DNA from: a virus
IMG/VR virus record: IMGVR_UViG_3300036794_000042
Location: 9,465 to 73,464 of that record
DNA length: 64,000 nucleotides
Strand: one strand, 5' to 3'
Part shown: piece by piece, positions 1 through 64,000 of the stretch
Position numbering within the stretch: position 1 is the stretch's first letter
Layout: every line of letters starts with the position of its first letter
Notes under the pieces: model-generated
Told to the model about the DNA's origin: nothing
Seen by the model: only the letters and a program-made list of their open reading frames with translations
Database searches by the model: none
Position numbers and translations under genes: made by a program

Positions 1-1
1 G

Positions 2-130
2 CTGATGATGGTGGCCCGGCAGAGGCTGGCCAGCGGGGATCGCAAGTCGGTGGCCCAGGGAGCGGCCCTGGCCGCCGCGCATCTCGACCGCGAGGCCGCC
101 GCTGCGCGGGTGCGGGGAGGTCTGACGTGA
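2..130 (+). CDS. Hypothetical protein, 5'-truncated at window edge
   Basis: Open frame from base 2 (LMMVARQRLASG...GGLT*); its TGA overlaps the GTG of the next gene. Confidence 0.45.
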   Translation: MMMVARQRLASGDRKSVAQGAALAAAHLDREAAAARVRGGLT

Positions 131-357
131 GCTGTGTCACGAGACGTGATATCCCCTGCGGCTACACGGACACGATGGAGGCCACCCTGGATGAGGGCCA
201 TCTGGTGGTGGATGAGACCTGGCAGTACACCGTTGGTGATGACTTGTGGGCGGTGGGCTCGCAATGCACGCTGCGCACCGCCTACCTGAACGGCCAGATG
301 GTCACCGACCCGGCTGAGGCCCAGCGGCTCTATGAGAAGGCAGGATTCAGGACATGA
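127..357 (+). CDS. Hypothetical phage protein
   Basis: GGAGG RBS, GTG start, 4-nt overlap coupling at both ends. Confidence 0.6.
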   Translation: MSCVTRRDIPCGYTDTMEATLDEGHLVVDETWQYTVGDDLWAVGSQCTLRTAYLNGQMVTDPAEAQRLYEKAGFRT

Positions 358-677
358 ACGAGCCAGCACCGCTGAGCATCGCCATCACGATCTGGCAGGG
401 GCTCTGGCACATCGCGGCCTACAGCCATTCCGGCCTGCGGGTGAGCGACCATGACGCGGGCTACTGGTCGGCCTGCATTCCCCGGCTGCCGTGGCTGCGC
501 GAGTACGTGAGCTGGCGGCCGTCGCTGACCTCCAGCACCCCCTGGCAGGACGTCCCGATTGGCGTGAGGGACAGCCAGGGTGTGCTCTACATGGAGCGGA
601 TGCTGGAGGCCACCAGCACGGGCGAGGTCGAGGCGCTGCTGAAGCTGGCCAGGGCGGTGGGCAGTGGCCAGCGATGA
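354..677 (+). CDS. Hypothetical phage protein
   Basis: ATGA overlap with the upstream gene, GC3-rich codons. Confidence 0.6.
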   Translation: MNEPAPLSIAITIWQGLWHIAAYSHSGLRVSDHDAGYWSACIPRLPWLREYVSWRPSLTSSTPWQDVPIGVRDSQGVLYMERMLEATSTGEVEALLKLARAVGSGQR

Positions 678-879
678 CCAGGTACTGGAGATCAGCGGCT
701 GGCCAGCGTGCGAGACGCAGCGCAAGGTGCAGGACGCTTTTGACAACGCCAGCGACCAGGGCCGCACCACCTGGATTGAAGACGGCGGCAAGCGGATCTG
801 CGCGATCGTGCCGGTCGATGTGGCCGAGGCTGATGAGCTGGCCATGTCGCTGATCACCGGCCGGAAGATGACGCCGTGA
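664..879 (+). CDS. Phd/YefM-like antitoxin-family small protein
   Basis: ACETQRKVQDAFDNA...TTWIEDGGKRICAIVPVD resembles the Phd/YefM pattern (A.E.R..F..LLD.A...V.ITR.GKP.AVLVP). Confidence 0.5.
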   Translation: MASDDQVLEISGWPACETQRKVQDAFDNASDQGRTTWIEDGGKRICAIVPVDVAEADELAMSLITGRKMTP

Positions 880-1049
880 CCGCTCCCCGCATCCAGATGA
901 CCAAGCAGGCGTATGCCGAGCGTGACCTGCGGGTCTTCGAGCTGATCGACGCCGGGCGCAGCAACGCCCAGATCGCGGAGATCCTGGGCATGAGCGCCGA
1001 GACGGTGCGCCGCAAGCGGAGGGCTCGTGAGCGCAAGCAGCAGACCTGA
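876..1049 (+). CDS. LuxR-type helix-turn-helix DNA-binding protein (57 aa, not in the ORF track)
   Basis: MTAPRIQMTKQAYAERDLRVFELIDAGRSNAQIAEILGMSAETVRRKRR...; GTGA overlap; the G.SN.QIA..LG.S..TV HTH signature is present. Confidence 0.75.
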   Translation: MTAPRIQMTKQAYAERDLRVFELIDAGRSNAQIAEILGMSAETVRRKRRARERKQQT

Positions 1050-1164
1050 CCCGCTGGCCGAGCCCGAGGGCTACGGTGTCCGGCCAGGGCAGGAAGAAGG
1101 CCCTGACCTGGAGACCTGCTCGACACAGGTCCAGGGCGGGGAGAACTGCCAGGTCAGGGCGGGC

Positions 1165-1434
1165 ATGATCTTCTGGGCTGGCTGCACGGCCGGCGAGCAC
1201 GCCGGGCCGCTGCCCTACTGTGACCGGCACGCCATCTTCATCGCCGGCCACCAGCAGATGCTCATCTGCGGCCAGGGCCAGTGCGAGGGCCGGATGGTCA
1301 TCATGAAGGTGCAGCGTGTCCTGCCTGATGGCCGTATCGTGGACGCGGCGATGCCAGCCGACCCGGTGGCGCAGCAGGCTCTTGATCAGGTACTCGGAGA
1401 TGACGATGACGCGACCGGCAGGCTGGGTGGGTGA
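1165..1434 (+). CDS. Cys/His-rich hypothetical protein
   Basis: MIFWAGCTAGEH...YCDRH...CGQGQC; ATG at 1165 preferred over 1027 because 1050-1160 is a structured intergenic stretch. Confidence 0.55.
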   Translation: MIFWAGCTAGEHAGPLPYCDRHAIFIAGHQQMLICGQGQCEGRMVIMKVQRVLPDGRIVDAAMPADPVAQQALDQVLGDDDDATGRLGG

Positions 1435-1651
1435 TCCGGCCAACCAGAACCACGACACCGGCCCGGCCAGGCGCGTCAACAGGGCGCACGGCGACGGCAA
1501 GGCGCGCGAGGCCGCCTACCTGATCAGCCAGGGCTACGCCCGCAGCGCCATGTGCGCGCCAATGCGGCTGTCATTGCGCAGCGTGGACAGGTACATTAGA
1601 CGGGCAAAGGACATGGGCCTGCTAGATCACGATCAGGAGATTGCCGTATGA
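1427..1651 (+). CDS. Helix-turn-helix DNA-binding protein
   Basis: AAYLISQGYARSAMCAPMRLSLRSVDRYIRRAK is an HTH pattern; GTG start overlaps the upstream stop region. Confidence 0.6.
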   Translation: MGDPANQNHDTGPARRVNRAHGDGKAREAAYLISQGYARSAMCAPMRLSLRSVDRYIRRAKDMGLLDHDQEIAV

Positions 1652-1992
1652 GGTTCCACTGCTACACGATGACTGACCAGCAGGATCTGCTCAGCCACAC
1701 TCTCGACGCGGACAGCGCGGGCAAGGCCGCTGAGGAAGCCAGCCTGAAGTACCAGACGGATGCGTCCTGGACCGTGGTGAAGATCGCGGAAGACAGTGCG
1801 CCGCTGACCATCCAGGTGGTGGCCCGCACCACCTACCACGCCGCGATGGGCGGCCCCGGCCGGGTGAACCCGCAGTACAGCGCTCCGCAGTCCGGCCTGG
1901 GCACGCCCATCGTGGTGCCCGCGACCGGCCCGCAGGGCACCCAGGTCATCCCGACGCTGCCAGGCGGCCTGCGCACCAACGAGGCGCGGTGA
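1648..1992 (+). CDS. Hypothetical protein
   Basis: ATGA overlap, typical codon usage. Confidence 0.6.
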   Translation: MRFHCYTMTDQQDLLSHTLDADSAGKAAEEASLKYQTDASWTVVKIAEDSAPLTIQVVARTTYHAAMGGPGRVNPQYSAPQSGLGTPIVVPATGPQGTQVIPTLPGGLRTNEAR

Positions 1993-2192
1993 AGGCCAGC
2001 TACGCCGTCACCTGGGACGGCCTGGACCCGCACACTGACCTGTCCATCCTGAAGCAGACCATGAAGACCGCGCTGCTGGCCGGAGCCCGGGAGGGCCTGA
2101 CCGTTGAGGTCAAGCAGGAATGGATCTTGGAGACCGAGCTGGAAAGGCAGGCAGGGCTCGATGAGCATGAGCAGCAACAGCAGCGCACCTGA
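1989..2192 (+). CDS. Hypothetical protein
   Basis: GTGA overlap with the upstream stop. Confidence 0.55.
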   Translation: MKASYAVTWDGLDPHTDLSILKQTMKTALLAGAREGLTVEVKQEWILETELERQAGLDEHEQQQQRT

Positions 2193-2790
2193 GATCCGCA
2201 GCTACCAGCGGACCTACGCCAGCGGCCCGCAGTGCGAGTGGATCATGACCGGGCACAAGCTGCCGAACGGCAAGGTGCGGATCTACGCCAGCCGGAAGGT
2301 GCCCAACAGCCTGGCGTTCGGCCAGAGCGAGATCCGCCATGAGGTCCACTGGCACATCGAGACCGACTGCACCGAGCTGCGGATCGTAGACGGCGACGAC
2401 TGGAACGCGGCGCTCGCGCAGCTCTTCCAGGCGTGGAGCAATGAGGATGCCGAGACCGCCCGCCAGGAGCTGAGGGCACGCGGCTCGATCGAGACCCGTA
2501 CTGACAGCGGCGTCACCATCCACCAGCCCACCAGGGCGCTGCCACGGCCGGTGAAGGACCAGGCATCCTGGGCCAGCCCGGACGCGGACGTGAAGGGCGA
2601 CGTCACCGGGGCCATGAGCAGGGCTGAGAACCCGCCAGGCACCAGCCTGAACCCGACCCCGCCCGGCGAGAACTGTCCCAAGCTGGTCCAGGGGGAGCGC
2701 GAGATGTGGTTCTGCGTGGGCTGCGGCGACTTCCACGCCACCAAGGCCGAGCTGGACCGGATAGCGAAGGAGAACGATGGGAAGCCATGA
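2161..2790 (+). CDS. Hypothetical protein with a C-terminal Zn-ribbon-like motif
   Basis: Start at ATG 2161 (MSMSSNSS); C-terminal CPKL...WFCVGCGDFH. Confidence 0.6.
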   Translation: MSMSSNSSAPEIRSYQRTYASGPQCEWIMTGHKLPNGKVRIYASRKVPNSLAFGQSEIRHEVHWHIETDCTELRIVDGDDWNAALAQLFQAWSNEDAETARQELRARGSIETRTDSGVTIHQPTRALPRPVKDQASWASPDADVKGDVTGAMSRAENPPGTSLNPTPPGENCPKLVQGEREMWFCVGCGDFHATKAELDRIAKENDGKP

Positions 2791-3166
2791 CGGCGGCTCA
2801 GGACGCCACCTGGAGCCTGCGGTGAACCGGCCCGAGGATCGCAACGCCGTGCTGGATTATGAAGAGTTCCCCGGTGGCGCGAGCCTGCGGCAGCTCCAGA
2901 TCTGGATCAACTGGCTGGCCGACGTGGAGGAAGCACCCAAGGACGCTCACCCGCAGTTCAGCATCAACGCCAACGGCGAGATCGAGGGCGGTGTCTGCGT
3001 GCTGCGGCGGGCTCCGGCGAATATGCCGATGGCAATTGCGGTCCGGCCGGACCGCGCTGACCCGCTCGGCGGGCCGCTGCACTCACCCAGGCACGCGCGG
3101 CCGAGGTACGCGGACCAGGATGAGCGGGACTGGGTGACTAACGGATGCAACGGACAGGAGACCTAG
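2777..3166 (+). CDS. Hypothetical protein
   Basis: AAGGAG RBS before the ATG; overlaps the upstream stop. Confidence 0.55.
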   Translation: MGSHDGGSGRHLEPAVNRPEDRNAVLDYEEFPGGASLRQLQIWINWLADVEEAPKDAHPQFSINANGEIEGGVCVLRRAPANMPMAIAVRPDRADPLGGPLHSPRHARPRYADQDERDWVTNGCNGQET

Positions 3167-3170
3167 ATCA

Positions 3171-3563
3171 ATGTCGGTAACCAACTTCACCGGGCCGGTA
3201 CCGCCCGAGGGCGAGACCTGGTGCGCGGTCTGCGCCGCGATGTACAAGGCCCAGTGCATCTCGATGCTGGCTGCCGAGATCAAGGCGGCCGAGCAGGACG
3301 GCAAGGACGGCATCACCTGGCTGAGCCTGGAGAAGGTCGCGGCCAAGGCCGGGGTCGGCCACGGCTTCCTCAAGGTCGCGGTCACCGAGGGCGTCTACGG
3401 CCCGCTGGCCAACTGGGGAGCGCTGAAGGTCTGCTGGTCGCACAACATGGGCCTGGCCATCACCAACGGCATCATCCCGGCCAGCGCGGCCCAGATGCCG
3501 GTGATGCCCGGACCGGGCGGTGGCCGCCAGGTCGGCGGCGTCCCGCTGCTCGGCGGTGGCTGA
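3171..3563 (+). CDS. Hypothetical protein (CxxC...CxxH)
   Basis: GGAG RBS; WCAVC and VCWSH motifs. Confidence 0.6.
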   Translation: MSVTNFTGPVPPEGETWCAVCAAMYKAQCISMLAAEIKAAEQDGKDGITWLSLEKVAAKAGVGHGFLKVAVTEGVYGPLANWGALKVCWSHNMGLAITNGIIPASAAQMPVMPGPGGGRQVGGVPLLGGG

Positions 3564-3855
3564 GCCAGCCTGGACCGGCATCGTGGGCGGCACCGAGACC
3601 CACGACGTGGACGAGCTGGTCGCGCTCATCACCCAGGCGTTTTTAGCTCATGCCGGGGTGGTGGAGCGCGGCTGGCTCTCCTACAGGTCACGATGCACCT
3701 GCGGCTGGCGTTCACGCCGCTGGAGGCGACATGTCAACGCGCAGTTTGACCTGGAGCATCACGCGGATATGCTGGGAGCCTGGAAAGACCACGATCCCGA
3801 TAGGAAAGAAGATCACGATGAGCATGACAGTGAGCGGCGACCGCCCGGAAACTGA
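3556..3855 (+). CDS. Hypothetical protein (CxCGW motif)
   Basis: GTG at 3556 overlaps the upstream stop; RCTCGWRS...LEH is a small-protein pattern common in actinophages. Confidence 0.55.
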   Translation: MAEPAWTGIVGGTETHDVDELVALITQAFLAHAGVVERGWLSYRSRCTCGWRSRRWRRHVNAQFDLEHHADMLGAWKDHDPDRKEDHDEHDSERRPPGN

Positions 3856-4039
3856 CCCGGTGCAGGTCGAGCGCGATGATCTCCAGTACCTGCTGGCCCA
3901 CGTCGCGGACGAGATGTACGGCGACCCGGACCCGGGGCACTGGAAGCTGCCGGTGATCACCAACGTGATCAACCGGCTGGCGAAGATCGCTAACGCAGAC
4001 CAGGCGGCCGGGACGGAGGCGGCCAGTGCCCACCCGTGA
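3818..4039 (+). CDS. Hypothetical protein
   Basis: AGGAAAG RBS before ATG 3818. Confidence 0.55.
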   Translation: MSMTVSGDRPETDPVQVERDDLQYLLAHVADEMYGDPDPGHWKLPVITNVINRLAKIANADQAAGTEAASAHP

Positions 4040-4247
4040 AGAGCGCGAGAAGCTGCTCGGTAACCTGGCCAAGATCCTGAGCGGCCTCCAGGTGCCGGTC
4101 AGCCTGGGCAGCGGCCTGCTGGGCCGGGACGTCACCGTAGCCTGGACCGAGGCGCACCAGGCCACGGCCGGATTCGGCTGGCACGATGCCGCTGAGTACC
4201 GCGAGGGACTGCGCAAGATGCTGGAGGTGCCAGCCGATGATGGATGA
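4026..4247 (+). CDS. Hypothetical protein
   Basis: GGAGG RBS, GTG start. Confidence 0.55.
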   Translation: MPTREEREKLLGNLAKILSGLQVPVSLGSGLLGRDVTVAWTEAHQATAGFGWHDAAEYREGLRKMLEVPADDG

Positions 4248-4599
4248 CAAGGATCTCCAGGATGAGCTGGCCCTGGCGATGGCGCAGAGCAGGATCGAGC
4301 GCGCCGCAGCGAAGCTGCCTGTCATCATCGACGCCAGCGCGATCGGCCCGAACGCCAGCAACAACGTCCGCAACCTGATCCTGATGCTGATCGACTTCGT
4401 GACCGAGGCCGAGAACTGGGACAGGTTCGCCGCGTTCATCAAGGACACCGCCGTACTCCAGGGCGGCCCGGACTTCGACCCCCGCGTGAGGCGGAAGCTG
4501 CTGGACTGGGTGACTGACCTGGACCTGCCGACCCTGATCGAGATCGCAACCCGGCTTATCGTCCCAGGTGAGAAGCCCGGGGAAGGGCCGCTGAACTGA
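4237..4599 (+). CDS. Hypothetical protein
   Basis: GGAGG RBS before ATG 4237; TGATG coupling to the next gene. Confidence 0.6.
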   Translation: MMDDKDLQDELALAMAQSRIERAAAKLPVIIDASAIGPNASNNVRNLILMLIDFVTEAENWDRFAAFIKDTAVLQGGPDFDPRVRRKLLDWVTDLDLPTLIEIATRLIVPGEKPGEGPLN

Positions 4600-4943
4600 T
4601 GAGCGACCCGAGAACCTGGGACAATAAGACTGGCCAGAATGAGTGGGAGCGGCTGGTCGAGGGCAACCGCGTGCGGATCTGCCAGGAAAACCTGGCTTTC
4701 CGGCTCCAGCAGGTGGGCAGCTACGCCCTGGCCGCCGCACAGCGGGAGATCAACGAGCTGAAGGCGCAGCTTGCCCTGGAGCAGGGCCATGCGGTCTGGC
4801 GCTGCATGGAGCGCGAGGTGGACGGCGTGATCGCTGAGATGGACAGGACGGGGGAACGCATTGAGCCCGGCACCGTCATCATGGCCACGGACTCGCGCAG
4901 GCGCTGGGTCTACAGCGATGATGACCACTGGCAGAGGCAGTGA
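4599..4943 (+). CDS. Hypothetical protein
   Basis: TGATG overlap; coiled-coil middle segment. Confidence 0.6.
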   Translation: MSDPRTWDNKTGQNEWERLVEGNRVRICQENLAFRLQQVGSYALAAAQREINELKAQLALEQGHAVWRCMEREVDGVIAEMDRTGERIEPGTVIMATDSRRRWVYSDDDHWQRQ

Positions 4944-5212
4944 TTCAGGGGGCGGTCGCGGTGGTCGCAATGCTCTGGCTGGTGATGGCGGGCAGACGCA
5001 AGCCGCCCGTTCTGCCATGCTCGGTGTGCCAGATGCCGCCCGACATGCACCACGCCCCGGGGTGCCCGATGCCGTGCCGGCTCTGCACCATGAAGGAGAG
5101 CTGGGTGCGCAAGCGGTGGGGCGAGCTGCGGCCGTTCCTGCCCTTCCTCTCGATCCTGGTGCTCGGCATCATCGCCGCCCTGCTGCTCATCTACCTGTTC
5201 GGCTCGGCCTGA
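4940..5212 (+). CDS. Small membrane protein with a Cys/His cluster
   Basis: Hydrophobic N- and C-terminal segments flank CSVC...HH.PGCP.PC..C. Confidence 0.6.
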   Translation: MIQGAVAVVAMLWLVMAGRRKPPVLPCSVCQMPPDMHHAPGCPMPCRLCTMKESWVRKRWGELRPFLPFLSILVLGIIAALLLIYLFGSA

Positions 5213-5315
5213 TCCATCTGCGGGGTGGCCTGCATCTTGCCCGGTGGGCGGTTGTAGGCCACTCCTGGCGCAGGAAGACGATACGCTGCATGAAGTGCGG
5301 CAAGAGCCGCATCAG

Positions 5316-5579
5316 GTGATCATGATCTGGACTAGGGACATCCTGGAGAGGCTATCCATGCCACTGGGCTGGGGCGCGGACCTGAGTACCGCCGAGAAGC
5401 AGGCAAGGGCGTCTGAGCAGGCCCGCAGGGACGCGGCCCGCAAGCTGCGCCGTGAGAAGCGCGAGCAGAAGGCTGCGGCCCGCCGTAAGCGCCGCGCCGA
5501 GAAGAAGATCGCCCGGGACAAGGTGAACAGCAAGAAGGCGTTCCGGCGTGATCAGAAGATCAACAAGAGACTGAGGTAA
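5316..5579 (+). CDS. Lys/Arg-rich basic protein
   Basis: RRDAARKLRREKREQKAAARRKRRAEKK; GTG 5316 or ATG 5322 start. Confidence 0.55.
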   Translation: MIMIWTRDILERLSMPLGWGADLSTAEKQARASEQARRDAARKLRREKREQKAAARRKRRAEKKIARDKVNSKKAFRRDQKINKRLR

Positions 5580-5584
5580 CGATC

Positions 5585-5989
5585 ATGATCCATGCACTGA
5601 CCCCGGTGGAGTTCGTCTGCGTGTTCGCGGTGCTGGCCGGGGCGCTGGCCGTGTTCTGTACCTGGTGGGGCGCACGCTGGGAGCGTGCCAGCCACCAGTG
5701 CGAGGGCAGCACCCTGCTCAGCAACAGCTTCGAGGGCGGTGGCGGCGGTGAGTACGCGGCACAGCGCGAGTACCTGGATGACTTCGCCAGCACGTTCACC
5801 CTGCCTCCAGCGCGCCAGGCGATCGTGGTGCCGCCCAGGTCCATCCAGTACGCCCAGCCCGCGCCGTCATGCGTCAGCCGCGATCTGGGCCTGGAGATGG
5901 CCGTGGCGGACGCCCAGGGCTTCCTGGCGGGCCTGGACGAGTGGGGCGAGGAAGTCAGGAACCGGATCGTTGAGGTGGCGCAGTCATGA
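5585..5989 (+). CDS. Membrane-anchored hypothetical protein
   Basis: N-terminal TM segment (FVCVFAVLAGALAVFCTWW). Confidence 0.6.
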   Translation: MIHALTPVEFVCVFAVLAGALAVFCTWWGARWERASHQCEGSTLLSNSFEGGGGGEYAAQREYLDDFASTFTLPPARQAIVVPPRSIQYAQPAPSCVSRDLGLEMAVADAQGFLAGLDEWGEEVRNRIVEVAQS

Positions 5990-6354
5990 GCGCACCCTTC
6001 CACGTCAGGAACGTCACCGTTGACGCCACCGGAGCCTGGACCCAGGTCTTCCCCGGCATCCAGGCCCGCATACCGGCGACCCTCGGGCCGATGCGCACCC
6101 AGATCGAGGTCAAGATGGAGCCGGTCCCGGTGCGCACAGACATCCGGCCGCCCTGGGCGCAGCCCGAGCCTGAGCCCGAGCCCGAGCCGCAGAAGGTCTA
6201 CGTGGTCTGGGGCCGTCCCGGCCTTGGCGGCCAGCGTGACGTGGTGGTGCTGACCACGATGAGCGAGATCAGGGCGCTGCGGGCGGCTGGCGTGAAGGGC
6301 CGCTGGCTCCAGACGCTGGAGGTGGATGGCGATGACGAGCAAGAGGGACCGTGA
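5986..6354 (+). CDS. Hypothetical protein with a (PE)n linker
   Basis: ATGA overlap; QPEPEPEPEPQ. Confidence 0.6.
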   Translation: MSAPFHVRNVTVDATGAWTQVFPGIQARIPATLGPMRTQIEVKMEPVPVRTDIRPPWAQPEPEPEPEPQKVYVVWGRPGLGGQRDVVVLTTMSEIRALRAAGVKGRWLQTLEVDGDDEQEGP

Positions 6355-6664
6355 GGAAGAGGCCCAGTTCCAGGAGCTGAGGAACATGGGCGTCATCGGC
6401 CAGGCTGCGCCGGAGGGCGAAGACCCGCTGATGGGCGCGGTGCGCCGGGCTCAGGCGTTCCAGCGCGAGGCGGACGAGATCATGGCCGGTGCGGCTGGCG
6501 ACCCGCCGCCTAGCCCGCCAGCGCCGGAGCTAGTGGCCGGAGGCACGCACCTGGTGCTGGACTTCCAGACCGCTGAGCTGCGGAAGGAGTTCGAGAGCTG
6601 GATGAAGAGCACCGAGGTTGAGGGCGGCTGGCCATCGTTCGGCACCTGGAGGGACGCGCACTGA
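6326..6664 (+). CDS. Hypothetical protein
   Basis: GGAGG RBS; last gene before a terminator hairpin. Confidence 0.55.
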   Translation: MAMTSKRDREEEAQFQELRNMGVIGQAAPEGEDPLMGAVRRAQAFQREADEIMAGAAGDPPPSPPAPELVAGGTHLVLDFQTAELRKEFESWMKSTEVEGGWPSFGTWRDAH

Positions 6665-6670
6665 GCGAAC

Positions 6671-6714
6671 AGAGCCCGGCACAGCGAGCAAGATGTGCCG
6701 GGCTCTTTCCTTCC
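6671..6714 (+). terminator. Intrinsic terminator-like hairpin
   Basis: AGAGCCCGGCACA (6671-83) / TGTGCCGGGCTCT (6694-6706) 13-bp stem followed by TTCCTTCC. Confidence 0.7.
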
Positions 6715-6722
6715 CCAAGCGC

Positions 6723-6751
6723 GTGCAAAGGCGAAATCGCTCTGTTATCGT
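6723..6751 (+). promoter_or_regulatory. Putative SigA-type promoter for the LysM/Rpf gene
   Basis: GTGCAA-17 bp-TATCGT with an extended TG motif, right after the terminator. Confidence 0.5.
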
Positions 6752-6835
6752 CCGGGGAAGTCAGGCGCTGGCCCGGTTCCAGCCCCACCCCGAGGTAATG
6801 GCCCGGATCGCGCAACCTGCGAGCAAAGGATAGCT

Positions 6836-7567
6836 GTGTACCGTGCTGTTCTCTATGCCCTTTCAGCGGTAGTCCTGGTCTTTTTCGCACTGATGCCCCG
6901 GGCGGGTGTCACCCATGCACCACCTGGCATGGTCTTTGCCAGATACGGCCCCGGAAATGGCCCGGCAGCGGTCTCCAAGACGATCTCGATCCAGACGAGT
7001 TACAAGGTCAGGCAGGGCGACACCCTCAGCTCGATCGCCCGGCACGTCTACGGCCACGCCAGCCGGTGGCCGGCGCTCTGGTACACCAACCGCAAGAAGG
7101 TCCATAACCCGAACGCCCTGGACGCCGGGGTGACGCTCCAGCTCAGCGCCTGGCACCCGCGCAAGAGCTGGATCTTGCACAAGGCGCTCAACCACATCCC
7201 CAAGCCGCCGCCGCCACCGGCCCCGGCACCCGTCCAGGCAGCAGCGCCCGCAGCGGCCACGGCCGCGTCAGACGCCCAGCCCGCAGCAGACCCGGCACCG
7301 GCAGCCGCGCCAGCGGAGAACGTCTCCACGGCTGGCATGGGCAGCTTCCAGAGCTGCGTGATCAACGCGGAGAGCGGCGGCAACAGCCAGGTGATGAACA
7401 GCACCGGGCACTACGGCCTGTACCAGTTCAGCGCACAGACCTGGGCGGCGCACGGCGGCAACCCGGCTGACTTCGGCCATGCGTCGGTGGCCGAGCAGAA
7501 CCAGGTCTTCGCCAGCACCTATGCCCAGGACGGCACCAGCGACTGGGCACCCTATGACGGATGCTGA
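6836..7567 (+). CDS. Secreted LysM + resuscitation-promoting-factor (Rpf)-like transglycosylase
   Basis: AAAGGA RBS + GTG 6836; signal peptide/TM; LysM (YKVRQGDTLSSIA...NPNAL); Pro/Ala linker; Rpf-like core CVINAESGG...GLYQF...TW...EQ...W..C with catalytic Glu. Confidence 0.85.
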   Translation: MYRAVLYALSAVVLVFFALMPRAGVTHAPPGMVFARYGPGNGPAAVSKTISIQTSYKVRQGDTLSSIARHVYGHASRWPALWYTNRKKVHNPNALDAGVTLQLSAWHPRKSWILHKALNHIPKPPPPPAPAPVQAAAPAAATAASDAQPAADPAPAAAPAENVSTAGMGSFQSCVINAESGGNSQVMNSTGHYGLYQFSAQTWAAHGGNPADFGHASVAEQNQVFASTYAQDGTSDWAPYDGC

Positions 7568-7611
7568 CCAGCGGGTAGCCTGCTGACCAGTGTCCCTGCC
7601 AGCCAACCTCC

Positions 7612-7649
7612 GCAGGCCCGGCCCGATCCCCCGTGAGGGCCGGGCCTGC
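7612..7649 (+). terminator. GC-rich hairpin (terminator or processing site)
   Basis: GCAGGCCCGGCCC / GGGCCGGGCCTGC 13-bp stem between genes. Confidence 0.5.
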
Positions 7650-7669
7650 ACCCATCCCCGGGAGTAATC

Positions 7670-8473
7670 ATGGCATTCGAGATCTACGCAGGCGGCAGGA
7701 AAGACCCGCATCCCAATGAGACGCACCCGCGCGTCTACATTGACGATTTCTTCACGCCCAATTCTGAGATAGCGGTCCTGGACACGATCGACTACCTGAC
7801 CGGCGTCCAGTACACGATGGACTTGAACAACAGCCTGGGCGACTGCGGCATTGCGGGCATGGACCATTACCAGATGGCCATCAATTACTTCGAGAACGGG
7901 AATGCGCAGAGCTGGGGCGATTCCACCTGCATGAGCCTCTACGAAACGCTCGGCGGCTATGTGCAGGGCGACCCGTCCACCGACAACGGCACCGTGCTCC
8001 AGGACAACCTGGGCTGGTGGCGGAAGAATGACATCGGCGGTGACAGGATTCTGGCGTTCGGCCAGCTCCGCAATACCGACCGCGCCACCCGGCTCCAGGC
8101 ACTCCAGCTCTTCGGCCCCGGCTATATCGGCGGCCAGCTTCAGAACGCCCAGGAGCAGCAATTCCCCGGCCCGTGGGAGTGGGTGCCGGGCGGCTCCATA
8201 GCGGGCGGCCACTGCGTCACCTACGGGCGCGAGGTGCGCGGGCTCGACCAGGGCGGCCTGTCAAGCTGGGCCGCTGCGGTCCACTGCAATATGGCCTGGG
8301 TGCGGAACTTCCTGGCCCCGGCCGCTGGCGGCGAGTGGTGGTGCATCATCGACGGCAACTGGGTGAAGCGCAACGGCACCAATCCCCGGGGCTTCCGGCT
8401 GGCCGACCTGAACAGCGCGATCACCGGCCTGACACGCCAGGTCAACCCTCTGGGCTTGACTTCCCAGTTCTAG
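7670..8473 (+). CDS. Papain-like cysteine peptidase
   Basis: N..LGDC (Cys nucleophile), GGHCV (His) and downstream LSSW, the layout of papain-fold (C1-like) peptidases. Confidence 0.65.
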   Translation: MAFEIYAGGRKDPHPNETHPRVYIDDFFTPNSEIAVLDTIDYLTGVQYTMDLNNSLGDCGIAGMDHYQMAINYFENGNAQSWGDSTCMSLYETLGGYVQGDPSTDNGTVLQDNLGWWRKNDIGGDRILAFGQLRNTDRATRLQALQLFGPGYIGGQLQNAQEQQFPGPWEWVPGGSIAGGHCVTYGREVRGLDQGGLSSWAAAVHCNMAWVRNFLAPAAGGEWWCIIDGNWVKRNGTNPRGFRLADLNSAITGLTRQVNPLGLTSQF

Positions 8474-8532
8474 GGCACTACCGGGTCTAGCATCTGAGTC
8501 CTGAGACCAGAGCCGCCCAGTGAAGGAGCACC

Positions 8533-8955
8533 ATGTCCGAGCAGCCAGAGGGCCAGCCAGTAGAGCAGGGCCAGCCGGTCACCATCAACCCCGCTGGTGA
8601 GCGTGATGACGTCGCTCCTGGCGACTACTCGCCCACCGACCCGGAGGCGCAGCCGGTCGCGGGAGGCAACCCCGGGCTGAGCGACCAGCCGGGCTACCAG
8701 CAGGAGCCGCGCGGCTTCGGTGACGCCGTGGCCGGGGGCGACCAGGCCGTGTCCCCGATGGGTGCCAGCGCCTCCAACGAGTCGCCCAGCCTGCCGCCGA
8801 CCGCTGCCGCTGGCGCGGCACGGGCGCACGCGCTGCTCGGGCATTTCGTGGACGCCGCGCAGAAGATCCAGGCCGACCTGGCCCGCTACGTCCCGCAGTC
8901 CGCGCTGGACGCGGCCAAGGTCGAAGTGCAGGCCATGCTCCGAGAGATCATCTGA
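8533..8955 (+). CDS. Acidic, Pro/Gln-rich hypothetical protein
   Basis: GAAGGAG RBS; disordered N-terminus, helical C-terminus. Confidence 0.6.
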   Translation: MSEQPEGQPVEQGQPVTINPAGERDDVAPGDYSPTDPEAQPVAGGNPGLSDQPGYQQEPRGFGDAVAGGDQAVSPMGASASNESPSLPPTAAAGAARAHALLGHFVDAAQKIQADLARYVPQSALDAAKVEVQAMLREII

Positions 8956-8958
8956 GTC

Positions 8959-9684
8959 ATGGCAGGAGGGCGGACCTGGGAAGGTGACGTGCCGTGCCTG
9001 GGCGTCACCAACTCAGGCCGTCCCTGCGGTGAGAAGGAGATCGCGGGGCTCGAATACTGCCTGCACCACATCCCCGATGACCTGCTCGATGAGGCGGAAG
9101 AGATCACCGGCATCAGGCGGTGCAGGCACCGCTTCATGGAGGCCGACGCCTGCCGGTACTACGCCACCCAGGGCACCGAGCCGCCGATGTGCAAGAACCA
9201 CGGCGCGAACACCGGCAGCTACCAGTCCAAGATCGCGGCTGGCAGGGTGGTCGAGGGCCGCGCGGTGGACCGGCTGGCCGAGATCATGGCCGAGAACGGC
9301 GACCGGCTGCTGACCGCGCCGCCCGTGGATGACCCGCTGGGCGAGCTGCTGAACCTGGCCGGGGAGATCCGCGAGATGAAGGAGATCCTGCGCCGCGTCG
9401 TGGCCTACCTGTTCAGCCAGGACCGGGTGAGGTACGCGCACAACAAGATCGGTGAGCAGCTCCGGTCGGAGATCCTGCTTTACGAGCGGGCACTGGAACG
9501 TTATGCCACCATCCTGCTCAACATCGCCAAGCTGAACATCGCGGACCGGCTGGCCACCGTGGAAGAGAAGCAGATCCTGGCCATCGAGACCGCGCTGGAC
9601 AAGGCACTGAACGAGACCGGGCTGGACCTGGTGGGCCAGGACAAGGCCCGGAAGGCACTGCGGCGGCATCTCAAGGCGGCCTAG
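8959..9684 (+). CDS. Probable terminase small subunit
   Basis: Two Cys/His clusters (C.G.T.SG.PC...C.HH; C...A....C.NHG, HGG-type) plus helical C-terminus, two genes upstream of TerL. Confidence 0.6.
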   Translation: MAGGRTWEGDVPCLGVTNSGRPCGEKEIAGLEYCLHHIPDDLLDEAEEITGIRRCRHRFMEADACRYYATQGTEPPMCKNHGANTGSYQSKIAAGRVVEGRAVDRLAEIMAENGDRLLTAPPVDDPLGELLNLAGEIREMKEILRRVVAYLFSQDRVRYAHNKIGEQLRSEILLYERALERYATILLNIAKLNIADRLATVEEKQILAIETALDKALNETGLDLVGQDKARKALRRHLKAA

Positions 9685-9888
9685 ATGGCCGGCCGCCGCT
9701 CGGCGCACCGTGCGGTGGTCACCCACCTGGTCCTGGCGGTCACCTGGGCGCTGCTGATGGTGCCTACGCTGATCTGGTGGAAGACGTCGATCCTCTGGGT
9801 GGCCCTGATGAGCGGATACGCCAACATCGCCAGCCACTGGGGCGCGTACCAGGCATCACGATCGGAGCGGCGGATGGCTGATGACTAG
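9685..9888 (+). CDS. Small membrane protein
   Basis: Two hydrophobic segments in 67 aa. Confidence 0.6.
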   Translation: MAGRRSAHRAVVTHLVLAVTWALLMVPTLIWWKTSILWVALMSGYANIASHWGAYQASRSERRMADD

Positions 9889-11521
9889 CACGCTGCTCAA
9901 CCGGGTCGCGGACCGGATGGGCCAGCGCCAGGCCGACCCACGGCTGCGCTGGCGCGAGACCGCCCGGCCGGACCAGCTCCTTCCTGAAGGCGACTGGCGC
10001 GTCTGGTATGTCCAGGGCGGCCGTGGCGGCGGGAAGACCCGCAGCGGTGCCCAGGGGCTCGCGGACTGGCTGCTGAGCGACCCTGACGATGAGGGCGAGT
10101 ACGGCATCGTTGCCCCGACCTATGCTGACGCCTGGACCAAGTGCGTGGAGGGTGAGAGCGGGCTGCTGCGGGCGCTGGGCACGTCGATGAAGGAAGTGAA
10201 GGCGCACACCAGCCGGACGGTGAAGAACGCCTGGCGGACCTACGGCCAGGTGATCCTGCACAGCGGCCTGGTGGTCTACATCGACAGTGCGGCCGAGGGC
10301 GGGCTGCGCATCCAGGGCCGCAACCTCAAGGGCATCTGGTGCGACGAGATCGGGCTCTGGCTGAACTGGGAGACAGCCTGGAACGAGTCGATCAGGTACG
10401 CGGTCCGCATGGGCATCTCCAGGATCATCGCCACGGCCACGCCCAAGGCCAGTCGCCCGGCCCGCAAGCTGATCAGGTCCCTGATCAAGAACGACAAGCA
10501 GCATGGCGGCGTGGTGATCACCAAGCTGCGCACCATCGACAACGCGGCCAACCTGTCCGATGCGTTCCTGGCGGCCGTGGTCGGCGCGGCCGAGGGCACC
10601 AGGCTGGAGCGCCAGGAGCTGGAGGGCGAGCTGCTGGACGATGTGGCCAACGCGCTCTGGACCCGCGACCTGCTGGAGGGCATCCAGGTGCCCGACGTGG
10701 GCGAGGAAGGCGGCCCGCCGTACCTGCGCAACTGCGTCATCGGGGTGGACCCCTCGGACGGCAACGAGACCAGCGATGAGCAGGCATACACCGTGATCGG
10801 TGAGGGCCTGGTGGATGACGGGAAGATCTACGTCGCGGAGAGCTGGGGCGGGCAGATGGCCCCGGCCCAGTTCGCCCGGCTGGTGATCAAGCGGGCGCTG
10901 GCCTGGAATGCGGCCATCGTGGTGGAGAAGAACCACGGCGGTGAGTGGCTGAAGGCCACGTTCGTGCAGGTCATGAAGGACATGCAGGAGGAAGGGCTGT
11001 TTAAGGAGGGCCGCCCGCCGCTGCGCATGATCCACGCCAGCCAGGCCAAGCGGACCCGCGCCGAGCCCGTCTCCGCGCTGTATGAGCGGGACATCGTGCG
11101 GCACTGCCAGCGGATGACGCGGCGGCCGTGCGATTGCAAGGACAAGATCCACAAGGCCGGTCACCTGGTGCCCGACACCAACCTGCCCGAGCTGGAAGAC
11201 CAGATGGCCACGTTCACGGGTGCGGCTGGCGAGCGGAGCCCGGACCGGCTCGACTCGCTAGTGTGGGCGGCCACGCCGTGGCTGAAGAAGACGTTCGGCA
11301 AGCCGCCCAAGGGCGGCGTGCGGCAATGGGCAGCCAAGGCCGAGCTGGAGGCGGTCGGCGGACGGCCGCCATCCAGGGCGGGGCGGCGGCTGGCCCAGGC
11401 GCACAACGGTGTCTATTCTGACGCTGACAAGGCTTGGGATCTTGATGACTTTGCCCCGCGTGGCCAGGAAGATGAGGCTGTCCCGGCTGGCAAGCACGGC
11501 AACATCCGGTCCTGGAGATAA
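9881..11521 (+). CDS. terL: Terminase large subunit
   Basis: Walker A GGRGGGKT, Walker B WCDE, nuclease IGVDPS, C-terminal SPDRLDSLVWA. Confidence 0.95.
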   Translation: MTSTLLNRVADRMGQRQADPRLRWRETARPDQLLPEGDWRVWYVQGGRGGGKTRSGAQGLADWLLSDPDDEGEYGIVAPTYADAWTKCVEGESGLLRALGTSMKEVKAHTSRTVKNAWRTYGQVILHSGLVVYIDSAAEGGLRIQGRNLKGIWCDEIGLWLNWETAWNESIRYAVRMGISRIIATATPKASRPARKLIRSLIKNDKQHGGVVITKLRTIDNAANLSDAFLAAVVGAAEGTRLERQELEGELLDDVANALWTRDLLEGIQVPDVGEEGGPPYLRNCVIGVDPSDGNETSDEQAYTVIGEGLVDDGKIYVAESWGGQMAPAQFARLVIKRALAWNAAIVVEKNHGGEWLKATFVQVMKDMQEEGLFKEGRPPLRMIHASQAKRTRAEPVSALYERDIVRHCQRMTRRPCDCKDKIHKAGHLVPDTNLPELEDQMATFTGAAGERSPDRLDSLVWAATPWLKKTFGKPPKGGVRQWAAKAELEAVGGRPPSRAGRRLAQAHNGVYSDADKAWDLDDFAPRGQEDEAVPAGKHGNIRSWR

Positions 11522-11585
11522 CAATTTAGTTACGTACATTGGCGGAAACCAGCGACATATAAGGTCACCCAGTACACATCCGGCA

Positions 11586-11615
11586 CCGTCTGATGCCGCC
11601 TGATGCCGTCTGATA
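11586..11615. repeat. Three tandem 10-bp repeats CCG(T/C)CTGAT(G/A)
   Basis: ccgtctgatg ccgcctgatg ccgtctgata read directly from the sequence. Confidence 0.6.
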
Positions 11616-11660
11616 CGTGTTACCACGGTCCGGTCCGGCCTGCTCCAGCCACCCTCTGAC

Positions 11661-11689
11661 TTGCGAAAACATAGAGATAGCCCTACATT
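11661..11689 (+). promoter_or_regulatory. SigA-type promoter for the Lsr2-domain gene
   Basis: TTGCGA-17 bp-TACATT in an AT-richer intergenic stretch. Confidence 0.7.
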
Positions 11690-11746
11690 CTGGTGTTGTT
11701 GAGGTACCAGAACAAGAAGGGCTATCAGCATGAAGTCTGCCACAAA

Positions 11747-12325
11747 ATGAGCGCATCGACCAAGAAGGTGGAAGTCCGTGCCAGGCGTATCAACCGCATT
11801 ATGGTGACCTTGGCGATTATCAGCCGGAGTCATCGGGGTGACAGCCAGGCTTGCATGATCAGGAATGCGGTTGCTGAGGCTATCCCTGGAGCCACCAGGA
11901 TCATGGTGGATCTCCAGCACGTCCGGTTCACGCTCAACGGGTACAGGTACAGGTACCCTCTTCCCCCCGTGGCGGCCTATCGGCTGGCCAGCTTCGAGTC
12001 AGGCGATGTAGTCGAGCCGTTTTCATTCAGCCTGCGAGACGGGACGGTCTACCTGTCCAAGGGCAACGACCACAAGCCGGGAGGGCCTGCGGCCATCAGG
12101 GCCTGGGCAAAGGAACAGGGCCTTACCGTCCCCTCAAACAAGCACATCACCCCGGAAGTGAAGGCGGCATACGCTGCTGCTCATCCCGGTGTCAGGATCG
12201 CCAGCAGCAGTCATAGCGGGCAGCCGGGGGCCATGACCAGGAAGGCCCGCAGCCAGATCCAGGCTGACAGGTTCTACGGCCTGAAGCTGGCCACTGGATT
12301 CCAGCCAGGTGGAGTGCCTGGCTGA
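11747..12325 (+). CDS. Protein with an Lsr2-like C-terminal DNA-binding domain fused to an unknown N-terminal domain
   Basis: AAIRAWAKEQGLTVPSNKHITPEVKAAYAAAH aligns with the Lsr2 DBD (AAIREWARRNG..VS.RGRIP..V..AY.AA). Confidence 0.7.
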   Translation: MSASTKKVEVRARRINRIMVTLAIISRSHRGDSQACMIRNAVAEAIPGATRIMVDLQHVRFTLNGYRYRYPLPPVAAYRLASFESGDVVEPFSFSLRDGTVYLSKGNDHKPGGPAAIRAWAKEQGLTVPSNKHITPEVKAAYAAAHPGVRIASSSHSGQPGAMTRKARSQIQADRFYGLKLATGFQPGGVPG

Positions 12326-12345
12326 AGGCGGGCGAGGGTACACCA

Positions 12346-12380
12346 GCAGGGCGCGTCTCGCTATGAGGCGCGCTCTTGCT
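12346..12380 (+). terminator. Imperfect hairpin closing the Lsr2-domain insert
   Basis: AGCA-GGGCGCGTCTC-GCTAT-GAGGCGCGCTC-TTGCT. Confidence 0.4.
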
Positions 12381-12396
12381 GCTCTATCCTGCGGTC

Positions 12397-13980
12397 ATGG
12401 CTGCCCGCGACCCGCAAACTGCCCAGGTTCTGGCGTTCCCCGACCTGAAGCCTGCCACCAGGCGCGAGATCCTGGGCAAGGAGCTGGGCACCCAGTTCGA
12501 CATGTCCAACCGGCTCTTCGCCTACTTTGGCGATGGGGATGTCTTCGATTACGGCGAGTGGACCAGCCGTGACATGAAGGGGATGTTCCGCCGCGACGGC
12601 ATCTGCCAGGCCATCGAGTCCGTGCTGACCCTGCCGATCCGTGAGGCTGACTACACCATCGAGCCGGCCAAGGGCGACCAGGGCGAAGCGGAGCTGGCCC
12701 ACTCGGTGATCATGACGCCGGACGCCTTCGGCGGGATGCAGACCCCGGTCAGTGAGCTGGTCGGCCAGATCACCTCAGCCCAGGTCTACCGCCGCGCCTT
12801 CTTCGAGAAGGTCTGGAAGATCCGCGAGGATGACGGCGCGGTGATCTACGACAAGCTGGCGTTCAGGCCGCCCGCGACCTGCCAGGCGAAGTACACCGAC
12901 CGGGGCGGCGTGCCGAACGGCTTCCGCCAGCAGGTCTGGCTGTTCGGCGGGAATCTCAAGACGCTGAGCACGCAGAAGGTGCCCGGCTACGTGGACATCC
13001 CCAAGGTCCGCAGCTACATCTACACCCACGGCAAGCACAGGGAGCCGCTGACGGGTGTCTCAGAAATGGACGTTGCCTACTGGTGCTACCAGACCAAGAT
13101 GAAGATCCTTTATCTCTGGTACCACTTCCTGGAGAACCAGGCCCTGCCCAGGGTGATTGTCTACGGCAACGACCAGCCAGAGGCGAACACCCGCGCCGAT
13201 GACATCGCGGCGCTGAAGAGCAGCGGCGTGGTCGGCATCACTCATCCCGAGGCGGGCCAGAAGGCATTCGACGTCATCGAGAACAGCGGGGACGCGGGCA
13301 AGTTCTTCCTGGACGCGCTCGGCTTCCTGGAGGGCTGGCAGACCCACTCGGTGCTGGCCGGATTTATGGCGCTGACCGGCTCCGCAACCGGGGGCAAGGG
13401 CAGCTACGCCCTGAGCCAGGACCAGAGCAGCTTCTATCTCAAGAGCCGCCAGGGCGTCGCCAAGGAGATCGCCAGCTCGATCACCCAGGATGTGCTCACC
13501 CCGCTAGTCGCGGTCAACTTCGGCCCGAGGGCGGCGTTCCCGCGCTGGAAGTTCGGCCCGCTCCAGGATGAGCAGATTCAGGCGCTGCTGACGCTGTTCG
13601 GCCAGATGAGCGCCGCGCCCGTGCTGCACGTCCCGCTGCCTGTGTTCGACCTGATCACCGAGCGGATGGCCACCATCCTCCAGCTCGATGTGGACCAGGT
13701 GCATGAGGCGCTGGTCAGCACCGCCCAGCAACGTGCCGAGCAGCTACAGGCCAGCGCGCCACCGGGGATGCCGCCCAACGCGGCTAACTCGATCGGGGCG
13801 CTGAACGGGATGGCCGGGGCTGCGGCTGGCATGATGCAGCGCGCCCAGGCCGGCCAGAACCCGCTGCCGAACGCGCCCAGCAAGACCACCTCGCTGCCAG
13901 CAGTCACGCCCAATGGCGGCGGCCCGCCAAGGCCGCCAGCCAAGCCGCCGATGGTGCCGCCACCCGGGCAGATGGCGTGA
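12397..13980 (+). CDS. Portal protein (DUF935 / Mu gp29-like)
   Basis: First structural gene after TerL; 527 aa; D..C..IE..L..PI...DY.IEP, FFEKVW and GS.AL..DQ patterns of DUF935 portals; Pro-rich tail. Confidence 0.85.
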   Translation: MAARDPQTAQVLAFPDLKPATRREILGKELGTQFDMSNRLFAYFGDGDVFDYGEWTSRDMKGMFRRDGICQAIESVLTLPIREADYTIEPAKGDQGEAELAHSVIMTPDAFGGMQTPVSELVGQITSAQVYRRAFFEKVWKIREDDGAVIYDKLAFRPPATCQAKYTDRGGVPNGFRQQVWLFGGNLKTLSTQKVPGYVDIPKVRSYIYTHGKHREPLTGVSEMDVAYWCYQTKMKILYLWYHFLENQALPRVIVYGNDQPEANTRADDIAALKSSGVVGITHPEAGQKAFDVIENSGDAGKFFLDALGFLEGWQTHSVLAGFMALTGSATGGKGSYALSQDQSSFYLKSRQGVAKEIASSITQDVLTPLVAVNFGPRAAFPRWKFGPLQDEQIQALLTLFGQMSAAPVLHVPLPVFDLITERMATILQLDVDQVHEALVSTAQQRAEQLQASAPPGMPPNAANSIGALNGMAGAAAGMMQRAQAGQNPLPNAPSKTTSLPAVTPNGGGPPRPPAKPPMVPPPGQMA

Positions 13981-14624
13981 CCGCCCAGGCACCGCCGCAG
14001 CAGACCCCGGCCCAGCAGGACACGGAGATGGCCGTGGTCGCGGCTGGCGTGCTGGCTAACGCGGTCACGGTCGCTGATGCCACGGCTGGCCTGATCCTGA
14101 TATTCAAGCGATATTCGATCCGGCCCGCCGCGCTGCGGATCGCCGTGGCCGTGGTGATGGGGATGCCGCCCGACCGGCAGGGCGCGATGGGCAGCGCCAC
14201 CATGACGGTCTCGAACCTGAACGTCGTGCGCCGTGCCCAGTTCCTGGTGGCCGCAGCCCGGCGCGTCAACTCAGACATCCAGCAGGCCATCTCGACCCGG
14301 GGCAGCGTGCGCGAGGCCATCGCCACGGCGCTGGTCCGCGAGCGCCGGTACTACGGCCAGCACCTCCAGGCCGGGTGGAACCGGATGGACGCGGCGGCCC
14401 GGACAGACTCGGCGGCGATGCTGTACGGCACGCTGCTGAGCTGGAACGCGGTGATGGACCGCAGCACCAGCGCCGAATGCCGGGCAGCGGACGGCTCGAA
14501 CTACCGGGCCGACGTCATGCCCTGGCTGGGCTACCCGGGCATGGTCCACCCGCACTGCCGCTGCTACCCGGGACCGCCGATCGACGGGGCCAAGACCATC
14601 CCGGCGTGGCGGCCTGGTGGGTGA
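13977..14624 (+). CDS. MuF-like minor head protein (short form, no toxin extension)
   Basis: WNAVMD..T..EC...DG and PG..HPHCRC MuF signatures, directly after the portal. Confidence 0.85.
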   Translation: MTAQAPPQQTPAQQDTEMAVVAAGVLANAVTVADATAGLILIFKRYSIRPAALRIAVAVVMGMPPDRQGAMGSATMTVSNLNVVRRAQFLVAAARRVNSDIQQAISTRGSVREAIATALVRERRYYGQHLQAGWNRMDAAARTDSAAMLYGTLLSWNAVMDRSTSAECRAADGSNYRADVMPWLGYPGMVHPHCRCYPGPPIDGAKTIPAWRPGG

Positions 14625-14697
14625 TCCGTGCAAAACACAGTGACCAGTGCGAAGATAACCGCGTGATGGGCTACCCCGGCCCAGGCAGGAGCAGCCA

Positions 14698-15015
14698 ATG
14701 GAGTCCGACTACTGGGATAACCGGCGCATCCTGATCCAGATCCTCAAGAACACGGAGAAGATCATGAGCCAGCAGGACGACCTCAACCAGGACGAGCAGC
14801 TTCTGGCGCAGGCTCTGTCCGACGTCGCGGGCCAGACCACGGCCCTCGGCCAGACCCAGACCCAGATCGCCCAGGAGATCGCCAGTCTCCAGCAGGCCAA
14901 CCCCTCGCTGGACCTGACCGCGCTGGACGGCCTGGCACAGTCGGCGGCTGGCACCACGGCCGCGCTCGACACGGCGGTTCAGAACCTGGCGGGCCTGGCC
15001 CCGGCAGCCAGCTAG
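14698..15015 (+). CDS. Coiled-coil hypothetical protein
   Basis: AGGAG RBS; Q/L/A heptads. Confidence 0.6.
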   Translation: MESDYWDNRRILIQILKNTEKIMSQQDDLNQDEQLLAQALSDVAGQTTALGQTQTQIAQEIASLQQANPSLDLTALDGLAQSAAGTTAALDTAVQNLAGLAPAAS

Positions 15016-15020
15016 AACGT

Positions 15021-15057
15021 CCCGGCCGCCAGCGATCCGCACCCGCTGGCGGCCGGG
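15021..15057. terminator. 14-bp GC-rich hairpin (terminator or RNA processing site)
   Basis: CCCGGCCGCCAGCG / CGCTGGCGGCCGGG. Confidence 0.5.
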
Positions 15058-15078
15058 CACAGGGCCAGGGAGGCCAGC

Positions 15079-16968
15079 ATGATCGCCACCGGCAGCCGGC
15101 GCTCGGACATCGCCGGGAGGCTGCGCACCCAGGCCAACCAGATCGAGAAGGAGCAGCCGCACCTGACCACGCACCTGCACCTGCGGGACGCGGCCAGGGC
15201 GCTCGACCAGAACAACAGCCAGGGCGCGGCCCGCCACATCACCGCCGCGATGCACACCCTGACGCCGCTGTCACTGCTGCGCCACGGCGTGAAGGATGAT
15301 CTCCACCACACAGCGGCCAAGATGGGCATGGACCAGATCAACCGGCACCTGCTGATGGTGAAGGATCTCCAGGAGCTGGAAGACCGTGCCCGGGTAGAGA
15401 AGGAATCCGGTGCGCTGGCCCGCGCCGACCAGAGCGGTGAGTATGCCCCGCCCAAGGCGTTCGTGGTGCCAGGCGCAGCCCCGGCTCCCGGCGCACCACC
15501 AGCATCCGGGCAGGCCCCGGCAGCCAAGGCACCAGGGAAGCCCGCCGTGCCAGCACAGCGCTCAGCGCCGCCCGCTGCGGCCCAGAAGACCCCGCCAGCC
15601 GTAACCGCTCCGGCTGGCGGGCCTAAGACCAAGGCCCAGCTTGCAGCCTGCTACCTGACCGCCATAGAGCTGGCTGACAGGTGGCAGGAAGCCATCGAGC
15701 TGTCTGCGCAGACCGGGGCGCTGTCCTCCATTCACCGGCCCTTCGGAAAGCCGGGCGGCCCTGGCCTCTGGCATGACCAGGGCCTGGAGCTGCCTGCCTA
15801 CATCCAGAACATCGCGCACGCGCTGCTGCGGACCGGCCGGGCCAAGACGCTGAGCCAGGCCATCGCCATCGCCAAGGCGGCCACCAGCCGATGGGAGAAG
15901 GGCAAGAACACCAGCCCCGAGGTGCGCGCTGCGAGCGCCAAGACCAATGCCGAGTGGGAAGCTGACCGGGCCAAGGCCCACGCTCATGCCAGCACCGTCA
16001 TCGCCCAGATAGAGCTGGCGTTCCATCCTGGCGAGCTGCGCAATGCCCACGGCGAGTGGACGCACATCGGGAGCGACACCGGCAAGCTGGCGTTCAGCTA
16101 CCAGGGGCAGCCGGGCAGCTTCGCCCACATCCGCGCGGTGATGGGGGTCGGGGACAAGTACAAGGGCATCGGGGACCTGGCCACGCCCAACACCGGGCCG
16201 GGTGCCGACGTCCTGAGCACGTCGATGCACGCGGCGGCGCGGTTCATGGCGATGCGGCAGATGGACCTGGCGAACCGGGCGCTCGACTCGGCCGACTGGG
16301 CGGCACGGCACGTCAGCCCGCAGGCCCAGTCCGACGTCAGGGCGGTCCGGCGCAGCTTCGCGGCCGTGCCCAAGGGCGTGACCGGCCCCATTCCCAGCAG
16401 GCAGAACTTCTACCAGACCCAGCCAGCGGGCGGGTACTCCACCATCCAGGCAGCCACCGAGATGAGGGCGCTGGAGCTGGCGATAGAGCTGGCAGCCACG
16501 GCACCGTCTGGCGGCCGGTCCGGCGCGGGCCAGAAGGGCGGCGGCGGACGGCCGCAGTCATCCAACTGGCAGAACGAGGCCCGCGTGCCCAAGGGCCAGG
16601 TGGGCGGCGGCCGGTTCGGCTCGGGCGGCCAAGGCCAGGCCGGGAAGAAGATGCACCACGGCGCGCACGGCGGCAATCATCCGAGCCCGCAGCGCCGCGC
16701 CCAGATCATGCAGAAGATCGCCAGCCTGCGGGCCGAGATCCACGCCCTGCTGGCCCAGCTCCCCAAGAAGTCGTCAAGCTCGAAGAGCGGCAAGGCCAGC
16801 AGCTCCAAGGCCGCCAGCTCGAAGTCATCGAGCACCGCCGCCAAGAGCAAGAGCAGCACCCCGGCGAAGAAGGGCACGCCCAGGAAGAAGACCCTGAGCC
16901 CGCAGACGATTCACGCCAGGGTGGCAGCGCTGCGGGGCCAGATCATGGCCCTGCGAGCGCAACTGTGA
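15079..16968 (+). CDS. Modular head-region protein 1 (putative internal head protein)
   Basis: GGAGG RBS; 629 aa; five [I/L]EL[A/S] motifs, FHPGELRNAHGEW and WQNEARVPKG..GGRF motifs; Ser/Lys-rich tail. Confidence 0.7.
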   Translation: MIATGSRRSDIAGRLRTQANQIEKEQPHLTTHLHLRDAARALDQNNSQGAARHITAAMHTLTPLSLLRHGVKDDLHHTAAKMGMDQINRHLLMVKDLQELEDRARVEKESGALARADQSGEYAPPKAFVVPGAAPAPGAPPASGQAPAAKAPGKPAVPAQRSAPPAAAQKTPPAVTAPAGGPKTKAQLAACYLTAIELADRWQEAIELSAQTGALSSIHRPFGKPGGPGLWHDQGLELPAYIQNIAHALLRTGRAKTLSQAIAIAKAATSRWEKGKNTSPEVRAASAKTNAEWEADRAKAHAHASTVIAQIELAFHPGELRNAHGEWTHIGSDTGKLAFSYQGQPGSFAHIRAVMGVGDKYKGIGDLATPNTGPGADVLSTSMHAAARFMAMRQMDLANRALDSADWAARHVSPQAQSDVRAVRRSFAAVPKGVTGPIPSRQNFYQTQPAGGYSTIQAATEMRALELAIELAATAPSGGRSGAGQKGGGGRPQSSNWQNEARVPKGQVGGGRFGSGGQGQAGKKMHHGAHGGNHPSPQRRAQIMQKIASLRAEIHALLAQLPKKSSSSKSGKASSSKAASSKSSSTAAKSKSSTPAKKGTPRKKTLSPQTIHARVAALRGQIMALRAQL

Positions 16969-18569
16969 CCATCAGCGAGCAGATCGAGCTGGCCGGAGGC
17001 TGGCGGGATGCGTGGCGGACCGAGCTGCGCGGCCCTCACGGCGAGTGGGTCCGGGGTACGGGCATCACCGGGCAACTGACCGAGGGCGTCCGGCAGAACA
17101 GCAACCCGATCGCGCTGAGCCAGATCGCGGCGCGCGTTGACGCTGAATCACGGGCAGCAAAGCACACCGATGTCTCCCAGGCCCTGGACCGGGTGGGCGA
17201 CACGCTCCATGAGGCCAAGGGGAGCTGGCCCGATGACAAGCCGGACCTGAATCAGGCGTGGAAGGAGCTGCGGCTGGCCTCCCGGCTGGCTCACAGTCAC
17301 GGTGACCATGCTGACGCGGACAGGTACGATGCCCTGGCCAGCGCCATCGTGGCAGCCCGCGAGGGCGGCGTTTACCATCCAAACGGGCCGCCGCCAGACA
17401 AGGCAGGCCAGCTAAAACTGGCGGCCAAGGCGTTCGTCCAGCAGGCCGCGCCCGAGGTCGGGAAGATCTACGGCGGACCCGAAAAGTGGAACGGCCAGGT
17501 CGCGCTGGTCAGCCAGGAAGACCGGCCGGACATGCTGGGCGAGATGAGCTGGACCGGGGGCATGACCCTGCGGGACAGCGTGGCCAAGAGCATGATCGCG
17601 GACCGGGCTGGCACCGGGCCGGTCCGCGACCCTGACGCCTTTGTGGTGACGCTGCACGAGCTGACCCACGGCGTAGTCAGCCACGGCACCTACTTCCAGC
17701 AGGCCGACGCTTACCAGGACCCGCGCACCGCAGCGATCGAAGAAGGCTTCACGCAGCTCGGCACCACCCAGCACGCGGCTGAGTTCTTCAGCGCGATGGG
17801 CATCGGTGACCGGCCCACCCACATCATGAGCATGGACCCGGGTACCCGGGTGAAGCTGTCCCTGTCCGACCGCAAGGCGCTCCGCGAGGCGTTCACCGAG
17901 GCGCACAGCCTGGAAGCGGACACGCCGCTGGTGCTCAACCGGCTGGACCACGCCAGCACCGCCGCCGAGAAGGGCGACCTGGACACCGCGATCAGCATGG
18001 TGGACAACGCTTTCCAGAGTGCAAGTGATGTAGAAGTCAAGGTCCAGCTCCGGCAGCTCCAGAAGGCCCTGCACAGCGTGGCTGATGACTATGGCGTGAG
18101 CACCCGGCACGACTCAATGGCCGAGTACGCCAGGCGGCAGGCCACCCCGGAGCGCATCAGGCAGGGCCAGTGGGGGCACTACGCGGAGGCCACGGCCGAG
18201 GCGCAGCGCTGGGTCGAGCAGATCGCGGCGGCCGAGGGCCAGAAGACAGCCGCCCGGATGACCGAGCTGTCTGATGAGATCAACCGGGAAGGCCCACGGG
18301 ACAAGATCCACGTCATGGCCGAGCAGATCGCGCGGGCCAGCAAGGTCAGGCCGGTCCCGGGCGGCACGGAGGATGAGGGCCACGACTACACGCACACCCC
18401 GGGCCTGATGACCGATGAAGACTGGGAGAGCGTGGAAGAGAACATTCTGGAGGGCTGGGGCGGTGGCGAGTTCGGCAAGCCGGACGCGGGCGTGGCCTTC
18501 GGCAACGCGAAGAAGGCGCTGGCCCACGTCATGCAGGAACGGGAGAAGATGCTGGCGGGCCGGTCATGA
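16965..18569 (+). CDS. Modular head-region protein 2 with a gluzincin metallopeptidase domain
   Basis: True start is GTG 16965 (GTGA overlap; the track's 16056 extension is a shadow). Begins IELAGGWRDAWRTELRGPHGEW; contains HELTH (17655-69) and AIEEG. Confidence 0.75.
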   Translation: MTISEQIELAGGWRDAWRTELRGPHGEWVRGTGITGQLTEGVRQNSNPIALSQIAARVDAESRAAKHTDVSQALDRVGDTLHEAKGSWPDDKPDLNQAWKELRLASRLAHSHGDHADADRYDALASAIVAAREGGVYHPNGPPPDKAGQLKLAAKAFVQQAAPEVGKIYGGPEKWNGQVALVSQEDRPDMLGEMSWTGGMTLRDSVAKSMIADRAGTGPVRDPDAFVVTLHELTHGVVSHGTYFQQADAYQDPRTAAIEEGFTQLGTTQHAAEFFSAMGIGDRPTHIMSMDPGTRVKLSLSDRKALREAFTEAHSLEADTPLVLNRLDHASTAAEKGDLDTAISMVDNAFQSASDVEVKVQLRQLQKALHSVADDYGVSTRHDSMAEYARRQATPERIRQGQWGHYAEATAEAQRWVEQIAAAEGQKTAARMTELSDEINREGPRDKIHVMAEQIARASKVRPVPGGTEDEGHDYTHTPGLMTDEDWESVEENILEGWGGGEFGKPDAGVAFGNAKKALAHVMQEREKMLAGRS

Positions 18570-18799
18570 CCCCGCAGGGCGAGGCGGCGGCCAAGATCCT
18601 GGCCCGCGCATTCAAGGACCCGGCGTACCGCGTCATTGCGCAGCAGGAGATGCGGACACTGGCCCTGGCCGCTGTTGACAACCAGGCTGAGCGCGAAATC
18701 TGTGATGCCGGCACGAGCCTCAACCGCCTTGTCACGGCTGGCCAGGCGCGTACCATCTCCGATCAGATGACGGAAACGATCACCGGGCAGGCCCAATGA
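18566..18799 (+). CDS. Hypothetical protein
   Basis: ATGA overlaps at both ends. Confidence 0.55.
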   Translation: MTPQGEAAAKILARAFKDPAYRVIAQQEMRTLALAAVDNQAEREICDAGTSLNRLVTAGQARTISDQMTETITGQAQ

Positions 18800-19494
18800 G
18801 TGAGCGGACGGCGCTCTACAGCGACCTGCGCTCCCTTGGCGCTGATTCCTTCGAGGCCGCCATCGTGCTCTCGATCGTGGAAGAGATGACCGTGATCGAG
18901 CTGTCCCGGGCAACCGCCTACCTGCACGAGCCACGCGGCAAGGGCGGCGAGTGGGTCGGCACCCCCGGCGCTGGCCTGGACCGGGCCGGCTCCAGCAAGA
19001 CGGCCCGCCGCGCCAAGGCCCGGCTGGCGAAGAAGCAGGCCGTGGCCGCCCGCCATCCGGTGATGCCGCAGCTCGGCTCACCTGCTGCGGAAGACTCCGT
19101 GATCAAGCCGGACAACACCGCGCACAGCAGGGCATTCCAGCAGCATCTGTCCGAGTCCCAGGCCGAGCACAACAGGCTTCAGGCCCAGATGGAGGCCAAG
19201 GCCGCCAAGCTGGAAGCTGACACGTCTGCCCGGCTGGATGCCCAGGCCAAGCGTCATGTGGCGATGCTCACCCAGTCGATCAAGGACAACAACGCCAAGC
19301 TGGCCGAGGAAGAGAACAGCGAAGAGAAGAAGAAGGCCAGGCAGAAGGCGGCCATTGAGGGCTCGGTCGCGGTGGCCGGCGTGATCGCTGCCTATGCCGA
19401 GACCAAGCTGGGCGTGCCGGACCTAGTGGCCTTTGCCACGTCGGCGGTCGGCCCTGGCATCCAGATCCTGTCCGAGTGGAAGAAGCGCCTCTGA
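18796..19494 (+). CDS. Modular head-region protein 3 (coiled coil + C-terminal hydrophobic hairpin)
   Basis: VIELS followed by YLHEPRGKGGEW; C-terminal AAIEGSVAVAGVIAAYA...LVAFATSAVGPGIQIL. Confidence 0.7.
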   Translation: MSERTALYSDLRSLGADSFEAAIVLSIVEEMTVIELSRATAYLHEPRGKGGEWVGTPGAGLDRAGSSKTARRAKARLAKKQAVAARHPVMPQLGSPAAEDSVIKPDNTAHSRAFQQHLSESQAEHNRLQAQMEAKAAKLEADTSARLDAQAKRHVAMLTQSIKDNNAKLAEEENSEEKKKARQKAAIEGSVAVAGVIAAYAETKLGVPDLVAFATSAVGPGIQILSEWKKRL

Positions 19495-19631
19495 TGTGGT
19501 CTGACGAGAAGAAGGCCCAGGTCAAGGCCATCATGAAGCAGGCTTACATCGAGGGCGGGATGGATGAGGAAACCGCCGATGAAGTAGCCCAGGACGTCAC
19601 TGACCAGGCCGAGCAGCGGGAGTCTGAGTGA
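19494..19631 (+). CDS. Small acidic protein (45 aa, not in the ORF track)
   Basis: MWSDEKKAQVKAIMKQAYIEGGMDEETADEVAQDVTDQAEQRESE; TGATG and GTGA overlaps fill the gap exactly. Confidence 0.55.
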   Translation: MWSDEKKAQVKAIMKQAYIEGGMDEETADEVAQDVTDQAEQRESE

Positions 19632-21646
19632 GCGTCATCGAGCTGCGCGGGCATTTCGACCCGTCCCAGCCCCGGGACAGCCACGGCCGCTGGGCGCATA
19701 CGCCCAGCTATGGTGCGGAGCGGGCATGGGAAGCCGGGGCTGGCCAGCGCCAGCGGGCGTCAGGGCTCTGGGGCGGAAAGACCTACGCCCAGCACAGCGC
19801 AGCCGTGAGCAGGCTGAACCCCGACCAGCTCGGTGAGTACAACGACCAGCAGACCCACGGCGTGAGCCCGGGAGACGCACTGGCCAGGGCGCAGATGCTG
19901 ATCGGCAAGGACCCTTCCGGTGCGTTCGCGGCCAAGGTCAACAAGGTCTATGCCGCCGCAGCGGGGGCGGGCAAGGCTGCTGACGTGCGGGCGCTGAGCC
20001 GTGGCCAGCGGATGGAGTACGTCCGGCAGACCGCCCGGGGCACATCGCACGCTGACGCCATGAAGGCGGCCAGGGCATACACCTCGCCCTGGGAAACCAA
20101 CAGCCCAGCCAGCCGCCTGGCCATGAAGCAGACGATGGACTCAGCCAGCCTGCACACCGCCCAGCGGGCTCCGCTGCTACCCGGTGAGCAGAACGCCCGG
20201 AACGCGGCAGCCGCGCACCTGCGGCGGACCAACGTCTTCACGGCCGGCCCGCACGCCGCGTTTGCGGCCAAGGCCAAGACGCCTACCCTGCTCAAGCTGA
20301 AGGCGAAGTTCGACAGCGGGCAGATCAAGGACCCGGTGATGGCCAGGGCCGTCCAGGCCGAGCTGAAGCTGCGCGGTGAGCTGGCTGGTGCCAGCACCAT
20401 CCAGGCAGCAAACCCGGCAGGGGGCATCGAGCTGGGCTGGCGTGACGCCTGGCGCACGGAGCACCGTGGCCGGGGCGGGATGTGGCAGGGCATTGCCGGC
20501 AGCATGGCCCGGGACATGCTGGCCGGGGCGGCGCAGAACCCGGACAATGCCGCCGCGATGCGGGACATCGCGGGCACGGTCTCCGGCATGGCAGACGCCC
20601 AGCTCGGCCAGCAGCTCGGCATGAAGGTGCCCAAGGGCGCGGCGGACATCATCAGCAACGTCCGGCCGGAGAACGCCGTGGCTGCTGTCCAGAAGCTGAC
20701 CAAGATGGGCATGAAGCAGCTTGATGCGGCCAAGGCGGTGACCGCGATGCTCAACCGGACCCCCGGCGCAGTGACCAGGACCCAGGCGCTGATCGCAGGC
20801 AGCCGGACCGTGCAGACGGCTAACGAGATGGCCACGCCCACCAGCACGGCTGGCCGGAAGGCTGCGTACAAGGCCGGGAACGCGCTGAGGCCAGCCGGAC
20901 CCGGCCAGGCTCCGGGCTTCCCGGTCACCAGCGGGGCGCAGTGGGAGAAGGCACGGCAGGCAGTAGGGCGGGTGGCCGACCCGGCGCGGCGCGCGTCCCT
21001 GGCGAAGCTGCTGCGCAAGACTGCACCTAAGTTCGGCAAGACCAAGGCCCTGGCGCAGAGCTGGGCCGCGCCGGGCGGGGCCAAGACGATGACGGCTGAC
21101 CACGGAAGGACACTCGACATGGCAATCAGGCAGCCGGTCCGCACCCCGTTTGACGTGGTAGTGGCCCGTGGCGACGACGGTGCGGCCATCATCAGGCACC
21201 GGCAGGGCGGTGGCCTGATCGGCAGGATGTACCGCGATGACGCCGGCCAGTGGGTCGGTGTCGGTGACGGCGGGAAGAAGACCGACCCGCGCAATCATCA
21301 GCGCACCACGCTGCTCGACCTGATCACGGCCTACAACGGCACCGCGACCGCCGCGCTGACCAGGCCATCCACTCCCCCGCTGCCCGCCGCGCAGCCCGCC
21401 GTGCAGACCGACCTGATGCAGCAGTTCGGGGTGCCGGCCATCAAGCTGGCCACCCCTAGCACATCGAGCACCGATGGGCCGCGTACCGTGACCTCCGGCG
21501 CGTCGGACAGCGACTCGGACGATGGTCCGGCAGGATTGAGCCCCAAGGGCGTGGCGATCTACAAGAAGCTGAAGGCCAAGGGCTTCCCGGCCGCCCGCGC
21601 CCTGGCGTTTGCCCGCCGTGCCCAGTCCTTCGGAGGCAGCAAGTGA
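19628..21646 (+). CDS. Modular head-region protein 4 (putative internal head protein)
   Basis: Starts VIELRGHFDPSQPRDSHGRW; internal GIELGWRDAWRTEHRGRGGMW, LDMA and IKLA motifs. Confidence 0.7.
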   Translation: MSVIELRGHFDPSQPRDSHGRWAHTPSYGAERAWEAGAGQRQRASGLWGGKTYAQHSAAVSRLNPDQLGEYNDQQTHGVSPGDALARAQMLIGKDPSGAFAAKVNKVYAAAAGAGKAADVRALSRGQRMEYVRQTARGTSHADAMKAARAYTSPWETNSPASRLAMKQTMDSASLHTAQRAPLLPGEQNARNAAAAHLRRTNVFTAGPHAAFAAKAKTPTLLKLKAKFDSGQIKDPVMARAVQAELKLRGELAGASTIQAANPAGGIELGWRDAWRTEHRGRGGMWQGIAGSMARDMLAGAAQNPDNAAAMRDIAGTVSGMADAQLGQQLGMKVPKGAADIISNVRPENAVAAVQKLTKMGMKQLDAAKAVTAMLNRTPGAVTRTQALIAGSRTVQTANEMATPTSTAGRKAAYKAGNALRPAGPGQAPGFPVTSGAQWEKARQAVGRVADPARRASLAKLLRKTAPKFGKTKALAQSWAAPGGAKTMTADHGRTLDMAIRQPVRTPFDVVVARGDDGAAIIRHRQGGGLIGRMYRDDAGQWVGVGDGGKKTDPRNHQRTTLLDLITAYNGTATAALTRPSTPPLPAAQPAVQTDLMQQFGVPAIKLATPSTSSTDGPRTVTSGASDSDSDDGPAGLSPKGVAIYKKLKAKGFPAARALAFARRAQSFGGSK

Positions 21647-22866
21647 CCAGCGCAGTCCTGACGCCGTTCGTCAGGGGCGCAGCGACCCAGCAGCCCGGAG
21701 GGCGGTTGTGGCGCAAGAAGGTGCTGCCCGTAGGGGACATCGACTACAAGGGCCGGAAGCTGAGTTTCACCAGGTCATACAACGATGGCCTGGCTGCGGC
21801 GTACCAGTCCGGTGCCTATGACCAGGTGCCCTTCCAGCTCGCGGACCACGCCAACACCCATACCAACGACCCGGAGCGGTTCCGGGGCGACGTGATCTCT
21901 GTTGACAGTCTTGCTGACGGTCTCTACATCACGCTGGCTCCGACCGATGAGGGCGAGAAGACGCTCCTGACCAACCCCCGCCTGGGTGTCTCCGCACGGA
22001 TTGTGGAGGATTACGCCCGGTCAGACGGCAAGCACTACCCTGCCGCCATCCAGCACGTCCTGGGCACGCTCGACCCCCGGATTCCCGGGCTCGGTGCGTG
22101 GGAGGCCATCGAGGCGTCCAACCAGCCCGAGACGATCATCGACCTGACCGGGGCGACGTTCGCCGGCCAGCAGGAAGGAACAGAAGCCATGCCACTGACC
22201 GACCAGGAGCGCCAGGCCAGGCTGGCCAAGCTGCTCGAAGTCCCCTCTGACCAGTGGGACAAGATCGTCGCCCAGCTCACCGCACCGGCTGCGGCACCCG
22301 CCGCAGGCACCGGGACCGGGACTGGCACCACGACCCCTGCGGCCGGCGATGACCAGCTCACCGCAGAAGAGCTGGCCGAGCTGGAGGCCGCCGCCGCCGA
22401 GCTGGACGCACTGGGCCTGCTCGATGACGAGACCGAGGCCGAGCCGGTCGGCGCGGGCGCTCCCACGGCCCTCTCGAACACTGACCGGATGGCCATCGAG
22501 ATGGCCAACGTCCAGGCGGAAGAGACCGCCCGGCAGCTCCGCGTGGTGACCAACGAGCTGGATGCCCAGCGCTTCGAGGCCGAGAAGGTGCGGCTGGCGA
22601 AGATCGGCATCCCGCCGTACATCACCGAGCTGGCCCGGCCCTTCCTGGAGGGCGCTGGGCACACCGTGGACCTGGCCAACGGCTCCAGCGCGGACGGCGG
22701 CCAGGTCATGCGCAAGGTGCTGGAGGAAGTCGGCAAGCTGGGGCGGCTCATGGGGGAGACGGACGTCGAGCTGGGCAGCCCGATGGACGCGCCGGAGGAT
22801 CAGGGAGCGGCCACGGCCCGGGATGACATCGTGGCCCGCTTCCGCACCCAGACGGGGGCGTTCTGA
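21643..22866 (+). CDS. Capsid maturation protease / scaffold fusion (Mu gpI-like)
   Basis: N-terminal protease-like region (WRK.VLP.G...H.N.P....G....GVSARI...HVLGT.DP.IPGL), acidic helical C-terminal scaffold, position before the decoration and capsid genes. Confidence 0.75.
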   Translation: MTSAVLTPFVRGAATQQPGGRLWRKKVLPVGDIDYKGRKLSFTRSYNDGLAAAYQSGAYDQVPFQLADHANTHTNDPERFRGDVISVDSLADGLYITLAPTDEGEKTLLTNPRLGVSARIVEDYARSDGKHYPAAIQHVLGTLDPRIPGLGAWEAIEASNQPETIIDLTGATFAGQQEGTEAMPLTDQERQARLAKLLEVPSDQWDKIVAQLTAPAAAPAAGTGTGTGTTTPAAGDDQLTAEELAELEAAAAELDALGLLDDETEAEPVGAGAPTALSNTDRMAIEMANVQAEETARQLRVVTNELDAQRFEAEKVRLAKIGIPPYITELARPFLEGAGHTVDLANGSSADGGQVMRKVLEEVGKLGRLMGETDVELGSPMDAPEDQGAATARDDIVARFRTQTGAF

Positions 22867-22869
22867 GCG

Positions 22870-23070
22870 ATGTCCCGCCAGGTGATCACCAAGACCGTGA
22901 CGATTGCGGGGTCCGGCTACCTCGCGCCGTCCCGCACGCTCACGGCTGGCCAGGTGGTCGAGCTGTCCGCATCTGAAGTCACTGCGGTGACCACGGCGGG
23001 CGGCACAGTCCGCGCAACCGGAGCCCGCGACATTGCCGGGGAGTCTGCCGGCGTCTCCAACGGCAACTAG
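22870..23070 (+). CDS. Small head-associated protein
   Basis: 66 aa between the scaffold and decoration genes; G.VVELS.SE motif. Confidence 0.55.
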   Translation: MSRQVITKTVTIAGSGYLAPSRTLTAGQVVELSASEVTAVTTAGGTVRATGARDIAGESAGVSNGN

Positions 23071-23086
23071 GAAGAAGGGTTAGCCC

Positions 23087-23578
23087 ATGTCAGCAGTGCT
23101 GCCGCACTACAAGATGGGTCCGCAGAACTGTCAGGTCAGCGCTCTGATCTTCGGCGGGCAGCTTGTCGAGTACACCACCCAGACCGCAGGCACCACTGAC
23201 CTGACGGTGAAGCCAGCCATCGCAAACTCGCTGGTCTGCCTGGGCGTTTCCGGCGATGACGGCAACGTTCTCGCTACCCAGACCGGGGCCGCGAACACCT
23301 ACGGCCAGCCGCAGATTGACATCTCGGTGCTGCCGGACTACATCCCCGTCTACTTCGGCGGGGTGGACATCTGGGTCTGGTACTCGGCCCAGGTCACCCC
23401 CGGCCAGCTCCTGGCCACGACCGCGAACGGGACGGTCGGCCCGTTCTCCGGTACCACCTACAGCCAGATCGTGGGCCGCTGCACCAACCCGGGTGGTGTC
23501 GCTTCCGCCCAGCTCACCCAGCAGATCGGCGGGGCCGGCGCTTCCACCTTCTACCTGGGCCGCGCCCGGATCTTCTGA
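23087..23578 (+). CDS. Probable capsid decoration/cement protein
   Basis: 163 aa immediately before the MCP; beta-rich, with the V.PG..L.....G.V...G..IVG pattern of DUF2190/gpD-like proteins. Confidence 0.6.
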   Translation: MSAVLPHYKMGPQNCQVSALIFGGQLVEYTTQTAGTTDLTVKPAIANSLVCLGVSGDDGNVLATQTGAANTYGQPQIDISVLPDYIPVYFGGVDIWVWYSAQVTPGQLLATTANGTVGPFSGTTYSQIVGRCTNPGGVASAQLTQQIGGAGASTFYLGRARIF

Positions 23579-23592
23579 TAAGGAGCTGACAA

Positions 23593-24504
23593 ATGCCTGT
23601 TGCCGCACGCGGTTTCAGCGATGGTCCCCGGATCGTCGTCTCTGAACTGCTGAAGGACCCGCTGGTTATCCCGGCGCTCATCCTGGACATGACGCAGAAC
23701 GAGTTCATCGTGGACTCGGTGCTGCGCAACGGCGGGGCTGCACCGAGCGGCGCGGTGCGCTACTCGGAGTCCACCCCGATGTACGCGGACGACTTCCCCG
23801 AGATCCGGCCTGAGTTCGGTGAAGTGCCGATCGTGCCGACCTCCATCGGCATCCCGCGCGTGGTCTTCAGCCACGAGCGCGCGATGGCGATCATGGTCTC
23901 GGACGAGATGCGCCGCCGCCAGACCATCGACCCGGTGACCCGGCAGTTGCTCCAGGTCAAGAACACGATGGTCTACTCCTGGAACACCGCCTTCTACTCG
24001 GCGGTGGTGGCGAATGCCTCCATCCAGACCCTGGCCGTCAGCAATACCTGGGCATCGGCCGCCGCGACCATCCGCGCGGACATCGCCCAGGCGTGCTTCC
24101 TGGTCGAGAACGCCAACATCGTCTCGCCCTCCGGCGTGACGCAGTGGCTGGGCTTCGAGGCGGACACCCTCATCATCAACCACGCGACCAAGAACACGCT
24201 GCTCCAGAGCAGCACGTTCGCCGCGCCGTACATCGGTGACATCGCCAGCGAGAACCTGCTCTACACCGGCACGCTGCCGCAGAAGATCTTCAACCTGGAC
24301 GTCCTGGTCTCGCGCCAGGTGCCGGCCGGGAACGCGATCGTCATGCAGCGCAACCGGGCGGGCTTCTACGCGGACGAGCTGCCGTTCATCGCAGGGCCGC
24401 TGTACCGTGACGAGCCCAGGAAGACCTGGCGTTCCGACACGCAGCGGGCATCAGCCATCGGCCTTGACCAGCCCCTGGCGATCTGCCTGCTGTCCGGCCT
24501 GTAG
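23593..24504 (+). CDS. Major capsid protein (HK97 fold)
   Basis: AGGAG RBS; 303 aa; E-loop-like E...EFGEVP.V segment; position after protease and decoration genes. Confidence 0.85.
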   Translation: MPVAARGFSDGPRIVVSELLKDPLVIPALILDMTQNEFIVDSVLRNGGAAPSGAVRYSESTPMYADDFPEIRPEFGEVPIVPTSIGIPRVVFSHERAMAIMVSDEMRRRQTIDPVTRQLLQVKNTMVYSWNTAFYSAVVANASIQTLAVSNTWASAAATIRADIAQACFLVENANIVSPSGVTQWLGFEADTLIINHATKNTLLQSSTFAAPYIGDIASENLLYTGTLPQKIFNLDVLVSRQVPAGNAIVMQRNRAGFYADELPFIAGPLYRDEPRKTWRSDTQRASAIGLDQPLAICLLSGL

Positions 24505-24513
24505 GGAGACCGC

Positions 24514-24906
24514 ATGGCGAAGTACCAGGCGCTCACCAACCTCTCGATACCGATGCCGGTGGCGGGGGAAGAGAAGCGCACGTTCCTGGTGCCCAGGGGC
24601 GAGACGGTCGAGCTGACCGCCGAGCAGGCTGAGAACCTTCAGCGCAACCACCGGGTGCCCGTCATCCGGCCGGCCAAGGAAGGCAGCAAGCCCATGCCGG
24701 TGCTCACCGGGCGGTCGCTCTCGGGCCGCCTGATGGTGCCGGTGCAGAAGCCGCCGCCAGGCTGGACCGGGGCACGCCCCGACCCGGCTGGCAGCTCGCA
24801 GATCATCGAGCGGCAGGTTCCCGAGATGGGCGACCCGCAGGCCGGATCGGAGAGCAGCGACGGCGATGCGCTGGACCTGCCGCCCGGTACCAGGATCGGT
24901 GTATAG
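24514..24906 (+). CDS. Head-associated hypothetical protein
   Basis: GGGAG RBS; LVPRGETVELTAEQAE motif common in genes that follow the MCP. Confidence 0.6.
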   Translation: MAKYQALTNLSIPMPVAGEEKRTFLVPRGETVELTAEQAENLQRNHRVPVIRPAKEGSKPMPVLTGRSLSGRLMVPVQKPPPGWTGARPDPAGSSQIIERQVPEMGDPQAGSESSDGDALDLPPGTRIGV

Positions 24907-24919
24907 AAAGGGCTGAGCC

Positions 24920-25540
24920 ATGCCGGCTGCCGTCATCCCGGTTGAGGTGGCGCTGAGCTGCCCGCGCTGCAAGCTGCGCAGGCTGTTCATCACCACCAAC
25001 GGGACGCAGTACCGATGCGCGGGCTGCGAGTGGCTGTTCACGCTGGGGACACCCGCCGTGGCGGCTCCCGGCGTGCCGCTGTCCACGGTCGCGGTGACCA
25101 ACAACACCGGCACCGTGGTCTCGGTGGTGATCTCGGGCGGCACCCTGACCTTCGTATTCGTCAACAGCGTCCAGGTCGGCACCACGGCGGGGACCTACCT
25201 GGTCCCGGTCGGCGGCACCATCTCGATCACCTACAGCGTGGCTCCCACCTGGACCTGGGCACTGCCGCTGACCTCCGGCACGATCTCGCTGGGCGGGCTG
25301 GCCATCCCGCTGGCATCCGGTGGCACGAACTTCGCCCTGGGCCAGAACCTGCTGATCGACACGGCGGCCAATGCCGAGGTGGTAACTGTCAACGGGCCGC
25401 CGACCGGCACCAGCCTGCCCATCACGGGTGCGGCCAAGGCGCACAGCTCAGGGGTCGCGGTCGGCCTTGTGACGGCTTCTCCCGCGATTTCAGGCGTGGG
25501 TGAGCAGCAGATACCCAACCCGGGCGGCTGGGGCTTCTGA
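24920..25540 (+). CDS. Virion-associated protein (Zn ribbon + beta-sandwich domains)
   Basis: CPRC...CAGC followed by a beta-rich domain paralogous to 25847..26191. Confidence 0.6.
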   Translation: MPAAVIPVEVALSCPRCKLRRLFITTNGTQYRCAGCEWLFTLGTPAVAAPGVPLSTVAVTNNTGTVVSVVISGGTLTFVFVNSVQVGTTAGTYLVPVGGTISITYSVAPTWTWALPLTSGTISLGGLAIPLASGGTNFALGQNLLIDTAANAEVVTVNGPPTGTSLPITGAAKAHSSGVAVGLVTASPAISGVGEQQIPNPGGWGF

Positions 25541-25836
25541 TGGCCCTCTCGCGGTTCGTCATCGGCACCACCGTCCTGGTCCCGGCTGGCACGGGGACAG
25601 GCGGCAGCTTCGGCACTGAGAGCTGGGTGGGAGCGTCCGGCCCGCCGATCCAGTGGGCTGACGGCGAGACCATCCAGTTCATCGAGGGCACCGTGATCTT
25701 CTGTGACGGCGGCACGCCAGCCGTCCCGGCGACCCCTCCGCAGCAGCTCTACGCCGCGATCCAGGCGGCCGGGGGCAACCTGCGGGCGTTCGTGGACGGC
25801 TCCGATGACGTGGGCCACGCAGGCATCAGCAACTAG
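25540..25836 (+). CDS. Hypothetical virion protein
   Basis: TGATG coupling inside the structural operon. Confidence 0.6.
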   Translation: MALSRFVIGTTVLVPAGTGTGGSFGTESWVGASGPPIQWADGETIQFIEGTVIFCDGGTPAVPATPPQQLYAAIQAAGGNLRAFVDGSDDVGHAGISN

Positions 25837-25846
25837 GGAGCAGGAC

Positions 25847-26191
25847 ATGGCAGTCACCACCCCCGCGATGCCGGCCAGCACCACGGCCGTCGTCAACCAG
25901 ACCGGCCAGCAGGTCGCGGTGAACATCGCCGGTGGCACCCTGACCAGCGTGGTTGTCAACGGCAACCAGATCGGTACCACGGCGGGGAACTACCCGCTGC
26001 CGCCCGGTGCGTCCATCTCGATCACGTACTCGGCCGCGCCCACCTGGACCTGGACTGACCCACTCGATGAGGACTTCGAGGGTTATGCACAAGAGAACGC
26101 ACAGGCCGGGGATAACGAGCTGACCGACCTGCCCGAGACGCCGCACGCGGTGGGCGGCGAGACAGGACTAGGAGCAGCGGAGAGTAATTGA
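25847..26191 (+). CDS. Virion-associated beta-rich protein
   Basis: GGAG RBS, ATG 25847; paralog of the middle of 24920..25540. Confidence 0.6.
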   Translation: MAVTTPAMPASTTAVVNQTGQQVAVNIAGGTLTSVVVNGNQIGTTAGNYPLPPGASISITYSAAPTWTWTDPLDEDFEGYAQENAQAGDNELTDLPETPHAVGGETGLGAAESN

Positions 26192-26724
26192 CGTCAACGC
26201 TGTACGCAACGACCGATGATCTGCGCCAGGTGCTCGATGGCACCGACGCAGGCACCGGCACGGCCGCGACACTCTCCGATGAGCAACTGACCCTGGCCCT
26301 CCAGGCGGCCAGCAACCGGATCTCGATCTACGCGGGCGGCGTCTTCGATGGCAGCTCGGCAGCCTCCACGCCACCGGACATCTTCCACGATCTCGCGCTC
26401 GACCTCGGTGCGTTCTGGGCCACCAAGACCTACCTGAAGCACAAGACGATGGACGCCCAGCACCCGGTCTGGCTGGCGTACCAGAACGCGATGGACGTGC
26501 TGAAGGGCTTCCGCGACGGCACGCTGCGCCCGGACCCCGGCACCTACGGCGGGGTCGGCAATGAGGGCGGCCACGTCATCAACCGCATCCCTGGCATCTT
26601 CCGTAACGCGGACTCGAACGTCATCGTCAATCCCTACGATGGCAAGCTGGACGCCGACACGCCATCTGAGCTGGGACTTGCCAACGGATGGGAAGGCTTC
26701 AACTCCGGGGTGGAGTCGCCATGA
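26188..26724 (+). CDS. Head-tail connector/adaptor (Mu gp36 / DUF1320-like)
   Basis: YAT.DDL...L..AS..I..Y.....P....LA.DLA....Y..A...L.....G pattern. Confidence 0.7.
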   Translation: MTSTLYATTDDLRQVLDGTDAGTGTAATLSDEQLTLALQAASNRISIYAGGVFDGSSAASTPPDIFHDLALDLGAFWATKTYLKHKTMDAQHPVWLAYQNAMDVLKGFRDGTLRPDPGTYGGVGNEGGHVINRIPGIFRNADSNVIVNPYDGKLDADTPSELGLANGWEGFNSGVESP

Positions 26725-27233
26725 CCGCCCTCTTCCATGACCGGCTCGAAGAGCTGCGGACCAAGACCGGCTGCGATCAGGGCAAGCTGGAAGGCCAGGT
26801 CGAAGTGGATCAGGTCTACGCCCACTACCAGCATGAGCGCCTGGACCTGCACCATCCGCGCGGCGGCCAGGCCCGGTACCTGATCGAGCCGCTGTACGCC
26901 GGGACGCGGCGCTGGGTGTCCGAGATCGCGGCTGACTTCCTGGATGACGGCGGCCACCGGGCGATGCGGAACTGGATGGAAGACCTCGCGGAGGATGGCG
27001 GCGTGGCCACGCACGCCCCGGTTGAGTTCGATGACCTGCGGCGGTCCGGCCATCCCACGGTGCGGCTGGGTGCCCGCATCATCTACGACCGCGCGCCGCG
27101 CCAGCACCGCCTGACTGCGGGCGAGCTGCGGATCAAGGCCCGGCTGCGCAAGCTGCCGCCCGAGATCATCGGCTTCATCTGGTGGCATGTGATGCACAAC
27201 CAGAAGCCGCCGCCGCACCTGGGAGGCCGCTGA
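26721..27233 (+). CDS. Neck / head-closure protein
   Basis: ATG 26721; YAHYQHE and APVE..DLRRSG motifs of neck proteins; position. Confidence 0.6.
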   Translation: MTALFHDRLEELRTKTGCDQGKLEGQVEVDQVYAHYQHERLDLHHPRGGQARYLIEPLYAGTRRWVSEIAADFLDDGGHRAMRNWMEDLAEDGGVATHAPVEFDDLRRSGHPTVRLGARIIYDRAPRQHRLTAGELRIKARLRKLPPEIIGFIWWHVMHNQKPPPHLGGR

Positions 27234-27649
27234 TGCCCGCGCCCGCGCAGACCCAGGTGATCATCGACTGGATCACCGGCCTTGGCTGGGATGACCGGCA
27301 GGAAGTCGGCTTCCCTGTCTATCCGGGCCAGGAGATCCTGACCGCGCCAGATCGTGCCCTGTTCATCACGGGCGGCGGCGGGCCGGGCTACACCACCGAG
27401 GAACCGGCCACCGACGCCAGCGTGTTCCAGGCCCGGGTGCGCGGGACCAGCGACGATCCATTTGCCCCGGAGCAGGCGGCCCAGCTCCTTGACACCCTCA
27501 TCCTGCGCGCCTCATTCCCCGCAGCGGTGGATGGTGTCACGATCAGTCATGTCCACCGGGAGAGCAACGGGCCGACCCCGCTTCCCTTCGATCCGCGTGA
27601 CCGCCGCTTCGAGTTCGCGTGCAGTTACATCATCGTGACAGGAGTTTAA
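27233..27649 (+). CDS. Tail terminator-like protein
   Basis: TGATG start at 27233; FQARVRG...R.EF...Y pattern; position before the tail tube. Confidence 0.6.
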   Translation: MPAPAQTQVIIDWITGLGWDDRQEVGFPVYPGQEILTAPDRALFITGGGGPGYTTEEPATDASVFQARVRGTSDDPFAPEQAAQLLDTLILRASFPAAVDGVTISHVHRESNGPTPLPFDPRDRRFEFACSYIIVTGV

Positions 27650-27650
27650 G

Positions 27651-28130
27651 ATGGCCCTGCCCAGCGCCCGGGTGACATTGCAGCCAATTCCCTTCAACAG
27701 CACGCCACTGACCGGCGTGTTCCCGCTGGCGTCTACTCCTGGCTACGACCTGGGCAGCCCCAGCTCGATCACCGCGTGGGGCACCACCCAGGGCATCCGC
27801 GTCCCGAACAACGGCCAGGTGATGCTGTTCTGGGCTGCCGGGGCTTCTGCCCCTGGCGTCACCCAGGTACTGATCGGTGACCCGGTGGGCAACACCGGGA
27901 CATTCGCGCCGGCCACCACCGAGCAGCAGTCCCTGGCCGCCAGCAACTCCGGCTGGCTGGGGCCGTGGTCCCCCGCCACCTACAACATCCAGCAAGCCGG
28001 GAACACCTGGCCCGGGGCAATCAACTCGCAGGTGGCGGTAGCCGCTGACGTGGGCTGCGTCCTGATCGACTTCACCACGATTACCACTCTCGTGGTGCGC
28101 GCCTACCAGCTCATTCCCGTCCAGCCGTGA
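27651..28130 (+). CDS. Hypothetical virion protein
   Basis: Beta-rich, within the tail operon. Confidence 0.6.
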   Translation: MALPSARVTLQPIPFNSTPLTGVFPLASTPGYDLGSPSSITAWGTTQGIRVPNNGQVMLFWAAGASAPGVTQVLIGDPVGNTGTFAPATTEQQSLAASNSGWLGPWSPATYNIQQAGNTWPGAINSQVAVAADVGCVLIDFTTITTLVVRAYQLIPVQP

Positions 28131-28600
28131 AAGGATCTTCAGATATGGCAGCAGGAACAGGCCCCGGACCGGCCGGCCCTGGCGGTCCTGGCACGGTTGG
28201 CCCGACCGACCCGGCCGAGACCGTCCGCCCTCCGGTGGAAGCGCCCAACATCCTGGACCAGGCCCGGCAGGCATCAGGCCCGCCCGGGACCAAGGCACCG
28301 GAGAACACGGACGGCACCCCGACCGCGCCCGGCGAGACCGAGGGCGTCAACGATGAGCGCCTGACTGCCGAGGAAGAGCGCGAGCTGTCCCGGCTCCAGG
28401 CCAAGGCCCAGCGTGCGGCGGCCGGGTCGGACAAGACCCTGGTGCGGATGCGGGTGGAAGAGCCGCACGACTCGCTCAGCTTCGGCGGCTTCACGCTCGG
28501 CCGCGACTACCAGACCGTGCCCAGTCACCTGGCTGGCAGCCTGCAATCGGCGGCGGCCGAGGCGGGCGTGAACCTCACGCAGGAAGACCAGGAGAGCTGA
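28127..28600 (+). CDS. Hypothetical protein (disordered N-terminus)
   Basis: GTGA overlap; Pro/Gly/Thr-rich N-terminal half. Confidence 0.55.
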   Translation: MKGSSDMAAGTGPGPAGPGGPGTVGPTDPAETVRPPVEAPNILDQARQASGPPGTKAPENTDGTPTAPGETEGVNDERLTAEEERELSRLQAKAQRAAAGSDKTLVRMRVEEPHDSLSFGGFTLGRDYQTVPSHLAGSLQSAAAEAGVNLTQEDQES

Positions 28601-28601
28601 C

Positions 28602-29210
28602 ATGGCCGGGCCGCCACTTGTTTACACCCCGCCGAACTACAACACCCAGAACGTCCTGTACGGGACGGGCATCCTGTTCACCGCCGTGGTCGGCACCGCC
28701 GTCCCCTCGGACCAGAACCTGGGCGTTGGCACCGCGTGGACCGGCCTGGGCTGGGCCTACGTGGGCGCGACCGAGGCGGGCGTCACGGTCACCTTCAACC
28801 CGAGCACCCAGAACCTGACGATCGAGGAACAGCCCACCCCCGTGGCCGTGGCTGTCAACACCGCCGATCTCCAGGTGACCTGCTCGATGTCTGAAGAGAC
28901 CCTGGGCAACGTCAACCTGGCCTGGGGCAACGGCGGCACCATCGCCACCACCCCGGCTGGCGCTGGCCAGCCTGGCAAGAGCGTGCTGACGCTGAGCACC
29001 AACTTCCAGTCGATGGCCTGCGCCATTGTCGGGAAGAACCAGCTCGGCTTCGCTAGGGTCCTGAGCATCCCGCAGGTGATCTCGGCTGGCCAGGTGCAGA
29101 CCGCTTACCGCCGTGCCGCGCAGCAGAGGCTCTACCCGCTGACGCTCGGCGCGATCTGCGCATTCAGCCAGATCACCTGGACCGACCTCACGGCAATCGC
29201 CACGAGCTAG
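28602..29210 (+). CDS. Major tail (tube) protein
   Basis: GGAG RBS; W.YVGAT..GV...F.P....L.IEE...PV...E.TL.N pattern of siphovirus tail tube proteins; precedes TAC and TMP. Confidence 0.8.
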   Translation: MAGPPLVYTPPNYNTQNVLYGTGILFTAVVGTAVPSDQNLGVGTAWTGLGWAYVGATEAGVTVTFNPSTQNLTIEEQPTPVAVAVNTADLQVTCSMSEETLGNVNLAWGNGGTIATTPAGAGQPGKSVLTLSTNFQSMACAIVGKNQLGFARVLSIPQVISAGQVQTAYRRAAQQRLYPLTLGAICAFSQITWTDLTAIATS

Positions 29211-29225
29211 TCAGGAGATCCCCGG

Positions 29226-29666
29226 ATGGCAGGTTTTGACGCAGGGAAGGCAGTCAGCCCGCTCGACTACACCCTGAAGCCCTACATCGACGTCGGCGGG
29301 CGGCTCAAAGAGCCGTCTGACCGGCAGATCGCGGACTTCATGGACGGCATCAAGGGCCTGTTCAAGCAGGCCAAGGCGGCCGGGCTGGAGGGCCTGGACA
29401 ACGCGGACGAGAGCGACCCGAACGCGCTGATGGATGCGCTCGACCAGCTCTCTGGTGACGCCGTGGTCGAGATGTTCGAGACGATGGCCGGCATGTACGC
29501 CGATCTGTGCAGCGGGGTGCCCAGCAAGGAGCAGCTTCTCCAGCTCCCGCTCCGGGTGCGCGGCGCGTTCTATGAGTGGGTCCAGAACGAGGTGATCAAC
29601 CCGGAAGCCGCGCCCGCCGCTGGGATGAGGCCAGTGAGCACTCTGCCTCGCGCAGCCGGCGGGTAA
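29226..29666 (+). CDS. Tail assembly chaperone (G-like)
   Basis: Acidic helical protein between the tail tube and TMP. Confidence 0.75.
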   Translation: MAGFDAGKAVSPLDYTLKPYIDVGGRLKEPSDRQIADFMDGIKGLFKQAKAAGLEGLDNADESDPNALMDALDQLSGDAVVEMFETMAGMYADLCSGVPSKEQLLQLPLRVRGAFYEWVQNEVINPEAAPAAGMRPVSTLPRAAGG

Positions 29667-29926
29667 TCCTCTACATCGTCGCCAAGTATTTCCGCTTCAC
29701 CCCCGACGTCTGGGACACGATCTCCTGGCACGACCAGCGCGCCCTGCTGGAGGGCCTGGAAGACGATGAAGAGGTGCCGCTGAAGTTCGAGGATGACGGC
29801 GACATGCCGCGTGGCTTCGAGCCCACCGTGAGGGCCAACGTGGATGCTGGGACAGACGTGATCGACCTGGCCCAGATGCGGCGCGAGCTGGAAGCCGACC
29901 GGGCCAGGCGGCAGGGAGGCGGGTGA
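29576..29926 (+). CDS. Tail assembly chaperone extension (GT-like), probably reached by a -1 frameshift near 29660
   Basis: Overlapping -1 frame whose protein-like part starts at RRVILYIVAKYF...W.DQRALLEG; no good RBS for ATG 29576. Confidence 0.6.
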   Translation: MGPERGDQPGSRARRWDEASEHSASRSRRVILYIVAKYFRFTPDVWDTISWHDQRALLEGLEDDEEVPLKFEDDGDMPRGFEPTVRANVDAGTDVIDLAQMRRELEADRARRQGGG

Positions 29927-29929
29927 GCG

Positions 29930-32900
29930 GTGGCATTTGATGCTGGTGCCATCGTCGCCCGCGCCTCCATCGACCAGGCGCAGTTTGACCGCGACCTGCA
30001 CGACCTGGACACCAAGGCCAGGAAGTTCGAGCGCGAGCCCCGGACGCTGAAGTTCAGGGCCGTGCTCGACCAGGCCAGCCTGTCCCATGCCCGGCAGATG
30101 TTCCAGCAGCTTGACCGGCAGATCAGCCAGGACGCTTCCCAGAGGATGAAGAGCGGGTCTGGGAGCATCCTGGGCAGCCTGAACAGCCTCTTCAGCACCA
30201 GCCAGATCTCCGGGGCTCCTTCCGCCAGCCAGGCGGCCAACCAGGGCCTGCTGGGGCGTGTCCTGAAGCAGCAGGTCATCGTCTCCGGCCAGGGCGGCTC
30301 AGGCGGCGGGGGCATCGGTGCCGGGCGGCTGCTGAGCGGGACGGCTGGCGGTATCGGGCCGGGCATCCTCGGGCTCGGTGCCAAGGTGACCGGCATCGCG
30401 GGCCTTGGCGGCTCCCTGCTCGGCGCGCTGCCGACCGTGGGCGCGCTCGGCGCGGGCATCGGCACCATCGGCGCTGGTGCCCTGGCCCTGTTCAGCGGCA
30501 AGAACAACCCGCTGACCAAGGAACTGAAGAGCACGATGGAGAGTGCTCTCAAGATCGTTAAGGAAGCGGCCGGCCCGCTCATCAAGCCGATCATGGACGC
30601 CCTCAAAGGGCTGGTCCCCTTCCTGCACCAGATCGAGCCGGAGCTGCACAAGCTGTTTGCCGGGGCAGCTCCCCTGGTCAAGCCCCTGATCGGAGCCCTT
30701 GAACAGCTAGTCAAGGGGCTCCTTCCCGGCCTGGTGGCCATCCTGCACGCGGCTGGCCCGGCCTTTAACACGTTTGCCCAGGTCATGGGCTTGATAGGCC
30801 GCGATCTTGGCGGCCTGTTCAAGGCTCTCGCGCCCGCCATCCGCGAGAGCGACGTGATCTTCAAGGCGCTGTTCTCGGCCCTCGGTGCCCTGTTCCCCAT
30901 CGTGGGCAAGCTGGCAGCCGTCTTTGCCAAGACCCTGGCCCCGGTCTTCCCCGTGCTGGCCAACCTGATCAAGCAGCTAGAGCCGACCCTGACCCTGGTG
31001 GGCAAGATCATTGCCCAGCTCGCGGGGGCCGTGCTCGGTGATCTTGTGGCGGCCTTCCAGGCCATCGTCATCCTGGTCAAGGGCATCACGCCTGCCCTGA
31101 ACCAGCTTGTGGGCGTGTTCGGCCAGATCTTCAAGGTGCTGGAGAACGCTGGCGTCTTCGCCATCCTCGGTGACGCCCTGGAGGCCGTGGCCAAGCCCCT
31201 GGCCCGGCTGATCTCGGCGCTGATCCGTGGCCTGGCCCCGGCCTTGCCCGGCATCGTCCGGCTGGTGGGCTCCCTGGCCGGCATCCTGGTCAGGGTGCTG
31301 GCGGCTGGCATCTCGGCCCTGATCCCGCCGCTGATCCAGTTCGTCAACCTCATCTTGAAGTCTCTGGCCCCGATCCTGCCGCCCATCGAGAAGGCCCTGA
31401 CCCAGCTAGGGCGGGCCATCGGCGCGGCCCTGGTGAGTGCCCTCAAGGCGCTGCTGCCCAGCCTGGCCAGCCTGGTCCTGTCCCTGCTCAAGATCGTCGT
31501 GGCGCTGCTGCCCATCCTGCCGCCGCTGGTGCAGCTCGCGGCCATCCTGATCGAGCTGGCCCTCAAGGTCATCTCGCCGCTGTTCCCGCTGCTCGGCCTG
31601 CTGGCCCGGCTCATCGCGGACATCATCACGCCCGTCGCGGACCTGCTGGCCGCCATTGTCAAGTTCTCCACGCAATGGAAGCATAGCTGGGCTGATATTA
31701 AGCAATGGGCGTCTGACGCCTGGCATTTCATCTGGGACGGATTCGGCAAGTTCCTGCTGCCGCTGCTCGGGCCGGTCGGCCTTATTGCCCTGGGTGCGAT
31801 CGAGCTGGCCAAGCACTGGCACCAGGTGCTGAGCGACGTCAAGGGCGATGCCAGTGATGCCTGGCAGCACCTGGTGAGCTGGGGCGATGACATCCGCCGC
31901 CTGTTCACCAACACTATCCCCGGCTACTGGGATGACTTCTGGAACTTCACCAAGAACCGGCTGATCAACCCCCTTAAAAACGGCTTCGATGACCTGATCA
32001 ACTGGGTACACAACCATTTCGTCCAGCCAATCCAGAACATATTCACCAACACCATCCCGAACGCCTTCCGCACCTTCATCGACATCGCGGGCCGGGTGAT
32101 GACCCGCATCGAGGATGCGGTCAAAGGCCCGGTCAACTGGGTGATCACCCATGTGCTGGACGGGCTGATCGGGGCGTTCGACTGGATCTCGGGCAGGATC
32201 GGCGGCCCGCACATCCCCAAGATCCCCGCCCTCGCGGCTGGCGGGAAGATCACCCAGGGCACGCATGAGACCGCCGATGACGTCCTGATCAGGGTGTCCA
32301 AGGGCGAGACCGTGCTGTCCGGTATGCACTCGCGGCTGCTGGCCCCGTTGCTCGGCATGGCCGGTGTGCCCGGCTACGCCACGGGCGGGCGGGTCGGCCA
32401 GAACCCTCCCGGGCACACCGGCAACCCGCACCTGCCGCACGGTGAGCCCAACCCGGGCGGCGGCGTCGGCGGCTTCCTGGGCGGGCTGTTCCACAAGATC
32501 GCGGACGTCGGCAAGATCATCGCCGCCATCACCACCGGGAACAGCAAGGCGCTGACCAACGCCATCGTCAACATGATCCCGGGCGGGGTAGGCGGCGCGA
32601 TCGGTGATATGGCCGCCGTGCTCCAGGACATCCCGCGCAAGCTGATCGGTGATGCCGTCAAGGAGCTGATCGGGCTGGGCGGCGGGCTCGGCGGCAACGG
32701 CGGCGAGATCGTCAAGTACGCCATGTCCTTCCTGGGCAAGATCCCCTATGTCTGGGGCGGCACGGCGGTCCCGGGCGGGGCGGACTGCTCGGGATTCGTG
32801 CAGACCATTTACCGGCACTTCGGCATTGACGCACCGCGCACCTCGGAAGCCCAGGGCTCCTGGGTGAAGCGCGGCCCGCCCGTCCCTGGCGGCCTGGCGT

Positions 32901-33640
32901 TCTACCACTCCCCGGCTGGCGGGGCCGACCCTGGCCACGTCGCCATCGTGCGGGATGCCAAGTCGGTCATCAGCCAGGGCGGCGGGATGGGTCCGCAGCT
33001 CATCGGGCTGCACGCGCTGCCGCTGCTCTGGACCGGCGCACCGCCAGGCGGCGGGCTGGCCGGGCGGGGCGGCCTTGGCCGGGCCGGTCTGCGCTGGCTG
33101 GAAAACCTCTGGATGGGCGCTGGCGGCCCTGGCGGCGGGGTGGCCCACATCGCGGCGGCCATCGCGCTGGCCGAGTCAAGCGGCCGGACCAACGCCATCA
33201 ACCCTTCAGGTGCCTCTGGCTTGTGGCAGATACTCGGGCAGGTGGTACCGGGCAACATCTTCAACCCGCACATCAACGCCCTGAACGCGGTGAAGAAGTG
33301 GAGAGACGCGGGTGGCTTCAGCCCGTGGGTGACCTGGACAGACGGCCAGTACCGCCAGTTCATGGACAAGGGCGGCTGGATGCAGCCCGGAGGCGTCTAC
33401 AGCAACGCGCTCAGCCAGCCGGAGGCAGTGCTGACCCCGCCGCAGTCCCAGGCGTTCATCTCGCTCGCGGACGCGGCCCAGCACTTCAGCCGTGGCGGCG
33501 GGGCCACGGCAGGCGGGACACTGATGCGGGACGTCTACCTGACCCTGCCGGAGGGCACCACCGTGGCGCAGGCCATGCAAGAGATCAAGTTCCAGCTCAA
33601 GGTGGCTGAGCTGCAAGGCTTCGCGGGGGTGACTCCCTGA
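29930..33640 (+). CDS. Tape measure protein with NlpC/P60 and lytic transglycosylase domains
   Basis: 1236 aa; amphipathic and W-containing repeats; YVWGG...DCSG...GHVAI (NlpC/P60); AIALAESSG...N.SGASGLWQI...W (SLT-like). Confidence 0.92.
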   Translation: MAFDAGAIVARASIDQAQFDRDLHDLDTKARKFEREPRTLKFRAVLDQASLSHARQMFQQLDRQISQDASQRMKSGSGSILGSLNSLFSTSQISGAPSASQAANQGLLGRVLKQQVIVSGQGGSGGGGIGAGRLLSGTAGGIGPGILGLGAKVTGIAGLGGSLLGALPTVGALGAGIGTIGAGALALFSGKNNPLTKELKSTMESALKIVKEAAGPLIKPIMDALKGLVPFLHQIEPELHKLFAGAAPLVKPLIGALEQLVKGLLPGLVAILHAAGPAFNTFAQVMGLIGRDLGGLFKALAPAIRESDVIFKALFSALGALFPIVGKLAAVFAKTLAPVFPVLANLIKQLEPTLTLVGKIIAQLAGAVLGDLVAAFQAIVILVKGITPALNQLVGVFGQIFKVLENAGVFAILGDALEAVAKPLARLISALIRGLAPALPGIVRLVGSLAGILVRVLAAGISALIPPLIQFVNLILKSLAPILPPIEKALTQLGRAIGAALVSALKALLPSLASLVLSLLKIVVALLPILPPLVQLAAILIELALKVISPLFPLLGLLARLIADIITPVADLLAAIVKFSTQWKHSWADIKQWASDAWHFIWDGFGKFLLPLLGPVGLIALGAIELAKHWHQVLSDVKGDASDAWQHLVSWGDDIRRLFTNTIPGYWDDFWNFTKNRLINPLKNGFDDLINWVHNHFVQPIQNIFTNTIPNAFRTFIDIAGRVMTRIEDAVKGPVNWVITHVLDGLIGAFDWISGRIGGPHIPKIPALAAGGKITQGTHETADDVLIRVSKGETVLSGMHSRLLAPLLGMAGVPGYATGGRVGQNPPGHTGNPHLPHGEPNPGGGVGGFLGGLFHKIADVGKIIAAITTGNSKALTNAIVNMIPGGVGGAIGDMAAVLQDIPRKLIGDAVKELIGLGGGLGGNGGEIVKYAMSFLGKIPYVWGGTAVPGGADCSGFVQTIYRHFGIDAPRTSEAQGSWVKRGPPVPGGLAFYHSPAGGADPGHVAIVRDAKSVISQGGGMGPQLIGLHALPLLWTGAPPGGGLAGRGGLGRAGLRWLENLWMGAGGPGGGVAHIAAAIALAESSGRTNAINPSGASGLWQILGQVVPGNIFNPHINALNAVKKWRDAGGFSPWVTWTDGQYRQFMDKGGWMQPGGVYSNALSQPEAVLTPPQSQAFISLADAAQHFSRGGGATAGGTLMRDVYLTLPEGTTVAQAMQEIKFQLKVAELQGFAGVTP

Positions 33641-34563
33641 TGGCAGACCCGGTGCTGAGCCAGGGCCAGTATTCGATCGGGATAGACCAGCAGGGCGCGG
33701 GCTCCCTGGTCTACGGGGTCGGCGCGAACGCGCTCTACGTCAGCGACACCCAGACTGACACCGGCAGCCCGACCATCCAGGACCAGGCGATCGTGGGCCA
33801 TGACGGGGTGCAGTTCGGGGTGGACACCCTGCCCGGGATGGTGGTCACCCAGACCGGCTTCGCCTACTCGCCAGCCCAGGGCAAGACCGCGATGGACAAC
33901 TACGCGGCGTTGAGCGGGAAGTGGAACGACCCGGCGTGCCGGCTGGCGATGGGCTCGGTCCAGGTGCTGCGGGCCTTCTACCCGATCAGCCAGTCTGTCC
34001 GGCGCTGCTACGGGCGCGGGCGCAAGATCATGCCGACCTACGGCCTGGCCAACCAGGGCGTGGTCCCGTTCACCGCGCAGTTCCAGGCAGCCGATAACAA
34101 CTGGTACTCGGACAACAACTCAACGCTGCTGCTGACGATGGTGCCCAGCCTGCGGGGCACCCTGACGCCGCCATTCGTCCCGCCGTTCCAGATCGCGGTC
34201 ACCACGAACAACCTCCAGAACACGGCGGTCAACCAGGGCTCGATGCCCACCTGGCCGCTCTTCACCTTCACCGGGCCGATCACCAATCCGACCATCACCT
34301 ACGTGAACACGCCGGTCTCGATCGGCTACACAGGCAGCCTGGCCAACGGTGCCACACTGGTCATCGACACCCGGCCCTGGAACCGATCCGCGCTGCTCAA
34401 CGGCAAGAGCGCGGCTGGCAATCTCAGCGGAGATCCCATGATCAGCTTGCAGCTCCAGCCGGGCAGCACCGTGGTCAAGTTCGGCGGCCAGGACTTCACC
34501 GGCACGGCCACCTGCACCATGCAGTGGCGCAGCGCCTACCTCTCGATCGGGGGCACGGTGTGA
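33640..34563 (+). CDS. Distal tail (Dit-like) protein
   Basis: First gene after the TMP; N.G...TWP...F.GP.TNP...IDT.PW motif. Confidence 0.75.
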   Translation: MADPVLSQGQYSIGIDQQGAGSLVYGVGANALYVSDTQTDTGSPTIQDQAIVGHDGVQFGVDTLPGMVVTQTGFAYSPAQGKTAMDNYAALSGKWNDPACRLAMGSVQVLRAFYPISQSVRRCYGRGRKIMPTYGLANQGVVPFTAQFQAADNNWYSDNNSTLLLTMVPSLRGTLTPPFVPPFQIAVTTNNLQNTAVNQGSMPTWPLFTFTGPITNPTITYVNTPVSIGYTGSLANGATLVIDTRPWNRSALLNGKSAAGNLSGDPMISLQLQPGSTVVKFGGQDFTGTATCTMQWRSAYLSIGGTV

Positions 34564-35534
34564 CCTTCCAGGTCCCGGCCTACGCGGTCGATGGCAACAG
34601 CGAGAACGGCAACTTCCTGCGGCTGATGCTCCAGAGCGCCACCCTCGGCAGCCAGGGCGTGGTGGGCCACCTGGACTGCCAGGTCACACAGACCGGGACG
34701 CCCAGCGCGGGCATCATCATCACCTCGGGCGCGTGCGTGGTCCTGGGCCAGGAAGCGTCCTTCCAGGGCAGCTATTACGGCTACAACGCAGGCAACGACA
34801 CCACGCTGACCATCGCGGCTACGGGTGCCTCCCCTCGCTCGGACATGATCATCGTCCGCGCGGAAGACCCGACCTGGAGCGGCAGCCCGTGGGGCAACCC
34901 GGCATCCGGGCAGATCGTCTTCCCCCGGGTGCTGTCCGGGGTCAGCTCCGGCGCGACCTCGGTGCCGGGCGGCACCAGCGCCATCGCGCTGGCCCGCATC
35001 GACATACCGGCCACCACCAGCGCGATCACCAACGCCATGATCCACGACCTGCGGACGGTCTGTAACCCGCAGCAGCTCATGATCATGGAAGCCCAGAACG
35101 GAAGCACCCCGGCGCACGCCAGCACGGCTGGCACGACCAATGTCCAGTGGCCGACCGGCGCGATCTGGACCGTGGCCATTCCGGTCTGGGCCACCACGTT
35201 CGTCTTCGCCTGGACGGTCTCAGAAGTCCTCTACAACAACGACGGCAACGGATTCGTGCGGGGCAACGTCTGGCCGGTCTTCGGCAGCTCGGTTACCTCA
35301 CCGGCCCTGACCACCCCGCAGACCCAGGTCTCGATCCCCGCCGCGTCCGGTCCCTGGCGGCACACCTTCAGCGGGGGCGGCACCGTCTCAATCCCCGCCA
35401 GCCTGCGCGGCACCACCCAGACGCTCCAGTTCGTCCAGGTCGCGGACGGGACCAACACGGCCACTCTCAACTACGGCGAGGGTGCGAGCACCACCCTGAC
35501 CGGCCAGTTCCAGCAGCTCTCAGCAGCGGCATAA
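34560..35534 (+). CDS. Minor tail / baseplate protein
   Basis: GTG 34560; GSYY..N...R.D.II.R.EDP...LARI.IPA....IT..MI.DLR motif common in actinophage minor tail proteins. Confidence 0.7.
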   Translation: MTFQVPAYAVDGNSENGNFLRLMLQSATLGSQGVVGHLDCQVTQTGTPSAGIIITSGACVVLGQEASFQGSYYGYNAGNDTTLTIAATGASPRSDMIIVRAEDPTWSGSPWGNPASGQIVFPRVLSGVSSGATSVPGGTSAIALARIDIPATTSAITNAMIHDLRTVCNPQQLMIMEAQNGSTPAHASTAGTTNVQWPTGAIWTVAIPVWATTFVFAWTVSEVLYNNDGNGFVRGNVWPVFGSSVTSPALTTPQTQVSIPAASGPWRHTFSGGGTVSIPASLRGTTQTLQFVQVADGTNTATLNYGEGASTTLTGQFQQLSAAA

Positions 35535-35545
35535 CCGGAGGAATC

Positions 35546-36232
35546 ATGACGGATTACGACAGGATTGCCGCAGGGACAGAGCGGCTGGACGTGATGGTGG
35601 GAAGCCCGGCCAAGGAGTTCGCGGCCGTGTCCACCACCTGGATGGTCGAGCGGTGGGACGCGGAGCAGACCGAGTGGGCTCGCCAGCGCCTGGAGCTGCA
35701 CCCGCTGCGCGCCCTGACGGCGGCCGACTTCAGGCGGGCCAACGTCAAGAGCTACCACACCACGGTCCACGAGAATGCGAACCTGGTGGTCCAGGCTGGG
35801 TGGGTGGCGCTGCTCGGTGGCGTGGCCGGCACCACGATGAGCCCCAAGTTCGGGGCGGCCAACGCCCGGATCGGGGTCGGTACCAGTGCCACGGCTGCTG
35901 CCTTCAGCAACACCACGCTGGGTGGCGACACCGGAGCCGCATCGACCACCAGCTTCTTCAAGCTGTGCAGCGGTGCGCCGACCATCTCGACCGGCTCCGC
36001 GCCCTGCACCCTGGTCTTCGCTGCCGCGTTCGGCACTGCCCAGGCCAACTTCGCCTGGGCCGAGTTCGGCACCGATGCGGGCACGGCAGACTCGGTGAGC
36101 AACGCCACCACGGGCGGCACCTTCTTCAACCACGGCATCAGCGCCCAGGGCACCAAGGCATCGGGCCAGACCTGGACCGCGACGGAAACCCTGTCCTTCG
36201 GCTTCCCCTCGGGCTCCGGCACCGTCAGCTAG
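35546..36232 (+). CDS. Tail-associated structural protein
   Basis: GGAGG RBS, ATG 35546; IGVG...TAA...T.LG, ANFAW.EFG and GTK..GQTW motifs. Confidence 0.65.
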   Translation: MTDYDRIAAGTERLDVMVGSPAKEFAAVSTTWMVERWDAEQTEWARQRLELHPLRALTAADFRRANVKSYHTTVHENANLVVQAGWVALLGGVAGTTMSPKFGAANARIGVGTSATAAAFSNTTLGGDTGAASTTSFFKLCSGAPTISTGSAPCTLVFAAAFGTAQANFAWAEFGTDAGTADSVSNATTGGTFFNHGISAQGTKASGQTWTATETLSFGFPSGSGTVS

Positions 36233-36646
36233 ATGAACAGGACCCGGGCGGCTATCGCAGCCGTCTGGGTGGCAATCGGCGCTGTCCTGGTCTGGTGGTT
36301 CGCACTCGGAGGGCAGCACTGGCTGGCCATCCAGACGGGCACTGACTACTGCCAGGTCCCGCCGCGCCTGGTGACGGTCTGCCAGCGTTACGGCTACTGG
36401 TCCGGCTTCGGCTCGGTGATGCCCTGGGCGCTGCTGTCCCTGGGCGGCATCGCCACGGTCGCGCTCGGCCTGTTCCGCCACATCAACTGCCATACGCCGG
36501 GCTGCTGGCGGGTCGGCCGGTACCCGGCAGCAGGCGGGGAGTTCAGGCTGTGCGGGCACTGCCATCCAGACTGGAAGGGCAGGCACCCGACCCTGGAGCA
36601 CATCCTGGCCAGGCACGAATCCCACAAGACCGCCACCGGAAGCTGA
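36233..36646 (+). CDS. Membrane protein with a C-terminal Cys/His cluster
   Basis: Two TM segments; HINCH.PGCW...LC.HCHP. Confidence 0.65.
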   Translation: MNRTRAAIAAVWVAIGAVLVWWFALGGQHWLAIQTGTDYCQVPPRLVTVCQRYGYWSGFGSVMPWALLSLGGIATVALGLFRHINCHTPGCWRVGRYPAAGGEFRLCGHCHPDWKGRHPTLEHILARHESHKTATGS

Positions 36647-36667
36647 TCAGGGAGGCGGTGACCGCCC

Positions 36668-39043
36668 ATGCCGCAGAAGGTGGGCGGCCACGGCTACGCG
36701 GGGTCCAGGAAGCCGCGCCGCCAGAGAATTGGCAGGTTCGGCATCACCGGGCCGGCGTTCGTCCAGGCGGTCATCAACGACTCGGCTGGCGGATCATCCA
36801 GCCGGACCTTCACGGTCACGGTCACCACCAAGGCCGGCAACGCAATCCTGCTCTGGGGCCGGGTCGGCACCGGGGACCAGATCACCGCGATCAGCGACAC
36901 CAAGGGCAACACCTGGAGCATTGACGCCCAGGGCACCTCGGCCCAGACCAACTCGCTGCTGGCCAGCGTCATCATCACCACCCCGCTGGTCAACGGCGAT
37001 GTGATCTCGCTGACCTGCTCATCCACCCACGCCAACAAGTTCGCCGCCGCCGAGTTCTCCGGCCTGGCCGTCATGGGTGGCCGGACCGTGGTGGACCAGG
37101 CCGCCAACGTCCACGGCACTGCCTCCGGCCTGGTCACCGTGGCCACGCTGGTGAACGCGGCCCAGGGCGGGGACCTGGTGGCCTGCTCGGCGGCGGGCTC
37201 GACCAACACGGGCGCGATGACCCCGCCAGCCTCCGACCCGGACTCGGGCGGCCTCTGGACGGACCTGGTGCTTCCCTCCGGTGGCGGCACCGATGCGGTC
37301 TGGCAGACCGCACCGGCCACGGCCGGCCTGTACTCGGCAGCCTGGACGGCGGGCACCTCGAACGCTGACGCCTGCATAGTCGCCTACGCGGCGGCGGATA
37401 CCTGGCTGGGTACCAGCGCGATGGCCATCAGCCTGTCCGACGTCGCGGCAGAGGCTGATGATGCAGGCGGTATCTCGGTCGTGGCCACGGCCGACCTGGA
37501 GGATGTGGCTGCTGAGGCCGATGACAGCACCGGCATCGCGGTCAGTGAGCCTGTCAGCCTGGCTGACGCCGCAGCGGCCACCGATGCGTTCCTGCCAGCC
37601 GCAGCCGTCCCGCTGCCTGATGCGGGCGCGGCCATCGAGGCCATCGCGGAAACAGTCACGTTCAGCGTGGCCGACGTCGCGGGCGCGGCCGACTCGCTGG
37701 CCGTGGCCGCCGCTGTTCCTGTAGCAGACGTAGCAGGTGCAGCAGACAGCATCGCCACCACCCAGCCCAAGGCCCTGGCTGACGTCGCGGGCGCGGCAGA
37801 TGCAGTGCAAATTGCAGCGACAGTCCCGGTGGCAGACGCGGCCGGCGTCACGGACAGGATCGTCCCGGCCGCCGCGCTCAGCCTGGCCGATTCAGCCGGT
37901 GCGACTGAACTTCAGGTCATTGGCATAACCCAGGCTGAACAGGCAGCGGCCGTCGATAGCCTGGCCGTGGCGGCCACGGTGACCCTGGCGGACGCTGGCG
38001 GGGCAGCAGACGCGAATGCGGTGGGTATCCCGCAGGCGGATGCAGCCGGAGCGGCGGACAGCCTGGCCGTCACCGTGGCCGCACCCCTGGCGGACGCGGC
38101 GGGCTCGGCCGACCAGATCAGCCAAGGCGGCAGCTCCAGCCCGGTGCTCAACGACCTGGGCGCTGCGGCCGACCAGATCGCTGCCACGGTCGCCACCCCG
38201 CTGGCTGATGCGGCTGGCCAGGCCGAGCACCTGGTGCCCTCCGTCACGCTGGCCGTCGCGGACGCAGCAGGGGCGGCAGACAGCATCACGCCGCAACCGG
38301 CCGTCCCCGTGGCCGACGTGGCCGCAGCACGCGATGCGCTGGCCGTCACGGCATCACTGGGCCTGGCGGACGCCGGGGCCGTCCTGGACGCTCTCAGCGC
38401 CTCGGCTCTCGTGGTTTTCACGGATGCGGCCGGCACCGCCGATGTGCTAACGCTGCCCTCCAAGCAGCTCGGGCTCAGCGATGCGGCGGCCACGGCCGAT
38501 ACGATCTCCGTGGTTATCGGCGGCCAGGGCAATACCGGCGCAGTCACCTGGGAGGCCGGGCCGCAAGCGCCGCGCTGGCGGGCCATCCCGGCCGAGCTGC
38601 GCTGGGAAGCCGGCACAGCCAGCCGGTGGCAGACGGGCGTGGTGCCTGCGCGCTGGCAGGCCGGTCCGGCATCATCGAGGTGGAGGATCATCATGGCCAA
38701 GTTCGACCCCATCTCCGCAGGCAGCAAGGTCTACGTCAACGCGCTCTGGACCACGGACCTGGCCGGCACCGTCATCGACCCGACCAGTCCCCTGCTGACG
38801 GTGCAGTTCGCCTTCCCCGTCAGCTCGGGCGATGAGAGCAACCCGGCGCTGCCTGTGACCTGGTACGCCGGGAGCTGGCTGGCTGGCACCTCGGGCAAGG
38901 GCTTCATCGCCCAGTGCCTGGTGGGTCCGGGCGGCGGCCTGGTCACGCTCACGGCCGGGGTGAAGTATGACGTCTGGAGCCAGATCCTCGGCTCACCTGA
39001 GCAGCCGCGCGAGTTCGTGGGCGTCCAGCCCGTGACCAACTAG
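36668..39043 (+). CDS. Minor tail/fibre protein with Ala/Asp repeats and a C-terminal Ig-like domain
   Basis: GGAGG RBS; beta-rich N-domain, about 20 L.D.A.A.D repeats, RW(E/Q)AG repeats, C-terminal 116-aa domain. Confidence 0.7.
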   Translation: MPQKVGGHGYAGSRKPRRQRIGRFGITGPAFVQAVINDSAGGSSSRTFTVTVTTKAGNAILLWGRVGTGDQITAISDTKGNTWSIDAQGTSAQTNSLLASVIITTPLVNGDVISLTCSSTHANKFAAAEFSGLAVMGGRTVVDQAANVHGTASGLVTVATLVNAAQGGDLVACSAAGSTNTGAMTPPASDPDSGGLWTDLVLPSGGGTDAVWQTAPATAGLYSAAWTAGTSNADACIVAYAAADTWLGTSAMAISLSDVAAEADDAGGISVVATADLEDVAAEADDSTGIAVSEPVSLADAAAATDAFLPAAAVPLPDAGAAIEAIAETVTFSVADVAGAADSLAVAAAVPVADVAGAADSIATTQPKALADVAGAADAVQIAATVPVADAAGVTDRIVPAAALSLADSAGATELQVIGITQAEQAAAVDSLAVAATVTLADAGGAADANAVGIPQADAAGAADSLAVTVAAPLADAAGSADQISQGGSSSPVLNDLGAAADQIAATVATPLADAAGQAEHLVPSVTLAVADAAGAADSITPQPAVPVADVAAARDALAVTASLGLADAGAVLDALSASALVVFTDAAGTADVLTLPSKQLGLSDAAATADTISVVIGGQGNTGAVTWEAGPQAPRWRAIPAELRWEAGTASRWQTGVVPARWQAGPASSRWRIIMAKFDPISAGSKVYVNALWTTDLAGTVIDPTSPLLTVQFAFPVSSGDESNPALPVTWYAGSWLAGTSGKGFIAQCLVGPGGGLVTLTAGVKYDVWSQILGSPEQPREFVGVQPVTN
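37430..38510 (+). repeat. About 20 degenerate tandem repeats of roughly 54 bp (about 18 aa; consensus [LV]ADxAGAAD)
   Basis: Counted in the translation, from LSDVAAEADD to LSDAAATAD. Confidence 0.8.
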
Positions 39044-39051
39044 GAGCAGTC

Positions 39052-39642
39052 TTGAGTTTCGCAACTGGCACCAACGCTGAAGTTCTCTACTCGATGCCGG
39101 TGGTCGGCGCGACCAAGACCACCACCACGTCTTCCCTGGTCTCGGGCAACTCGGGCACGAACCCGGCCTTCCTGATGCCCGCGCTCGGCTCCATCTGGCC
39201 GGTCAGCTCGATGCAGGGCAAGGTGCTCCAGGTCTGGGCGGCCGGCACCTACGACGCGACTGCGGTCACCAGCCAGCTCGGCCTGTACTTTGACGCCACC
39301 CAGGCCACCCAGGGCACCCTGATCGCCGGGACGGGCGCGGTCACCGTCCCTTCGACCACCACGGGTGAATGGAACATGGAAGTCACCCTGACCTGCATCG
39401 GGACGGGCGCGGTCACCAGCTCGAACTGGAACACCGCAGGCCAGATCGCCTACGGGCCGGGCAACAACGCGGCGGCTGCGGCGGCCACGGTGGCGATGGT
39501 CGGCGGGGCGAACACGGCAGGCGTGCCCACCTCCCTGCTGCTGTCCAACACGGCTTCGAACTTCTGGGAGCTGTGGTCCGTCTGGGGCACCGCGCCCACG
39601 GCGTTCGTCTGCTCCCAGTTCATTGTGATGGGCCTGAACTAG
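39052..39642 (+). CDS. Hypothetical tail protein
   Basis: AGGAG RBS, TTG start; beta-rich. Confidence 0.6.
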   Translation: MSFATGTNAEVLYSMPVVGATKTTTTSSLVSGNSGTNPAFLMPALGSIWPVSSMQGKVLQVWAAGTYDATAVTSQLGLYFDATQATQGTLIAGTGAVTVPSTTTGEWNMEVTLTCIGTGAVTSSNWNTAGQIAYGPGNNAAAAAATVAMVGGANTAGVPTSLLLSNTASNFWELWSVWGTAPTAFVCSQFIVMGLN

Positions 39643-39645
39643 CCG

Positions 39646-41949
39646 ATGCCCGCCGCCAAGGGCAAGGGCGGCGGCGGGGCTGGCGGGCCGAGCCGATCAC
39701 AGCGCCGGAACCGCCAGGTTCTGCCGTACTTCGGCCCGCTCGTCACGCCTGTCCAGCTCAGCGACGTCGCGGCCATGTCCGACGACAACGCGATGGCCCC
39801 GCCAGCCGTCGTCTTCAACATCTCGCTGGCGGACGCGGCGGCCCAGGCTGAGGGCTTCTCCGGGGTCAATGACACCACCCTCCCCCTGGCCAACACCTTT
39901 GAGGGCCTGGCCAACGGCACCACCCTGACGATCGGCAACAGCGGCGGGGCCAGCGGCAACGCCTTCGATGCGATCTCGATCCCCTCGGGCGGGACGCTGG
40001 CCGCCGACAACACCCACGTTGCGCACGGGGTCAGCGCGCTCAAGGTGGCTACCGGGGTCACGTCCGGCGCACCGGCTGCCGAGTGGATCGCCTCCCTGGG
40101 CGGCACCTACCTGCTGCTGTACTTCCGCATCTACGTCTTCATCCCCGCAGCGGCCACGCCCGCACTCCGGCCCCTGGCCTTCCGCACGGCTGGCGGCACG
40201 CACATCTTCTCGCCGCTGATCAGCGGCAACTCACTCTCGATGAGCTACGGCTCCGGCTTCTCCGGCCTGAGCGCGTTCACCACGACCATCCCGAATAACA
40301 CCTGGTGCCGGCTTGAGGGCCATGTGCAGGCTGACGCCACCAACGGCTCAGTCAGCATGAGCCTGTTCACCAGCCAGGACTCCACCGTCCCGGTCGAGAC
40401 CAAGAACTTCAGCAGCCTGGCCACCGGAGCCCCGATCGGCCGGGTGGACATCGGGAACGCCAACAACGCGGCCTCGGCCGGGCCGCACTGGCTGGACGAG
40501 CCCGCGCTCTCGGCCACCGGGCCGATCGGGCCGGCCGTCTACCCCGCGCCGGTCAAGACCTACGCGCCCGCCAGCCCGGCCTTCATCCGGTCCCAGATGC
40601 CACGGCTGTACGCCCAGAACATCCTCACCGGCAAGTGGCTGCACCGCGACGTGCAGGGCGTCCAGCAGCCGCAGATCACCTGGACCCTGAACAGCGCGGA
40701 CAGCTTCTCCTGCACGATCAACCCGCCGCGCGCCGACCTGCTCGATGCCTCCGGCGAACCGATCTTCAATGAGTGGCAGACCGCGCTGTACCTGGAGGAA
40801 GCGGACGAGATCAAGTTCGGCGGTATCTTGACGTCGAGCCAGTTCGACGGGCCGGAGTGGCAGCTCGGCGCGGTCGGCTTCTCGGCCTACCCGAACGGGA
40901 TGCCCTACGAGGGCGAGGTCTACAAGGTCACGTTCACCGATGGCCTGGACGTGGTGCGCTTCCTCTGGAAGTGGCTCCAGGACCAGGTGGATGCCAACCT
41001 GGGCATGACGCTCGACTCCACCAAGAGCGGGGTGCTGGTCGGGGCCTACGGTGCGGTGGGCGCGCAGACCACGCTCGATGGCGCGATCAAGCCCGGTGAC
41101 AAGTCCTTCAAGGTCCACGAGGCCGGCCAGTTCAAGAACAAGATGGTGATCAACATCGGGGTGGCGGGCACCGACTCCTACACCGTGAAGAGCGTTTTCG
41201 TCAACCATGACGGCGGCGGCTGGATCACGCCCACCACGGCCATCAAGAACGGCCACGATGACGGTGCCCCGGTCGATGAGCAGAACAGCGTGCCCACCAC
41301 GCCGTTCGAGCTGGACTGGTGGAACAGCACGGACATCGGCCAGGAGATCCAGAGCATCCAGCAGGAGTGCATTTTCGACTACTTCGAGCGGCACATCTGG
41401 ACCGACTCGACCAAGCAGTCTGTGCGGCACCGGCTCGGATTCGGGGTGCCCCGCGTCGGCGTCCGGCAGACCGGGCTGCGGTTCGTGGAGGGCGAGAACA
41501 TCGCGCTGCCCTCCACCATCGTCCGCGACGGCACCAGGTTCGCCAACAACGTGGTCGGCATCGGGAACGGCCAGGGCAGCGCCTCGGTGCGCAGCACGGT
41601 CGCGGTGCCCAACGGGCGGCTGCGGCGCACGTTCGTCTACACCGACCAGACCGTCAAGAGCAAAGCCCGGCTCACGGCCAAGATCCAGAAGACGCTGGCC
41701 TCAATGCAGAACATCGACACGCCCAGCACGGTGACCGTGATCAATCACCCGCACGCGCCCTTCGGCAGCTTCGCGCCCGGTGATGACATCCCTGTCCGGC
41801 TGGCGTCAGGATGGCGCACCAAAGACCTCATCTGGTGCAGGATCACGGCCATGTCCCAGGACCCGACCACCAACCTGATGACCCTGACGCTGGCCCGGTC
41901 CGACTCCTTCAGCTACCTGGCCGAGTCCGGCCAGGCCGGGTCGATCTGA
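39646..41949 (+). CDS. Baseplate hub (Tal/gp37-like) protein with an N-terminal carbohydrate-binding-like domain
   Basis: The C-terminal region from MPRLYAQN has hub-like motifs (W.LN....F.....G.RQ..LRF.EG.NI...N.V.G.G.G); the N-terminal region is a beta-sandwich with GRVDIG...WLDE. Confidence 0.7.
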   Translation: MPAAKGKGGGGAGGPSRSQRRNRQVLPYFGPLVTPVQLSDVAAMSDDNAMAPPAVVFNISLADAAAQAEGFSGVNDTTLPLANTFEGLANGTTLTIGNSGGASGNAFDAISIPSGGTLAADNTHVAHGVSALKVATGVTSGAPAAEWIASLGGTYLLLYFRIYVFIPAAATPALRPLAFRTAGGTHIFSPLISGNSLSMSYGSGFSGLSAFTTTIPNNTWCRLEGHVQADATNGSVSMSLFTSQDSTVPVETKNFSSLATGAPIGRVDIGNANNAASAGPHWLDEPALSATGPIGPAVYPAPVKTYAPASPAFIRSQMPRLYAQNILTGKWLHRDVQGVQQPQITWTLNSADSFSCTINPPRADLLDASGEPIFNEWQTALYLEEADEIKFGGILTSSQFDGPEWQLGAVGFSAYPNGMPYEGEVYKVTFTDGLDVVRFLWKWLQDQVDANLGMTLDSTKSGVLVGAYGAVGAQTTLDGAIKPGDKSFKVHEAGQFKNKMVINIGVAGTDSYTVKSVFVNHDGGGWITPTTAIKNGHDDGAPVDEQNSVPTTPFELDWWNSTDIGQEIQSIQQECIFDYFERHIWTDSTKQSVRHRLGFGVPRVGVRQTGLRFVEGENIALPSTIVRDGTRFANNVVGIGNGQGSASVRSTVAVPNGRLRRTFVYTDQTVKSKARLTAKIQKTLASMQNIDTPSTVTVINHPHAPFGSFAPGDDIPVRLASGWRTKDLIWCRITAMSQDPTTNLMTLTLARSDSFSYLAESGQAGSI

Positions 41950-44153
41950 TGGCCACGGACCCGGCGCTCCAGAAGGCCGTGGCCGCGATCTCGGCCGAGC
42001 TGGCCACGGTCAAGGGACAGCTCGCCCAGGTCCAGCGCAACCAGCGCGCGGCCCAGCTCGGCAACGCCAGCATCGACGGCGGCGCGCTGGTGATCAACGA
42101 TGAGCTGGGCAACGGGCAGATCATCCTCGGGCTCCAGGCGGACGGGACCTGGGCGCACCAGGCGGTCGGCACCGGATCGCCAGCCGCGCCCTCCGCGCCG
42201 TTCGTCTCCCCGCTGATCAACGGGCTGCTGGTCGGCTGGGACGGCACGATGGCCGACGCCACGCTGCCCACGGCGGACTTCTCCCTGGTCGAGATCCACA
42301 TCTCCACGGTCTCCGGCTTCACGCCCGGCCCGGCCACACTCCAGGGCACGATGACAGCACCCGGCACCTTCCCGGTCTCTGACCTGGTGCCTTACACGCC
42401 GTATTTCGCGGCCCTGGTGATCCAGAATGCGGCGGGGGTGGAAGGGCCGGGAGGTGCCCAGGCTGAGGGCATCCCGGTCGGGGTGCTCGACAACATCCCG
42501 GCCGGCTCGATCACGGCTGGCATGATCAGCTTCTCGGTCGCGGGCATCACGGTGACCCTGGGCGCGCAGCCCTCCAGCCCGAACACCGGGGACCTCTGGT
42601 ACGACAGCTCGAACGGCTACGTGCTCAACCAGTGGAACGGCGTGGCCTGGACCACCTTCCAGTTCGGCACCAACGCCATCGCGGCTGGCTCGGTCACTGC
42701 CGCCCTGATCGCCGCCAATACCATCACGGCGGCCCAGATCGCGGCGGGCACCATCACGGGTACCCAGATCGCCGCCGCGACCATCACAGCGTCTCTCATC
42801 GCCGCAGGGACCATCCAGGGCACCAACATCGCGGCGGGCACCATCACCTCGGATCTGGTCAGCTCGGCGGCCATCGTGGCCGGCCTGATCGACGCCAGCG
42901 CCATCGACGGCTTCACCATCAACGGCGCGGTCATCAACGGCTCGGTGATCTCGGCCGGTGACCTGCTCATCTCAGGCAGCCAGGGCGGTCTGTTCGCCTA
43001 CGGCTCGGGCGGCACCATCATCCAGACCCTGATCTCCGGCACGCACTGGGTCTGCCCGGCCGATGTCACCTCCATCCTGATCGAGGGCTGGGCTCCGGGC
43101 GGCGGTGGCGGCAGCTCGGTCACCTCGCCCAGCAACGGCGGCGGGACCGGGGGCGGCGGCGGGGAGTATGCGGCCGAGCCCGCGATGGGAGTTACCGCAG
43201 GTAATAGCTACGTCTACAGCCTGGGCTCGATCGGGGTGGGTGCCCTGAGCACGCCGGGCACCGATGCCACCAACCTGACCTTCACCGGGGACACGCTCAC
43301 CCTGACTGCGCACGGCGGGAAGGGCGGCGGGGATGCCACCAGCAATGGCGGCCTTGGCGGGCGCGGCTCGGGCAACACGGTGGCCAACCAGGGCGGCGAC
43401 GGGGGCGGCCAGACCAGTGCTGTCCACGGAATTGGCGGGGGCAGCTCGGGCACCCCGACCAGCAACGGCCGCAGCGTGGGCCAGGACGTCCGCTCGGGTG
43501 CATCAGCGCCTGGAGATGGCGGTCCTGGCGGCGAGGGCGGCGGATCGGTCAACCCGGACATCGGCAGCACCCCGCTCCGGCCGGGTGGTGGCGGCGGCGG
43601 CGGCGGCACCGATGGGACAGCCAACCGCAAGGGCGGCAACGGTGCCCCGGGCCAGATCAGGATCACCTACACGCCGTCCGTGGTGACCCTGGTCGGCAGC
43701 CTGGTGGCCACCACCGGGCTGACCGACCCGATCGGCGGGGTCGCGGTGCCCGAGGGCCTGAGCATTGACAACGCGATCATCAGCAACCAGTTCACCGCGC
43801 CGGATGGCAGTGTCTGGACCAGCACCGGCCTGGTCACTGACACCTGGCACACCCTGACCCCGGGAAATAGCTGGTCAGGGACCTTCAAGTACACGCTCAC
43901 CCAGAACAAGACGGTGCGGCTCTCGTTTAACCTGACCGCGCCGGCCACGGCGGTCAACAACGTTACGATCGTCACCCTGCCCAGTGGCTACCGGCCGGCC
44001 TCGGCCAAGAACATCCCGACCGCAGCCGCCGCGACCCAGACCAACATCGCGCCCAGCCTGAACATCGACACGGCTGGCGTGGTGTCATCCAACGGCGTCG
44101 GTGCTTCCTCGGCCAGGATCGCCGCTGAAGTCGAGATCCCGCTCGATACCTAG
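41949..44153 (+). CDS. Tail fibre / receptor-binding protein
   Basis: N-terminal coil, FN3-like region, GDLWYD..W motif, IAAGTIT beta-helix repeats, Gly-rich domain, C-terminal W..L...W...TLPSGYRP domain; ATG 41949. Confidence 0.8.
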   Translation: MATDPALQKAVAAISAELATVKGQLAQVQRNQRAAQLGNASIDGGALVINDELGNGQIILGLQADGTWAHQAVGTGSPAAPSAPFVSPLINGLLVGWDGTMADATLPTADFSLVEIHISTVSGFTPGPATLQGTMTAPGTFPVSDLVPYTPYFAALVIQNAAGVEGPGGAQAEGIPVGVLDNIPAGSITAGMISFSVAGITVTLGAQPSSPNTGDLWYDSSNGYVLNQWNGVAWTTFQFGTNAIAAGSVTAALIAANTITAAQIAAGTITGTQIAAATITASLIAAGTIQGTNIAAGTITSDLVSSAAIVAGLIDASAIDGFTINGAVINGSVISAGDLLISGSQGGLFAYGSGGTIIQTLISGTHWVCPADVTSILIEGWAPGGGGGSSVTSPSNGGGTGGGGGEYAAEPAMGVTAGNSYVYSLGSIGVGALSTPGTDATNLTFTGDTLTLTAHGGKGGGDATSNGGLGGRGSGNTVANQGGDGGGQTSAVHGIGGGSSGTPTSNGRSVGQDVRSGASAPGDGGPGGEGGGSVNPDIGSTPLRPGGGGGGGGTDGTANRKGGNGAPGQIRITYTPSVVTLVGSLVATTGLTDPIGGVAVPEGLSIDNAIISNQFTAPDGSVWTSTGLVTDTWHTLTPGNSWSGTFKYTLTQNKTVRLSFNLTAPATAVNNVTIVTLPSGYRPASAKNIPTAAAATQTNIAPSLNIDTAGVVSSNGVGASSARIAAEVEIPLDT

Positions 44154-44162
44154 GAGAGACCT

Positions 44163-44456
44163 ATGTTCGCCAACCAGAACAGCGCACCCAACATCGCGGC
44201 GGCTGCGGCCACGATCCTGCGCAACCTGCGGGACGCCATCGCGGAGGAAGAGAAGTTCTATAAGTGGCTGTCTGAGCAGACCGATACGGATCTGACGAAC
44301 GCGGGCTTCACCGACCCGCAGGACATCGCCTTCCTGCGCAGCGCGTTCACCGACCAGCACAATCTGTTCACCATCGCCTACGGCGGCCCGGTGCCGCAGG
44401 GCGTCACGCTGCCAACCGACTTCACCGCGAACGCCACACAGGTGATCGGGGTCTAG
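44163..44456 (+). CDS. Hypothetical protein (possible fibre chaperone)
   Basis: AGGAG RBS; follows the fibre gene. Confidence 0.6.
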   Translation: MFANQNSAPNIAAAAATILRNLRDAIAEEEKFYKWLSEQTDTDLTNAGFTDPQDIAFLRSAFTDQHNLFTIAYGGPVPQGVTLPTDFTANATQVIGV

Positions 44457-44845
44457 CGGGTCACCGGGATGCCGTAGAACTTCGCCCAGTGCAGCAGCTT
44501 GCCGCTCGGCGGCGGCAGCGACCCGCAGCCCTTGCCGATGTAGCTGTTCCGGTTGTTGACGATGTACGTCACGATGAGCTGGCTTGGTGCCGTGGCCGGG
44601 GGAGTAGTGGCCGGCTCGATGAGAGCGATCTCCCTGATGGCCGCGCAGTCGGCGGTGATCTCCATCTGCTGGCGGGACAGCAGCAGCCCGCCGACGATCA
44701 GCGCGATCAGGACCACGGCCGCCAAGGCCGCCACCCCGTACCAGCGCAGCCGGTGGAAGGTCTTCACGGTGTGCCGGAGCTGTTCATCCAGCTCGGCCAC
44801 CGGCTTCGGCTCGGGAACTTCCGGGGTCGGCTGGAAGCTGCTCAT
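44453..44845 (-). CDS. Single-TM membrane protein (lysis-cassette type), inverted
   Basis: TM WYGVAALAAVVLIALIVGGLLL, two Cys in the C-terminal domain; coupled by ATGA overlap to 44842..45285. Confidence 0.65.
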   Translation of the reverse strand: MSSFQPTPEVPEPKPVAELDEQLRHTVKTFHRLRWYGVAALAAVVLIALIVGGLLLSRQQMEITADCAAIREIALIEPATTPPATAPSQLIVTYIVNNRNSYIGKGCGSLPPPSGKLLHWAKFYGIPVTR

Positions 44846-45285
44846 CCTGCCTCCGCTGCGGAGATCTGGGTGGCGATGCCCTGGACCACCTGGAGGATGC
44901 GGGCGCTCTGCTCGATGCCAGCGGCCAGCCGGGCATCCATCGCCTCCACGGCGCTGCGGCCGGTCACCATGTCCTGGAGGGTGGAGATCTGGCCGCGCAG
45001 CTCAGCGATCTGCCGGTCCTTCTCGGCCATGCTCTCGCCCAGCTTGATGATCTGGTCATCCTGGGTCTCAATGTGAGCGTCCTGGGCCTTGGATTTGGCC
45101 TCCCACGCTTCGGCAGCCTGCTTGTAGACCGCCACGGTCTGCGTGTTCCTCTGAATCTTCCAGCTCCCGCCCGCGATGCCAGCCGCAGTGACCAGGAACG
45201 TGAGAACCGCAATCAGGGTCAGGACAAGGCTGCCGCTGAAGGTGATGCCTCCAGACGCAACAGCAACGGCCAGCCCGGTGATCAC
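44842..45285 (-). CDS. TM + coiled-coil protein (lysis-cassette type), inverted
   Basis: N-terminal hydrophobic segments, then heptads (IKLGESMAEKDRQIAELRGQISTLQ). Confidence 0.65.
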   Translation of the reverse strand: MITGLAVAVASGGITFSGSLVLTLIAVLTFLVTAAGIAGGSWKIQRNTQTVAVYKQAAEAWEAKSKAQDAHIETQDDQIIKLGESMAEKDRQIAELRGQISTLQDMVTGRSAVEAMDARLAAGIEQSARILQVVQGIATQISAAEAG

Positions 45286-45306
45286 GATTCCCGCCTCACG
45301 CTGTCA

Positions 45307-45335
45307 GTTATACGGGGTAGCTTGCTGGGCATGAA
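45307..45335 (-). promoter_or_regulatory. Putative SigA-type promoter for the inverted gene pair
   Basis: On the - strand, TTCATG-17 bp-TATAAC about 20 nt upstream of GTG 45285. Confidence 0.55.
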
Positions 45336-45371
45336 GACGGCCACGCCGTACCGCAACCCAGGAGTGACCTG

Positions 45372-46265
45372 ATGACGATCCAGACATTCGATGTAACCGG
45401 GGCAGCCAGCGCACAGGGCCTGGACGTCTCCAACTTCCAGGGCCGGTTTGACTGGGCCGGGGCTAAGAAGAACGTGCCCAATCTCGCCTTCGGCATCCAC
45501 CGGCTCACCCAGGGCCTGGGCACGCCGGGCACCAACTCGCCGGACCCCGATGCGACCTGGAACCACCAGCAGATCACTGCCATCGGCATCGACCGTGGCG
45601 CGTACCACTTCATGGACCCGCGCGAGGACGGCACCAAGCAGGCCAACTACTTCGTCACCAACCTCCAGAAGGTCGGCCTGCGCACCACGGACATCCTGAT
45701 GCTGGACAACGAGACGGCTGGCAGCACGCCGGCCACCACGGCCCAGGTGGCCCGGGACTTCATGAACCGGCTGGACCAGCTCTGCCCGCACAACCCGCGC
45801 GGCGTCTACACCTTCATCAGCTTCGCCAACGAGGGCAACTGCGCCGGGCTCGGGCACTATGACCTCTGGCTGGCCTTCCCGAACCTCACCGCGCCAGCCG
45901 CGCCGCCGCCGTGGCTGGGCTCGATGTTCAGGTTCTGGCAGTGGGGCCAGCGCCGGGGCACCGACGCGGACGCCTTCATGGGCACCGTGAGCCAGCTCAA
46001 GACCTGGATCAACAAGTTCCAGCCCGCGCCGCCGCCGCCAGCTCTCAAGCCCAACCCGGACGGCAGCTTCACGATGGACGGGCACACCACCCTCCGCAGC
46101 TTCGCCCATGCCCACGGCAACACGGTGCTGGGCGTCATGCTCGACACCATCAAGGCCAAGGGCGGGGATCTAGGGCCAGGGCAGCGGGACCTGTTCAGCG
46201 CCCTGGTCAACTCCGGCAGCGTGGCGGACGAGAAGATCGGCCAGGGCACCGAGCTGTGGCCCTGA
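45372..46265 (+). CDS. Endolysin, glycoside hydrolase family 25 muramidase
   Basis: GLDVSNFQG, GAYHF, LDNE (DxE), LWLA, FWQW and DAD motifs; Pro linker plus C-terminal domain. Confidence 0.9.
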   Translation: MTIQTFDVTGAASAQGLDVSNFQGRFDWAGAKKNVPNLAFGIHRLTQGLGTPGTNSPDPDATWNHQQITAIGIDRGAYHFMDPREDGTKQANYFVTNLQKVGLRTTDILMLDNETAGSTPATTAQVARDFMNRLDQLCPHNPRGVYTFISFANEGNCAGLGHYDLWLAFPNLTAPAAPPPWLGSMFRFWQWGQRRGTDADAFMGTVSQLKTWINKFQPAPPPPALKPNPDGSFTMDGHTTLRSFAHAHGNTVLGVMLDTIKAKGGDLGPGQRDLFSALVNSGSVADEKIGQGTELWP

Positions 46266-46537
46266 ACAGGCACAAGGAGCGGCTGGAGTGGGTGGTCTCC
46301 ATCCTCACCGGCTACCGCGAGCACGGCATCAAGGTGGTCAGCGTCCGCGAGATGCTGGCGATGATCGAGGATGGCGAGATCCTGGCCGCCGAGAAGCCGG
46401 ACCCCGACGCGGGCGTGCCCGCAGCGCCGCTCGATCCCCGGGCAGACCCGATGACCGGCTGTATGCCGGTCACGGCCGCCGCTGTTTCCCGTGAAACATC
46501 GGGGGCACCTACCGGGACGAATGGAGGCGCGTCATGA
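46262..46537 (+). CDS. Hypothetical protein (start uncertain: CTG 46262 or GTG 46291)
   Basis: Protein-like LNRHKERLEWVVSILTGYREHG...; fills the gap between the endolysin and the next gene. Confidence 0.45.
   Translation: MNRHKERLEWVVSILTGYREHGIKVVSVREMLAMIEDGEILAAEKPDPDAGVPAAPLDPRADPMTGCMPVTAAAVSRETSGAPTGTNGGAS
46483..46498. promoter_or_regulatory. parS-like ParB-binding palindrome
   Basis: TGTTTCCCGTGAAACA, 15/16 match to the Firmicute/Actinobacterial consensus TGTTTCACGTGAAACA; reads VSRET on both strands. Confidence 0.7.
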
Positions 46538-46692
46538 TCGTGCTCGGAGTCCTGCTGATCGTGGTCGGCCTGCTGGTGGCCAAGCTGGCCATCCTGGTCA
46601 CCATCGGCATCATTGTCCTGGTCATCGGCCTGCTCCTGCTGGTGCTCGGCTACGCCGGCCACCCGGTGGGCGGCAGGCGGTACTGGTACTAG
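46534..46692 (+). CDS. Small two-TM membrane protein (DUF6131-like; possible holin), not in the ORF track
   Basis: GGAGG RBS; MIVLGVLLIVVGLLVAKLAILVTIGIIVLVIGLLLLVLGYAGHPVGGRRYWY. Confidence 0.75.
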   Translation: MIVLGVLLIVVGLLVAKLAILVTIGIIVLVIGLLLLVLGYAGHPVGGRRYWY

Positions 46693-46764
46693 CCCGGCTG
46701 GCCGCCAGCCGGTAGCCTGCCCGTGGGGATCAGGCACCCATCTCGCGGCTGAGTGCCAGCAAGA

Positions 46765-46796
46765 GAGCCCGCCACGTCCTTCCGCGTGGCGGGCTC
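46765..46796. terminator. Hairpin at the convergence of the two arms (probable bidirectional terminator)
   Basis: GAGCCCGCCACG / CGTGGCGGGCTC 12-bp stem between convergent genes. Confidence 0.7.
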
Positions 46797-46808
46797 CCTG
46801 CTATCTGG

Positions 46809-47390
46809 CTAGTGGGCGTTCAGGCCCTGGAAATAGCCGTTCATCCCGTCCGTCTTCACGGTCCAGTCGTGACCGGCGATGTTGTTGCTCGATGCGTCCC
46901 AGTTCGGGCCGAATAGCTGGGAGCAGTACCGGCTGACCCACTTGATCCCGTTGGAGGTCACATCGAAGCCCCAGATCGTCCCGTTGTCGCTCTGGTTCGG
47001 CTTGACCACGATGCTGTTGCAGTTGTCGGCGGCGGCCATGAACTTGCCGTCTGCACCGAGGACCAGCGGCCCCTCAGTCAGCCCGTTGAAGGTGCCGCCA
47101 TCGTTGCAGAACTTGAGCGACCGGGCCGAGTTGGTGTCTTCCTCGAATGGTGCGAAGTTCGACAGGCTCGGGGCATTGAGCCAGAGGTTGCTGCCGTTGC
47201 GGGTGTTGTAGGTGTTCAGGCCGCCGCAGTTGGCAACCGTCCCGTCCGCCATCGTGATGTGCGAGCTGCTGCCGATGACGCCCGGGTGGTGGCCCGCCGT
47301 GGCCGCCCCGGCCGGGCTGGCTGCCAGGGCACCCATTCCCGCCAGCATGACCGTTGAAGCCAGGCCGCCGATCCATCGTCCGTATCTCAT
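46809..47390 (-). CDS. Secreted protein (Sec signal peptide; Asn/Gly-rich, four Cys)
   Basis: GGAGG RBS before ATG 47390; MRYGRW...ASPAGA signal with an AxA cleavage site. Confidence 0.7.
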   Translation of the reverse strand: MRYGRWIGGLASTVMLAGMGALAASPAGAATAGHHPGVIGSSSHITMADGTVANCGGLNTYNTRNGSNLWLNAPSLSNFAPFEEDTNSARSLKFCNDGGTFNGLTEGPLVLGADGKFMAAADNCNSIVVKPNQSDNGTIWGFDVTSNGIKWVSRYCSQLFGPNWDASSNNIAGHDWTVKTDGMNGYFQGLNAH

Positions 47391-47403
47391 CGAGACCTCC
47401 ATG

Positions 47404-47437
47404 AAAAACCACTGCACGGTCTTTCCGTGCAGTGGTT
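47404..47437 (-). terminator. Intrinsic terminator
   Basis: AACCACTGCACGG / CCGTGCAGTGGTT 13-bp stem ending in a T-run on the - strand. Confidence 0.75.
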
Positions 47438-47485
47438 CCATTGTCTCACAGATCGCTGCCATTCCGCAGCTCTATCTGCGGATAT

Positions 47486-47989
47486 TTAGCCCATCGTCTT
47501 GTTCACGGCGTACTGCGCCTGGGCCTCGGTGAAGCCCTCGCCTGCCTTGGAAGTGAGCTGCTGCATCAGCCCGGACGGGCTGAATCCAGACCCGTCGCTG
47601 AGGTAGCCCCTGGCGGACAGCACTGCCTGATGGTCCCAGTTCGGGTGCAGGAACCTGATGGCGAACGCCGCGTCCTTCCGGGCGAAGCCCTCGCCCGCGC
47701 TGGAGGTGAGCTGCTGCATCAGGCCGTAGCGGCTGAAGCCCTGGCCATCGGTCAGGTACTGCGCGGCGGTCTCAACCGCCTGCTGCTGGGCCGCCGTGAT
47801 GGTGTGCTGGGGCCTGGGCTTGTGCGTTGCGGCTGGTGCCGCTGCCGCCACTCCCGAGCTGGACGGTGCCTGGGTAGACACCGTGACCGTGGGCGCGGGT
47901 CTCGCCGCGCTGTGCGTGCTAGCGCATCCGGCCAGCACGCCAGCGGCCAGGGCCGCTGCGGCCAGTGCGGCCTGTCCTATCTTGATCAA
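47486..47989 (-). CDS. ltp: Ltp-family lipoprotein (superinfection exclusion-like)
   Basis: Lipobox VLAG-C; two tandem Ltp-type HTH repeats (A...A..YL....GFS..GL.QQL...GEGF...A.YA). Confidence 0.85.
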   Translation of the reverse strand: MIKIGQAALAAAALAAGVLAGCASTHSAARPAPTVTVSTQAPSSSGVAAAAPAATHKPRPQHTITAAQQQAVETAAQYLTDGQGFSRYGLMQQLTSSAGEGFARKDAAFAIRFLHPNWDHQAVLSARGYLSDGSGFSPSGLMQQLTSKAGEGFTEAQAQYAVNKTMG

Positions 47990-47999
47990 TTTCCTTCTC

Positions 48000-48296
48000 C
48001 TAATCCAGTTCTTCCACTATGACGGCCCAGAGCGGGATGCTCCAGGGCCTCTTGACATACAGCTCGAACGGCCTGCGGTGAATCCAGCCCACCCAGGCCA
48101 TGATGCCCAGGGCGAACAGCAGCAGGTAGAACTCCGCGATGATCCAGCCGACCAGGGCGAAGCCCCAGACCGCCATCCAGAAGACCAGGATGAACGGCCA
48201 CACGAACAGCACCCAGACGGCCAGCGTGACCGAGTAGAGACCGGGCAGCCAGAAGTAGCTGCGCCGGTACCCCCACGGCCACGAGTAGATGATCAT
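48000..48296 (-). CDS. Trp/Phe-rich integral membrane protein
   Basis: Long hydrophobic stretch. Confidence 0.6.
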   Translation of the reverse strand: MIIYSWPWGYRRSYFWLPGLYSVTLAVWVLFVWPFILVFWMAVWGFALVGWIIAEFYLLLFALGIMAWVGWIHRRPFELYVKRPWSIPLWAVIVEELD

Positions 48297-48775
48297 TGCC
48301 CTCGCTCATCCTCCGGCACCAGCTCGCGGGCCGCTTCCACCAGGCCGATGATCGTGCTGGTGGGATTGGTCGAGTCGGTGCGCATCTCGGCCAGTGTGCG
48401 GACGATGTGCTCGGCCGCGCCGAACCGCTCCACGGCCTCGCCCTGGGCGGCCAGGTCGGCTGCGTGCCACTCGCGCACGTCCCGCAGGATGGCGATCTCA
48501 GCGAACGCGGTGCGGGCCTTGCCCACCTGCTCAGCCAGCCGGTCCGCGTCGGAGCCCTCGAACTCCGAGCTGCCGGTGTCCAGCTTCTGCCGCAGCCGCA
48601 GGGCCATGCCCTCCAGCTCGTGCAGCGCCACATGAGCGTGACGGCGGGCCGCCCGGTCAGCGTTGCGGTGCTCGCGGTTCGGGTAGCTCACGCCGGCCGC
48701 CGTGTTGGCGGGCCGGGCGGTGCGGCGGAACGCCTCCTTCTCGGCTGGCGTTACCGGGTCACGGCGGTCAGCCAT
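48293..48775 (-). CDS. Hypothetical protein
   Basis: AAGGAG RBS before ATG 48775. Confidence 0.6.
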   Translation of the reverse strand: MADRRDPVTPAEKEAFRRTARPANTAAGVSYPNREHRNADRAARRHAHVALHELEGMALRLRQKLDTGSSEFEGSDADRLAEQVGKARTAFAEIAILRDVREWHAADLAAQGEAVERFGAAEHIVRTLAEMRTDSTNPTSTIIGLVEAARELVPEDERGQ

Positions 48776-48776
48776 C

Positions 48777-49253
48777 TCAGGCTCCTTTCGGGGGCTCGTA
48801 GTCGATGACGAACGTGCTGAAGGCCAGATCCTGGACCAGCTCAGCGACGGGCCAGAACATCTCCATGCCCCGGGTCGTGGTGACCCAGAGGTAGGCGTTC
48901 CGCACATCGTCCTTCCCGGTCAGGAAGTAGGCGTTCTGCGGGTCGCGGACCAGGGCGCGAGCGGTGCCGTAGACCGGCTCATCGCTCAGGAGATCCCCGC
49001 CGCCCGTGGTGGGCACCCTGGCGACCTTGGCGTGACGCCGGCTGGCGTCCACCAGGCTGCCAAGGCGGCTGGCCTCATCAGCGCTCAGCGGGTGGCCGAT
49101 CTCGCGGTAGCCAGCCGCCATGCACTGCTTCAGGTCCCAGCTCTCGCTCCCGACCACCACGGCAAAGTCCGTGGTGTCCAGCCGGTCTGCGGCTGCCTTG
49201 TGGAACTCACGGGCATCCGTGTCATCCAGGCGGATGGTGAAGTCCTGCATCAT
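48777..49253 (-). CDS. Hypothetical protein
   Basis: GGAG RBS before ATG 49253. Confidence 0.6.
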   Translation of the reverse strand: MMQDFTIRLDDTDAREFHKAAADRLDTTDFAVVVGSESWDLKQCMAAGYREIGHPLSADEASRLGSLVDASRRHAKVARVPTTGGGDLLSDEPVYGTARALVRDPQNAYFLTGKDDVRNAYLWVTTTRGMEMFWPVAELVQDLAFSTFVIDYEPPKGA

Positions 49254-49429
49254 GCTCCGTTCTTGCGAGCGCGCCGGGCTCGGCGGCTCCTGGTGAAGTG
49301 GTAGAGGCCGGTCCATGCCACGGCCACGGCTGCCCAGATGAACGTCCAGGCCACGTTGTGCGCGACGGCTGAGCTGACGGCGAAGAAGGTGACTACGGCC
49401 ATCGCCCAGATCCATGCGATCCTGCTCAT
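49250..49429 (-). CDS. Small two-TM membrane protein
   Basis: MSRIAWIWAMAVVTFFAVSSAVAHNVAWTFIWAAVAVAWTGLYHF + basic tail; AGGAAG RBS. Confidence 0.6.
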   Translation of the reverse strand: MSRIAWIWAMAVVTFFAVSSAVAHNVAWTFIWAAVAVAWTGLYHFTRSRRARRARKNGA

Positions 49430-49586
49430 CGTGATCTTGATCTTCCTGTTGTCTTGTGGGTGAAAGGCACCGGATTTACCACCCTCGGGCGAGAGTCTGC
49501 GTCTGTTCGGTCCCGTCTTCAAACGGGTCCTGATCTGCTCGCTCTCTCGGTGCCCTTCACTCTTGTCAACACGTAGTCCGACCTGG

Positions 49587-49832
49587 TTATTCCCCGGGCA
49601 GTTTGTCCCGCTCAGCTTGCCCGGCTGCCTCGGCCCGGCCCTTGTCGGTGATCTCGTAGCTGGTCTGCTTGCCGTAGTGCCTGATCCTGACCAGGCCGTC
49701 CTGTTCCAGCATCCGCACCCTGAGCGCGGCACTCTGCCAGGTGATACCCATCTGGCGGCCCAGGTCAACCGGGGTGACAATGCCGTGGCCGGGAGCGGCC
49801 AGGTAGGCCAGGATCTTCATCGAGAGGATCAT
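49587..49832 (-). CDS. Winged helix-turn-helix DNA-binding protein (MarR/ArsR-like)
   Basis: ILAYL...TP.DLG..MGIT...A...V..LE..GLV.......Y.IT.KG. Confidence 0.75.
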   Translation of the reverse strand: MILSMKILAYLAAPGHGIVTPVDLGRQMGITWQSAALRVRMLEQDGLVRIRHYGKQTSYEITDKGRAEAAGQAERDKLPGE

Positions 49833-50227
49833 GACTGCTCCACCTTCACGGTCACCCAGTCGTGGCCGCGCTGCGTGCGGCGGCCGACCTCGAAGCGGGT
49901 ATTCCCGTCCCCGTCGTGCTCCATCAGGCCCACGGACAGGTCCCAGGTGGGATAGATCGCGTTGCGGGCCAGCTTGGCCACCCGGGCAGCCAGCCCGTCA
50001 ACCGGCAGGTGCTTCTCTGCGGCTGGCGGGACTGGTCCGGTGACCCTGGCGTGGTCGAGCACGCAGCGGGTGTAGGAGCCCGCCACAAGGCCCTCTGCGG
50101 CTGCCTGGTCCGTGGCGTAGACCACGGCCTCAACCTTGTAGCCCTGGAGCTGTGTGTGGCCGTCTGCGGCCCTCTTGACGGCTGGCGCATCCTCCGGCCG
50201 GCCGTACTTCACGGTGCTGCTCATCAT
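49829..50227 (-). CDS. Hypothetical protein
   Basis: Coupled overlaps, typical codon usage. Confidence 0.55.
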   Translation of the reverse strand: MMSSTVKYGRPEDAPAVKRAADGHTQLQGYKVEAVVYATDQAAAEGLVAGSYTRCVLDHARVTGPVPPAAEKHLPVDGLAARVAKLARNAIYPTWDLSVGLMEHDGDGNTRFEVGRRTQRGHDWVTVKVEQS

Positions 50228-50631
50228 CCATACCTCTCAGCCAGGCGGCGGCCACGGCCGGCCATCATCCAGCGCATGTCTCCTTCTACCCGGTGCGGGT
50301 GGAATGGGGCGTCGAAATCTTCTGACTTCCTGCGCAGCGCCTCACGATCCTCATGCTCGTGGATCTTGGCGGCGCACTCCAGGATGAAGCGGTCCACGTC
50401 ATCGGGGTCCAGGTCGCGGACGTCCAGCCTGACCGGGGTCTCGATGTACCTGGGCTTGCGGTAGCCCTCGCGGGCGTATTCGCGGTCGGTGTCCACGGTG
50501 CGCGTCCCGAGCGTGATCTCGATCTCGTCCGGGTCGCGGCCCCACGGGGCCATGACCGGCCGGGCCAGGATGGTCCACTCCGGCCAGAACACCAGGTCAT
50601 TGACGTGGCGGATTGCCTCTTCTGCCCTCAT
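50224..50631 (-). CDS. Hypothetical protein
   Basis: HEDREAL...FDAPFHPH motif; ATGA overlaps. Confidence 0.6.
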   Translation of the reverse strand: MRAEEAIRHVNDLVFWPEWTILARPVMAPWGRDPDEIEITLGTRTVDTDREYAREGYRKPRYIETPVRLDVRDLDPDDVDRFILECAAKIHEHEDREALRRKSEDFDAPFHPHRVEGDMRWMMAGRGRRLAERYG

Positions 50632-51131
50632 CGCCGTCCCAGCCTTTCCAGCGTGAAGCCGTATCCGGGCGTCTCGGCGGTGAGCCGCCAGTCAGCCTCC
50701 CCGCGCAGGATCTTGCCCAGGCGGCCGGTGACCGTGGTACTGGTCGAGAACATGGACACGCTCAGATGGTTGAGCCTGGTCTCCCGGGCCAGAAGATCAG
50801 CAGACTCGCGGTTGAGCCCGATCTGCTCGGTGATCATCTGGCCAGCCGTGGCCAGGTCTGCGGCTTCCCAGCGCCTCAGCACGGGGATCTCCCCCTTGAT
50901 CTGCTGGATGCCGGTCTCGGTGGCCCGGTAGATCATCTGCCGCAGTGAGATCCGCTCCACCAGGCCCTTGCGGACCAGGCTGGCTGCGGTCCGGCTGACG
51001 CCGTTCTCGTGCAGCTCGACATGATCGTTGCGGCGGACGTAGCTGACGATCTCGTGCCGGGCATAGCCCAGGTTGGTGCCGCCGCGCACGATGGCGGTCA
51101 GCACCTGGGTCTCCCTCTCACTCAGCTTCAT
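50628..51131 (-). CDS. Winged-helix-like hypothetical protein
   Basis: LSERETQVLTAI...TAASLVRKGLVE...YRATETG. Confidence 0.55.
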   Translation of the reverse strand: MKLSERETQVLTAIVRGGTNLGYARHEIVSYVRRNDHVELHENGVSRTAASLVRKGLVERISLRQMIYRATETGIQQIKGEIPVLRRWEAADLATAGQMITEQIGLNRESADLLARETRLNHLSVSMFSTSTTVTGRLGKILRGEADWRLTAETPGYGFTLERLGRR

Positions 51132-51373
51132 CGGAGCCCGTGCCCTCCCACCTGGATCGCGGCGTCTTCGATCAGCGCCTTGGCCATCAGGTCGAGCTGC
51201 GTGTCAACGCAGTCCAGGCACAGCCGCTCCCCGCTCCAGGGGACCAGCGGCCCGGTGCTGGTCTCGCAGCCGGTGCAGCGTGACTCAATGAGCACGGCTG
51301 CTGCGGCTGGCCATTCCCACTCCGGGCCTGGCGCGGCGGGTGTCAGGTCCAGCTCGAACTCCCCGGCCCTCAT
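51128..51373 (-). CDS. Small Zn-finger-like protein
   Basis: CTGC...LCLDC. Confidence 0.55.
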   Translation of the reverse strand: MRAGEFELDLTPAAPGPEWEWPAAAAVLIESRCTGCETSTGPLVPWSGERLCLDCVDTQLDLMAKALIEDAAIQVGGHGLR

Positions 51374-51585
51374 GCCCCGACCTCCGTCCGGTTGACGCTG
51401 AGCGCGGCCTCGGCCGCTGTGAAACGGTCCCAGATCTCCTGGCGCTCAGCACTGTTTTTTGCCAGCTCCACGTTCCGCTGGCGGTGCAGCTCATCGAGCC
51501 TCAGCTCGATCTCAAGCTGCCTCTCACGTTCCGGGTCGTAACCCTCGATCGGGCCGGTGTAGGCCCGCTCGATGTGACTCATCAT
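51370..51585 (-). CDS. Small coiled-coil protein
   Basis: GAAGGAG RBS. Confidence 0.6.
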   Translation of the reverse strand: MMSHIERAYTGPIEGYDPERERQLEIELRLDELHRQRNVELAKNSAERQEIWDRFTAAEAALSVNRTEVGA

Positions 51586-51634
51586 GATCGTGATCTCCTT
51601 CAGGCGGTCCGTCCGCCTTCATAGTTGTCAACAG

Positions 51635-51973
51635 CTACTCTGAGCTGTGTATTCCTCTGCTCCGCTCAGCATTCCTGCTCCGTATGGACTCAAGGCTGCC
51701 AGGATCGGCCATCCGGGCGTTGCGCTCGGCTGGCGTCTCGAAGCCCTGCCCTCGCGGCCCCGGCACGCCCTGGGCGTACCAGACCAGGCAGGCGTCAATG
51801 TCGAAGTCGGGGCCACGGTCTCCCCAGCCCACCGGGCTCGGGAAGGCGTGGCCGTTCCGGTTCTCGGTCCGCCGCAGGTTCCACACATAGACCTGCCTGC
51901 GGTCCAGCGGCGGCACCAGCCGGAAGTAGCCGGTGATCGCATCGGCCACGGCCTGGTACCCGTTCGGGGTCAC
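51635..51973 (-). CDS. Putative DNA-binding protein (excisionase/AlpA-like HTH)
   Basis: GYQAVADAI....RRQVYVW..RR...FP.P......FD.DA...W pattern. Confidence 0.5.
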   Translation of the reverse strand: MTPNGYQAVADAITGYFRLVPPLDRRQVYVWNLRRTENRNGHAFPSPVGWGDRGPDFDIDACLVWYAQGVPGPRGQGFETPAERNARMADPGSLESIRSRNAERSRGIHSSE

Positions 51974-52230
51974 GGAGATCCCTCCATGATCTCCCGCATG
52001 GCCTGGGTCAGATCCTGGGTGAGCGGCTGGCTGACAGTGGCCCCTGCCAGATAGGCCCAGGTGCCCGGCGTCCAGTTCGGCTCGGCCTCGCCCTGGGTCC
52101 AGTTCAGCTCAACGAACGCCTCCCCGTCCCAGCCCGCGCAGATCTCGAACTCCACGGTGCCCTCAACTGGCAGCGCGCCCGGGTAGTGCGTGCGCACCCA
52201 CTCAGCGGCCTTGGTGTCGAACTCGCTCAT
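51970..52230 (-). CDS. Hypothetical protein
   Basis: GAGGGAG RBS. Confidence 0.55.
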   Translation of the reverse strand: MSEFDTKAAEWVRTHYPGALPVEGTVEFEICAGWDGEAFVELNWTQGEAEPNWTPGTWAYLAGATVSQPLTQDLTQAMREIMEGSP

Positions 52231-52296
52231 CGTCTCCCTCTCGCGTGGAAAGGGCCGGGCTGCGGTCTGGCAGCCCGGCCCTCGCTCTGTGCTGGC

Positions 52297-53583
52297 TCAG
52301 GCCGCTGCGGCCTTGTCCAGCGCCGGCATCGTTGCCAGCTCGATCTCGTAAGCCCGGTCCACATCCTCCACCGTCTGGGCGAAGGCTGAGACCGCCTGGG
52401 CGAGTCCGCCAGCCGTGGGCTGGCCGCTCAGGATGAACATGTCCAGCACACCCTTGCGCTCTTCCTCGCTGAAGCCGAGACCCTGGCAGATCGCAGGAAC
52501 CGTCTCGCTCGGCGTGTCGATCGCCACGGCGGCCTTCTCTTCCACCCCGCGCACCAGGCGCTCCAGGTAGCCGGTGGTGAGCCAGGTACCAACCGCGTCG
52601 GTGGTCTCGCTGGAGACCAGCGCACCGGCCCGCCGTGCGGTCTCGGCGCTGGCCCGGATCAGGCCCTGCTCCAGCCGCGCGCCCAGGTGGACCTTGCGGA
52701 TGCCCTCCTTGCGCTGCACCCACCCGTTGGTGCATCGGACGATCCCGATCACCGGGTCCAGGGTGTACGCGCCGCCGCCCGTCTCGCTGTTGCGGAAGTC
52801 GATGCCCATATAGGCAACCGGGCTGTCCTTGTCGCTGAACATGTGGTGCGCCCCGTACTGCTGGCGCAGCTCATCGAAGGTGCCGGCCCGCTTCGCGCCC
52901 CGGTCGAACGGGGAGACGTAGCCGTTGATCAGGTTCGGGGCCAGCGTGTTGATCTCTGGGAACTCGAACCGGACGCGCATCGCGCGCTCGCTCAGGTCGG
53001 TGACCCGCACCAGGGGCTGAACGCCCGCGTCACGGATTCCGGCCATGACCGCCATCAGCATGTCCAGGTTGTCCATCGTGATGCCGTAGCGGTCGCTCAG
53101 CATCGCGCGGGCCACGCCCTCATCGCCGTCTTCGCCCCGGAAGAGCCGGAGCAGGAAGGCCCGGGGGTCGGGCTCGTGGATGACCACCCGCTCTGACGGC
53201 TGGCTGCCTGGCTGGACCGGGGCCACCTTGCCACGGAGCAGGCCGTTCACGTTGCCGTCGATCAGGTCGGTCCGGCCGCGCTCACGCAGCTTGCGCAGGT
53301 ACTGGCGGGGGATCTCCAGCTTGGCGGCCAGGCCCTCATCGAAGACCTCGGTGGGCCGGTAGGTGCCGATCGTGCTGGTCACGCCACTGGCGGACAGCAC
53401 GGGCTCGGTGCCCTTGACCTGGATCAGGCCGTCCTGGCTCCGCATGTTGATCGCGGGGACCACCACATCCAGCTTGTGCGCGTTCTGTGCCTGGAGGACT
53501 CCCACCAGGTCTTCCGCCGTTGCGTTGCGGGCGGTGAGCTGTACGTTCGTCATGATCTGGATCGTTCCTATCTGGTCTGACAT
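52297..53583 (-). CDS. DUF932-like domain protein (likely start ATG 53553)
   Basis: LTARNAT..DL...L..Q...K.D.VV, FLLRLF, RAMLSDRY...DN, NSETG.GA, VRC.NG and HLG motifs. Confidence 0.75.
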   Translation of the reverse strand: MSDQIGTIQIMTNVQLTARNATAEDLVGVLQAQNAHKLDVVVPAINMRSQDGLIQVKGTEPVLSASGVTSTIGTYRPTEVFDEGLAAKLEIPRQYLRKLRERGRTDLIDGNVNGLLRGKVAPVQPGSQPSERVVIHEPDPRAFLLRLFRGEDGDEGVARAMLSDRYGITMDNLDMLMAVMAGIRDAGVQPLVRVTDLSERAMRVRFEFPEINTLAPNLINGYVSPFDRGAKRAGTFDELRQQYGAHHMFSDKDSPVAYMGIDFRNSETGGGAYTLDPVIGIVRCTNGWVQRKEGIRKVHLGARLEQGLIRASAETARRAGALVSSETTDAVGTWLTTGYLERLVRGVEEKAAVAIDTPSETVPAICQGLGFSEEERKGVLDMFILSGQPTAGGLAQAVSAFAQTVEDVDRAYEIELATMPALDKAAAA

Positions 53584-53812
53584 TTCGGGCTCCGGGTCCG
53601 TCCCGTTTGCCCTACGTAGTTTGTCAACAGCCTACCCTGCCAGGACATTCCCCGTACCAGATTTTTCCCAAAACGAGCGGCCGGCTGCCCGGAAGGGGTC
53701 GCCACCAGGAGATCTCCACTCTCTCCCGGGACCAGGCAGCCGGCCGTGGCGGGGACATACTGCTTCCCCAACCCCGCCAGCACGCGGGTGCGTCCGCCCG
53801 CGTGCCTCAGAC

Positions 53813-54187
53813 TCAGGCGTGCTGCTTGGCCAGCTCGGCCAGCCGGTCGGCCGTGTCACGCTGGATGACGTCGTAGACCTCGGGCGGGAACGGCTCGGCC
53901 TCCGGGCTGCGGTCCAGCCAGTCCTGGACGTCCGCGAGCCCGCCGCGCCTCACCATTTCCGCGATGAAGGACCGGGCGAAGAACGCCAGCTCGTGGCCTT
54001 CCACGGTGTGCGGCTGGAAGGTGCCGGCCGCGTCACCCATCCTGATCCTCGGGGCATGGCCGGGGACCTGCGGGCCGTCATCGACGGTGAACCAGAGGCA
54101 GTCCCCGGTGTAGCTGGAGCACATGGTCACTGCGCCCTCGGGCAGCTCGAAGCCGGACAGCGGCTGCGGGTTTGGCATGATTGGCAT
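53813..54187 (-). CDS. Hypothetical protein
   Basis: GGGAG RBS before ATG 54187. Confidence 0.55.
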   Translation of the reverse strand: MPIMPNPQPLSGFELPEGAVTMCSSYTGDCLWFTVDDGPQVPGHAPRIRMGDAAGTFQPHTVEGHELAFFARSFIAEMVRRGGLADVQDWLDRSPEAEPFPPEVYDVIQRDTADRLAELAKQHA

Positions 54188-54288
54188 TGTCAGTCTCCCT
54201 GGGTTGATCGGAATCGTTGGCATCGTTGGGTTGATTGGTACAAGGTGCCCGGCCGGACCAGACGGGGACAGGCCCGGCCGGGCACGCA

Positions 54289-55392
54289 TCACTGAGCCCA
54301 GGGCGGCATGTCCGGCGCGGTGCCGGGCTGCTGCGGCTGGGCCTGCTGCGGCGGCTGGGCCTGCTGCGGAGCCCCGTTGCCGTTCCACCCGGCCGGGGGC
54401 TGCTGCTGCGGCGGCTGTGCTCCCTGGGCCATGCCCTGCGGGGTGAACTGGCCCGTCCCCGGCTGGCCAGGCTGCTGCGGCTGAGCCCACTGCGGGGCAC
54501 CCGGGACGGGAGCCTGCTGCTGCTGCTGCTGCTGCGGCGGGCCGGACGGGACGAATCCCGGCTGCTGCGGAGTCACCTGGCCCGGGAACTGCTGGCCGCC
54601 CTGGGCGTACTCCTGAGCCCCGGGAACGGGAGCGGCACCGGCTGCCCAGCCACCAGGCGGCTGCGGCTGGCCGGTCGCCTGCTGATACGGGTCCGGGGCG
54701 GCCTGAGCGGGCTGCTGAGCGTTCCACGGCTGCGGGGCAGCCTGCGGTGCGGGCTGGCCCTGCGGAGCGCCCCAGCCTTGCGGCTGCGGCTGCGGGGGAG
54801 CCTGCTGGTTCCACTGCTGGGCCATGCCCTGCGGGGGAGCCTGCTGGAAGCCCTGCTGCGGCTGCCCGTACCCGGGCGGCGGGGCGAAGCCCTGCTGCGG
54901 GGCCATCTGCTGCTCGCGCGGCCAGTCGGTGGGCGCACCGGGACGCGGAGCCCGCCAGTCGCGGATCTTGGTCCGCACCTGGCCCTCGTACTCATCGTCC
55001 TTCAGCAGCACCTGGACCGGACGGCCCTTCATGGCCTGGGCCACCTGCTCTTCCGCCCAGCCCAGCATCCAGAACGGCTGGGTGCCGTTCACGATCTGCT
55101 GCGGGTTTTGCGGGTCGGGCACCGGGATGCCCAGCGCCGCCAGGTGGCGGAACATGATGCCCAGCGCCCGGGGGTTGTCGGCCGAGATCGTGATGGTCTG
55201 GGTGAGCGGCATCTTGCCCGCGTGCTCGCCCTCGGTGGTGCGGACCTTCACGGTCCACTGGCCCTTGCTGCCGTCCTTGGTCCGGCCGAACGCGCTGTCT
55301 TCCACGACGGCATGGACCCAGCCCTCCGGGTAGCGCAGGTTCGAGTTGTCTGCCTGCCCGTAGAGCTGGCCAAAGTCATACCCTTGGCTCAT
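54289..55392 (-). CDS. DUF669-like ssDNA-binding protein with a long Gln/Pro/Gly-rich tail
   Basis: N-terminal OB-like region (PEGW..A.V.D....TK.G.K....V...GE.AG); directly downstream of a Sak4-like ATPase. Confidence 0.7.
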   Translation of the reverse strand: MSQGYDFGQLYGQADNSNLRYPEGWVHAVVEDSAFGRTKDGSKGQWTVKVRTTEGEHAGKMPLTQTITISADNPRALGIMFRHLAALGIPVPDPQNPQQIVNGTQPFWMLGWAEEQVAQAMKGRPVQVLLKDDEYEGQVRTKIRDWRAPRPGAPTDWPREQQMAPQQGFAPPPGYGQPQQGFQQAPPQGMAQQWNQQAPPQPQPQGWGAPQGQPAPQAAPQPWNAQQPAQAAPDPYQQATGQPQPPGGWAAGAAPVPGAQEYAQGGQQFPGQVTPQQPGFVPSGPPQQQQQQQAPVPGAPQWAQPQQPGQPGTGQFTPQGMAQGAQPPQQQPPAGWNGNGAPQQAQPPQQAQPQQPGTAPDMPPWAQ

Positions 55393-56213
55393 TGCGGTGT
55401 TCCTCCAGTCAGTACCTGCTTCAGGCAGGTCTCGATGGTGTAGCCAGGCCGGCCGGGGTAGCCGAGCTGGAGAGAGTAGGGCAGGCGGCCTCCGACCCGC
55501 TCGCCCGTCTCATATTGCGGATGCGGCCCGATGAGCATGTTGCGGGTGCCATCGGGCTGGGCGGCGATGAAGCCCAGCACGTCCACGTAGTAGGGCAGGA
55601 AGTCTGACACCTGGCCCTGGACCAGCGGACGCCATTTGCCGTCCCGCTGGTGTGTCCCGGCCACAAAGCAGACCGACCAGATCGGGTGGGTCGGGTGCGT
55701 GATCAGGTCACGGAAGCGCCGGGTGGTCGAGCTGACCTGACGGAGCAGTGCGCCCCACTGGTCCCGCTCGATCTTCCGGGTGCCCGCGATCGAGTCGATG
55801 ATGCGCTGCTGGACCTCGGTGATCGAGTCCACGCTGATGGCATTCCAGGGATGCTGGCCGCTGTTCAGCGTGTTGTAGATCCGGTCCACCGTGCCCGCAT
55901 CCCGCACCGTGGCGATGCAGGACTCCCAGGCGGCGGTGACCGACGTAGGCCCGTAGCCGACCGTGACGTGCCGGCCGAGCTGCGGCGGGGTCTCGCGGTC
56001 CGGGTTCCAGTAGATCTTCCGGCTGGGCGTCCAGTAGCTGGTGCCCTCCACGTCCACGATCAGGCGCGGCCCTGGCCCGGAATCCGCGAACGTGCTCTTG
56101 CCAGCCTTGGCCGCGCCGTGGACCAGGAAGCTGAGCCCCTGGGCGCGGCGCTCGGGAACAGGCGGCTGCTGATAGGCGGCCGGCATGGGTTGCTGAAAAG
56201 TCTGGATCGTCAT
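55389..56213 (-). CDS. AAA_24-family ATPase (Sak4-like)
   Basis: LVHGAAKAGKS Walker A; IVDVEG; VDSITE Walker B; DVLGFI. Confidence 0.85.
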   Translation of the reverse strand: MTIQTFQQPMPAAYQQPPVPERRAQGLSFLVHGAAKAGKSTFADSGPGPRLIVDVEGTSYWTPSRKIYWNPDRETPPQLGRHVTVGYGPTSVTAAWESCIATVRDAGTVDRIYNTLNSGQHPWNAISVDSITEVQQRIIDSIAGTRKIERDQWGALLRQVSSTTRRFRDLITHPTHPIWSVCFVAGTHQRDGKWRPLVQGQVSDFLPYYVDVLGFIAAQPDGTRNMLIGPHPQYETGERVGGRLPYSLQLGYPGRPGYTIETCLKQVLTGGTPQ

Positions 56214-56336
56214 CGAGCGATCGTCTCCCTGATCGACTCAGCCAGCCTACCAGGGCAAGTCTGCCGGTGAACCTCCACGTAGGGCTCCATGAAGACAACA
56301 ACGTTGCCGCACGCATCGCACACCGTCTGGATGGCG

Positions 56337-57344
56337 TTATCGGGTATCGGCCGCAGGTCCACTCTTGATCTTCTCCAGCTCGGTGTGCAGGGTCCGCAGC
56401 GCATCGTTGCGGTAGTACGAATAGGGGTCGCCCTGAACGTAGCGCCCGCTGCTGACAAGAAGGCCGGCCCAGTCGCTGCCGTCATCCATCATCGTGCAGA
56501 GCCCGCTGCTGAAGGGGCAGTCCCAGGAGCAGCGGTCGATGATGGGGGTCGGGGCCAGCATCGACTGCTGGACCGCGTTGACGGTCTCCAGGCTGCCGCC
56601 GAACGCCTGGTACATCGCATCGAGCGCGTCCCTGGCCTCGCAGATCGCGGTGCAGACAGCGATGATCTTGCGCCGGGTGCTCTCGATCATGTCGGGGTTG
56701 TAGCGGAACTCGTCCCGCTGGTAGTACGGCGGCTTGCTCGCGCCGGTCCGCTTCACCCGCCGCAGGCTGGTGATAATCCCGCCACGCACTTGCGGCGCAC
56801 CGGGAATCCCAGCGGTGGCCATGTGCTGGATGGTCGAGTAGTAACGCATCTGCGGGTCCAGGGACAGCAGCTCGTGCTTGTCGAAGTTGGCCACCGTCTT
56901 GTAATCGAGATAGCCCAGCGTGCCGTCTGACCTGCGGCGGTACACCTGGTCCATCCGCGCCCGGAGCGTCACGCCCAGGGTCTCCATCGGCACGTTGACG
57001 TCGGCCTCAACCTGGACCACCTCCAGGTCAGCGTCTTCCCCGGTCTCCTTCACCCACTCCAGGTACCCGGTGACCATGATCACGGCCATCTCCCACTCGG
57101 CCCGCAGCTCGCTCTCCTGGTCCGGGTGCTTGCTCAGCTCGACCGCATAGAGCGCGTTGATCACGTCCACCGGGTCCAGCTCGTAGCCGTAGTAGCCCTC
57201 CAGCGCGACGTGGATGCGGCTGCCCATGTTCTTCTTGGATGCGGCTGGCTCATCAGCGGGCAGGAATCCCAGGTAATAGGTGATAAACCATTGCCGCTTG
57301 CACCGCTGCCAGAGGTTGATCTCGCTATTACTGATCGTGATCAT
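56337..57344 (-). CDS. PD-(D/E)XK exonuclease (Cas4/RecB-like)
   Basis: S.SEI.L.QRC.RQW, G..IH.ALE, RARMD, DYKT, C-terminal C..C....C. Confidence 0.85.
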   Translation of the reverse strand: MITISNSEINLWQRCKRQWFITYYLGFLPADEPAASKKNMGSRIHVALEGYYGYELDPVDVINALYAVELSKHPDQESELRAEWEMAVIMVTGYLEWVKETGEDADLEVVQVEADVNVPMETLGVTLRARMDQVYRRRSDGTLGYLDYKTVANFDKHELLSLDPQMRYYSTIQHMATAGIPGAPQVRGGIITSLRRVKRTGASKPPYYQRDEFRYNPDMIESTRRKIIAVCTAICEARDALDAMYQAFGGSLETVNAVQQSMLAPTPIIDRCSWDCPFSSGLCTMMDDGSDWAGLLVSSGRYVQGDPYSYYRNDALRTLHTELEKIKSGPAADTR

Positions 57345-57555
57345 GAATTACCTCTCCCTGAAGAATGCCCGGCTGGCCAGGACGCACACCCACCGTGATG
57401 CCCGTTGCCGCACCGTCTGCTGATTCCTGGTCATTGAACGGGATGACAATTTCAACCCCGGGCGGATGGCCAGCGCGCACCAGGTCATTGATCTCTATCT
57501 CAAACGCCTGCGGCAGCCTGACCACCACCTCCCAGGCGCGGGCTGGCTTAGCCAT
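57328..57555 (-). CDS. Hypothetical protein
   Basis: Fills the gap between helicase and nuclease with overlaps. Confidence 0.5.
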   Translation of the reverse strand: MAKPARAWEVVVRLPQAFEIEINDLVRAGHPPGVEIVIPFNDQESADGAATGITVGVRPGQPGILQGEVIHDHDQ

Positions 57556-59419
57556 CGAATAGCACGCCCTGCCCGGACTCGGCTGGCTCGGCCCCGGTCA
57601 CGATCCAGCGCAGCAGATCCGCGTCACGGGTCACGTTCATGACCCGCTCGGCCTTCTCTTCACCGAGCTGGAACAGGCCCTCTTCAACGGTGTGCGGGGT
57701 GATCGAGTAGATCACCCGCACGGCCTTCTCCTGGCCGATCCGGTCCACCCGGCCGATCTTCTGCTCGCGGCTGCGGAACACCGGGTCCGGCTGGGCGAAG
57801 AAGATGGTGCTGGCCGCCGTCAGGGTGATGGCCTCGCTGCCGGCCGCGTTGATGAAGCAGACCTGCACGTCCCCGCGCTGGAACATCTCGGCCGCCGAGT
57901 CCTTCTCCATGCTGGTCATGCCGCCGACGATCCTGCTGCTGGTGATCTTGAACTTGCCGATATACCCAGTCATCAGCTCAATGAGCTGCGGGCTGTTGGC
58001 GGCCACCACGAGCTGGTCAGTCGGCTCGTCCATGATGAAGTCAAGCAGGTCATCGGCCTTGGATGACGGCGCGGTCATGCGCACCAGGTCCGTGGTGAAG
58101 CCCTGGGCATCCTCGCCGTGGGTCACCTCCACGGTCGAGACCGCCATCTGGCACAGGCGGCTGAACAGCACCCCGCTGTTGGCCGGCACGATGGTGGAGG
58201 GCTCCAGGTCGGCCAGCAGCTCCTTCCTGAGCTGCTTGTAGACCCTGGCCTGGGCCGGGGGCATCTCCGGGTAGCGGAACACCGGGTCCAGCCTTGGCGG
58301 CTGCCACGGCCGCGCGATCTCCTTGGGGATGCGGCGGATCAGCGGCTGCACCAGAGAATGGAAAGTGCGCGCCGTGTCCGGCCTGATGTCCAGCACCTCC
58401 ATCCCGCCGTGCCAGGCGTACTCCTTGATGGCGAACAGATCCAGGTACCGCGAGCGCGACGGCCATGCCCGTGGGTCGATGCCGTGCAGAATCGGCCAGA
58501 GATCATTGATCGTGTCCCCGATCATGGTGCCGGTGACGGCCCAGAAGTTCTCCGCGTGGTGGGCCAGCCACCAGACGGCTCTGGTCTGCTTGCTGCGGGC
58601 ATCCTGCATCCGGTGCGCCTCATCAGCGATCACCGTCTGGATGCGGAAGCCCTTGCGGTTCAGCTCCTTCTCGTGCAGGTCACAGCGGCCCGGGGTGGTC
58701 TTCGGGTCCTGGCCGCCGTGCTCCGGGCACCTGGCGAACGCCACGCCGGGGTACCTCGCCAGCCGGGTGTGCGTGCGCACCGATGACCAGGCCATGACAT
58801 AGACGTCAGCAGGCTCTTCGAGCGCCCGCCGCCGCCTCAGCGCGGTGCCGTCCACCACGGAGACCTTCAGCTCAGGTGCCCAGCGGTCGAACTCGCGCTT
58901 CCAGTTGTAGAGCGCCGCGCCGGGGGCGACCACCACGGCTGGCAGCCCGCCGCCCTGGCCGCGCTGCTCCAGCACCTGGAGCGCCCGGATCACCATCGGG
59001 GTCTTCCCGTTGCCCTGCGGGTCGCCCAGGATGTCCCGACGCCAGCGCACCAGCCAGGCTGTCCCGCCGCGCTGCGGCAGGAACAGCTTGCGCTCAGCGC
59101 CCTTCTCGATGGCGTCGATCTCCCTGGCGATGTGCGGCGGGGCGTCCAGTTCCTGGCGCATCGCGTAGCGCTCCTGGACGCCCTGCCAGCACGCCTCCCC
59201 GTACTTGGCCAGGGACGGCCGGATGTCGAGCGGCTGGCTGCCCCAGACCTCGCGCAGGCAGGCATAGGCGGGCCAGCTCAGATCGACCCGCCAGATGCCG
59301 TCCGCCTTGTCGTAGTTGCACCCGGGGATCTGCTCGGCCAGGTGGTGCTCAGCCTTGGGGCAGCCAATCGCCAGCCTTGGCGGCTCTACGGTTGAGTCGA
59401 TCGCTGCCCAGCTAGTCAC
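57548..59419 (-). CDS. SNF2-like DEAH helicase
   Basis: GTG 59419; DPQGNGKT, DEAH, TGT, ITLTAA, GRVDRIGQ motifs. Confidence 0.9.
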   Translation of the reverse strand: MTSWAAIDSTVEPPRLAIGCPKAEHHLAEQIPGCNYDKADGIWRVDLSWPAYACLREVWGSQPLDIRPSLAKYGEACWQGVQERYAMRQELDAPPHIAREIDAIEKGAERKLFLPQRGGTAWLVRWRRDILGDPQGNGKTPMVIRALQVLEQRGQGGGLPAVVVAPGAALYNWKREFDRWAPELKVSVVDGTALRRRRALEEPADVYVMAWSSVRTHTRLARYPGVAFARCPEHGGQDPKTTPGRCDLHEKELNRKGFRIQTVIADEAHRMQDARSKQTRAVWWLAHHAENFWAVTGTMIGDTINDLWPILHGIDPRAWPSRSRYLDLFAIKEYAWHGGMEVLDIRPDTARTFHSLVQPLIRRIPKEIARPWQPPRLDPVFRYPEMPPAQARVYKQLRKELLADLEPSTIVPANSGVLFSRLCQMAVSTVEVTHGEDAQGFTTDLVRMTAPSSKADDLLDFIMDEPTDQLVVAANSPQLIELMTGYIGKFKITSSRIVGGMTSMEKDSAAEMFQRGDVQVCFINAAGSEAITLTAASTIFFAQPDPVFRSREQKIGRVDRIGQEKAVRVIYSITPHTVEEGLFQLGEEKAERVMNVTRDADLLRWIVTGAEPAESGQGVLFDG

Positions 59420-59811
59420 CCTGCTGCCTCCATCGCGTCCGCGTAAGCCAGCCGGAGGCGCTTGCTGTAGTAGTAGCCGTCCCCGGTGGTCTTCTTGTGC
59501 CACTCATCGCTCATGCCGTTGGCGTCGGCCCACTCGCGGACCTTCTTGCCCGCACCGCTGCCGGGCGCAAGCTGCCCGCGCGTCAGGGTGCGGTTCCGGC
59601 GCGGCTTGGGCGGCGGCCCGTCCAGCTTCAGGCCGGCCCGCTTGCAGCGTTCCAGCGTCTCACGGAGCATCTTGTAGTGCTCACTGGTCAGGTCTAGCTG
59701 GTACCAGGCTCCGTCGATGCCGACGTGATCGGTCACGCTGGCCTCGATCCTGATGCCGTGCTCGTCCAGCTCCCAGTCATCCCAGAGCCGGGGCACCAGT
59801 TCCTGGGCCAT
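59416..59811 (-). CDS. lsr2: Lsr2-family protein with a divergent DNA-binding domain
   Basis: Lsr2 dimerisation domain (V.IDG..Y.LDL..EH...LR..L....AG) and VREWA.ANG; no RGR. Confidence 0.8.
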   Translation of the reverse strand: MAQELVPRLWDDWELDEHGIRIEASVTDHVGIDGAWYQLDLTSEHYKMLRETLERCKRAGLKLDGPPPKPRRNRTLTRGQLAPGSGAGKKVREWADANGMSDEWHKKTTGDGYYYSKRLRLAYADAMEAAG

Positions 59812-60158
59812 CAGGCCACCGACTCGTTGATGCGCCGGTACAGCTCGTTCCGGTAGTCCGCCCTGGTCAGCTCGGCCCGCTCGGACAGCGGCTCGGCGCT
59901 GAAGTCGCGCAGGCCGCCGCCGTAGCTCCAGGTCTCACCTGGTGCCAGCAGCTTCTCCCGCCACCGGGAGCAGTTGGGGCAGTCCTGGTGGACGAACGTC
60001 ACGCCCTGGACCTGGGACGGGCTGTAGCGGGTGCCCTTCGGCACCCTGCCCGGCTGCCAGAGCATGGGCCAGGGGTGGTGGTCGCCACGGCACGAGACCA
60101 CCCGGTCATCGACGTGCCCGAGGATCTTGGTTGCCTTGTCTACCATCTTGGTAGCCAT
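59811..60158 (-). CDS. Hypothetical protein (Cys/His motifs)
   Basis: CRGDHH.W...CPNC. Confidence 0.55.
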   Translation of the reverse strand: MATKMVDKATKILGHVDDRVVSCRGDHHPWPMLWQPGRVPKGTRYSPSQVQGVTFVHQDCPNCSRWREKLLAPGETWSYGGGLRDFSAEPLSERAELTRADYRNELYRRINESVA

Positions 60159-60632
60159 TTATTCTCCCGATCTTGATCTAAGGTTGGCCAGGATTTCCGC
60201 CTCCCGTGGCGGGACCTGGTTGGTGCGCATCATCCAGGCAAGGAGATGCTGGGCGGCGCTCTGCGCGTCGTTCTTGGCCGGCACCCACCAGCCGATGGCC
60301 CGCAGCATTGCCTGCGTGGCCACCAGCCGCTCACCCGGCTGGGCCGGGGTCAGGATGGTGCGCTTATACCGGACCGCCGCCGACTTGACCGCGCCGATCA
60401 TCATGATGGCGTCCTGGGCGTCGGCGGTCTTCTTGTGCGTCTGGGCGTTGATGGTGAATGCTTCCCAGCCGACGTGGACCTTGGTGTAGCTAATGCAGAT
60501 CCGCTCGGCCAGCTCAGCCGCCGTGGCGAAATTGCCCTCATCAATGAATGGCTGGTCGGTGGCCGGGTGCCAGACGGCAAGGCCGGTCATGCCACCCGGG
60601 TCCACCCAGGCAACAGGGAAAGCTGGCTGCAT
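60159..60632 (-). CDS. RuvC-like Holliday junction resolvase
   Basis: VDPG.MTG, WEAF, IG.VK and NDA.SA..H acidic RNase H-fold motifs. Confidence 0.75.
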   Translation of the reverse strand: MQPAFPVAWVDPGGMTGLAVWHPATDQPFIDEGNFATAAELAERICISYTKVHVGWEAFTINAQTHKKTADAQDAIMMIGAVKSAAVRYKRTILTPAQPGERLVATQAMLRAIGWWVPAKNDAQSAAQHLLAWMMRTNQVPPREAEILANLRSRSGE

Positions 60633-60701
60633 CGTTCATCCCATCGTGATCGTCATCGTCAACAGCCTACGTCATCATGCAGGCTGACGTGCCAGTTTTG
60701 C

Positions 60702-60926
60702 TCAGGGCTTAGGCTGCTGGCCGCTGACAGCCTGGATCGCGGCGGCCTTGGCCTCATGCGCCGTGCTCTTGGCCTCCATCGCGGTCCTGGCCGCGTTGCC
60801 TGCGGTGTTCTGCGCGTCCGCTGCGGTCTTGCGGTTGCTGTTGCCCCGGACCAGCGCGGTCACAGCCCCGATGAGACCGGCCACGGCAATGATCAGCCCG
60901 GTCCACGCCTGGATTGATGCGTTCAT
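60702..60926 (-). CDS. Small single-TM protein
   Basis: AWTGLIIAVAGLIGAVTALV + Ala-rich coil. Confidence 0.6.
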   Translation of the reverse strand: MNASIQAWTGLIIAVAGLIGAVTALVRGNSNRKTAADAQNTAGNAARTAMEAKSTAHEAKAAAIQAVSGQQPKP

Positions 60927-61066
60927 TTCTTCCTCTTCCTGGCCTTTTTGGCCTGCTTGCGGCGGCCTCGCTCAATGGCCTTCTGGTCCTTCTTGCGCTG
61001 CTTCTCGATCCGCTCCTGGATTTTGCGCAATGCCTTCCCAGGGTCGCTTCCATTCGGGCCACTCAT
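60923..61066 (-). CDS. Highly basic 47-aa peptide (not in the ORF track)
   Basis: GGAG RBS; MSGPNGSDPGKALRKIQERIEKQRKKDQKAIERGRRKQAKKARKRKK; ATGA coupling to 60702..60926. Confidence 0.55.
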   Translation of the reverse strand: MSGPNGSDPGKALRKIQERIEKQRKKDQKAIERGRRKQAKKARKRKK

Positions 61067-61241
61067 GGACTCTCCGGTAGGTAATCGTCACATCACCGTT
61101 GCCGTCCGCCGAGACCTGCGTATCGACACCGATGATCATGAGCGGCTGGCCGCCGTGGGAGGGCAGCATGTCGGACGGTTCCTCCCGGCCCTCCCGGTCA
61201 ACCCAATGCACTCGCGGAGCACTCATCAGGTCTTCACCCAC
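60972..61241 (-). CDS. Hypothetical protein
   Basis: Overlaps the polA stop; its 3' third overlaps the basic peptide ORF. Confidence 0.45.
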   Translation of the reverse strand: MGEDLMSAPRVHWVDREGREEPSDMLPSHGGQPLMIIGVDTQVSADGNGDVTITYRRVHEWPEWKRPWEGIAQNPGADREAAQEGPEGH

Positions 61242-63031
61242 CTGTCTTTGAGGATGGAGCCGGCCCAGGTGATCGGCACCGCGAAGCTGGTGCGGTCGGT
61301 CAGGATGCGGGTGGCCTCAGCCAGCGCCTCAGCGGCCAGCTTCTCGGGCACCTCCATCAGGATCTCGTCATGGATGGGCAGCCGCAGGTACTCACCGAAA
61401 CCGGCTGCCTCCAGGTTGACGATGCCGCGCTTCATCGTCTCGGCCGCCGATCCCTGGATCTTGTAGTTGAGCAGGGCGTACTCCTTACCCTTCTCCGAGT
61501 ACAGGCGGCGGCCGGTCAGGGTGCGGACCTCGGGCCGCCGCATCCGCTTGCCGTCGTTGATCAGCTTGTTCATCAGCGCGTTCACGCCGGGGTAGAGCTG
61601 CTGGAAGCCCATATAGCTCGGCCGCATCACCTCCACCGGGACGCCAGCCGTGACCGCTGCCTTCTCCAGGCCGGCCCCGTAGATCTGGCCGTAGGTGGCG
61701 TTCTTGGTCCGGGTGTACCGGGGGTCCTTCTTGCTGATCGTCTCGCCAAAGATCTTGGACGCCATGATGATGAAGAACGACTGGCCGGTGCGGTCCGCCT
61801 CGATGAAGTCCGCGATCATCTGCCGGTCACCGCTGAAGTGCGCGGCCTTGCGCGCCTCGATCTGGTCCGCGTCGATCGAGATGAAGACGTGCCCCGGCCG
61901 TGGCCGGTACGCACCCCGGATGTAGGGCTCATCGCGGTCATAGGTCTGCATCGGCGGATCTGTGATGCTCATCCGGGTGGTCCGGGCGCGGGACGTCCAG
62001 ATGGTGTAGTGCATGATCTGGTCCGCGTCGGCCATCTCCAGGAACTTGCCCAGGTAGCGGCCGATGATCGCCTCGCCCTTGCGGCTCCACTGGATCGCGG
62101 CCAGCAGGTCGCGGGCGTGCGGATAGGTGTTGCGGTACAGCTTCAGGGCGTCCTTGCTGATGGACGGCTGGCCGCCATCGGTGAAGACCAGGGTGGGCAC
62201 GCCAGCCGCATTGAGCGCCCGGCCGACCTGCTGGTTGCTGTTCACCGAGCTGATGCCGTGCTCGCGCAGGATGACGCTGGCCTGGGCCAGGTAGCCCTCG
62301 ATCCGGGCGATGGCACCCTGGATGTAGGGCACGTCGATCATCATGCCGGTCATCATCATGTTCGCGCAGATCCGCAGGGTGGCGCGCTCCAGGTCGTAGC
62401 TCTCGCGGAACTGGGTGGTCACCGTGCGGCCGTACTTGTCCCAGAGCCAGGCCGTCAGGACCGGATCGAGCGCGCCATAGGCCCAGTACGGTCCCCAGCT
62501 CACCGGCACCGTGGCCCAGGTCCAGTGCTGCTTCAGCATCCCGGCGTGCATCATCTGCTCGCCCGCGATGGCCCGGGGGTCCACCTCGATCGCGGCGCGC
62601 GGCTTCAGCTTGGCGGTCCGCAGCGAGTCCGCGATGTGGCCGCCGATCAGCGTGTCATGGGTGCGCTCCCAGCGCGGCTCGAAGCCCTCCCAGATCTTCA
62701 GCACCCGGTTGTCATAGGGGCTGTTGTGCGCCACCAGCTCGCCGTCATAGCGGCTCAGGATCTCGGTCGCGGCCCCGCCCCAGCCCCGCGCCGGGAAGGC
62801 CCAGCCGTGGCGCTTGTCCCCGATCTGGATCAGCCGGTCCGGGTGGCGGTGCGGCTCCAGGCCCGCGCTCTCGGTGTCGAACGCCAGCGGTGTCTCACGG
62901 CGCTCAGCGGCCCAGCGCCAGCACGCGACCAGCTCGGCCATGTTGTCCACCAGGTGCAGCTTCACGCCGTCCAGCGGGCTCCCTGACGTCCGCGCGGGGC
63001 TGTTATCGCGGACGGCCGGCAGGCTGGTCAC
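61226..63031 (-). CDS. polA: DNA polymerase I (family A) with 3'-5' exonuclease
   Basis: ExoI AFDTES, ExoII HNSPYD, ExoIII YGALD; motif A IDADQIEAR, motif B RTKNATYGQIYG, motif C IHDE. Confidence 0.95.
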   Translation of the reverse strand: MTSLPAVRDNSPARTSGSPLDGVKLHLVDNMAELVACWRWAAERRETPLAFDTESAGLEPHRHPDRLIQIGDKRHGWAFPARGWGGAATEILSRYDGELVAHNSPYDNRVLKIWEGFEPRWERTHDTLIGGHIADSLRTAKLKPRAAIEVDPRAIAGEQMMHAGMLKQHWTWATVPVSWGPYWAYGALDPVLTAWLWDKYGRTVTTQFRESYDLERATLRICANMMMTGMMIDVPYIQGAIARIEGYLAQASVILREHGISSVNSNQQVGRALNAAGVPTLVFTDGGQPSISKDALKLYRNTYPHARDLLAAIQWSRKGEAIIGRYLGKFLEMADADQIMHYTIWTSRARTTRMSITDPPMQTYDRDEPYIRGAYRPRPGHVFISIDADQIEARKAAHFSGDRQMIADFIEADRTGQSFFIIMASKIFGETISKKDPRYTRTKNATYGQIYGAGLEKAAVTAGVPVEVMRPSYMGFQQLYPGVNALMNKLINDGKRMRRPEVRTLTGRRLYSEKGKEYALLNYKIQGSAAETMKRGIVNLEAAGFGEYLRLPIHDEILMEVPEKLAAEALAEATRILTDRTSFAVPITWAGSILKDRWVKT

Positions 63032-63276
63032 TTAGTCACCCGGATCTGGACGCCATCGCCCTGGCTGAGCCGGGCAGCTTCCTCACAGCTCAGCAGGACG
63101 CGGCAGCCCAGGCGCGGGCAGACCCAGTGGTGGGTAACAATGTCGTGGATCATCAGCGCATCGTGATCATCGCAGTACACAGGCAGGGTGGCCTTCTCCG
63201 GTGGTCGCGGGGCAAGACCAGGCTGCATGACCCAGCTATCGGGCCATGCAGCCTGGAGCCGCTTCAGTACGCTCAC
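63028..63276 (-). CDS. Hypothetical protein (Cys/His motifs)
   Basis: YC..H....WVCP..GC. Confidence 0.55.
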   Translation of the reverse strand: MSVLKRLQAAWPDSWVMQPGLAPRPPEKATLPVYCDDHDALMIHDIVTHHWVCPRLGCRVLLSCEEAARLSQGDGVQIRVTK

Positions 63277-63452
63277 AGCGCCCGCAGGCCGTGGTTGGTA
63301 CCACCGGCCTTGGCCGCCTTGGCGTCCTTCTTGGTCACCTCACCCTGGCGGGCCGCGACCTGCTTGAGCGTCTTCGGGCTGGCCTTGGTGTTGTGCGCGA
63401 CACCCTTGTTCAGGTGCTGCTTGGGCAGGTGCCCGGTGTGCTTACCGCCCAT
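63273..63452 (-). CDS. Small basic protein (59 aa, not in the ORF track)
   Basis: GAGGAAG RBS; MGGKHTGHLPKQHLNKG...GLRAL; GTGA coupling to the next gene. Confidence 0.55.
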   Translation of the reverse strand: MGGKHTGHLPKQHLNKGVAHNTKASPKTLKQVAARQGEVTKKDAKAAKAGGTNHGLRAL

Positions 63453-63464
63453 GATCTTCCTCCC

Positions 63465-63794
63465 TTACCAGCCGACGCCAGTCTTGCCCGGCCCGAGCCC
63501 GTTCTGCTCGCGGGTCTTCTGGACCAGCTCATCCACCCACTCTGACCTGTCCGGGGGCATCATGCGGGTGACTGCCCTGGCGGACAGCTTCCCGCTCTTG
63601 AGGATCACCCGGCCACGGGCGGCCACGGAGGGATGATCCTCGCCCCGGCGCATGGTGATGTTCAGGTGCTCCGGCCGCAGCATCCTGCCGTCGCTGTAGA
63701 GCGGCGGCAGGTCCGGCCAGGCTTCCTCGCCCAGGGATTCCTCCCGGGACAGGTGGATGCGCCAGAACTCACCGTGCTCAATCTCGGTGATCAT
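63465..63794 (-). CDS. Hypothetical protein
   Basis: ATGA overlap. Confidence 0.55.
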   Translation of the reverse strand: MITEIEHGEFWRIHLSREESLGEEAWPDLPPLYSDGRMLRPEHLNITMRRGEDHPSVAARGRVILKSGKLSARAVTRMMPPDRSEWVDELVQKTREQNGLGPGKTGVGW

Positions 63795-64000
63795 GGCCTG
63801 CTCGCTGACATCCGGCCCATCAGCGGCTCGATCTCTGCCGGCAGCTTCCGCACCCAGCCCTCATCCGTCTTCCGGGTGATGGTCCAGACGGTCTTGGCCC
63901 TGGTGTCGGCGGTGTTGCCGCGCGGGCCGGTTGGCCGGTCAGGGCCGTTAGACATGGCGCGGTACCGCTGGCCGGTGATGGTCACCGAGATCCACTCTCC
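63791..64000 (-). CDS. Hypothetical protein, possibly truncated at window edge
   Basis: Open frame reaching the right edge. Confidence 0.4.
   Translation of the reverse strand, partial: GEWISVTITGQRYRAMSNGPDRPTGPRGNTADTRAKTVWTITRKTDEGWVRKLPAEIEPLMGRMSASRP

Follow-up and report, generated by a model that had tools for sequence, protein, structure and literature searches.

An uncultured phage encodes a long-loop Lsr2-family protein with a predicted tyrosine-rich hairpin in place of the RGR turn

Lsr2 is the actinobacterial counterpart of H-NS; prophages, virulence islands and antibiotic gene clusters are under its control, and mycobacteriophages reportedly need it for a productive infection (PMC10066036). 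To our knowledge, all mechanistic work on Lsr2 rests on its RGR motif, which reads the minor groove of DNA. The window, i.e. the whole stretch of 64,000 nucleotides analysed here, belongs to a record of 74,957 bp from an uncultured phage with a GC content of 67.7%, and the features that the argument needs are as follows.

57548..59419, minus strand: SNF2-family helicase (Pfam SNF2-rel_dom, 1.1e-24, and Helicase_C; PHROG 62)
59416..59811, minus strand: long-loop ("YYY-type") Lsr2-family gene, protein P0001, 131 amino acids plus stop (translated reading frame, Pfam and PHROG matches)
59632..59811, minus strand: N-domain of P0001, residues 1-60, Lsr2 dimerisation/oligomerisation fold (AF2 pLDDT 93-98; matches to 4e1r_B and 4e1p)
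59554..59631, minus strand: linker, residues 61-86, basic and rich in Pro, Arg and Gly (net charge +5; pLDDT 66-88, no secondary structure)
59419..59553, minus strand: C-domain, residues 87-131, with helix 87-97 (including R92), a beta-hairpin and helix 117-130 (AF2, hhalign and structural matches)
59464..59517, minus strand: hairpin, residues 99-116 (GMSDEWHKKTTGDGYYYS), which replaces the canonical V-S-x-RGR-I-P loop (strands 104-106 and 113-115)
59811..60158, minus strand: conserved partner gene, 115 amino acids, Cys/His-rich (C23, H28, C60, C63), its stop overlapping the Lsr2 start by 1 nt
11747..12325, plus strand: second Lsr2 derivative, an N-terminal part of no known family plus an Lsr2-type DNA-binding domain, without a dimerisation domain

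An Lsr2 relative in a putative replication and recombination operon

The 59416-59811 gene is not a chance reading frame, because its start codon shares bases with the stop codon of the gene before it (TGATG), its own stop overlaps a GTG start of the SNF2 helicase gene (GTGA), and its product has homologs at 92%, 68%, 64% and 43% identity. The GTG at 59419 is the likely start of the helicase, and in two related loci (L005 and L034) the calls for its homologs start from the matching VTSWAAIDS. DNA polymerase I, the SNF2 helicase, a PD-(D/E)XK exonuclease and a Sak4-like protein are encoded in the surrounding putative operon; DNA nearly identical to the window was not found in cultured phages.

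An earlier note on this DNA had described the gene as a full-length Lsr2 derivative with its dimerisation domain intact, and that description holds. PHROG 1223 ("Lsr2-like") matches residues 1-100 (E 6.9e-11), and the AF2 model (pLDDT 91.7 over the full length) matches the dimerisation domain of M. tuberculosis Lsr2 (4e1r_B) over 56 of 56 residues (Z 8.0, rmsd 1.8 A, 29% identity). Foldseek matched the N-domain to 4e1p with probability 1.00 and a TM score of 0.77 by target; beyond the N-domain, neither Foldseek against the PDB nor a shape search of the ESM Atlas found a match. The Pfam dimerisation domain (PF11774) narrowly missed its cut-off of 29.6 on the protein itself (28.5 bits, E 1.2e-6), and in the six-frame genome search it scored 29.4 bits, or 29.8 bits, above the cut-off, with neighbours included. 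In the residue alignment to 4e1p, D33 and R50 of the phage protein align with Lsr2 D28 and R45, and the Lsr2 mutants D28A and R45A are non-functional in vivo (PMC2367712); the N-domain thus possesses both the dimerisation fold and the equivalents of these required residues. The layout of charge is that of canonical Lsr2, with an acidic N-domain, a basic linker and a near-neutral C-domain, and the mean linker charge is +6.8 in canonical Lsr2 versus +3.2 in the long-loop type.

The gene product is a genuine relative of the DNA-silencing protein Lsr2, from an uncultured phage of high-GC bacteria. With canonical Lsr2 (M. tuberculosis Rv3597c and M. smegmatis MSMEG_6092; 4e1p/4e1r, 2kng and 6qkp) it shares the two-domain plan, the size and a superposable N-domain, together with the equivalents of D28, R45 and R86, the basic flexible linker, helix 1 (I/V-R-E-W-A) and helix 2 (x-A-Y). 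It differs in lacking the RGR turn, in having an inter-helix loop that is about 7-9 residues longer and predicted to form a Tyr-rich beta-hairpin, and in being phage-borne. Phage- or prophage-encoded Lsr2 homologs are also known in CgpS of the C. glutamicum prophage CGP3 and in the actinophage "Lsr2-like DNA bridging protein" (PHROG 1223). Lsr2-encoding phages surveyed so far tend to be of lower GC and temperate (PMC8612146), whereas the present phage is high in GC and no integrase was noted in it.

A remodelled C-domain shared by a large subfamily

The translation reads VREWADANG followed by MSDEWHKKTTGDGYYYSKRLRLAY where canonical Lsr2 has the VS.RGRIP loop, as the earlier note had reported, and RGR occurs nowhere in the protein. 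The position aligned to RGR carries G-D-G-Y-Y-Y (subfamily consensus G-x-Y-Y-Y), so that the AT-hook-like RGR turn is absent. The C-domain is nevertheless modelled with confidence, at a pLDDT of 94-97 within the full-length model and 87.7 when folded alone. Pfam Lsr2_DNA-bd (PF23359) covers helix 1 only (residues 89-100, 15 bits versus a cut-off of 26.9), and an hhalign comparison of the long-loop profile with the canonical Lsr2 profile aligned both helices over 35 columns (92.3%, E 5.5e-7). Moreover, sequence intermediates lead from the canonical to the long-loop form (RGRGQGSDYIP, GGYYIP, KGYIIP and KRGYIP). Judged from these alignments, the C-domain is best read as a divergent form of the Lsr2 DNA-binding domain that has lost RGR and kept helix 1, with its arginine, and helix 2.

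Structural comparison gave weak matches of the C-domain to the Lsr2 DNA-binding domain 6qkp (Z 3.5, 23% identity) and to 2kng (TM 0.49/0.45, 28% identity). In the PDB search with the isolated C-domain there was no significant match: all scores were at Z<=4.2, the best being a spliceosome fragment at Z 4.2, and matches in this range tie with unrelated winged-helix and helical fragments. The winged-helix domains of pSK1 Par and RacA (Z 3.5-3.6) tie with the Lsr2 DNA-binding domain; a winged-helix relationship is not claimed.

R92, within V-R-E-W-A, corresponds to R86 of M. smegmatis Lsr2, and 43 of the 44 C-domains compared in the subfamily retain it. Among the Lsr2 mutants in PMC2367712, only R86A is defective in DNA binding and dominant negative, and the single RGR mutants R99A and R101A still complement in the same study. 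Pairwise dN/dS of the C-domain (0.35-0.78) lies moderately below 1, a range that is uninformative given the few sites and the GC3-biased genome.

The remodelled loop, which the earlier note had reported for this gene, is not peculiar to it. Of 1.84 billion representatives, 116 are related to P0001 at E<=1e-3, and in more than 60 protein clusters the two helices enclose a conserved G-x-Y-Y-Y-S/P hairpin, Tyr-rich and 15-18 residues long; all of these clusters come from metagenomes or uncultured viral contigs. Across the 44 members compared, conservation extends over the hairpin (Y/W104 in 37, G111 in 34, Y113 and Y114 in 29 each, Y115 in 41) and helix 2 (L119 in 41, an aromatic residue at 123 in all 44), and these positions stay conserved at 20-35% overall identity. 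Many of the conserved aromatics may simply be the core of a larger domain and not a binding surface. Pfam recognised the Lsr2 N-domain in 67 of 67 aligned members and Lsr2_DNA-bd in one of them. The protein therefore belongs to a distinct, large and previously unnamed Lsr2 subfamily, and its loop is not a one-off. A quick maximum-likelihood tree of 113 family members, largely unresolved, separates 19 of 20 canonical proteins from 78 of 79 long-loop or other proteins (SH-aLRT 92), which hints at one broad long-loop lineage and at no more than that.

The subfamily has so far escaped study because it is invisible in cultured phages. Lsr2 copies of cultured phages matched the phage protein via the N-domain and helix 1 only, with no match found to the long-loop C-domain. 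By tblastn, the C-domains of P0001 and of a second protein, P0013, had no match among the 50,697 records of cultured phages at thresholds as loose as E<=10 or E<=1, and an empty result at E<=10 is itself odd for short queries, so this is to be read as "not found" and not as proof of absence. A close-clade search of viral and genome contigs found no relatives.

In three other phage lineages, the long-loop type and a canonical RGR Lsr2 occur together, and in two of these the genes overlap in tandem, with the canonical gene directly upstream (L006/L007 and L017); in provirus G002, and in G001, the canonical copy lies about 10 kb from the long-loop gene. This coexistence was counted in favour of the long-loop protein being non-redundant with canonical Lsr2. 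The tandem pairs resemble the Lsr2 paralog pairs of Streptomyces (Lsr2/LsrL) and M. smegmatis, in which one protein is proposed to act on the chromatin that its counterpart builds; the long-loop type itself has no canonical RGR domain.

A conserved neighbour and a distant second Lsr2 derivative

The Cys/His-rich protein encoded at 59811-60158 is a nearly constant neighbour of the subfamily: its homologs lie just upstream of, or near, a long-loop Lsr2 gene in 14 independent loci. The two genes are adjacent or overlapping in the window and in L005, L035, L003, L008/9, L016 and L018, one gene apart in L010 and L011, and 1.3-4.7 kb apart in L006 and L014/15; the coding frames themselves overlap in the window, L005, L035, L008/9, L016, L018, L036 and L037. 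The linkage holds across Lsr2 identities down to about 30%, and in a reciprocal test, with partner homologs picked solely by the size of their contig, a long-loop Lsr2 gene followed immediately downstream in three of three cases. In L017, no partner was found in the 1.8 kb available upstream of the long-loop gene.

The partner family comprises 34 clusters with an invariant C...H...C-x2-C pattern, which is typical of small zinc-binding nucleic-acid- or protein-binding modules, and on this pattern the protein is probably zinc-binding. No match to the family was found in Pfam, PHROG, NCBIfam or PADLOC, the protein atlas gave nothing useful, and tblastn with two partner proteins found nothing in the 50,697 phage records, again an odd result for short queries. 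A profile match to the alphavirus macro domain (E 0.0012, about 50 residues) was set aside as chance, since the partner is too short for a macro domain and its conserved Cys/His pattern does not occur there.

The same phage does carry a second Lsr2 derivative without RGR, as had been proposed earlier. The gene at 11747..12325 (frame open from 11693) has an Lsr2_DNA-bd domain above the cut-off (31.7 bits at residues 132-163 of the 210-residue frame; 34.3 bits in the genome search), with NKH at the RGR position. A search of the whole 74,957-bp record found no part of Lsr2 besides these two genes, and no canonical Lsr2. The further suggestion that the two derivatives form a counter-silencing system found no link to rest on: 47 kb separate the two genes, which are on opposite strands and belong to different modules, further phages that have the long-loop type carry a canonical Lsr2 or nothing in place of the 11747-type gene, and the conserved partner is the 59811-60158 gene. 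Multiple and divergent Lsr2 copies per phage are already known from 76 of 354 Lsr2-encoding phages (PMC8612146).

Possible roles of the long-loop protein

The explanation we prefer, to which we give about an even chance, is that the gene encodes a functional phage Lsr2-family nucleoid-associated protein that oligomerises, has a re-specified C-domain and works with a partner. Self-association via the N-domain would be retained, and co-assembly with other Lsr2 proteins is probable. Helix 1 (R92), the basic linker and the hairpin would contact nucleic acid without RGR insertion into a narrow AT-rich minor groove and, because this insertion is gone, the DNA preference is expected to differ from that of canonical Lsr2. 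The protein would act together with the upstream, translationally coupled and probably zinc-binding Cys/His-rich protein, the pair being presumably expressed in the replication/recombination operon of the phage. This operon context points to a part in organising or protecting the DNA of the phage, or in remodelling the Lsr2 chromatin of the host in the course of infection. Counted against this explanation were the absence of RGR, the chance that many of the aromatics only build the core of the domain, linkers less basic than the canonical ones (+3.2 versus +6.8), the Z<=4.2 of the isolated C-domain and the dN/dS of 0.35-0.78. In the H-NS/Bv3F analogs, a change of RGR to AGA nearly abolishes binding (PMC8476142).

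A more specific version, which we hold only tentatively, makes the long-loop protein and its partner a phage-specific two-protein chromatin module, in which the N-domain would polymerise with itself or with resident Lsr2, and the hairpin and partner would read a target other than the AT minor groove. Examples of such a target would be GC-rich DNA of the phage, DNA that is single-stranded or being replicated, and even the partner. If this is true, actinophages of high GC assemble a nucleoprotein compartment of their own or reprogramme Lsr2 silencing in the host, and the Lsr2 family has a second mode of DNA recognition with an obligate cofactor.

The protein might instead be a dominant-negative anti-silencer, as the earlier note had suggested, its N-domain joining host Lsr2 and its DNA-dead C-domain capping or weakening the filaments so that silenced DNA is de-repressed, in the manner of H-NST or truncated CgpS. 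The intact dimerisation fold and the missing RGR would suit this role; an Lsr2 that has lost DNA binding (R86A) acts as a dominant negative in vivo (PMC2367712), overexpressed N-terminal CgpS de-represses its prophage (PMC7074111), and in a phage with no canonical Lsr2 the only such partner would be that of the host. H-NST, Hha/YdgT and the N-terminal CgpS fragment could likewise share hetero-oligomerisation with a resident silencer, but they are without a C-terminal domain of DNA-binding type, whereas the long-loop protein keeps one of 45 residues that is present, conserved and confidently folded, which sets it apart from the N-domain-only class. The N-domain alone would suffice for a poison, and short N-domain-only phage Lsr2 proteins do exist, such as the 69-residue protein of Microbacterium phage Kaijohn; the C-domain is nevertheless conserved in more than 60 clusters, including the very arginine whose loss makes Lsr2 dominant negative. 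The strong conservation of R92, Y115, L119 and the aromatic residue at 123 favours a selected function of the C-domain over a DNA-binding-dead poison. In addition, the phage and its relatives, at 58-72% GC, are poor targets for AT-directed silencing, and the tandem arrangement with the phage's own canonical Lsr2 in several phages fits modulation better than sabotage. Because of this subfamily-wide loop and these tandem copies, pure dominant-negative action is less likely than a functional, re-specified C-domain, and we regard it as unlikely.

Exposed aromatic hairpins are common protein-protein interfaces, and the remodelled C-domain could hold the Cys/His-rich protein, the N-domain plugging the pair into host or phage Lsr2 filaments while any DNA contact is made by the partner or the linker. 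For such an adaptor speak the tight linkage of the two genes, with frames that often overlap, down to about 30% Lsr2 identity, and the invariant C...H...C-x2-C pattern. We nevertheless consider it doubtful, as its sole basis is gene neighbourhood, the partner is missing from the 1.8 kb upstream in L017 and 1.3-4.7 kb away in L006 and L014/15, and the conserved helix-1 arginine suggests a retained contact with DNA.

A decaying, functionless copy whose C-domain has drifted would be in line with the sub-threshold Pfam scores and the fairly high pairwise dN/dS, but is very improbable and disfavoured in view of the intact, translationally coupled frame, the motif conserved in dozens of lineages at 20-35% identity, the confidently predicted C-domain fold and the conserved synteny. 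Scarcely credible, lastly, is a ricin-type (QxW) lectin element binding sugars, e.g. on glycosylated DNA or the cell wall: phmmer matched residues 82-116 or 69-131 to ricin-B lectin proteins (P0061, P0083 and P0101; E 1e-5 to 4e-4) with repeats of the type VRQWGANG..QEW....GDGYYFI, the PDB search weakly matched the designed beta-trefoil ThreeFoil, and glycosyltransferase genes lie near two homologs, but there is one hairpin of about 25 residues (resemblance over 25-35) and not three QxW repeats of about 40 residues (PF00652/PF14200), the helices on either side of it are confidently predicted and homologous to those of Lsr2, no Pfam lectin family matches, the likeness holds within the close clade only (DEW/DEY ... 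GDGYYY) and weakens in the subfamily consensus Y-x-T-x-x-G-x-YYY, and no glycosyltransferase was seen among the neighbours scanned in the window. We accordingly do not place the protein among the ricin-type trefoils.

The re-specified C-domain that we prefer has a precedent in MvaT, in which the QGR loop of H-NS is replaced by an "AT-pincer" (PMC8476142). The principle is the same, in that the DNA-binding fold is kept and the minor-groove loop is swapped with a changed reading of DNA; MvaT and H-NS belong, however, to a different superfamily with a different replacement, the long-loop type having an aromatic hairpin with a putative DNA contact. A large phage-borne branch that keeps the polymerising domain, swaps the reader for an aromatic hairpin and is accompanied by a small protein of zinc-binding type lets the evolution of silencer specificity be followed in a natural experiment, alongside that of H-NS and MvaT, and the long-loop proteins are candidate tools or antagonists for Lsr2 chromatin. 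Surveys based on Pfam count them as dimerisation-domain-only proteins.

A long-loop Lsr2 gene in a replication operon

The gene at 59416..59811 (minus strand) encodes a 131-aa Lsr2-like protein (P0001). It belongs to a so far undescribed branch of the Lsr2 family, the long-loop type, and is accompanied by a conserved partner gene rich in Cys/His. Its translation is identical to that of the earlier note, whose observation of an Lsr2 with a remodelled loop was confirmed; its interpretation, as a dominant-negative poison of host Lsr2 or an Lsr2 of new sequence specificity, perhaps within a two-gene counter-silencing system, was partly supported. The IMG/VR virus record around the window comprises 74,957 bp, is judged 99% complete and has a GC content of 67.7%. 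The DNA polymerase I of the window shares only 34-40% identity with its counterparts in phages of Micrococcus, Arthrobacter, Microbacterium and Gordonia, and no DNA shared with the window was found among cultured phages; thus, the source is an uncultured actinophage. The Lsr2-like gene is part of an operon for replication and recombination on the minus strand:

61226-63031, minus: DNA polymerase I (PHROG 17)
60159-60632, minus: 157-aa gene upstream of the partner/Lsr2 pair, matching only PHROG 1981 (1.5e-5), where no function is assigned
59811-60158, minus: Cys/His-rich partner, 115 aa
59416..59811, minus: Lsr2-like gene
57548-59503, minus: SNF2 helicase (longest ORF; start taken as GTG 59419)
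same operon: PD-(D/E)XK exonuclease
same operon: Sak4-like AAA protein

The 60159-60632 product had no match in Pfam or NCBIfam searches. The start of the Lsr2-like gene overlaps the stop of the upstream gene (TGATG), and its own stop overlaps the GTG that begins the SNF2 helicase (GTGA at 59419-59416). The longest helicase ORF starts at GTG 59503, within the Lsr2-like gene; the same start called on homologous contigs, together with the GTGA overlap, indicates that GTG 59419 is the real one.

Domain structure and the long-loop subfamily

The dimerisation domain of P0001 is intact, in agreement with the earlier note. The Pfam dimerisation model scored 28.5 bits on the protein (cut-off 29.6) and at or above the cut-off in a six-frame genome search, and PHROG 1223 ('Lsr2-like') covers residues 1-100 (6.9e-11). 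In an AlphaFold2 model built with 67 relatives as input (mean pLDDT 91.7), residues 4-64 fit the Mycobacterium tuberculosis Lsr2 dimerisation domain, as solved by crystallography, at Z 8.0 and an rmsd of 1.8 Å over 56/56 residues at 29% identity, against Z 4.9 for the next unrelated match, and Foldseek concurs. The counterparts of Lsr2 D28 and R45 in the alignment are D33 and R50; of 28 Lsr2 alanine mutants, three lose in vivo function, D28A and R45A among them (PMC2367712).

In the C-domain, Pfam Lsr2_DNA-bd recognizes helix 1 only (residues 89-100, 15 bits), and RGR is absent from the protein. The model has two helices, at 87-97 and 117-130, on either side of a beta-hairpin whose strands span 104-106 and 113-115 (the latter YYY), with pLDDT 94-97 and the same topology when the domain is modelled alone. 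Solved Lsr2 DNA-binding domains are among its top structural matches (6qkp, Z 3.5, 23% identity; 2kng, TM 0.49, 28% identity), but unrelated small helical domains tie with them, so structure alone is not decisive for homology. A profile of 44 long-loop C-domains matched a profile of 17 canonical ones with 92.3% probability (E 5.5e-7), aligning across both helices with the additional residues in the loop, and intermediates such as RGRGQGSDYIP, GGYYIP, KGYIIP and KRGYIP connect the two types. We conclude that this C-domain and the Lsr2 DNA-binding domain are diverged homologs; the former is neither a new domain nor debris. The stretch 82-116 looks like a ricin-type QxW repeat (V-R-x-W ... E-W ... 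G-D-G-Y-Y), which accounts for three lectins in the phmmer list; because this is a single hairpin within a helical Lsr2 frame, and the resemblance is limited to the close clade, we take it to be convergence.

An exhaustive phmmer search with P0001 (1.84 billion representatives) returned 116 matches, the majority being 120-140 aa with an Lsr2 N-domain and a long-loop C-domain of the approximate pattern x-Y-x-R-x-[LM]-R-[ED]-[WF]-A-x-x-x-G-x-x-Y-x-T-x-x-G-x-Y-Y-Y-[SP]-x-x-L-[RK]-x-A-Y-x-x-[HY]-L. Among aligned members, Pfam finds the Lsr2 N-domain in 67/67 and Lsr2_DNA-bd in 1/67. Across 44 C-domains the best kept columns are an aromatic at 123 (44/44), R92 (43/44), A95 (42/44), W/F94, Y115 and L119 (41/44 each), Y/W104 (37/44) and G111 (34/44). 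The small clade of P0001 (relatives at 92%, 68%, 64% and 43% identity) has a slightly longer hairpin, D-E-[WY]-x-K-K-x-x-G-D-G-Y-Y-Y-S; outside it, overall identity to P0001 is only 19-38%. A quick, poorly resolved tree split 19/20 canonical from 78/79 long-loop or other sequences (SH-aLRT 92). The long-loop proteins are a subfamily and not a one-off. Of the members seen, the ten traced to a source derive from metagenome assemblies and the others lie on uncultured viral contigs, with a GC content of 58-72%. Cultured phages matched through the N-domain and helix 1 only, leaving the long-loop C-domain unmatched, a negative that needs caution because tblastn with short queries (48-57 aa) against a 2.3-Gb database gave zero matches even at E<=10, below chance. 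One 253-aa metagenomic protein (P0054) carries two tandem Lsr2 dimerisation domains (two Pfam stretches) followed by one long-loop C-domain; it could be a fusion of a tandem pair or a pseudo-dimer linked covalently.

Proposed DNA binding and coexistence with canonical Lsr2

The reading we consider most likely, at about even odds, is that P0001 oligomerises as a nucleoid protein and recognises nucleic acid in an altered way. Against DNA binding, the established reader of the minor groove is RGR, and changing it to AGA nearly abolishes binding in the H-NS/Bv3F analogs (PMC8476142). In favour of it, R86A in Mycobacterium smegmatis Lsr2 abolishes DNA binding and is dominant negative, whereas the RGR single mutants R99A and R101A still complement (PMC2367712); the equivalent of R86 is helix-1 R92, the most conserved C-domain residue of the subfamily. 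The charge distribution of P0001 (N-domain -6, linker +5, C-domain +1) likewise follows that of canonical Lsr2. On the other side, the average long-loop linker is less basic than canonical ones, and the conserved aromatics may be mostly structural. We infer that DNA binding is kept. MvaT, a silencer that lacks the QGR loop and reads DNA differently (PMC8476142), offers a precedent for a silencer with changed DNA reading.

A pure poison of host Lsr2, as proposed in the earlier note, is one of the two main rivals; it is possible but disfavoured, and we regard it as improbable. Poisoning would require no conserved C-domain, and still less the arginine whose loss makes Lsr2 dominant negative, and phage Lsr2 proteins consisting of the N-domain only exist for comparison. 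The proposed pairing with the gene at 11747..12325 (plus strand) proved unsupported: that gene is a real derivative of the Lsr2 DNA-binding domain (31.7-34.3 bits, NKH replacing RGR), but it lies between terminase and portal genes on the opposite strand. Two other virus records, G003 (76% complete) and G005 (63% complete), gave no Lsr2_DNA-bd match at all.

At L006:2674-3419 (also L007) and L017:1469-2235, loci on other contigs, an RGR-bearing canonical Lsr2 gene lies directly 5' of the long-loop gene and overlaps it, which suggests tandem duplication and possibly hetero-oligomers; in the virus records G001 and G002 (the latter a provirus holding L015), a canonical Lsr2 (91.8 bits) lies ~10 kb from the long-loop gene. 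Because the two types coexist in these cases, they are not redundant, and they may co-assemble, as has been proposed for paralogs of the Lsr2/LsrL type. Whole-record searches found no canonical Lsr2 in the window's phage; therefore, any canonical co-assembly partner would be the host's. G002, classed as a provirus in IMG/VR, shows that the subfamily is not confined to non-integrating phages; besides the canonical and long-loop genes, it contains a frame of 403 aa that matches Lsr2_DNA-bd below the threshold.

The Cys/His-rich partner

Searches of Pfam, PHROG, NCBIfam, PADLOC and the protein atlas all came back empty for the partner product (59811-60158). In its family alignment (A7), C23, C60 and C63 are invariant and H28 nearly so, and the C-terminus carries a conserved R-D-[FY]-x-x-E-x-x-R-R helix. 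Homologs lie directly 5' of long-loop Lsr2, mostly overlapping, at L005, L035, L003, L008/9, L016 and L018; one gene intervenes at L010 and L011, and 1.3-4.7 kb at L006 and L014/15. A partner-profile search gave 34 clusters, and in a reciprocal test three matches were taken on the longest contigs outside the loci already examined: a gene with only the Lsr2 N-domain in Pfam lay directly downstream in 3/3, overlapping in 2/3, with a long-loop, non-RGR C-terminus in 3/3. The linkage thus extends to 14 independent loci; the sole exception among loci with upstream sequence is L017, where no partner was found in the only 1.8 kb available. This is strong neighbourhood evidence that the two genes form a functional pair. 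The other main rival is an adaptor model, in which the C-domain would be a protein-binding module that holds the partner; we consider it as improbable as the poison. A borderline match of the partner-family profile to alphavirus nsP3 macro domains (E 0.0012), over ~50 residues around C-R-A-x-x-x-x-W-P, is probably chance. At five loci in other phages (L036, L011, L037, L038 and L010), the pair lies in early/regulatory regions without an adjoining SNF2 helicase, next to HTH_17, HTH_3 or HTH_31 regulators, serine recombinases or a DNA methylase.
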